64,000 nucleotides of DNA from NCBI GenBank assembly GCA_002269645.1, contig NIVC01001658.1, forward strand, positions 1 to 64,000, read 5' to 3'. Of the stretch, positions 1 to 64,000 are shown piece after piece. This stretch comes from Macrostomum lignano. Its lineage: Eukaryota. A model generated the notes under the pieces. It searched no databases. It saw only the letters and a program-made list of their open reading frames with translations, and was not told where the DNA came from. Within the stretch, counting starts at the first letter, position 1. Every line of letters begins with the position of its first letter. Position numbers and translations under genes: made by a program.

Positions 1-1603
1 ATTTTATGTATGATCGTAAAATCCATGATAAACAGGAATAGGATTTATTACTACGATTACAAAATACGAGTATATGAAATTAGATTATTTCGAGTTAGCT
101 TGAAATCGTTTATATAAAGTGATATCGTTAAAGCCATCGCGATTCAACGAAGTTATAATTTATTATGGACCTCAGAAGCAGTCAAATAGTAATTTCCTAT
201 TTGAAAGAAAGCATAAATTTATCAACAGTCGCTTCATACTGGATGCAAGTATATAGTTAATGAATTTGGAAGCACTTTTGGTTTGAGAAGGAGAATAGCG
301 TCTAGAAATGCAATACAGTGGCTTCGTGTGTTGCTCATTACTTTACTTGCTAAAGGGAGAAAGAAGCAATGGTCATTGAAACCTGAGTCCCTATGAAGTG
401 GCAAGTTTGCAGGCTTTCATAGCAATTCTTTAGCAGTCTGTGTTTCATCGCACCCAACAACTAAGCTTTGATTTTGTCCCCTGTTGCTTTGTCGTTGATT
501 TCTTATAGCCCTCTATTAGATGCATTGACCAAGAGAACTGCAATGGTTTAATTATACCATTGAATTTAATTAAGATGTTTCTGAACTGAATTCATATAAT
601 CATTAGGTTTATTAATGTTATGCCTAATACTGTGTAACAATTGGGTTTGAAATGGACTGTCAATCATTCGTATAGTAGCACTGTCAATCACTGACCGCAC
701 TACCTAGTTAGGAACATGTAAACGCAACAGTGACTCACCTTAATTATGCAAGCCTTGCGTCAGAATATCGATAATAATGTAGAAGTGTCGTGACATCTTT
801 GCGATACCGTGAAAGATATCTGAAATGAATCAAGCGATATACACATTCAACGTAAAAAACAGATAAGAAGACATAATTGCTTTCCTTCCTCCATCACCTT
901 CTTGCAGTCAGATGGCCTTTGATATGCTAATAAGCCAAAAAGTACAACTTAATATGCCAAGAAGCTATATAAAAACAACGGGGAAAACGTAAAAACTAAC
1001 ATATCATGGCATCCATGGGATTTATTTTCATCCATGGGATTTTTCCCAATTAGTTTGTTTATGGGGAAACCTACGACAAATGTGCGTTCCTCACCTTCCT
1101 TGTACTTCAGTTGTTTATATGTGTGATGTCTTTTGAAGTTTTACGAAACACAAACTGAACATCACGGATATCTTTGAGACCTATAACAAGATGCATGCAT
1201 TAAGGTTTCCTTGAAAAAAGGAGTCAAAAGGACATCAAGCTCTTTTAAGCATCTTAAAGCCCCGCAGCCGCTATATTTAAACAAAAAATAATCTACAAGT
1301 TGTACATAAGTTGCAGGAATAATCTACCGCAAAAATACGCGACACTACAAACGGCATGCTATTCTGTACGTTTACTTGAATATAAGCCTTTCATTTCTCA
1401 TTAACTTTAGTTCTTAAATTCGATAAAGCAGTATAAATATTAAAAGGGAATAGTTCACACCTCTTGTTGAAGGTATCACTTCCAGTAACCAAAAAACACA
1501 AAAACTTTGACACTTCTAACTGACTTCGAAAGACAAGTAGGCCGTAACTAATAACACCTAGGCTAGATACGCTCGTGACGTACATGCAATAACTTTGACA
1601 TTT

Positions 1604-2728
1604 TCAAGACAACGGAAATCCCTGCACGTCAACCAGCTCCTGAGCGAATTCCAGCTGTTGCAGCAGAGCTTCCACATCCTGACACGCAGACAGAGAAGCA
1701 GCCGCCTTCTCTAGCAGCGCCATCCAGTACAGCTGGTACTCATTCTCCTTGGAAGAGCACTTGTGCAGTAGGTCGGCCGACAGGGCGCCCGGTCTCAGTC
1801 CGACCGCCGCCATCGCCTGCTTGGACCGTTTGCCCGACGAGTACAGCCGCTTGCTGAGGTCGATTCGTCGAACCGAGTCAGTGAGCCGACGCAGGTGACG
1901 AATAACGGCGAGTTTTTGCATGGCCAGGGCCGGCTCCTCAGTCTGCTGTAGGTCGCGCATTCGTTGGCTGAGACTTTTGAAACAATTGACCATCACGAAC
2001 TGCTTGCTGACCTCCCACTGCTTGGCCAAGCCTTTGCCAGCAGCTGTTTCGGCTTTGGCGGCGGTGAAGGCGCTGGCTCCGCCGGTCAGAATGGCTTCGG
2101 CAGTATCCTCCTGGGACTGGGACGCCGACTTGCTGCTGCCCTGCAAACCCTGCTGAATGGCTGCATCAATGTGAGGCTGCTGGTGCTGGCTGTGGCCCTT
2201 CCGGCGCCGAGACCTGCAGGCCAGGGCAGCGGTGGATGTCGCCGGCTGCTGGTGATGCGCGCTCTTGGCGCAGAACATCAGCATCTGGTCGATGAGTGAC
2301 GAGTGCGGAGCCAGAGAAGTTGAATTGGCGTCGCCTAAGCCAGTCTGAGCGTCTTCTTCGTCAGCCACCGAGAAGGTATTCGTGTTGACGTCCTCGTTGG
2401 TGTCCTTAATGATATTACCGTCGGCCGATTGCAGGGGGTTCTTTTCGGCAGTGTGTTCAATGACGTCTCCGCCGGCCACTGCGCCGCCCTGATGGCGTCG
2501 TCGATGAGACGAGGAGCCGTGCCGCTGGGCCCGGCAGGCGTCGCGCTGATGATGCTGATGGTGGTGATGATGATGATGCTTCGAGTGATGCACCGACGAT
2601 CTTCTCGTAGCGTTGTCGCCAATGGAGTTGGAGCAGGATTGCTCGGGCTGCTGCTGATGGTGCTTTTGATGCCGATGCTGGCGCGAGCGACCAGGCTGTA
2701 CCTGCTGCGAATCAATTGATCTGATCAT
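1604..2728 (-). CDS. Intronless ~374-aa protein: His/Gln-rich low-complexity N-terminus, C-terminal ~100 aa resembling a death domain (candidate adaptor)
   Basis: Open frame from ATG 2728 (the ORF-track start at 2734 is TTG) to stop 1604. TATATAAA lies ~56 nt upstream on the minus strand. The C-terminus LSKRLYSS..KQAMAAVGL..ADLLHKCSSKENEYQLYWMALL..VEALLQQLE aligns by eye with the death-like domain of the neighbouring gene (LARRLCNS..RPVLENLGI..LELLQRQYTNPADLLHQGLLNL..LAETLKRFG). Confidence 0.65.
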   Translation of the reverse strand: MIRSIDSQQVQPGRSRQHRHQKHHQQQPEQSCSNSIGDNATRRSSVHHSKHHHHHHHQHHQRDACRAQRHGSSSHRRRHQGGAVAGGDVIEHTAEKNPLQSADGNIIKDTNEDVNTNTFSVADEEDAQTGLGDANSTSLAPHSSLIDQMLMFCAKSAHHQQPATSTAALACRSRRRKGHSQHQQPHIDAAIQQGLQGSSKSASQSQEDTAEAILTGGASAFTAAKAETAAGKGLAKQWEVSKQFVMVNCFKSLSQRMRDLQQTEEPALAMQKLAVIRHLRRLTDSVRRIDLSKRLYSSGKRSKQAMAAVGLRPGALSADLLHKCSSKENEYQLYWMALLEKAAASLSACQDVEALLQQLEFAQELVDVQGFPLS

Positions 2729-2783
2729 TTTCAAAGTCTTCAGTTTTTTCCTGATTTGAAAAGCGCTGCAGCGGAGCAGGCAA

Positions 2784-2791
2784 TTTATATA
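2784..2791 (-). promoter_or_regulatory. TATA box candidate for the 1604-2728 gene
   Basis: tttatata on + reads TATATAAA on -, 56 nt upstream of ATG 2728. Confidence 0.5.
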
Positions 2792-3269
2792 AGAGATCGT
2801 TTTATTTAGTGCACATTCATGGTAGCTTGAAATACGATTTTTGCCATAGAGTGCTGCATCGACATGTAAATTTAATAAATGAAATTACGCCCCTGACCTG
2901 CTGCAAGGGAGCACTAATTCTTGTACGAGCTAAGTTGCTGTTTGTCTTTGTTATGCTGTTAGGTACATGTACGTACATCAACATGCATGTACTGGTAAAA
3001 TAGGCCCACAGCTGATTGCATAAGTTGCTACTGACGCTTCGTTGAGTGTTGACGGACTGCTTGATTAGCACATACATCATGATACATGTACGTGTTTTTT
3101 AAGACCCTCGTGACTCGTACTTTATAATTGCATATTTGCATTGAATTTTTGTTTCATTACCTGATACATGCACATTGCACATTATATATACATGTAAATA
3201 AACTGCAGTCACTGCCGGTCTTTTTTGGGAGGCAGTCCTAAAGAAGGGGGCCTCTACCAGCGACCATCC

Positions 3270-4335
3270 GTGCCGTTATCGCGGCTTGCAAGACCTGCCA
3301 ATGCGCCAGTGTTGATCGTCTTCGTGGACTTCCGTAACGCGTTTGAATCGGTGCCCAGGCTTGCAGTCGCGTGGTTGCTGTCCTACTACGGCGTTCCCCC
3401 CTGCACTGCTAGCTGCAGTGATGGACCTGTACACTGACTCCATGAAGCGTTTGTCCAGACGAGCGATGGCCCCACCGAGGAGTTCGGCACAACCTCCGGC
3501 GTCCTGCGGGGGCGACACGCTGGCTCCCCGGCCTGCTTTTCAGCATGGTCGTGGACTATGTGCAGCGCCGCTCTCTTCAAGAAGACGACTGCAGCTACCT
3601 GCTGGTCCCACAACAAAGCTCCCGCGACATCCTGTTGTTCCGCTGCCGGCCTGCTCTTGTATATGACGATGACATTGCGCTCCTCTGTCGCGATCCAGCT
3701 GCATGCACACCAACGCGCTCTTTCCCGGCTCTGTGAGGAGGGCGCACGGGTGGGGCTGGTGGTCAACAAGCGCAAGACAGAGCTGTGATGCACACGTGAG
3801 CACTGACACCGCCCGGCACTTTCGCTGCCCAACGGAGACGCCATGCCATGTCCGAGGACTTCGGTACCTCTGGTCGCTATAGCAACGAGTCCGAAATCGA
3901 TCGTCTCCGACAGGAGGAATCAGGCGTGGCGCGGGGTGCACCTGCTCAGGAACGTCTTCAACTCTACTGCGAGGGATGGCCTGAAGGTGCGCCTCTTCGC
4001 GCGGCTGTCGAGCCTATCCTCTTGTACGGCATGGAAGCGGGGGTCCCTGCTGCGCTACGCCCTGGGCGCGTGCACTATCCCGAGAAGTTGCCGCGTCGAG
4101 ACCTGATGGCCGCGCGCCGGCGTTCCAGACCTGAGCGTTATCCTGCGCCGGCCGCGCCGCCAGATGCTGCTGGGCCACTGCCTTACGAAGTCACGGCCGC
4201 GGCGACCAAGTCCCGTTGGCGCTGGTCCTCCTGCAACAGCCGACGGAGCGGAAGCGCCATGCATGGCCAAGGGCGAACTGTGACGCTAACTGATTGTTTT
4301 GTGGCTGACTTGCAGGCGCTGCTGGGTCTGCTCAA
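3270..4335 (+). mobile_element. Degenerate non-LTR retrotransposon (RTE-like) reverse transcriptase fragment
   Basis: RT motifs are spread over shifting frames: LIVFVDFRNAFESV, GDTLAP, YDDDIALL (YADD-like), VGLVVNKRKTEL, RAAVEPILLYGME. Multiple frameshifts. Confidence 0.85.
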
Positions 4336-6422
4336 AATCCACTCAACCCTGTAAGATATCGAAAATGACCTGCAAATAATCGAAATTTCTAAAAATAAGC
4401 CAAATATAGTACAAATATTTTATCCCGTAGGTACTTAAAACATGAAATCTTCACAGAAAAATTTTGATTGTAGAAGTCAGCAGTTATCTCGCGCGCGGGA
4501 AATGAATTGCTTCTTTTCGTAAGCATTTATATAGTAGCTAAAAATAGTTCCGCCCCTCAAGTCTCGATTCAGTGCATCAGTCGTTAAAGAAGTGATTTTA
4601 TAACTAGTGATCGTTTTTAAAAAAAATTTATTACATATTTGCAATTAAAATAATTAAAATCCGGAGGCGCCATTCTAATGAATTAGTTACAGAGCACCAG
4701 GTGCTAATGCAGCCCCTGAAGAGTTTATGAATTCTGTTGGTCTACAGTAGATTTCTTGCAAACAAGCCTTTGAAAGCTGCTTCTACAGTACGTTAAGCTA
4801 AATTTATAATCCATACAAGGACGCTGCACAGGTAAATTGTGCCAACCTTCTAATTTAGCTATCCATGACCGTGGCGTATCATGATAAAACTTATTAAATC
4901 GAAAACAAAACCTTTATTTAACTATATTTATCACATTTAACATGGTTTCTTTCATTATTTATAGAAACTATGGAAACATATCGCAGTATATTTGGCACAT
5001 GAAGTGCTTTAGTTAAAATTTCCCTTAAAATCAATTAATCAATCAATTAATACGAGTAAAATGTACTTAACGGTGAATAAAAGACACAGTTCATTTTCAT
5101 CACCAAAACCCACCGTATAAGGTGTTAACTATTAAACAAAGGGTTACAGCGCGTGTACGTTTTTAGTTCGACAGAGCAAAATATAGTAACATTTTTCATA
5201 TCGTATTTTAAGAATCTTTGTTAGCAGTAGTGAGTAGCGAAAAGCAAAGCATCTTTTTAAGCAAAGAGGCAAATTTTTAAATTAGAAAAAATCGTTTGAT
5301 TATGTTGATTACATTGTTGGGTGCTTCTATAATTACTCTAAGGGCCCTAAAGTCGTATTCGAGGCGTGCTAGAAGAGTCTAAGAAAGAAAGACCATCTGT
5401 AAGAGTTTAAGTTAGAGCTGTAATACTTCGCAATTATAAAAACTCTATTTAGTCTACTTTAGTCAGTAGAAAGTTAAGCGCTAACACAACGACTTTTGGA
5501 CGACTTTTTTGCGATTCTTACCAGTGAGCTGCTCAATTTCATACTCAACTGACAATGTTAATGTTTTCTCTAAACTGTACTAGCCATCTACAATAAAAAA
5601 TTGCTAATTTTTAGGGGGAGGGTGGATATATTCAGTCTTCTCATTGGTTCAAAAACTACTCATTAAAAATCTAAGTTTAAAAATCGGTCTTAATATTTTG
5701 CATTTACTCTACTGTTTTTGTATTCAAATTCTTAGTCATATTATGTATTTTTCAGATCCTTTTGTACACCATTTATTGTGAATGTGTTTTTCAATTTAAT
5801 TTGACCTAATTCTAACTCATTAATTTCAATTAGCAATGGTAGTCACTTATTAAAAAAATGTTCCATTTTTTGGGGGGAGTGTCGCGACTTTCCTAGTCAT
5901 TTCTTTAGTTCACCTTCACTTGTCTCTGTTTACTCTGTTTTCGCTCTCTCTGTCTAGCTCAATCTTGTTATTCTTATCTCTCTCTCCCTTGCTGCCTTCT
6001 GATTGGCTCCCCATTCTCGCCTCTATCTTCAGTCGCGCACTTCACCCCTCTCCTTATTATCTGGAGTCAACCCCCCTCTAAATTAGTCATATAAATATAC
6101 TTGTTTGGGCCCTGCGCCCACTTACTGGCTGGCTTATCTTAGATTCAATTTAACTCTAATTTAGTGCTAGCTTTTTTAGTCTTAGTCATTTTAGTCATTA
6201 GCAATTACTCTTTAGCGGGCACCGAAAACCTAGGAGTTGGGCAACCCCATTCTCCCACGGAACTGTTGATCGTTGCAGGTTTATTAGCAAAACTGATTTC
6301 ACTTACGGTGAGAGCACAAAAACCGGGAAGGTGTTTTATAAAAAATCTAAATTCCAAACAGAAACTACACGATGTAATTAAAAAAACACTAACAGCTGGT
6401 GTCAAATCAATCAATCAATCAA

Positions 6423-14958
<8,536 letters not shown>

Positions 14959-16589
14959 CGGCGGTAAAAGTTTTCTTATACTGAAAAGAGGAAAAGCACA
15001 ATTAACGAAATTACGAGCTCGCAGTATTCCCGACTAGGAATCACACAGCTAAGGCCATTTTCTAATTTTAGATCATAAACTGATCACATTTCGGAGAATT
15101 TAAAGCCAATAATAAAGGCAAAAACAAGTTACGTCGTAACAGCCTCTAGCACTAGGAAAGATTCGGAACTTTTTCAGAGTTTTTAACAACAGCTGAACAT
15201 ATCTGCAATTCTAGAACATATGTACAAACAAATAATCATGCAAATGAAGATAGTATTTAAAAAAATATTAGTAATGTATATTACTAATAACTCTTAATGA
15301 AACTCGTATATTTCTGCTCAAAATGGCATATGAATGAAGCAACAGTTTGTTATTCAAGCGCTACTATAAAAAATCGTAAACAACATCAAATCAAGAAATA
15401 ATTGCAAATATTAAAAAACAGCCACACTACACCTCAGCTGATGCTGGGTTATGACAATTTTACAAGTAAATATTACAACAGAAACGTGACATATGTTTAA
15501 TTTTATATTTTATATCTGGAGGGACAAGGTAATTCTTGGAATTTAAACATATTCTTTCAAACACATTTAAATTACGAGTATTAGAAAACAATAAGCACAT
15601 TTCACGATAAAGCTGTTCGATTAACCCGATTGAACTAAACAAAACCAGAGATTTCAAAGTGACTTAATTAAAACTCCTGTTATTAGTAATCGTGCAGGGT
15701 CTCTCTAGGATCATATTCGTCGGCCTCGTAGTCGCAAGCGTTACGAGGATAATAGTTGAAATCGTCGTCAAAATAATTAGTTAAATGAATATGAATTTCG
15801 TTAAAGAAGTCTTCATGAGATCTCTGGGCCGAAGGCATCGAATCAAATGCTATTTTCTTAGCTACTGCACTTGCAGTAGTACTGATGGCACCAACACGGC
15901 TAGAAGAGGACACAACTTCTAATGCATTAGCACCAGCCGCTTCAACACGATTGTCAGAGGCATCACTAGCTGACATCTGTTGCATAGATGAATGTTCAAC
16001 TTCAGCACTGTCAGCATGCAGTAGGTCTTGCACAAACATTCTCTCTGCTTCCATTCTCAAATTATCGCAGTCTCTCCAACAGTCGCAAATTGTATCGAAA
16101 TCTGCCCGCTTCTCTGGCTCTTGATGCGCGGTCAACCTGACAACCTGCTTGACTGTTGATTGCAACTGTTCCAATTCTTCGTCTTTATCTGTAGCAACAT
16201 CGAAACACTTTTTATCTAATAAATCTTCAAACGCTTTCAAATGGCGACCTTCTTTAACCATTGCAGTGTACTTGTCCACTTCTTGACCAACTAGCCGTTG
16301 AATCGACTGTCGCGAGAAAGCTTCAACAACGCAGATGCCGTACAGATACCGGTCAGAATAAGCATCCGGTTGGCGTAACAAATCGTCGTATTTTTCTGGT
16401 ACTCGACGTTCAATTGTTCGGCGTTGTTCCAGCTCAAGGGACTGCTGTGTCGCGATGGAGTCTGCGATGTTTTTAGCCAGACCGAAATCAGCAATCTGCA
16501 ATAAAGCAAAATTTATAACAGCTACTGTTCTGTAGTGACTAACTTGAAAGAGATTATATTTACCCATATTACATTGTCCCATGCTGTAC

Positions 16590-17595
16590 GCTCATTATAC
16601 AACGCTCAACTCAACGCTAAAGCTTCCCTACGATCTAGACCAGACCTCTTCACTCCACTTCACTTCCTTCTGACCGACCTTCCGTGTCCGCCGTCAAGCC
16701 TGCACATCCCGCAGTATGCTGATTACATCTCAATCTGTGCGCGCGGACCGTCTGTCATCAAACTTCCTGAGCTCATCCAACCGTACCTTGACTAGCTCTA
16801 ATACCTTTATCTCGAAAACAAAAGACTTCCGCTTTCACCGGGAAAATCTACCGCAACTATGTTCGCTAGCACCACACACGAATTTCGTGTAGCTTGCCTG
16901 CACCAAACCGAAGATCCTGGGCGTCACGTTTGACCCCCTTTTCCGGTTTCATGAGAATGCCAAAATTGCTCCATCCAATTTGCTCCATCCTTCATGCCCT
17001 GTGCAGCACTCACTGGAGGACAATTAAGATACAGAGACTCTCAATGTTACCTTCAAACCAATTTGCAGGTCGCAAATAAACTACTGCGCTCCAGTCTGGT
17101 CACCCCTGCTCAGCGAGACCAGCTGGAATCTACTCCAGCGCTGCCAAAAAACACTGCCCTGTGGAATATCACCGGGTGTCAAAGTTGCACTCGAATTGAG
17201 CACCTACACTCAGAATGCGCCGTTCTCCCTGTCAAAGCGCATTTTGAGCTCCTTGGGTCTCAGTACTGGGCCTGCTGCTCGACCCCCTGGCATCCCAATC
17301 ATCAGCTTTTCCGCGACCCCCAAGCCACAGCGCTCGATCTGCTGCAATCGCCGTTAATTCTGCTTCGCCATTTCCGATCGCATCGGTTACCATCTCGCGC
17401 CCATCTCTGATTTCGCATCTCTTCGCATAGCCCACTCGGCCATCCATACCGCAATCGTCCGCGAGTATCTCATCAAGCAGCCGCCCAACCCGGTTCTTGG
17501 GTCGCGACCGCCTACTATCAACTGCTCCGAGCGCCTCCTTAGCCGTCGTCAGCGCACCACCCTCGCTTAGCTACACTCCGGTCACTGTAAAGTTT
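16590..17595 (+). mobile_element. Degenerate 5'-truncated LINE (I/Jockey-group-like RT 3' part) in the last intron of the single-kinase gene, antisense to the host
   Basis: Translations include TDLPCPPSSLHIPQYADYISI (QYADD-like), IQPYLD, ITGCQSCTRIEHLHSECAVLPVKAHFELLGSQY and TLA*LHSGHC, all typical of the RT/post-RT region of non-LTR elements. Stops and frameshifts are present. Confidence 0.7.
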
Positions 17596-17859
17596 GATAA
17601 TTACCTTTATGTCCAAAGCCTCGGTGACGAGAATATTGTCCAGAGCCAGATCCAGGTGAAGCAACGACCCAGACTCTCTCGTCTGCAGATAATGGAACCC
17701 ATCGGCTACTTGAAGCATCCACTTAGCAGTGAGAAACGGAAACACTTTGTATTCCTCAGACTGAAATCAAACAGTTTAATGACAGTTACAACCCATTCTT
17801 TAACACAATATTCTAAAACTCGTGATTTTTTTCAATCGCTGAGTATATCCCAACAGTTT

Positions 17860-18145
17860 GGATCCCTCCAGACTCGATTCCAAGCACAGTCACATTACTC
17901 GTAATTTGGGGCTAAATTGGAGTCCCGGCTTGGCTCTGTTCGTGCAACTGACGTCCAGCTTGAGTGCCAACTACCAAAACACAGTGAAGTGAAATAACTA
18001 ACGACAAATAAAGTGAGGGCTGCTGTACAATCCTGGGTGTGTGTCTGCTCCGGGGAGTCGGTGGAATGGGCAGTATTTCCTCTCGCCGGTTGTGACAATG
18101 TCGCTCAAAGTGCGCCAGGGGGAAACAGCCCCCTGCCTCCAAAAC
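17860..18145 (+). mobile_element. Degenerate copy of the tRNA-derived SINE family
   Basis: Colinear similarity with 47939-48295 (ctcgattccaag..cagtcacatta..ttggggct..ggggagtcgg..gaatgggcagta..aaagtgcgccaggg..ccccctgcctc). Confidence 0.8.
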
Positions 18146-20355
18146 CCTCAGCATATGCTCATATTTTACCCTACAGAGATAATATTCAATGAAATCAACT
18201 CCAAAACTTACAATGTTCTCAATTCGGTTAATGAATTGCCGTAGACTTCCATGCTCGCAGTGCTCCATAACATAGCCACAGAATATACCCTCCTTGATAA
18301 ACAGGCAAAGCACTTTAACAAATTCGTCTCGCTACTGGCTCAACTTGTGCATGGCTTGAACTTCTCGCATTAATCGCTTATTAACCCTACAATGTAGACA
18401 ATTTATAGCCAATTTTATTTTGAAGAACTGCTTAAGCAAACACAATAATAAAGCCTACAAATTTTTATTCACCAGTTCATACTGATGCCTTTTATGCTGT
18501 CTTTTACTGGCGATAGCAGCTCTTTTAACACTAGCTTAGCCTGCGACTCATCAGATTTAAGTGAGCAAAGCTGGCACTTAGCAAATGCACCTTGGCCTGA
18601 AATATTTGTTGCACAGACAAAACACTTTTTAGGAAAATACTAACTGCATTGAATGGATGTCAAATGTTCAACAAAATATAGTTCAAGATACAAACATACC
18701 AAGGTATCCATCCTCATATAGAACAATATCCTGCTCTGTGACATTGTCTAAGAGATTTTTTGAACTCATGGTCTAATAGGCTGAAAATATAGATAATCAA
18801 TACACAGTTTAAATTTAAATTCATAGCAAATTCACTATTCCACCAGCAAAATATAGTAATAAAATATAATAATGAATAATAAACAAAAAACTTTATAATA
18901 TCTTTAAACTAAAAACCAATAATTAAAATTCCCAAATCATTACTATAACTAGAAGCAATGAATGAGAACAAAACAATTTTTTTTATTTCTAATTCTAGTA
19001 TTGTCTTATACAACCCATTTTTAGGCTTTATCAATTCTATGGAATATTAGATTTTGGTTAAAAATAGTTCTATTTATATCAATTTTAGACTGATACAAAC
19101 TTTTTATACCAAGTAGGACAATATCTTTTTGGCTTCTAAATGTTATGCAAGAAATTAGACATAGACATAAACATTTAAATAAATAAAGTTAAAGTGCAAA
19201 TGTTTTTGATAATTTAAGCTATTATCTTTTATATAATTGTAAATGTGCTCAATTTGAGTTCACATGCACTTCTATTATTTTTTATTATTTTCTCTTTCTT
19301 TCTCTGTGTCAAACCCCACCCATGCATATAGTATTTCGTGAAATTTCTTTTCGTTTTTGATTGGCTGTAAATGTGTGAAGAATGAACCCTAACCAATGGA
19401 GTGCTTAGTGCCTACCTTGTCAAAGAAATCTGATTGGTTAGGTTTTCTAAGCTGCATCTTTCAAACTTCCTCCCCTCTGCACAGTCAAGTCTATAAATTC
19501 AAGCAATCTGGCAGGCTAATAAATCAAGCCTTCTATAGTTGGCGAGAATTTGAACTCCAGAATATGCGGCTACATAATTATAAAATATTTGCAAAATAAT
19601 TGTTAAACTATAATTATACTAATAGTTAAATATAAGACTTTATGCTATGTACAACTGACCAGGTCTTAAAAACTTTAATATACTCACAAATTCCAGGGTC
19701 TAGATTGTATACTAATATATACTAGAACAAAAATCCTATCTTAACTAAATACATGTTAGTATATACCAAAAAAAGGAAATTTTTTAATAAAAGTACACAC
19801 CAAAATTTCTCACAAAAAGGCTATTATCATTTAAAAAACATATAATGGCCTAAAAATATTGATGCATAATTAGTTTTGACTAATAATTTTTTTTCATAAT
19901 TAGGTATAAATCTTAAGTCTTAGGGAGATATAGTACAACTAAGATAGATGCTAGCTATAATGGAATTATATTGCATTAGGCATTAAGCATTAATCATTCC
20001 CTTTGGGTTTGGTTTTAGTTTTTATTGTAGCCTGAGCTATAGATATTTATTTACTAAATAATGCAAATAGCCTTATTTAAAGCACAAAATAAACTCCTTA
20101 TTGCAAATTTATCCTATTTTTGCATTGCATTATACCACTATCAATGGTTTCTTGATAAATCGGAAGTGATAGATTTGATAGTTGTAATGTAATGATAGGG
20201 AATAAATTGGCACAAATACTGAAAAAAGTTTGTTACTATGGGTAAGGGTAATTAGTTTAAAATCTATCATTGTATCATTATTTATGAATATAATTGATTA
20301 AACATAATAATTAATATAAAAATAGTGCTATTAGGTTGCTAATTAATGGTAGAGA

Positions 20356-20357
<2 letters not shown>

Positions 20358-20388
<31 letters not shown>
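20358..20388. repeat. (GA)n microsatellite
   Basis: Direct observation. Confidence 0.85.
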
Positions 20389-20392
<4 letters not shown>

Positions 20393-21709
20393 GATATAAT
20401 GGAGATTCAATATTGTGGCCATCTTGGTCTTACACCGATTTAAGAGCCAACTAAGCGAAAGTTTAAACTGAAAAGCAATTAAATTTAATTATTTTACTAA
20501 TCGTTTTAACTAGTAACGTGCAAGATTTATGAAATGAGCAAAAAAAGAAATTGCTCTTTTAGAGGCGATGCCGAAACAATGTTTAGATCATATTATTAGT
20601 GTATGTTAGTTCCTTGTAGCTGAAGCGAATCCACGAATCTAGAAAAAGAAGACTTTCGAAGAAAAAAATTGTACTTGAATTAATTTCCGCAGAAGAAATA
20701 AAAAAACACAACACGTATGCATCAAATACTTAGCCACGTACACGTACTTTTTAAATAGTTTACAAAAACAGATTTTAAATTAATATTAATTATTTGCCGT
20801 TTTTATCCAGCATAAGATTTTGATTTAATGAGTTAATTTATTCCGTTCATTAACAAAACAAAAATTCACTAATTTCGGGTAACGACTACTCAATGTACTA
20901 GTTATCGCCGAAAGCAATCAATTAGTGACAAAGCAAACATTCAAGCGTACATAAAAATGATCTCAAGAAGTTGTCCTTGGGGATGATAAATTAAACTTTT
21001 GAATGAACTATAATTTTACATGCACATTGTAGTGTAGACGCTGCATGCAAAATCGAAAAGTCGCCATCACAGAAGATTCCGTCTGTGATTTCCACTTTTA
21101 GAGTGTACAGGTAGTCTTTTAATCTTTTGCGAGTGACACAACTTGTGCGAAAATGCGGTGTGCGAGGGGTTGGACGGATTAAATTTTGCTACCCCCGATC
21201 AGTTTTCTCGTATATTATATATTAGAATAGTCCAACAGAAATTGCTCACTAGCGCATAGAGTGGCGACTTTTCAATGTTGCTGAGAGTATATGTATTTTA
21301 CCGGCGGCTTGGCCCGCGGCCTCTTTCATATCAGACGTTGATCTTCTCATACCCAACGCTATCTCACTCGCAGTTAGTCGACGTAAATGGCATTCCGTGT
21401 GGTCCCCATCTGACGCTGTGTTCATCCCAGCTAGTGGACTTCAGTCATCAAGCCATAATGTCATTTAGTCAGCCAATTTTCTCCAAACACAACAGTTCTA
21501 CATCATCAGCTAGGCGCATGCAGCAGCAACCTTCTGGTTGTTTTAATCACTGGTGAATTTTCTACAGTCACCGGGGCAACTAATTGGTACCTTGATTGGT
21601 AGGTAGATGCCACGGCTGAAGGTCCTTTTACACCGCGTCAATTTGTACATAGTGGAAATTTGTGTGAAAGCCAAATACCATTGGACTTTTATCAATTTTT
21701 ACTTGCACC

Positions 21710-22042
21710 TTTTTAAGAGGCAGGGACCCTGGCACGCTCAAGCGGACAGTGTACACAACCAGCGAGAGGAATTACTGCCCATTCCGCCGACTCGCCTGAG
21801 CAGGCACACAAGCGCGCGGATACGTACGCAGTCATACGCACACGCAGACACTCACACAGGAGTGTACAGCGGCCCTAACTTCATTTATCGTTATGGATGT
21901 ACACTTCACACTGTGCCTTGAGAACCAAGCCGAGATTCCAAATTAGCCCAAAATTAATGCGACTGCACTTGAAATCGAGCCTGGGCCGCTGGCACATCAG
22001 AGCGCCGCGTTAGACCACGACTACTCGTACAGGCTACGGCTC
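21710..22042 (-). mobile_element. Diverged minus-strand copy of the tRNA-derived SINE family
   Basis: The reverse complement begins gagccgtagcc...cccaggctcgatttcaagtgcagtc and follows the family consensus through gagtcggcggaatgggcagtaat. Confidence 0.75.
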
Positions 22043-22129
22043 ACCAGAAATGTACTTGAGCGCAGTCCCAGCAGGTAGCAAAGCGGCAATGCAACAATAA
22101 CAAAAAACAACAGAATACGCAGTTTTGCG

Positions 22130-23010
22130 TCACAGGGCGCGCTTCAGGGCCAGGTCACGAATGTACGCCACGCCGCCGACGAAACCGGGGTGCCGGCGTC
22201 AGCCAGCAGGCAGTCGACGAAATGCCAAAGTGCGCGCCTGCCCCCGCCGGTAGGGTGCCTGCAGAGTTAGCAGCAGCACCTCCTGCACCGGCTCTGGGTA
22301 GTACGAATGATGTGCGAATGATGCGCGGATGATGTGGCCTGCCAGCTGTAGTCGCCGACGGCGCAACAGGTCGCTTGGCCAGGCCGGCGCAGCGATACAA
22401 AGCTGCTTTAGTCACTCGCTCGTAGCCGATCTTGAAGGCGGCGCGCAGCAGGCCAGCTGCGCCGCGTCAACTTGCTGCTGGAGCGACCCCCGCAGCTAGC
22501 GTCCAGGTCTCGGCGTTGTACAGCAGGACGGTCTCAATCACCGCCTGGAACAACGCCGCCCTCTGGCGGTCAGGTAAGGCCTCGGACTGCAGGCTGCCCT
22601 CACAGAACGAAAGGCAGTCCAGGCAAGCCCGCGGCGACGCCGCAAATCCTCGCGGACGCCGTGAACCAGGTAGACGAACTGCTGACAACGCGGAAGCTCT
22701 GTCGCCTGTCCATCAGCGCCTCGGCATAAAATCGCAGCCTCGATGTCGTCCGGCCCGCATATCACGACGACGGTCTTCTGCGTGTTGACCACCAAGCCGA
22801 CACTCGCCGCAACAGCAACTAGCTTGTCCAGTTGTCGCTGGGCGCCCTCGACAGTTGAGGACAGCAGGGCGGGGTCGTCGGCGTAGCCAAGCACGCTGAG
22901 CCGCCTCTCCGGTTGACGTCGACCCACGTGTCGCCGCAACAGAAAGCCGTTGTTGTTGGTCGTTAGTCCTCAGCACCCAGTCAAGCACCAGGACGAACAG
23001 GAACGGCTTT
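22130..23010 (-). mobile_element. 5'-truncated degenerate RTE-like LINE RT fragment
   Basis: PFLFVLVLDWVLR, LSVLGYADDPALLSSTVEGAQRQLDKL, VGLVVNTQKTVV and RAALFQAVIETVLLYNAETWTL occur in shifting frames. Confidence 0.85.
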
Positions 23011-23601
23011 CTTTTTATTGCTTAAAAACAATAAATTGTATTGTTTTATTGTTTTATTGTTTTATTGTAAACACGTACTTTCTATAAATTCGACAATTTA
23101 ATAGCACATTTTGCATTTTGCATATAGTCTCGTGGATATATTTGAACGGTGTTACATGTACGCTCTTATTACACTGCAATAACACTTACTCAGCTTTTGA
23201 AGTACAGTACTACCTATAATGAAGCTCAATATCCGCTCAAAAATACGTGAATACCCTAATTGTTATCGAGGTATGGTTTCTCCGAGCTAAAGCGGAATTA
23301 CCTTGGTACAGCCTTAGAAAATCCTCTGGTTATAATTTACATTGGACTGCATGCCCTTTATCGGGAGCCTCTTCTTATAATCGCTTTGCTTGTACATTGT
23401 ATCTAAAAATAGAACTGCGTCTCATGACTTCAAATAAACAATGAATAATCCGTGGATTGACCGTGGAATACCTGTGGAAAATTCCGCCAAAACTCTACAT
23501 CGTTGGCACCGAGAAGAAATGCTTCGAAAATTTAAAAATGCACTTGTGCTTGTGCAGAAATTCAGAAAAATTCATACTGAAAGCAGACACTTGTAGGTGT
23601 C

Positions 23602-26467
23602 ATGAACTCAAAGAGCGTCAAATCATTGAATGTTAAACGAAGCGAGAATACAAGTATGTTAGGCAAATGTAAGTTACAGTTTACATATTTAGGTTCAATT
23701 GTACGTGTGCCGTAGGTCCTTTGCTACAAATGCTTCTATAGTAAATTTTCGATCTTAAATTTGAAACAGGTAGTGATACTTTTGCAGACATTCTTCGCTG
23801 CGTTCGCAGGCAAGTACCCTTCTCTGTCTGTCAGACTGTTTTAAAAATTCTCAAAACACTTACGAGTACGTGACGCTTTGGTATTTATACTGTTTTTCAA
23901 TTTCACTGATGGAAAAAAACGAGGTAAATTATTAATTACTAAGCTTGATAATTTTCAGATTAAATTCAATTATTAAAGCATTACGAGAGCGTATCCAGGA
24001 CAGTGTGGCAGCAATAAAATTGTGGGATCATCACATAAATCCACTTGATGACAGAGTAGAATGCCACAATCTTGAGACTATGGCGAGTCTGCTGAACAAA
24101 CTTGTAAGTCAATTTGAGAACTTTGATAGTTTTAGCAACGAGGGCTTCAACACCAGGGGCTTTAGCACCAGGGGCTTTAGCACCAGGGGCTTTAGCACCA
24201 GGGGCTTTAGCACCAGTGGCTTTAGCACCAGGGGCTTTAGCACCAGGGGCTTTAGCACCAGTGGCTTTAGCACCAGTGGCTTTAGCACCAAGGGGCTTTA
24301 GCACCAGTGGCTTTAGCACCAGTGGCTTTAGCACCAGTGGCTTTAGCACCAGGGGCTTTAGCACCAGGGGCTTTAGCACCAGGGGATTTAGCACCAGGGG
24401 ATTTAGCACCAGGGGCGCCAGCACCAGGGGCGCCAGCACCAGGGGCGCCAGCACCAGGGGCGCCAGCACCAGGGGCGCCAGCACCAGGGGCGCCAGCACC
24501 AGGGGCGCTAGCACAAGGGGCGCCAGCACCAGGGGCGCTAGCACAAGGGGCGCTAGCACAAGGGGCGCAACCACAAGGGGCGCCACCACAAGGGGCGCCA
24601 CCACAAGGGGCGCCACCACAAGGGGCGCCACCACAAGGGGCGCCAGCTCCTGAGTATTAGAACTTAGCATTAGATCTGCAAAGCTGCTGTAAAAGGGCGC
24701 CAAATGAGCTGGCAAGAGGTGCCACTGTTTGCCATCCTACGGAGTGGGGGCAGCCCCTTACTTTCCTTAAGCTTCATAATTACATATATGCATAAGCGCC
24801 AGCTTCATGCACATCCTATTATTTGTCTTTTACGGCTGCCTTTCAGTGCACAGTTCAGGAAGATATTCAATGCCTGACGGTTCAACTGGCAAACGGAGTG
24901 GCTGAGGCCTTAGATTATCTGCAGAGCATACAGCATTCGGCTGACGAAGGCTGGGATGGAGAAGTCACTACGGACTGTGTACTTATTGACGAGCATCTGA
25001 ATGCAAAGGTAAGGCGCAGTGCTCACGATTCACACACTAAAATCGCTTGTCAAGACATTGAAACTGACATCGTGTGACTCCCGATCAATGCTAATTTTTC
25101 AGGTTTCACTCGCAACGGATTCACTAAAAGCTACGGGATTTCAAGATCGAACAGCTTCTAAAGAACATCGTCGAGACTCTTTCCGGCAGCGAAATCAGCT
25201 TAGGGGAATATTTTATAAGTATACCATCTTTGTTTTGGAACTTTTCTCTAAAATCTTATTAAAGAAAACAGTAATGCCAGAGAGCTTCGAACAGCTGCTA
25301 AAATTGCGGACGCGTCCGAAACGATTTATTAATCATCTGGAAGAACTCTGGAGTGAAGCGCGAACTAAGGGCCGCAGAGACAGTACAAATCTGACTCGAC
25401 TTAAGTCAACGATTGTTCAAGTTGCAAGCATCACCTTGTCCGAGAAGGAAGCAACCATGGCCGAAGTGAGTCAGCTTTGGAAACGCAGCGGCTTATTAAA
25501 GCAAGCACTGATTGATCGAGAACTTGTACTTCAAGTACTCCAAGGTACAATGGATAAAAGCGTTGACTTGTGGTCTGGAGATTCGGCAGCTGGCACTCTT
25601 ATGGACAAGAAAACACGGAGCTTTACTGAAACTGGAAAACCAACAGAGGAAGCATGTAAAATGGAGATTTTTTCAACTGCTACAGCATCAACTAAGACAA
25701 GCAGAGTTACCGTCACGAATCTCCCTGATAACCGACAGTTTTTCAGCGGTACGTCAAAGTCAAAGACGTTTTTTGTCTTGTCTAAAAGTACGCTTATGAC
25801 GTGTGCTGCGCCACGAAAAAAGAATGGTTTGAGACAGCTGTTTTCCAAGATGTTCTTATCTATTTTAGCTAATCAGTTGCGTAATGCAGTCGGTAAGATT
25901 TAAAATAAAAAGGATTTAAAGTAATAGCGACATCTGTCCAATAGACATTACCAATAGGTAATTTCCAAACATTTGTTTTAATTTCATCAAGCTATCAAAA
26001 CTCTGTTCTAATATAAATTAGCAGCAAAATTAGGTCCTTCAGAGATTGGCTTCAGCGGGAGCCCAGGTGGCCTGACTATCAGCATCTCGTCGATAGCCAG
26101 TGACCTCTCGACTGCAGTAGTCAGACAGACTATTCCCGCTATGCTAGGCGATGAAGTTGACCTGCTAACTAGAAGCTACTCAAGTGCGACAGTCAACCAC
26201 GAGCTCATTAAACGACTGTGCAACTGCTCTGAAATTGTTGACCGACTGAAACTGATTCTACTTGAGCTGGATAGCTTAATGACGGTCAGACATCATTTTG
26301 GAATCGACTCGAGTAACCAAGCTATCTCTGGTGGACAAGCCGAAACAATTCTAAGAAATTTGCGTGAAAGAGAGCTCATATCGGCAAGAGATCTCGGATC
26401 GGCCTTTAAAAAGTGCGGCTGCTTAAATGGTCTACGAATTCTGCGAGATTTTGAGACGAGTAATTAA
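23602..26467 (+). CDS. Pseudokinase - death domain protein (565 aa, 6 exons), divergent paralog of the tandem-kinase gene
   Basis: Exons 23602-23668, 23770-23869 (3' end least certain), 23959-24103, 24847-25008, 25103-25892, 26034-26467; 1698 nt, same phase pattern as the kinase paralogs. G-loop is GKCSDTFA, TVLK Lys retained, the HRD loop is replaced by WDGEVTTDCVLIDEHLNAK and DFG by VSLATDS. The C-terminal domain DLLTRSY..LIKRLCN..FKKCGCLNGLRILRDF matches ELLQRSY..LARRLCN..LKRFGCLEGLKILREF of the tandem kinase. Confidence 0.8.
24140..24650. repeat. 15 bp minisatellite (caccaggggctttag and gcgccag variants) in intron 3 of the pseudokinase gene
   Basis: Period 15; same unit as 42025-42490. 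Confidence 0.95.
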
Positions 26468-27454
26468 GCCGGGTTGTGTGCAGATACCCATGATACCCAA
26501 ACTATAAGTGCGTTTGACCATAACCCAGCAAAGCTAGCCAAGTCACGTAGGGTGCAGTGTTTGCAAATTTTATTGATTCGCGTCGACCAGAAACACCTAG
26601 CATTAATATTTGGAAAAAACACACGCATTAAAAAACAAACGAAATAAAAAGCTAATATATTGAAAACTCAGTAAAATTTAATGGCCTAGAATTAATGAAG
26701 AGTCGAGTGCGATTAACATTTTTTAAAAGTAAGCATCCAAGAAAAATATTCAGGTACGATTTTGTCATTGAAACTTCACATGAATAACTTTCTTGTTTAT
26801 AATAAAGTCTGATTTGTCTATTCTACAACGATAAATGGCTCTGCATAGTTTACATTTTGTAAACCTAGCCGGTACATCGCAAAGTGACACTGTCTACCTA
26901 TCAACGCGTGAAATTGTTATAACTATACCATGTATATCACACATACAAAAACGCGATATATTAAGCAAGACAAAACCAACAAAAGCACCCTTGATGTTAA
27001 CTCTTCGCACATTAAAATGTTTTATTTTATTCAAGTAATACATTGTATACGATATGAACCTAAAACAGCTAGTGTATTTTATTGACAATGTAAACTCGCA
27101 TGACTCGCATGAATTTATAACTCGCATGATTATTTCAATCCATTTTGATAACGGTATAATATAACTATGTTGTACGAGTTTTCTTCAACCTAAGTCAGAC
27201 TTTTCATTTCTATTAAACTTCTTTTTATAAATACGGCTGCAAATATCACATGAGAAGGAGGATTGTAAGCTCAGCAGTATGAAAGCTTACATTTATATCT
27301 AATAGCTTTTGCGATCCTCGAACTCCGAGCACTATTACAACCGAAACAAGTATGAGTAGCTACAGCGACCGCCACATGCAGTATTACAGTGCAACAGCCA
27401 GTTACGTATTCTAAGCATAAAAATAGTTTTAACGCCGGAAAGTCAACTCTCGCT

Positions 27455-27610
27455 CCTTAGATCTCCACTCTCACTCCCAGATCTCCAATCTCACTCCCAG
27501 ATCTCCACTCTCGCACTCTCCCACTTTCCATTCCCGATCTCTCACTATTTAAGATCCCCATTGACACTCTTAGATCCCCCAATCTCACTCTCAAATCCCC
27601 AATCTACTAC
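27455..27610. repeat. Degenerate copies of the 20 bp ctcactctc..agat repeat
   Basis: Related to the 29575-30150 array. Confidence 0.6.
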
Positions 27611-28034
27611 CTAGATCTAAATCTAAACTACATATTCATCTACAGTAAAAGATGAACGTTTTTTTGCATTGCGAAAGGACAATTTTGAACAAAAATAGCT
27701 CATATCAGTGCGTTCTGCTATACTGTAATTAGCACTTAAGTAATACCTTGTTTTCTAACCTCGCTCCTATATTTTGGCCACTTAGTCAACTACCGAAAGC
27801 ATTTATACAGCTTTCTACGGCAACAGTTCTCAGTACAAACTATTCAACAACTACAGACTTCCGGCTCCGAAAAAAGGTGTTTCTATTTCTATATTTAAAA
27901 AATGTGTTTGCTTTAAAGACAAAATGCAAAAGCGACTTCTTTAGGAGACCAGTAAAGATTGAATTGAAGCCTTTAGAATGAAAAGTGTTTCCACTTACTT
28001 AAAGTAGCTACTTTCTATTGAAAATTTTGCTTTC

Positions 28035-28220
28035 ATAGACAATTCGTTGTCAGGCGCTGCGACCGATGATTCTTTGCATTGTTCTGCATAAAAAATACAA
28101 TCAATGGATAAATAATCAGCGGTCCCAGTGCGTGACAACGATTGTCTGGCGAGCGCCGGTAGGCGCGAGCCATAGACAAATCGTTGTCACGTGCTGCGAC
28201 CGCTGATTCTTTGCATTGTT
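28035..28220. repeat. Direct-inverted-direct repeat with a central GC hairpin (palindromic element of unknown class)
   Basis: Arms 28114-28147 and ~28174-28208 are imperfect reverse complements around gcgcc-ggta-ggcgc. 28035-28083 repeats 28172-28220 directly. Confidence 0.7.
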
Positions 28221-29094
28221 TTTCTGTTTGACGATCCTACAGACAATGCATTGTTTGTAGTAATGGATTGTTCTGCATTAAAAATGTGAATAATGATCGT
28301 CAAATTGCTAAACAATGACAATGACCGTCAAATTGCAGCTAAACAATGGCATTCGATGCGAGAGACTAACTAAAGTAGACTGCTAAAATATGGACCAACT
28401 TATTTAAATCGAAATTCATTTCAGAATGTAAAACTTCCGCATCTTTCTACCAGCTAGCTTTCTCGTCAGCCTTTTTTGCTTCTACATATACTGTTATCAG
28501 AAACTTTAAACAAAAGCTTACGACTAGCTAATTAAGTACGCTCGCACATGAAAAAAAATGTATTATCGCTTTATAACTTTATATAGCAAAATATATAGAA
28601 AGAGCAAATCACAGAATACGGAGCAAATAGCCTAGCTGATTATGTCTCGGTACCATGCATGTCAAAAGGAGTTAGTATATTCACTCAAGTGCATAATGTC
28701 CACACACACAATGAGTTTGCATGAGTTTTTAGTTCGACAAGTTTCACAAAGCCGTGAAGAATTTCTAAAAAGTTAGTTATATTAAATTAAAGTAAAATAA
28801 AGTGCATACTAATTTCGGTCCAATTTATGAGTTAAAAATTTCTCTGAGTATTCAAAAGTGCATACGGATATATTTACCATCGATAGGCTCTGACTGAGCT
28901 CCACAAGGTCTTTGTCGGCAAATTTTACTACTTAGTTATCAACTGTGCTAATTATCGGCATACAAGCTACATCAGCATCAACCAGATTACTCAACTACAG
29001 CTAAACTAACGTAGGAACCAATTTTGAATTTCGTTTTAGGATATAAGTATATTAAAAGCACGTTGCATAGAGAGAATACTTTCTCGGCAAGGAC

Positions 29095-29155
29095 ATGAAG
29101 AGTGCGGGACTTCTTGAATGGGCTTTCGCTTGGACTTTGCTGCTAACCGTAATTG
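29095..29155 (+). CDS. Duplicated signal-peptide exon ([21 protein letters not shown]) - alternative or orphan first exon of the Ly6-array gene
   Basis: 61 nt exon with a phase-1 gtaag donor, nearly identical to 31189-31249. It lies within a ~0.5 kb duplication (28665-29200 versus 30815-31300). Confidence 0.65.
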
Positions 29156-29574
29156 GTAAGTCATTTGTTGACTGTTAGTCCTTGGTATTTACTTATAGCA
29201 ACGTAGGTTGGAAGTTCCATCAAGAAAGTAGACTACAGTACTACAAATTCACAAAGAGCCTTAGCACCAGGAGCCTTAGCACCAGGGGCGCCGGCAACAG
29301 TCATTAGGGGCACTACAAATGAGGGCAACGTATCACAGTATACTAAACTGGCACTTAAGGGACAGAATTGGGAGAAATTGATCGGCTCCATTGTATTTGG
29401 TTTCAGCTTTACAATAGCTATATTTGTTGGGGGTTAAGTTATCGAAAAAATATAAATATTATTATCAATAACCATCCTACACATACATATCACAATTTCA
29501 CTATAACAGGTTACAGTAATACGCTTCTTTAAAAGCCTTCAACGTCTAAACTTCCGTATTAATTTCATTAAATT

Positions 29575-30150
29575 ACTCTCGCTCCCAGATCCTCACTCTC
29601 GCTCTCAGATCCTCACTCTCGCTCCCAGATCCTCACTCTCGCTCTCAGATCCTCACTCTCGCTCCCAGATCCTCACTCTCGCTCTCAGATCCTCACTCTC
29701 GCTCTCAGATCCTCACTCTCGCTCCCAGATCCTCACTATCGCTCTCAGATCCTCACTCTCGCTCTCAGATCCTCACTCTCGCTCCCAGATCCTCACTCTC
29801 GCTCCCAGATCCTCACTCTCGCTCTCAGATGCTCACTCTCGCTCCCAGATCCTCACTCTCGCTCTCAGATCCTCACTCTCGCTCCCAGATCCTCACTCTC
29901 GCTCTCAGATGCTCACTCTCGCTCCCAGATCCCCACTCTCGCTCCCAGATCCTCACTCTCGCTCTCAGATCCTCACTCTCGCTCTCAAATCCTCACTCTC
30001 GCTCTCAAATCCTCACTCTCGCTCTCAGATCCTCACTCTCGCTCTCAGATCCTCACTCTCGCTCTCAAATCCTCACTCTCGCTCTCAAATCATCACTCTC
30101 GCTCCCAGATCCTCACTCTCGCTCCCAGCTCCTCACTCTCGCTCCCAGAA
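29575..30150. repeat. 20 bp minisatellite (cctcactctcgctc(t/c)cagat)
   Basis: About 28 near-perfect copies. Confidence 0.95.
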
Positions 30151-30289
30151 CTCCCAGAGCGGGGCCATCAGCTGCTAATTTTCTACTCCACTGTCATGGT
30201 TTTATGTAACCAGATGGAACCAAAAGCGGCCTGTGTCGCCCGCTATTCTAATGGAGATGTGACGACTAGTGGACGACTCCGATGGACTT

Positions 30290-30560
30290 CAGCTGGCCTG
30301 CTGGGCTGTCACCGTCTGCTGCTGGTGGGGGGAGGGTCCGGCACTTTCCTGTCGCGCTGACCTGCTTCAGCATCCAAAGGATCTTGTTTTGCGCTGCGAA
30401 TTCGGCAAGACCATCCAGTACAAAGAGCGAAGTCACATGGTGCTGCTGCCGAGATTGACATGGCGGTGCCCGGTGAACGCAGTCGAGCGACACATCCAAC
30501 GGATTGCGGTCAGCGGAGGGTGTTCGACGAGAACTGTAATCCGCGCACAGTCTGCGTAGA
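30290..30560 (+). mobile_element. Fragment resembling a tyrosine recombinase of DIRS-type (YR) retroelements
   Basis: LSCRADLLQHPKDLVLRCEFGKTIQYKERSHMVLLPRLTWRCPVNAVERHI resembles the YR segment (SKTIQFxER..lPR....CPVxAl) as I recall it. No complete element is visible. Confidence 0.5.
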
Positions 30561-31142
30561 GGAGGTGCCACCTGGGCGTCAGTGCTTGGCCTCCCAGTGT
30601 CTGACATCATGCGCACTGGTTACTGGAGGAGTGAGGCTGTGCAGCGATACCTCCCTCGGTTTCATCAGGCTGCTGCAACTTTTGCCAGTAGTGTCTCAGC
30701 CCTGTTTTAGCTCCCCATTTTCTGCTCCTATCTCCTTTGCTTGCTTTGGGTTTGGGGGCCGCTTTGTGTATCGCCTCTCGATTGATTCTCGCCAAAAATA
30801 ATATTGCTGATCACAAGGAGTTAGTATTCACTCAAGTGCATCAGGTCAACCGTTTTTTGCACACGCATTGGGTTTATAATAGTTTAGTTCGAAAAATTTC
30901 ACAAAGCCGTCTAAACAGTTAGTGATATGAAATTGTTTTGAAATAAAGTACATACTAAGTTCAGTCTAATTTATGAGTTAATAAGCACTTCTCTGAGTAT
31001 TCATAAGAGTACAGATATATTTACCATAGATCAGCTCTGATTGAGCTTGACAACAGGCACTAGTCGGCAAACTGCGCTAATTATCGGCACACAAATTAAT
31101 GTATCAGAATCAACCAATTTTGACCTTCGCTAGGATATAAGA

Positions 31143-31149
31143 TATAAAA
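31143..31149 (+). promoter_or_regulatory. TATA box (TATAAAA) of the Ly6-array gene
   Basis: Lies 40 nt upstream of ATG 31189. The upstream duplicate reads tatattaaaa at 29048-29057. Confidence 0.6.
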
Positions 31150-31188
31150 GCACGTTGCATAGTGAGAATATACTTTCTCGGCAAGGAC

Positions 31189-34100
31189 ATGAAGAGTGCG
31201 GGACTTCTTGAATCGGCTCTCGCTTGGACTTTACTGCTAACCGTAATTGGTAAGCCATTTGTTGACTGTTAAAATATTAGTCCTGGTGTTTACTTATAGC
31301 TAGTTACATGTAGTTACATGCAGAGGTCAATATAGTCGCAAACGAGCTCTAAAAAATGGGGTCCTGCGCACGGATTCAAATCTGGGGTTGTTTTGCGGGA
31401 GAGAGCGAGTAGCCTCGACCGTTAAGCAATTCTACCACTGTATGAAATATTTACCATCTAGCTTTAGACCAGAGGCACGTCTTTGCATTAGGTTCACGAT
31501 TTTTCACAGATTGTGCTGAGCAAATTCTCAAGTTAAATAAAAGCTAGAGAATTTGAGAACTTTCTAATAAAAGTTAAATAAGTTTTTGCGTTCGTGTCAA
31601 CTACTCGTATATCAACGCAGGTTGGAAGCTGCATTGCAAAAACTTAAAAGTAGACTACTAATTACATGCGATGTGGCTATGAAACAATTGATTTTCAGCC
31701 AACTATCAGCGCTTTTTGGTGTTTAATGATTGATACTTATAAAATTTTACCAGTGTATATTTAATTTTGACATTGCAGCGACTGCTGCAGGCCTGGAATG
31801 CCATGATCAAGAAAGCACAAATCACACAATAAAATGCTCGGATCATCAGAAAACTTGCGCTCGAAGCTACTTTAGCGACGGTGTAAGAATACTAACAGTG
31901 CAAAGTGTTAATTCGAATCTACGAATTTCAAAGTCAGATTTTCAAAAAAATGTTATCATCTCACTTCTAATTTTAGAAATTTATGGGTGCTTCCTGTGGC
32001 GATTGCACCAAGTTTCATTTCGCCGCGCTCTCAGTCGGATTAACGGCGTTCTGCAAAACCTGCAGCGACGACAAGTGCAACTCTGCTAAGCTAACAAACG
32101 GCTTATGTAAGCTTCGGTGCGAATCAAAAATGCAGTAGTAAGCAAGGAAGATCATATATACACAAGATGGGCCACTCATTAACCACTTATGTGGCCATAG
32201 AAGCTAATGTGAATAATTGTGCCACTCGCGACAGCACGAAAATCAACTACTGCACTCAATTTCGTCAGTAGTCTCTGCAGAGCATGCATCATTCTTAGTT
32301 TGATTGAGTATAGCTTTTTATATAATTCACGAGAATTTCTATCAAATTCTTAAAAAATAGCGTCTATGTCCCTAAGCTACAGAACTCAAATTTATAAGCA
32401 ACCAATTATTTAAAGCCTGTTTTTCCTGATCTTGTCTAATTTATAAAAATTATCTAGTACATGCACGTGTAGATAGTAATACAAGTAGCTAATAAAAAAA
32501 CAGGAGCGTCGCCAGGGGGGACAGGGGGGACATGTTCCCTCCAGTAAAAAATCTGGGGCAAATGCCAATGCTTTGTCTCCCCCTTACCCCACCTTTTGTA
32601 TGACCCGTTGTGGAAATCAATCATCTTGCTGCAAGGCGACAAAACATAGCGCCTGCGGCGCCAAAATGAGTGCCTGCGGCGCCAAAATGGTGTCTGTGGC
32701 GCCAAAATAAGTGCCTGCGGCGCCAAAATGGTTCCTGTAGCACTAAATTGAGTGCTGACAACACTGCTGATTCTGAAAATAATGTACATGCAGCAGTTTT
32801 GTAATATAATCCACCATAAAATCCAATGCGACGTCCTTTGAAAATAAGCATAAGAAAGTCAGTTGTTGCAAAAGCCTATTTTATAATAACACTTCAGCTT
32901 TCAGCCCTCAATTCTCCTGCTCGGTCGGATCCAACTTGATTGTGCTCTGCAACACTGGGGTCAGCGTGTGTTTTCGAGCTAAATACAGCAATGGAGTAAG
33001 TTACGCTAGTATTTATTGCTAGAATTATTTATTAATCATGTTTTAATAGTCGTGTGACTAAATGAGCATCTTATTTCTTTTTTGTTATAAATACAGCGTA
33101 CAATGAGCGGTTGCGGCGAGTGTGCCGGCATCATGGCTGAGGCCTTGAAAGAGAAAAAAGCAGTCGCATGCAAAACCTGTTCGACAGCTAAGTGCAATAC
33201 CGAAGTTCTATTGACTGTCGAAGGTAAGTAAATCTACATTTACTGTGCATAATCAGATTTGTTATTAGTTAATAAAGAAAGAAGCAAATTTCAATGACAA
33301 GTTACAAGTTACACAATATTAATTGGAAACGCCTTTAGTAGCAAAGGAAGTAGCAAGTAGCAAAATGACAAAATAAAGCCTTCACAAAGATAACTTCCTT
33401 AAATAGACAGCATCCCAATTACCGCAACTATCCCCCAGAATGAAAGCGTTCTCCAGATAGACAGTATCCCCCAGATAGAAAGCATGCCCTAGATACCAAG
33501 CATCCCAGATAGCAAGCATAGCAAGCATCCCTGAATAGAAAGAATTCTTAGCTAGCAAGTACCCCCCAATACAAGCATCCCCCAAATACAATACTAGCAA
33601 TTAAGCATCCCCCCAGAAAGCAAGCATAATTTAAATTGATCGAAAACTCTGTAAAAAAGATCAGGTTGCTGCGCCACAATGAAAAAACAGTATAACAAAT
33701 TAATTTTAAAAAGCTTAGGCTCAGCGCATTCTAAAACTTTCGTCAATTGTGATCGCAATCTTCAAGTCACCAGCATTTACCTTTGTCGCACTATCTGCAA
33801 CGGATTTTGTGTCGTTAGAATTCATATTTTGCGCTGTTGGCTAAAGTAAATTAAAAAGTAACAGCAAAATCATTTTGCTTGATTAGGGTTAGCATTTTAT
33901 CGGTCTTAACAGCACTCAAGCTTGACAATGACTTTATTAGCTATTTGTTTTAAATCATACACACTGATAGCCGTAGGTCTACATGGAATGTAAATGAATT
34001 CTTAGTTTTCTCACGATGCTTTGGAAACAAAATGCTGCTATAGAGGAAAACAATTTCTTATGAATATATCCACCCTATATTGATTTCGAATGTTACATAT

Positions 34101-37100
34101 GAATTGTTCCAATTGTTTGCCAGCGCCTACGCCAAAAACGGAGTGTCAACCTAGCGCCGCTGTCGACCCGAAAATCCCGGCAAAATGCGTCTACTTTCAA
34201 AATGAGCACAGCGACGAGGTAAGTGCTCTGAACAACTCGATCTACTCAAGATCAAGTTTTGTACGAGCTATATACAAAGCCATCTTTTTTTACAGAAAAC
34301 GATTATTGCTACTTGCGGAGACTGTGTCAGCTTTTCTAAGTACGCCGACAAAGCGCTAATCTCAACTACTTGCCAGTCTTGCACTGCAGATACGTGCGCT
34401 GCCGAACCATCAATGGCGAAAGTTGGTAAGTATATAGCTGTCTTTTTAATAATTAAGGCTTTTAATCAGAATATACTTATTATGAGACGCTTTTTAATAA
34501 TATTATTGAGCTTTTCGATTCTTATCCGACTAGCAGTGAATTTTCATGTCAAATACTAAAACATTCTGCTTATTGCAGAGCCAGCTGCTAAAGGCTTAAA
34601 GTGCTTCGTTAGTTTCGACCAAAAATCCAAAATCAAGACGCTAGCAATGTGCAAAGCAGGCGTGAGGCAATGTCACAGAGCCGAGTCTAAAAGCGGACGG
34701 GTAAGTCAGACAAACCTCTGTTGGAAGGCGCATGCAGTATTGTTTATTAGTGTATTATTGACAAAGAACATTCTTGTGTTTTCAGAATTTTCTACATTCG
34801 GGTTGCGGTGACTGCTCGGAAGCCAGTGAGGAAACTAAGAGTTTAGGACGCTTCGCGCGTGTTGAATGCAAATCCTGCAACACAAACGGATGCAATACGC
34901 CAAGCCTAACATTCGATAAATATGGTAATAAATATCTTCGCGGATTATTTATAATTTTTGGTAACATTTTTCGATTTTTGTCGATAGGCCGGTAATTTTA
35001 GATTTTTTCAATCAGTTTTTTCACTAAATACGCAGTGTCCCTGGACAGAGTAGTTAGTAAATACGGCCAGGCAGTACTTCTTTCAGGAGCTGATTTTGTT
35101 TGATTAAGTAGGCTACAGTACTAGCAGAAGTATGACCTGCACCTACAGCCAGGACTGCTTATTTTTAGGATGAATAATTTTCTCGAAATGAACAATTGAA
35201 TAAAACTACTGTAAAGGCGACATACTGCTGTGTACAAATACACAAAAGAATGAAAAAGCGACTTCATAGCAGAAATGCACGTAACTGTATATTAGTTTCG
35301 AAGCTTGCCGTACTTTTGTCACTTTATTTGTAATATTTTCCGTTAGAGTCATACATTTACGTACCTGTATACTAATATATTTATCTCAAACATTTTCACT
35401 TTTTGAATCACATTTACGACTACTTAACTAATTGCAAATTCTTATTTATTACAGAAGAGGCTAGAAAATGTTATGAAGGCGAAGACAAAAGTTATACGAT
35501 ATTGTGCAAATTTTCGGTATGGACATGCATGCGAAGTTACTTCAGCGACGGGGTAGGTCAAATTAATTTATTGTATACTCTCGGTATAGCTAACAGGACA
35601 GAAAGATATATAAATTCAATAGTTTATATTTGTATCTGATTTATTGCAGACATTTATGAGCGCGGGTTGCGGAAGCTGCGACAAGTTGCATGCGGAAGCC
35701 AAAGCACTTGGAAAGACGGCTATTTGCAGAACTTGCAGCACTAACGAGTGTAATTCAGCCAGTTTGATGGCAGGTGTTGGTAAGTATAGCTTCAGTTATT
35801 ATTTCCTCATTTTCTTTGATTTCTTAATTTCTTAATCCTTAGAGCGACGTCAGAAACGTTACACTCCGCCTAAAATGCGATTGCCACTTCCTAGTTAAAT
35901 CAACCTACTTCTTCCAAGTTAGCAGCTATAATCAGGTAACCCAGAAGACGGAAGAGTTAACTAGGAAGACGGAAGAATTGTTTCGTTTACGCTCTCGCAA
36001 TGATCGTCGCGGAAATTTAGGAGTCCTACTCGAATTTTTCTACTGCAGCTAGTAGCACCCAAAGATCTTTTCAGTAGTAGTGATTCAAATAGGCTATTCC
36101 GGATTTAACAATAGTGTAAGATGAAGATTTAGTATATTGTGATAATTTGTTCTGATTATAAATGGCCTCAGAAGTAGCACGAATAAACAATTAAAGTATT
36201 TTGCTTTATTTAAGTGCTGTTAATTCAAACCGGATTTTTAACTAGGACACGATCTATTTCTTATTACTAGTTTAACCTTGAATATTCACATTGGCTTCAA
36301 CTTATTTATGCGGGACTTTTTGTGCATGGGGGTTAATCCTCAGGGTGTTAATCGCAAGTCAACCCCATAGGCCAATTTTCTTGTACCCCCAAAGTATCAA
36401 CTGATGCAAAATAGTGTTTGACATTTGCATTTTTCACTTGGGGCAAATAAAACTGGGTTAGCTACCGATCATGCTCAGTGCACAATCGGGTGCTACATGT
36501 AACATGCAATTACCGTCTAAGATTTCCGTGTAAGAAGTCCTGATATTTATGCTTATTTCCTGATTAATGTAATTGAATATTAAGTGACGCAATTGTTTGG
36601 TGTCTACATTAGTTGCAGAAAACCCACCGTCAGTTTTCGTGCTGATTTACAATGAATGCCGTTTTCATTGCAGAATTCCGTGAGTTCTTTCGCTGCCACG
36701 TGGCTAATTTTGGCAGAAGATCTTTTACTTCAGTGTGCAATCATGGTGTTACTACCTGCTATGAAGCTGAACTTACTGATGGGGTGAAAATTTTGAAGCA
36801 AATTTTATTATTGACAAAATTGAAATTAATTATTTCAACTTCCAAGTCAATTTGATTTTTTCTTAAACTTGCAGGAAAGGATGGCAAATTGTGGCACCTG
36901 TGCAGAGGTTAATAAAAACAAAAAGACAGCCAAAATTTGCAAAACTTGCAACACTCCACTATGTAATGTGGGCCTTCTAAAGCCCTCTCAAGGTAAAGAA
37001 ATTATTGTTGAAGTGACTTAATTTATTAGTATTCTAGAGACAGTGGCACCTACCAAAAGACAGGGGTACCCACCAATAGACAGTGACCAAGAGACAGTGA

Positions 37101-40100
37101 CCAAAAGACTGTGACCAAGAGACAGTGACCAAGAGACAGTGACCAAGAGACAGTGACCAAGAGACAGTGACCAAGAGACAGTGACCAAGAGACAGTGACC
37201 AAGAGACAGTGACCAAGAGACAGTGACCAAGAGACAGTGACCAAGAGACAGTGACCAAGAGACAGTGACCAAAAGACTGTGACCAAGAGACAGTGACCAA
37301 GAGACAGTGACCAAGAGACAGTGACCAAGAGACAGTGACCAGAGAGACAGTGACCAAGCGACAGTGACCAAGAGACTGTGACCAAGAGACAGTGACCAGA
37401 GAGACAGTGACCAAGCGACAGTGACCAAGAGACTGTGACCAAGAGACAGTGACCAAGAGACAGTGACCAAGAGACAGTGACCAAGAGACAGTGACCAAGA
37501 GACAGTGACCAAGGGACAGTGGCGCCCACCAAGAGGCAGTGGCGCCCACCAAGAGACAGGGGTGCCCACCAAAATGCCTAATTTGTAGGCCCTTCCCTGG
37601 TAAAATGTACTGAAATTAGGCAACTCATAGCTATAGCAGCACATCAATAAACTTTAAAAGAAGATTGCATACTTTTTTATCCGATACAGACTTTGAGTGC
37701 TACGTGAGCTTCAATAATTCAGTAAACGTTGTGGAAAAATGCCCGCCGGGAGTAAAAAGCTGTTTCCGAGCCAAATCCACTGATGGGGTAAGTCGGTTTG
37801 ATAAGCATACTTGTTTTTTGATGTGTGTAATTTAAATTGTGTAACGATTGTGTAACGAATGCCCATTCCGCTAATCCCTGAACGGCCGACACGTCGCTAT
37901 AGATGATTGATTATCCATAGTCGGCTCGAAGGCCATGATAAAAGGTTGGTGGGCTACCCTAGAAGGGGCGCGGTACCCACCCGGCCGCTCCACCTGACCG
38001 GGCAGTAGGCCAAAAGAACCCTCAAGGCTGGCCCGACACCAGGAGGGGGACCACTTGCGACCGGACAACTCCCCGGCCTTCCAGCTTATCGGCACGATCA
38101 ACACCTTAGGCATTAGAGCGTACGTTGAGCAGTACCACGGCCCGCATACCCAAGTTCGGCAAAAGCCACTGGATGGTCCCCAGCGCCGGAGCCCAGTCTA
38201 TCCGGCAGCCCTAGGGTCTGCCTTGAACACTCGCGGCCCGGACGGATACCCCTGAGTCGGCTTGCGAGACAGCGTGGGGGGGGGGGGGTCTGCGGCTGCC
38301 AGCGGCAAATCTAGGGTGCAGACCTCCCACCAGCCTTTACCTGCTGAAGATAAGGGCATGGTCTGTCTCATACTTCACTGGCATGCTGAATACGCCCCTG
38401 CGAGCGAATCACTTCATAGAGAACCGTGAAAATGCATACAGGAAAAATAATATTTCCGGGTTTTTTCCTAGTAGAAATTATAATATCACGATAAAATTAG
38501 TTAAAAACGAAACTTAATTTAATTATCTCAAGCATGCGTTCCACTGAATCCATGATAAAACGACACAAAAAATTACGTATACACATGTATCTAGAACCAA
38601 ATTGTCAAACTACACCAGTATAATTTAATATCGAAACTTTCCAGTAGTGTATGCACTATTCATATCGCAGTTTCCTTGAGAGTCTACATTTATTCCTCAT
38701 ATTGTTCATGTTATAATATATTTAATGTTCTTTAAGTAATTCGACAGAAACTTTAATTGATAGTCAAATTAATTTTAAGGCGGTATTCATTGCTGCCTGT
38801 GGGAACTGCGAGCCATTCAATTCTCACATCAAAGGAGCAGCCGAGGGTGTCACTTGCAAGGCCTGCGGCACGGAACGGTGCAATTCGGCCCAACCGCCAG
38901 AAAAAGCTGGTGAGAATGTGTATTCATGTATCGTATGAATTCGAGATTGCAATTATTAGTAGAGATTTATCAGTTATTTATTTATTAGTTAGCGAATTCA
39001 ATTATTAGTTTATTTGCTGACATGAAAGCGTACGAGACAACACGCCAAGCACGTTCACACGGAGTACCCAAAAAAGGCGCGAAGACAGTTTAAATTGGCG
39101 GGGAGTTCAGTTCATTAAAACCTTGGACGACTATCAAAATAGAATTAAGAAGTTAATAGAACTTAAGGTGCAAATTTTCATATTAAACTATATTGAACCA
39201 ATAATTAAAGAACCTGCAATTTGCCTAAATACAACCAATTTTGTATAGAAAAAAATCACATAGAAACTAAAAATAAAAGCTGCTAACGACTTTGCGTTAC
39301 TTTTAAAAAAAACTGATGGATACTGCAAAGAAAATTTACACAAAAGCACATTGGGCATTCGTATCGTATGTAGTTTTATAGAAAATATTATAGATAACAC
39401 ACTTAAACCGACGCAAAGGTAGCCAATTAATTTGAAAGTGACTAAATCGGAAGATTTTATTGTGTCCAAAGATGACGTCATAATCACTAGTTAATGGATG
39501 TACGGATGTACTAGTCCGTGTTTGACCCGATCCATAGAGAGACAGTCCGATGTCTAAATTTATATTTATAATCTTTAACCTATTATATAACACAATTTAA
39601 TACGCGTCTATTTAACGTATCTTTTTATTATCAGCCACTGAAGGCATCGAGTGTAACATTAACTTTGGAACCGGCGCTAGCACGACGGTGAAATGTGGAG
39701 CAACAGTCCGGTCCTGTTTCCGAGCTGAGCTAAAGGACGGGGTAGGACTATTCGGGGTCTGAATTTTATTTAGCAGCGAGACAACTATAGACGTAATTTA
39801 TCTACAAAAATGACTCTGCAATTTCAGAAGGAATTCGCCTCTTGTGGCGATTGCAATGGGCCTACTGCTCTGTTTGGGCGTATCGGAAATTTGGTCAGGT
39901 GCGATGCCTGTTTTACTGATCGATGCGGTTCAATGCAAGGTAAGAAGTACTCTACTAGTAACAGTGTCCCCTGACTGACTCGTATATTACGGTCGTAATT
40001 TTACCAGTAAAATACCGGTATCTATCTGAGTGATTAGCGATATGGCCAATGTGTAAATATTTTAATTGTTAACTGAAAAAACGATACCAATAATGAGGTC

Positions 40101-43100
40101 GCTACACTTCAGCCGTCAAACTTGCATCGAGACTCGCGTGTTACACCTATGCCAGCAAAACTTTAAGAACGGAGATGGGATGCAGCCCCGGACAGACGAG
40201 CTGTTTCCTGGCTGAATTCAGTAGCGGGGTAATTCAAGGCCTACTAATCGCTGTTTCATTGTAGTAGATAAAGCTGTATTGATAACTTTATTAATTTCCA
40301 AGCAATTTTACCTTACAAATCTTTCCAGTCTGTCTCAGGTGGTTGCGGAGACTGCTCCCGTAGTAAGACTTTTGCTAATGGTATGAGACAGTCTGTCAAT
40401 TGCAGCACCTGTACCACAGACAAGTGCAATACGTTTTCGTCAACATCTGGAGCTGGTAAGTAGCTCGTAGTACCTAACTGCTTTTGGTATGCTATTTTAG
40501 AAAAGAGATGATAAAGTAATTAAAGATAGTTTGAGCCATAGACAACATGCACATTTTTACTGAGAGACCCGCGACTGAAAGACAACAATTTTCAAGCCTG
40601 CATACGATTGGGCATCAAAGTTGAGAGTCTATGATTGAATACCTCACGGAGCATCTTCGGTTGAATGTAGCAGTTGTTGATCTAGAAATTAGCAAAAGAA
40701 GTCACTAGTGCAGACTGATGTTTATCGAATCGTTTGAAATATATAGGAAAGGACATCCTTGTGTTCTAGAGTCCTAGAGATGTGCTAGATTAGAGTTCTC
40801 AGTGGAGTTTCTCAGTTAGAAATGTGCCTGCTAGGGTGCAACCCTTTGGTTATCTGTTTTCTTAATTAGCACAACGGAAGCAATACTCCTTCTTTAACTC
40901 TTTCTTTAAGCCGATTAACTGGCATAAAAGTCTATTAATTGCCTCCCACGTTCTTGTAACGGTCATTATCATGTACTATAAAAACACGTTTTCAGCCGCA
41001 GCTGGCCCAGCACCTGTACTGACATGCTATGCACACTCAAACACTGCCGCAAAAATCGAACAGAGCTGTCCTGGATTCAATAAGTGCTATTTGGCTATTT
41101 ACGGTAGTGGGGTGAGTCGACGCACAGATTTCAACGCGCATTGTTATTTAAACAGAAAGTCAGTTGTTCGATGTGTTTGATTTTTTTTCAGGCGGAATCG
41201 GGTAATTGCGGAGACTGCTCCCTGATCGAGTCTGCAGCTAAACTTACAGGACAAACAGTCAAATGTAGCACCTGCAGCACAGACAAGTGTAATGCGGGCT
41301 CGTCTACAGGTGCCATCGGTGCCGGCGGTGAGTGCCAATATACGATAATTTTTTAACTAGCTATGGGAATGGAGACAATTATCCTATATACGTCTAGAAC
41401 CATTTCCTAGGCGCACTTATCTCGGTTTTAAAGATTCCTTAGCATGAAAACACGCATATACCTACCGACAGACCATTTTTAGTACATGGAAGTTGGGCCT
41501 ACGAGCTAAACTTTCTTGCCTTCTCACTGCCTTTGATTTGCGGTAGTGCAGAGTGCTCACCTACAAACTAAAATATTTCCTGTGGATAAAAAAACAACAG
41601 TTTCAGGGCCTGGAAGTGCATCGGCCCTCACGTGCTACTTATTTGACTACAAAAGCAACGGACAACCCACTGAGCAGAAATGTTTTACAGGTCGAGAGTG
41701 TATGACGGTTTTCCATGATAAAAAAGTAAGTCAGCCTAAGTCTTCAAGGAATGAATAAAGATACTTCAAGTTAATTTTCGTTTGATTCTTTGCTATTATA
41801 GGCCATGTCGGGTGCTTGCGGAGACTGCTCGATTATCAATAGTGCAGTCAAGAAGATGGCGGTAAATTCGATAACATGCACAACCTGCAGCAAAGACAAG
41901 TGCAACTCAGGCTGGTCGAATAGCGGAGCTGGTGGTGAGCTTATCAGACGTTCGGGTGACATGTTCAACCTTTTTTTCAAGAATAGTTGGTAAAAACAAA
42001 CAATACGTGCATGAATTGCAGGATGCACCAGGGGCTTTAGCACTAGGGGCCTTAGCACCAGGGGCTTTAGCACCAGGGGCTTTAGCACCAGGGGCTTTAG
42101 CACCAGGGGCTTTAGCACCAGGGGCTTTAGCACCAGGGGCGCCAGCACCAGGGGCTTTAGCACCAGGGGCTTTAGCACCAGGGGCTTTAGCACCAGGGGC
42201 TTTAGCACCAGGGGCTTTAGCACCAGGGGCTTTAGCACCAGGGGCTTTAGCACCAGGGGCTTTAGCACCAGGGGCTTTAGCACCAGGGGCGCCAGCACCA
42301 GGGGCTTTAGCACCAGGGGCTTTAGCACCAGGGGCTTTAGCACCAGGGGCTTTAGCACCAGGGGCTTTAGCACCAGGGGCTTTAGCACCAGGGGCTTTAG
42401 CACCAGGGGCTTTAGCACCAGGGGCTTTAGCACCAGGGGCTTTAGCACCAGGGGCTTTAGCACCAGGGGCTTTAGCACCAAGGGCACCAGCAGCAACAGT
42501 CGTTAGCAGCGACAAAGCTACAAAAGGAGGGCAACGTATTCCTTTAGCAAATTCATTGCTCTCACCTCGCGATTCAGCCCCTTCGCTTTAGGTTTTTGAG
42601 CACTAAATATTGCTTAGTGTTAATTCGATGCGTATTTACATTTTAGTGTCTGCATCGGCTCCAGGATTCAAGTGCTACGTGTTTAACAACGGCAGTGGGA
42701 AAATGACTGTTAAATGCAGTTCGCCTCTAAGCTGCCTGCTTTCCAAATATAATAATGGGAACGGTAATGTAAGTCACAAATGTCCTGTCGGAGTATTGTG
42801 ATTTCTACAAGTAAAAAATCAACTTCAACTCCCTTTAAGCTTGTGCTTGATAGTTGGATGGAAGTTTTCGTATGATTCCATCATTGAGGGCCATTCCCCA
42901 AATGCACAGAGGGTACGTCACAGCCTGACGATTAGAAAGCCAGGGCCGCTGTACACCTGTGTGAGCGTGTCTATGAGTGTCTCATTTATTAGCAACATGA
43001 ATGTCTTTGCAGATTTTTGAAGGCAGATGTGGAGACTGCGCCGCGATAAACGCCATGGGCAAGATAACAGGAGTGAAAGTCGAGTGTCACAGCTGCAAAA

Positions 43101-43249
43101 CTGACCTGTGCAACTCTGTTGAAGAATTCAAGAGAATCAGCAGTGCCAAGTCTGATGAGCAAAGCAGCGCTTCCTCGGTACAATACGGCAATATTGAAGC
43201 CATTGGCATAAATGTATTTTTGACTGTAGCTGTATTTGCTTATGCTTGA
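31189..43249 (+). CDS. Secreted/GPI-anchored protein with 12 tandem Cys-rich Ly6/uPAR three-finger-like modules (1006 aa, 25 exons)
   Basis: Signal exon 31189-31249, then A/B exon pairs: 31779-31882/31977-32106; 32898-32995/33097-33223; 34124-34218/34296-34425; 34579-34700/34786-34924; 35455-35552/35650-35779; 36674-36783/36875-36992; 37690-37787/38780-38909; 39635-39741/39828-39939; 40113-40228/40329-40455; 40996-41111/41192-41327; 41601-41725/41802-41934; 42647-42768/43013-43249. Each A exon is phase 1-0 with usually 3 Cys. Each B exon is phase 0-1 with CGxC..CxxC...C(N). Total 3021 nt, ending in a Ser-rich spacer and a hydrophobic tail ([15 protein letters not shown]). Confidence 0.85.
32640..32735. 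repeat. Short 21 bp tandem repeat (gcctgcggcgccaaaatgagt)
   Basis: About 4 copies in a Ly6-gene intron. Confidence 0.75.
37075..37560. repeat. 14 bp minisatellite (cagtgaccaagaga)
   Basis: Period 14, intronic between modules 6 and 7. Confidence 0.95.
37860..38345. other. GC-rich insertion of unknown class in the module-7 intron (probable mobile-element fragment)
   Basis: Abrupt GC rise inside an AT-rich intron, which makes this A-B intron ~1 kb versus ~80-250 nt in the other modules. No diagnostic motif or TSD found. Confidence 0.35.
42025..42490. repeat. 15 bp minisatellite (caccaggggctttag)
   Basis: About 30 copies; same unit as 24140-24650. Confidence 0.95.
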
Positions 43250-44729
43250 ATTAGTTTAAAGCATCAAGACTAAAAATGTGCTTGGCTCTAAAAAAGATAA
43301 AATGCAAATTTAAATTGTTTTTTAACAGTCTACCAATATATATGCTATGCTGCTCCCTATGTTGCACTAAAAAGGTAGAGATTAACATAACTTCTTTAAG
43401 CCACATCTTTTGCACATTACGAGTATTCACACATACCTGTACTACATGGACGTAATGTACGATATAAACCGTTACATAACACCACCCACATAACAAAGTA
43501 TATTTTTTCGTAAAAAATGTTAAATGCAAGGTTTTCGAGACTGAACAACAGTTACCGCTGTATGTACTTTAGTAAATCTATTGCAACCAGTTCGTATACA
43601 TATAAATGTTCTGCTTTTGTAACTTTTGTACGAAACAGTTTGTTTAAATTGCTAATAAATATCTGCAAGCTTGCTATCTACGTACATGGTATGGTTACAT
43701 GGTAATAGATGCGACAGTATATGCACACAAGGCATACTTTTCCTACACCTTGCATGTATGCTCGTATGCATGCCTATGATCTTAACTTTATCAATTTGAT
43801 GCTTAATGTTCGTACAACTGGACATAATAAATTGGACGAAGTTCTGTTATACGGTAACTACGGCTCATATATTGTAAATGTTCTATGCGCGATATCCTAC
43901 AACTCTCAAAGTGCTTGAACGTAAGAAACATTCTGTTCTATTATTTATGTTTGTCAATTAATTTTGTCATTTAAAATTTTAAAGTGAACGCTTTATACAC
44001 TTTCTGATACATTGACACACTTTTATTTGCAAAATAGGTTTTCTGTCAACATGTCCAAATTAAAAAACATGTACAAAATTGTACAAACATGTACCCCATA
44101 CCATGCACTATATACGGTAATTATAGACTGTCGAAGTGTTAATGTTAGCTTCCACTTGCATGTACGGCTATATGTTTGCAAACTGCAGATAAACATGAAT
44201 AAAAAAGCATCAAATACGCCTTCATGCTTTAATATAGCTGATATACTTAGTTGCACAGTCAAAATGGATGCGCTTGCTTAGTGTCATTTTAAATTCATGC
44301 AATAAGCTAAAAATAATAAATGCTCAGTAGTATAGGCGATCGTACACCATGAATTTGCTCGCAAAGGTACATAGATATTATTTCATGCTAACGATATTAA
44401 AGTAATTTGCAGATTTGGAGCAGATTCGGAGCATTAATTACGAGTATATATCCGTGAATTTTTTTCTGCAAAGAAAATAACAAAAAATACATGGTTGTGA
44501 GGAACTTCGACAATAAATGTTCTAGATAGAATATCCCTTTAAAGTACAACTAATTTTAGTTGCTAGTAAATTATTGACTAGCTTCTTTGATTTAAATTTA
44601 TTTAAAAATGATTTATTTGTTTGCATGAACTTTTTACGGCAATTTAAAGATAAATTGGTATATGCATTTCTGATAGTAATTACCTACCTTACAGTAAATG
44701 ACTACGGCCAAGCTGTTTGCGGCTTCACT

Positions 44730-60105
<15,376 letters not shown>

Positions 60106-61163
60106 TTACCTGACTGACACGCAGGGTTTAAACGTTCCGCTTTGTTTGTGTTTAATTTTTACTGTGTAAAGCATCAAACTACGTACCGTAATCATGGACA
60201 ACTAAAGTAGATCAGGACAATCTAATAAAGTGGGTATGTTTTCACTGCAAAATTCATTCGCGCGAAGTAAGTTTACAGATTTTTTTGAATCTATAGCTAT
60301 TACCATAAAATCAAGAAAAAAAATCTGTTACTAATTCAGTTTCAATTGGAACTTTAGTCGATGTAATCTCTGTTCAACTGGTAGCATTTATAGAATTAAA
60401 GAAATAGTTTAACTTGTGGTTCGTAAAGTTTAAATTCGGAAATTATATAGCCTAGATAATGGTGCCCTATGTTACAGCTTACGTGTACATGCGATGATGT
60501 ACAACTGACGGACGATTACCTGCACGAACCACCTGATTTATATGCCACTATAACTTTTCTTATTGATTTCTTGCCTTATTAATCCTCTAATACTAAAAAT
60601 CTAACTTACTAATCTTTTTTAAAACACTCACTGCTTTGTCATTTAATAAAAAATATACGATCATGCACTTAACTATAATTTTTATATTAACTGTTAGACC
60701 GCAAATCGTCCACTTGAGAATTGCGGCCTGTTCCATGGTATCTAATTTAATATTGAAGTCAAGAAAGCTAGATTAAAATTATCTTCACAGAGTTTTTTTA
60801 ACTGCCCTTTTAGGATATACGAGCTATTCTCCACAAATGGACATGTGCATGTAATTAACAGCGCGATTTCATCATTGCAATGATGATACAAGACTCCGAT
60901 TGCATCACATAAATTCTATCTACTTGAGTACATGTACCATAAATGATGTGCCGTCTACACACTATATGGTACATGTAATTGATTATCTGAAGATCTGATT
61001 TTTTATTTTTTTATTTTAATGAACTCTCAGCAGATCAACACAGGAAAAGAGTTAAAACGAATATAGCCTATGTGCAGTTTGTTTTTTATTGTTTTAATCA
61101 TTAAATAATAAATTTGCATTATGCACAGAAAATATTATGTGTACATTCATACATGTTATATAC

Positions 61164-61527
61164 GGGGGCCGTAGCCCAGCGGTAGCGCAGCTGCTCTGGT
61201 GTGCCTGCGACCCAGGCTCGATTCCAAGGGCAGTCACATTAATTTGGGGCTGAATTGGAATCTCGGCTTGGCTCTGCTCGTGCAATTAACGGCCTTGAGA
61301 GCCAATCCCCCAAGGCGCAGTGAAGTGTACATGCCTAACGATAAAATAAAGTTAGGGCCGCTGTACACTCCTGTGTGAGTGTGTGCCTGCGTACGTATCC
61401 GCGCGCTTGTGTGCCTGCTCAGGGGAGTCGGCGAACGGGCAGTAATGCCTCTCGCCGGTTGTGTGCCTATGTCGCTTAAAGTGCGCCAGGGTGCACATAC
61501 AAGCCCCTGCCTCTAATAAAAAAATAA
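61164..61527 (+). mobile_element. Full-length tRNA-derived SINE with 15 bp target-site duplication
   Basis: Nearly identical to 47939-48295. TSD atacatgttatatac at 61149-61163 and 61528-61542. Confidence 0.9.
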
Positions 61528-62091
61528 ATACATGTTATATACAAATGTTTAAATATGTAATTTGATTAACCTGTGTACCGGCCCAGTGTTGTACAGGAAA
61601 TCATGTATAAAAAGTCTCCGCCAATTTGTAATTCAGTTCTTTGTTTTCTGGAGACGGGATCTGATATTAAGATCCCATTTTTGTTCACCGAGGACAATTA
61701 AGTTACGATAAAACATACATGTAACACGTACATGTACATTCACATTTTACAATGTATGCAGCTTGGTATTTCAATATGCATTATGCGTGTCTGGAAATTA
61801 TCTATTTTTATAACAAAACATTATATCAAAAAGATGTCTTTGAAATGTGCAAGAAAGCCATGCAAATCGGTTCAGTTTGTTCTGAAAGTGACTGCTGAAA
61901 GAATCAGCATTTCTCAGCTTCGGTAATGGGCCGTATGCAGAAAGCTCTGTCGACTAGGGTAGTCCGGTCTTGAAAAGCTAGTCTGGGCTTGGATTTGGTA
62001 TGCAGAAACACAAAGTTAGACTGGTCTACTATAGACAGAACAAAGGTAGCTAGACCATAGACTATAGACTGAACTACCCAAGTCCGGACTA

Positions 62092-62869
62092 CTACTACTA
62101 CTACTACTAAATAAGTAATATGGCGCCTCAGCCATTGAACAGGCTCTAATTACGCCACTAGGAATGAATTAGGATCCATGTTGGGAGTCAGGGAGTGTAC
62201 TAATGTACACTAGGTTTCTAAGCTATCTAAAAGAGGACTGTGGCCATCAAGCCGAGCAGGCGACACCAGTCGGGCTGAGGGCGCGGGCCCTACCCCCTAC
62301 CGTCGGGGCGTCGCACCTACTCCAAACTCAAATCAAAACCTCCCCGGGGCTAGAGGGGGTTGAGTGAACCAATCAGGGAAGCCCGTGCCTTCTCCTGGGT
62401 TAGAAAGCCAAAAAACCGGTCATATGACCGCCCCCACGGCAAGTGCATGGCGACCCGAAGGAACCTCCCCACCCACTAAACCCCGGGTACTCTTGCCAGA
62501 CAGTCTCTCATCTTTGAAGCGGCGGAGGGCTATTCGCCAGGACTGTTTCACCATTTGCTTCGCCAACCCGCCATTTTAATAGTGGCCATGTCAATTCGGC
62601 CCCGTCCTGCTCAGACTCAGTCCTGGTTTTGGCACACTCCAGCTTTAATAGAATCGCTGGTCTGTTCACCAGAGGACACTCCAAGGGAGACCGTGAGAGC
62701 ATCAACTGGAACAGGTATAGGCCTGCCTTCCTATACAGCTACCCACAGCCACAGCCCCCTCCTGATCTACCCTCTAACCCAGCCTACTAACTCATTACAA
62801 GCTTTCAGCCAGGCAGAGACAAGTGTCACAGGGGTACTGCGGTTCGGCGTCTCTATGCGAGACAAAACC
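62092..62869 (-). mobile_element. 5'-truncated non-LTR retroposon insertion with (TAG)n tail and 20 bp flanking direct repeat
   Basis: aactacccaagtccggacta occurs at 62072-62091 and 62870-62889. A (CTA)n run lies at ~62089-62109 and the interior is GC-rich. Confidence 0.65.
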
Positions 62870-64000
62870 AACTACCCAAGTCCGGACTAGCTAGTCTGGA
62901 CTAGGCTTTATACATACGGCGCGGCCCAATGTATTTTACAAGTATTAAAGAGTCTGTAGACTCTTTAGGATACACATAATTAAAGGTAAACAAACCACTT
63001 AGAACAGCAAAACTATAAATCAAATCTTTCAATTTCAACTGAATTAGTCACTTATAGTTCTACTATTTTTTTCTTTTACGATCATATTTGATTTACTGAT
63101 GTAACTATTTTATTATCGCTTTTAACTTTTTTGTCTTGCCTTTATCATCGACGCGCGTTTACTGAAACATCCCTGATTATTTGTGTTTTGTTGTTTCGCC
63201 TATTGTTTGTAACTTTGTACTGGGGCAAGGCCAGCTATCCCTAGCTGGCCAACTCACTAACTAACTAAGCCGAAAAAATTGCTGTTTGTCTAGACAGATA
63301 TATAGGTTTGAGTAATTAGTTGTTGGCTTGTTTTTAGTCGTGAAGTTTTCACTACTGTGGTTCTGGCGTGTGTGTAGATCATTTCTTTTTTACACTAATT
63401 TGTTTCTTGATTCTAAGCCTGCATTATTATATAAAATGTTTTTGAACAACACATTTTACTCGTACATCGCATAAAATTGTATCAAGATTAAAGAGGCAGT
63501 AAAAAGTTGTAAAAAGTATGCAGAATAGGCCTATGCCATGCCATCGATAGTATAATTTTTTTAATTTTTTTTTGCCTACAGCAAAATAATATTTTGGAAT
63601 AGAAGGCATATTTTAAACTAGAAATAGATGTTTTTTATCATCTTTTATTTGTTTTAGGTCTACATAATAAGAAACTTAAATTATATATAATAAACAAACT
63701 TAATAAAAGGTTATTTTTAAATTATAATCTGCCAAATTATTTATTAACTATTGATTAAGTCCAGGAGGGCCTCCATTATAATGTCTCATTTCAGAATAAT
63801 GGAAATTAAAAATAATATGTTTTTATTTCAAAAATCAGATTAGGCCTAACTTTTGTTGGATCTATATATGTTAATTAATATAGCAATCAGAGATTATATT
63901 GAGTCTGCTAAACAAACTTGTTTTACTATAATAACTTAAGACATTGTATTGTAATAATAGGAAAGTCACCATATCTATTATGTGTACCAACTAACTTTTG

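Follow-up and report, generated by a model that had tools for sequence, protein, structure and literature searches.

The Ly6/uPAR (LU) domain is a unit of about 60–90 residues with the three-finger fold, which has five β-strands and three loops that extend from a disulfide core; its four or more conserved disulfides (8 Cys) follow a stereotyped order, and an Asn comes after the last Cys. Genes of the superfamily follow a common plan: the signal peptide has an exon to itself, each domain is encoded by a pair of exons with phase-1 introns on both flanks, the intron within the pair falls at the loop 2 tip, and the GPI signal is in the last exon (PMC6600238, PMC8417595). The proteins uPAR/PLAUR (3 LU domains), C4.4A/LYPD3, Haldisin/LYPD5, CD177 and the zebrafish two-LU proteins are all encoded in this way, with 2–4 domains in each, and uPAR-del4/5, which lacks domain II, is a known case in which exon skipping removes a whole domain in frame. 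Long tandem arrays of Cys-rich, three-finger-like domains in secreted proteins are found in insects, where Drosophila proteins with 2–44 LU domains have been reported (PMC6600238) and DUF753 proteins, among them those of the Hermetia peritrophic matrix, carry 2–5 copies. Short-chain snake toxins (cobrotoxin, erabutoxin) and CD59 are single-domain proteins, and LU membership is accepted for eight-Cys variants, among them the short toxins of snakes and some of the LU domains in Drosophila (PMC6600238). In flatworms, the schistosome proteins SmLy6 and SmCD59.1-7 are surface three-finger proteins of GPI type, for which complement inhibition was tested but not found (PMC3812095). Two further systems matter here for their splicing. 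Dscam has mutually exclusive, individually interchangeable exons, which are picked singly through pairing of conserved intronic docking and selector RNA, and isoforms are observed in large numbers. In schistosome micro-exon genes, symmetric exons of 6–36 nt make up most of the coding sequence.

We analysed a 64 kb stretch of contig NIVC01001658.1 from Macrostomum lignano, a free-living flatworm (hereafter the window), in which a single gene of 25 exons occupies positions 31189–43249 of the + strand. The gene was rebuilt from the raw sequence, has GT-AG at every intron, and comprises a signal-peptide exon followed by twelve A/B exon pairs, each pair encoding one module. Its open reading frame runs to 1004 codons; if the annotated acceptor at 41601 is used, it has 1006 and the rebuilt model is 100% identical to GenBank PAA65389.1, and the coordinates match the CDS of GenBank gene BOX15_Mlig019351g1 on the same contig. 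The features are as follows.

31189–31249, + strand: exon 1 of 61 nt, which holds the start codon, encodes the signal peptide and closes in phase 1; PAA65389.1 has the same N-terminus.
31779–32106, + strand: module 1 (A1 31779–31882, B1 31977–32106); phases 1 to 0 and 0 to 1, inner intron 94 nt; from fold prediction and Cys alignment.
32898–33223, + strand: module 2 (A2 32898–32995, B2 33097–33223); inner intron 101 nt; from exon model and module alignment.
34124–34425, + strand: module 3 (A3 34124–34218, B3 34296–34425); inner intron 77 nt, only 2 Cys in A3, ends CA instead of CN.
34579–34924, + strand: module 4 (A4 34579–34700, B4 34786–34924); inner intron 85 nt; three older UniProt models link the A4 donor (34700) to B7.
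35455–35779, + strand: module 5 (A5 35455–35552, B5 35650–35779); inner intron 97 nt, closest relative module 1 at 48% identity.
36674–36992, + strand: module 6 (A6 36674–36783, B6 36875–36992); inner intron 91 nt.
37690–38909, + strand: module 7 (A7 37690–37787, B7 38780–38909); inner intron 992 nt, the sole long one.
39635–39939, + strand: module 8 (A8 39635–39741, B8 39828–39939); inner intron 86 nt, ends CG instead of CN.
40113–40455, + strand: module 9 (A9 40113–40228, B9 40329–40455); inner intron 100 nt.
40996–41327, + strand: module 10 (A10 40996–41111, B10 41192–41327); inner intron 80 nt.
41601–41934, + strand: module 11 (A11 41601–41725, B11 41802–41934); inner intron 76 nt.
42647–43249, + strand: module 12 (A12 42647–42768, B12 43013–43249, stop codon TGA 43247–43249); from exon model.

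Exon 1 ends in phase 1, every A exon (12/12) runs from phase 1 to phase 0 and every B exon (12/12) from phase 0 to phase 1, which bears out the twelve modules and the phase pattern read by a first-pass annotation of this DNA. No A or B exon is symmetric alone, so skipping one exon shifts the frame; the internal exons measure 95–139 nt, none of them a multiple of 3, and the end exons 61 nt (first) and 237 nt (last). The long inner intron of module 7 includes a GC-rich block of ~620 nt and reaches 6958 nt in one paralogue (L001), and A11 has a tandem acceptor at 41607, 6 nt downstream of 41601 and likewise in frame. Rfam and tRNA scans of the 64 kb window returned no matches.

Structure prediction identifies each module as an LU three-finger domain. 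The AlphaFold2 model of module 1, computed with the 12 modules as alignment, has a pLDDT of 90.7 and five strands, and all 50 of the Foldseek PDB matches shown are three-finger proteins (probability 0.75–1.0, TM up to 0.74), including the BMPR-IA ectodomain, uPAR (match 2), CD59, Prod1 and snake toxins. Over its whole length, module 1 can be aligned with cobrotoxin b and with short neurotoxins, 8 of 8 Cys being in register, and the toxins and CD59 share with the modules the eight-Cys skeleton with 'CG.C' and a terminal 'C....CN'; such matches show that fold and ancestry are common, but not that the function is shared. The first-pass annotation had called the modules Ly6-like and had left nematode ET-module or insect DUF753-like folds as alternatives, and the model and the fold search point to the three-finger fold; the Pfam ET family gave no match at E ≤ 10.

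A whole-protein Pfam scan gave no LU-family match at E ≤ 10, its sole entry, SET_assoc (E 0.25), being unrelated and far below its cut-off. Single modules matched DUF753 (7/12), cobra-type toxin (3/12), CD59 (2/12, best E 3.5e-4) and also Toxin_TOLIP, all below threshold; the best DUF753 match (E 0.007) covers positions 13–79 of the 79-position profile with 17.5 bits against a gathering score of 24.7. DUF753 is thus the Pfam family matched by most modules, and UniProt calls the fragment A0A1I8GG40 'DUF753 domain-containing', but the insect proteins belong to a different phylum and the matches fall short of the Pfam gathering score. An exhaustive profile search yielded only 7 proteins at E ≤ 0.001, and, one metagenome protein excepted, no sequence orthologue outside M. 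lignano was detectable in the profile search, which did not retrieve the schistosome SmLy6/SmCD59 proteins either. Two of the 7, P0005 (sturgeon assembly) and P0006 (mussel), are unrelated low-complexity repeats. A word-indexed search with a 17-domain alignment produced no scored match, and one with the full-length protein found its own protein cluster only. Within M. lignano, the name 'UPAR/Ly6 domain-containing protein' is given to a single-domain relative that shares the Cys skeleton of the modules.

The pattern CxxC..CxxC..C has exactly 12 matches in the six frames of the 64 kb window, all of them within B exons. In the module alignment (72–89 residues per module as aligned) C7, C19, C41, G42, C44, C60, C63 and C68 are invariant and C26 nearly so; module 3 has 7 Cys and the whole protein 95. 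The Cys skeleton described in the first-pass annotation is therefore kept overall, with two departures from it, the A exon of module 3 having 2 Cys and the terminal CN being present in 10 of the 12 modules (exceptions module 3, CA, and module 8, CG). The eight Cys of a domain would form four disulfides in a stereotyped order, 1–3, 2–4, 5–6 and 7–8. The full plesiotypic 10-Cys pattern with Cys 8 and 9 adjacent ('CC....CN'), which the schistosome proteins keep, is absent from the modules; all twelve have the arrangement CxxC....CN, the last residue differing in the two modules just named, and the loop-1 Cys pair is missing. In comparison with the uPAR group, the modules have the same fold, but have 8 Cys, lack the loop-1 (2–3) disulfide rather than the 7–8 disulfide, and carry CxxC in place of adjacent CC.

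The ends of the protein suggest export to the cell surface. Exon 1 encodes a hydrophobic stretch (10-mer score 2.34), and the C-terminus of module 12 consists of the domain, then a Ser-rich spacer (SSASS) and then a 16-residue hydrophobic end with no cytoplasmic tail. The tail has a hydrophobicity score of 2.35, and its sequence, judged by eye and by that score, fits a GPI-type signal, in which small omega residues and a short polar spacer precede the hydrophobic end; spacer and hydrophobic end together look like such a signal, and the product is a secreted and probably lipid-anchored protein. A stop codon with a hydrophobic 16-residue end directly before it occurs in exon 25 only, in agreement with the earlier reading that the GPI-type tail is limited to the last B exon.

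Compared with published descriptions, the exon layout of the array shows every element of the LU gene plan, with a putative GPI signal in the last exon. The A/B boundary lies at residues 34 and 35 of module 1, between strands C and D (26–31 and 36–41) of the AlphaFold model, a position that corresponds to the loop 2 tip. The regular phases are the ordinary LU gene layout repeated twelve times and not a special splicing system. The first-pass annotation had taken the phase pattern as a pointer to splicing diversity, whereas it is generic LU gene structure and is expected from tandem duplication; phase symmetry inherited in that way carries no information on alternative splicing. Its remark that twelve domains are unusual is likewise weakened: the number is high against the uPAR group, but is precedented by the 2–44 LU domains in Drosophila and the 2–5 copies in DUF753 proteins. 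The module duplications are old: modules share 25–48% pairwise identity, DNA-level similarity survives only among B9, B10 and B11 (70–78%) and introns share none. Similarity matrices of A and B parts were not significantly correlated (Mantel test, rho 0.11, p 0.28). The module pairs 1/5 and 9/10 agree in both A and B halves.

We consider it likely that this is a constitutively spliced gene for a protein of twelve LU domains, which arose by tandem duplication and carries a predicted GPI-type signal and a surface role. A canonical two-exon LU unit, already flanked by phase-1 introns and split by an intron at the loop 2 tip, would have been duplicated in tandem repeatedly to give the array, each copy inheriting the A (1 to 0) and B (0 to 1) phases, and the regularity would then be a historical by-product and not a splicing adaptation. 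All 25 exons would normally be joined to encode a signal peptide, twelve LU domains connected by linkers of 12–21 residues, each domain held by four disulfides, and a GPI-attachment-type signal. The product may be an extended, multivalent LU protein that is tethered to the cell membrane on its outer face, or released from there, and serves to bind ligands or to organise complexes at the cell surface or at junctions; we infer this surface-binding role as for other LU proteins. In the literature on expression or function we found no paper naming Mlig019351 and nothing useful for Macrostomum lignano together with Ly6, and neither Mlig019351 nor Mlig015647 occurs in the supplementary files of five papers on M. 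lignano.

The alternative that survives best, although we regard it as unlikely, is combinatorial splicing, in which regulated skipping of modules, or joining of an A exon to the B exon of a downstream module, would create a repertoire of hybrid three-finger surface proteins. By the exon phases, skipped-module joins and joins of any A to a downstream B are all in frame, exactly as the first-pass annotation had stated, and its figure of 78 possible A–B domains is correct as arithmetic, but is not an observation. One of the four disulfides (b–d) would cross the A/B boundary, so hybrid domains are conceivable, and uPAR-del4/5 provides a precedent for skipping a whole LU domain. Older UniProt models from three paralogous loci (A0A1I8GG40, A0A1I8GNK6 and A0A1I8JC15) all contain an exact exon-to-exon junction from A4 to B7, one of the three also joins B8 to A10, and the older model P0013 can be rebuilt exactly from exons of the window at legitimate GT-AG sites. 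However, an ab initio predictor is expected to yield such models wherever any A-to-B join is in frame, and the older models look like artefacts because part of B10 is read out of frame: a cryptic acceptor in B10 gives a 50-nt piece (41278–41327) that is out of frame in P0004 and P0013. They also contain orphan B exons that lack their A counterpart, and the base accuracy of the ML2 assembly is poor. The A4-to-B7 junction thus looks like a prediction artefact, though it could be a real transcript.

The transcript models favour constitutive joining. The GenBank annotation of the assembly was built from RNA-seq (StringTie/TACO and a de novo transcriptome) followed by TransDecoder, which means that reads support each adjacent junction; the pipeline dropped isoforms below 75% of the major one. 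The paralogous loci, on contigs NIVC01001658.1, NIVC01003518.1 and NIVC01000345.1, diverge by 1–2%. At all three of them the annotated model is complete, with 25 exons, from which we infer that constitutive splicing is the main mode. In the paralogues L001 and L002, 25/25 exons and 24/24 GT-AG pairs are intact and collinear, so that all twelve modules are retained, and the 16 synonymous and 16 non-synonymous differences between this locus and L001 (pN/pS 0.28) show purifying selection, measured against this one paralogue. The signals in the introns point the same way. Donors in the 25-exon model are mostly GTAAG or GTGAG and acceptors are all standard, and the introns between A and B exons are short in 10 of 12 modules (76–101 nt), which may favour joining of each A exon to its own B exon. 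A search for intronic selector/docking motifs found no exact 10-mer or reverse complement in more than 3 of the 24 introns, a result close to shuffled controls, and no inverted repeats of at least 40 nt. The layout had been likened to Dscam and to micro-exon genes, but the only likeness is that some exon omissions keep the frame; the exons here are 95–139 nt long and singly asymmetric, and neither a Dscam-like recurrent motif nor a long inverted repeat was found. It is somewhat less likely again that the A4-to-B7 and B8-to-A10 junctions are real, in which case module skipping and hybrid domains would produce a variable GPI-anchored repertoire from a gene present as three near-identical paralogues. 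If this were true, the Ly6/uPAR superfamily would have a new way of diversifying, by exon-level recombination inside a disulfide-rich domain, and M. lignano would be a tractable system in which to study it, as transgenesis is established there.

It is highly improbable that the array is a set of small, separate Ly6-type genes with first exons of their own, wrongly chained into one model. LU genes do often lie in tandem clusters (PMC6600238), and relatives of one or two domains that share the Cys skeleton exist in M. lignano, yet no inter-module intron contains an ATG-initiated hydrophobic exon with a phase-1 donor, and no B exon but the last contains a stop codon or GPI tail, all others ending open in phase 1. 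The RNA-seq-derived models span all 25 exons at three loci and the modules lie merely 153–900 nt apart. The single-gene reading of the first-pass annotation, which had weighed it against several genes with unseen first exons, is upheld.

Equally hard to credit is that the repeats are not LU domains but another CxxC-rich kind (Giardia VSP or 'high cysteine membrane protein', zinc ribbon or nematode ET module), as the automatic UniProt names 'Variant-specific surface protein' and 'High cysteine membrane protein' and profile matches to eS27 zinc-ribbon proteins (E ~0.004, through the CxxC...CxxC half) would have it, since Pfam VSP and ET give no match even at E ≤ 10, the hydrophobic end has no cytoplasmic tail of the conserved kind that in a VSP follows a CxxC-rich ectodomain and a transmembrane anchor, the zinc-ribbon matches are confined to the B half (profile positions 33–71) while toxin matches run end to end, a protein with a signal peptide should have its Cys oxidised, the fold matches shown are three-finger proteins only, and the exon layout is that of LU genes.

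The twelve-domain LU reading corrects the label of a gene that was already annotated (BOX15_Mlig019351g1): public databases list it as 'hypothetical protein', 'variant-specific surface protein' or 'high cysteine membrane protein', whereas it encodes a 12-domain Ly6/uPAR three-finger protein. It also carries a caution for genome scans, as phase-symmetric sets of repeated exons are what tandem duplication of modules is expected to leave behind; these sets also let gene predictors make in-frame 'skipped' models, and are therefore no evidence of programmed splicing diversity. For the superfamily, the array extends long LU arrays, earlier reported for insects, to a free-living flatworm, and indicates that the ancestral LU exon plan, with its phase-1 flanks and loop 2 tip intron, is conserved in Platyhelminthes.

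The gene model was obtained by translating the forward strand of positions 31100-43400 and linking the open segments through GT-AG sites, which rebuilt from raw sequence a single uninterrupted reading frame of 25 exons at 31189-43249 (+); with the acceptor at 41601 it matches the deposited 1006-aa protein (PAA65389.1) exactly. Its parts are as follows:

exon 1, 61 nt, + strand: signal peptide, phase 1 at its end
A exons (twelve), 95-125 nt, + strand: each phase 1 to 0
B exons (twelve), 112-139 nt, + strand: each phase 0 to 1
exon 25, 237 nt, + strand: the sole exon with a stop codon

The first-pass annotation had described twelve phase-regular A/B pairs and a GPI-type tail confined to the terminal exon; the rebuilt model reproduces both, and that description of the locus is confirmed as accurate, small corrections aside. 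The window covers the start of contig NIVC01001658.1, and the feature coordinates are those of the annotated CDS. For this GenBank assembly the annotation was derived from RNA-seq (StringTie and TACO, with a de novo transcriptome and TransDecoder) and not ab initio (PMC5730564), so every adjacent junction has read support.

A putative TATAAAAG box lies at 31143-31150, 39 nt 5' of the ATG; unless the transcript is SL trans-spliced, its 5' UTR would have to be very short. A candidate AATAAA is found at 43654-43659, ~400 nt 3' of the stop. In-frame tandem acceptors at A11 (41601/41607; the GenBank model takes 41601, adding Val-Ser relative to 41607) and A12 (42647/42665; an older model takes 42665, giving six residues fewer than 42647) are candidate minor alternative acceptors. 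Read-through of the B3, B4 and B5 donors (34426-34557, 34925-34993, 35780-35833) gives 18-44 strongly hydrophobic codons and then a stop; intron retention here could in principle yield truncated proteins with membrane-anchor-like ends, though a mere effect of T-rich introns is more likely.

A regular expression for the B-exon Cys motif, run in six frames over the 64-kb window, matched exactly twelve times, always within the B exons of this gene, and no three-finger motif was found elsewhere in the window, which places the gene outside any local cluster of LU (Ly6/uPAR three-finger domain) genes. The flanking annotated genes, at ~23602-25903 (+) and from ~44646 (+), encode 404-aa and 1249-aa proteins with an empty Pfam record. 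Across the twelve-module alignment C7, C19, C41, G42, C44, C60, C63 and C68 are invariant and C26 nearly so; the conserved Cys skeleton claimed earlier holds in general, except that module 3 is short of one Cys and that modules 3 and 8 end in CA and CG, respectively, instead of CN. A3 (34124-34218) lacks its third Cys in all three paralogs, and the resulting odd total of 95 Cys in the protein may leave a free thiol or allow an inter-domain or intermolecular disulfide. The modules share 25-48% identity, similarity survives at the DNA level in B9-B11 only, and the introns share nothing; the duplications are old.

Pfam found no LU-family domain in a scan of the whole protein, and single modules gave sub-threshold matches only (DUF753 in 7 of 12, cobra-type toxin in three, CD59 in two, Toxin_TOLIP in one). 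Zinc-ribbon (eS27) profile matches were rejected, as they covered the B half only and reflect a CxxC coincidence. AlphaFold2, run on module 1 and supplied with all twelve modules as its alignment, gave a confident five-stranded model (pLDDT 90.7). All 50 of the 50 Foldseek PDB matches listed are three-finger proteins (probability 0.75-1.0, mostly >0.9; TM <=0.74), among them the BMP receptor IA ectodomain, uPAR, muscarinic toxin, Prod1, cardiotoxins, bungarotoxin and CD59. The phmmer alignment of module 1 to cobrotoxin b and short neurotoxins runs from end to end and keeps all eight Cys in register, with CG.C differing by one additional residue, C..C by two, and no other difference. The predicted fold, the matches listed and the toxin register support the assignment of the module, earlier called Ly6-like, as a Ly6/uPAR-type three-finger domain. 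The disulfides are predicted to be a-c and b-d (core), e-f (loop 3) and g-h (C-terminal knot), in which case one, b-d, would cross the A/B exon boundary.

This boundary falls between residues 34 and 35 of module 1, in the turn that separates strands 26-31 and 36-41 of the AlphaFold2 model, at the tip of loop 2. LU genes typically comprise one signal-sequence exon and then two domain exons, 'generally flanked by phase-1 introns', with the GPI signal in the last exon (PMC6600238), and the same plan is described for PLAUR (PMC8417595). The flatworm gene is this textbook plan repeated twelve times. Since tandem duplication of an LU unit must copy its phases, the regularity requires no selective explanation and is uninformative on splicing; the phase symmetry that had been taken as a pointer to splicing diversity is ordinary LU architecture.

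Programmed combinatorial splicing of the modules is improbable; besides the inherited phases, the following points speak against it or are neutral. The RNA-seq-derived models at three loci are all full length; the annotation pipeline kept no isoform that fell short of 75% of the major one, and rarer forms would therefore not show in these models. Donors are mostly GTAAG or GTGAG and acceptors all standard, and 10 of the 12 intra-module introns are short (76-101 nt) against 153-900 nt between modules, a spacing that would favour joining each A to the B of the same module. No 10-mer, reverse complements included, is shared by more than 3 of the 24 introns, and these hold no inverted repeats of at least 40 nt, hence nothing resembling the docking and selector sequences of Dscam; the exons are not micro-exons and, taken singly, are not symmetric, omission of a single A or B exon not being frame-neutral, and the proposed Dscam- or micro-exon-gene-like layout is not supported. 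No internal signal-peptide exon exists, as separate genes with their own first exons would have, in agreement with the earlier one-gene reading.

The sole public hint of non-adjacent junctions comes from three older UniProt models, A0A1I8GG40 (282 aa), A0A1I8GNK6 (489 aa) and A0A1I8JC15 (579 aa), which we take to come from ML2, an earlier assembly, by way of WormBase ParaSite. By allele signature each belongs to a different paralog, all three join A4 straight to B7, and one joins B8 to A10. Linking 15 window exons at legitimate GT-AG sites gives A0A1I8JC15 exactly, with these non-standard joins:

34700 to 38780, + strand: A4 to B7
39939 to 41278-41327 to 41802, + strand: path through a 50-nt piece of B10
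41934 to 42665, + strand: entry 18 nt inside A12

However, two of the models regain frame through that B10 piece read out of frame, and in them B11 or B12 has no A exon to pair with; as all A-to-B joins are in frame, predictor behaviour would account for both features. Base accuracy of the ML2 assembly is also far lower (31.9% vs. 64% error-free bases). The non-adjacent junctions are thus probably artefacts, with A4 to B7 the one concrete lead. Given uPAR-del4/5, a natural in-frame loss of the complete domain II, occasional module skipping would be unsurprising, whereas programmed diversification would surprise.

The 90%-identity cluster of PAA65389.1 also takes in PAA51013.1 and PAA85130.1 from two further loci, which fits the known recent genome duplication of M. 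lignano. At these paralogous loci (L001 and L002) 25/25 exons are collinear and 24/24 GT-AG pairs retained; exon indels are absent from L001 and limited in L002 to the last two exons (3 and 6 gap positions), and the window differs from L001 by 16 synonymous and 16 non-synonymous changes (pN/pS 0.28). Intron lengths vary among paralogs through insertions and minisatellites, large arrays of which (14-mer x32, 15-mer x31, 20-mer x29) lie in introns 13 and 23 and 5' of the gene, with a related 15-mer at 29256-29286. Paralog intron lengths vary at these sites:

37072-37521: minisatellite
42025-42485: minisatellite
29575-30149: minisatellite
32651-32755: minisatellite

The sole long intra-module intron, A7|B7, holds a GC-rich block of ~620 nt with a poly-G run (37840-38460), retained at 94-98% identity in the three paralogs (L001 17773-18028 and 23565-24182, split or duplicated about a ~5.5-kb insertion; L002 16766-17385); it gave no match in Rfam and tRNA scans and may be an old mobile-element remnant.

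Most LU proteins have a single domain and the mammalian maximum is three or four; Drosophila proteins carry 2 to 44 (PMC6600238), and insect peritrophic-matrix proteins 2-5 DUF753 copies. Twelve, earlier called unusual, is a large number above the mammalian range and, as far as we found, undescribed in flatworms, yet the protein is not of a new kind. When 1.84 billion representative proteins were scanned exhaustively in HMMER with the profile of the module, seven in all came back at E<=0.001. Genuine M. lignano matches were the window gene, a fragment model, a single-domain protein of 140 aa named 'UPAR/Ly6 domain-containing protein', and a secreted protein with two domains; the only relative found elsewhere, P0007 (JGI metagenome, 187 aa, 1560-nt contig), presumably from another small invertebrate, also has two domains, shares the CG.C...C..C....CN skeleton and carries a signal peptide and a C-terminus that is hydrophobic. 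This flavour of the domain thus appears lineage-restricted at the sequence level. UniProt's automatic names for different models of the family are 'Variant-specific surface protein', 'High cysteine membrane protein' and 'DUF753 domain-containing protein'; the first two are unsupported by any family model tested, a Pfam VSP match being absent even at E<=10. The gene is already annotated, yet effectively uncharacterised and misnamed.

The M. lignano literature searched yielded no expression data for this gene. The exon-1 signal peptide would direct the protein into the secretory pathway, where twelve independent disulfide-locked three-finger domains would fold, spaced by linkers of 12-21 residues (the last three Ser/Gly/Ala-rich); the protein has only four N-glycosylation sequons. 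The C-terminal end, in which SSASS and a short polar spacer precede 16 hydrophobic residues that run up to the stop, has the classic layout of a GPI-attachment signal, and this predicted signal would tether the protein to the membrane. LU proteins elsewhere serve as receptors and co-receptors, fly septate-junction organisers and schistosome tegument proteins, and by analogy with these we propose that the gene may encode a long cell-surface protein, multivalent and tethered to the membrane, with a binding or organising role.
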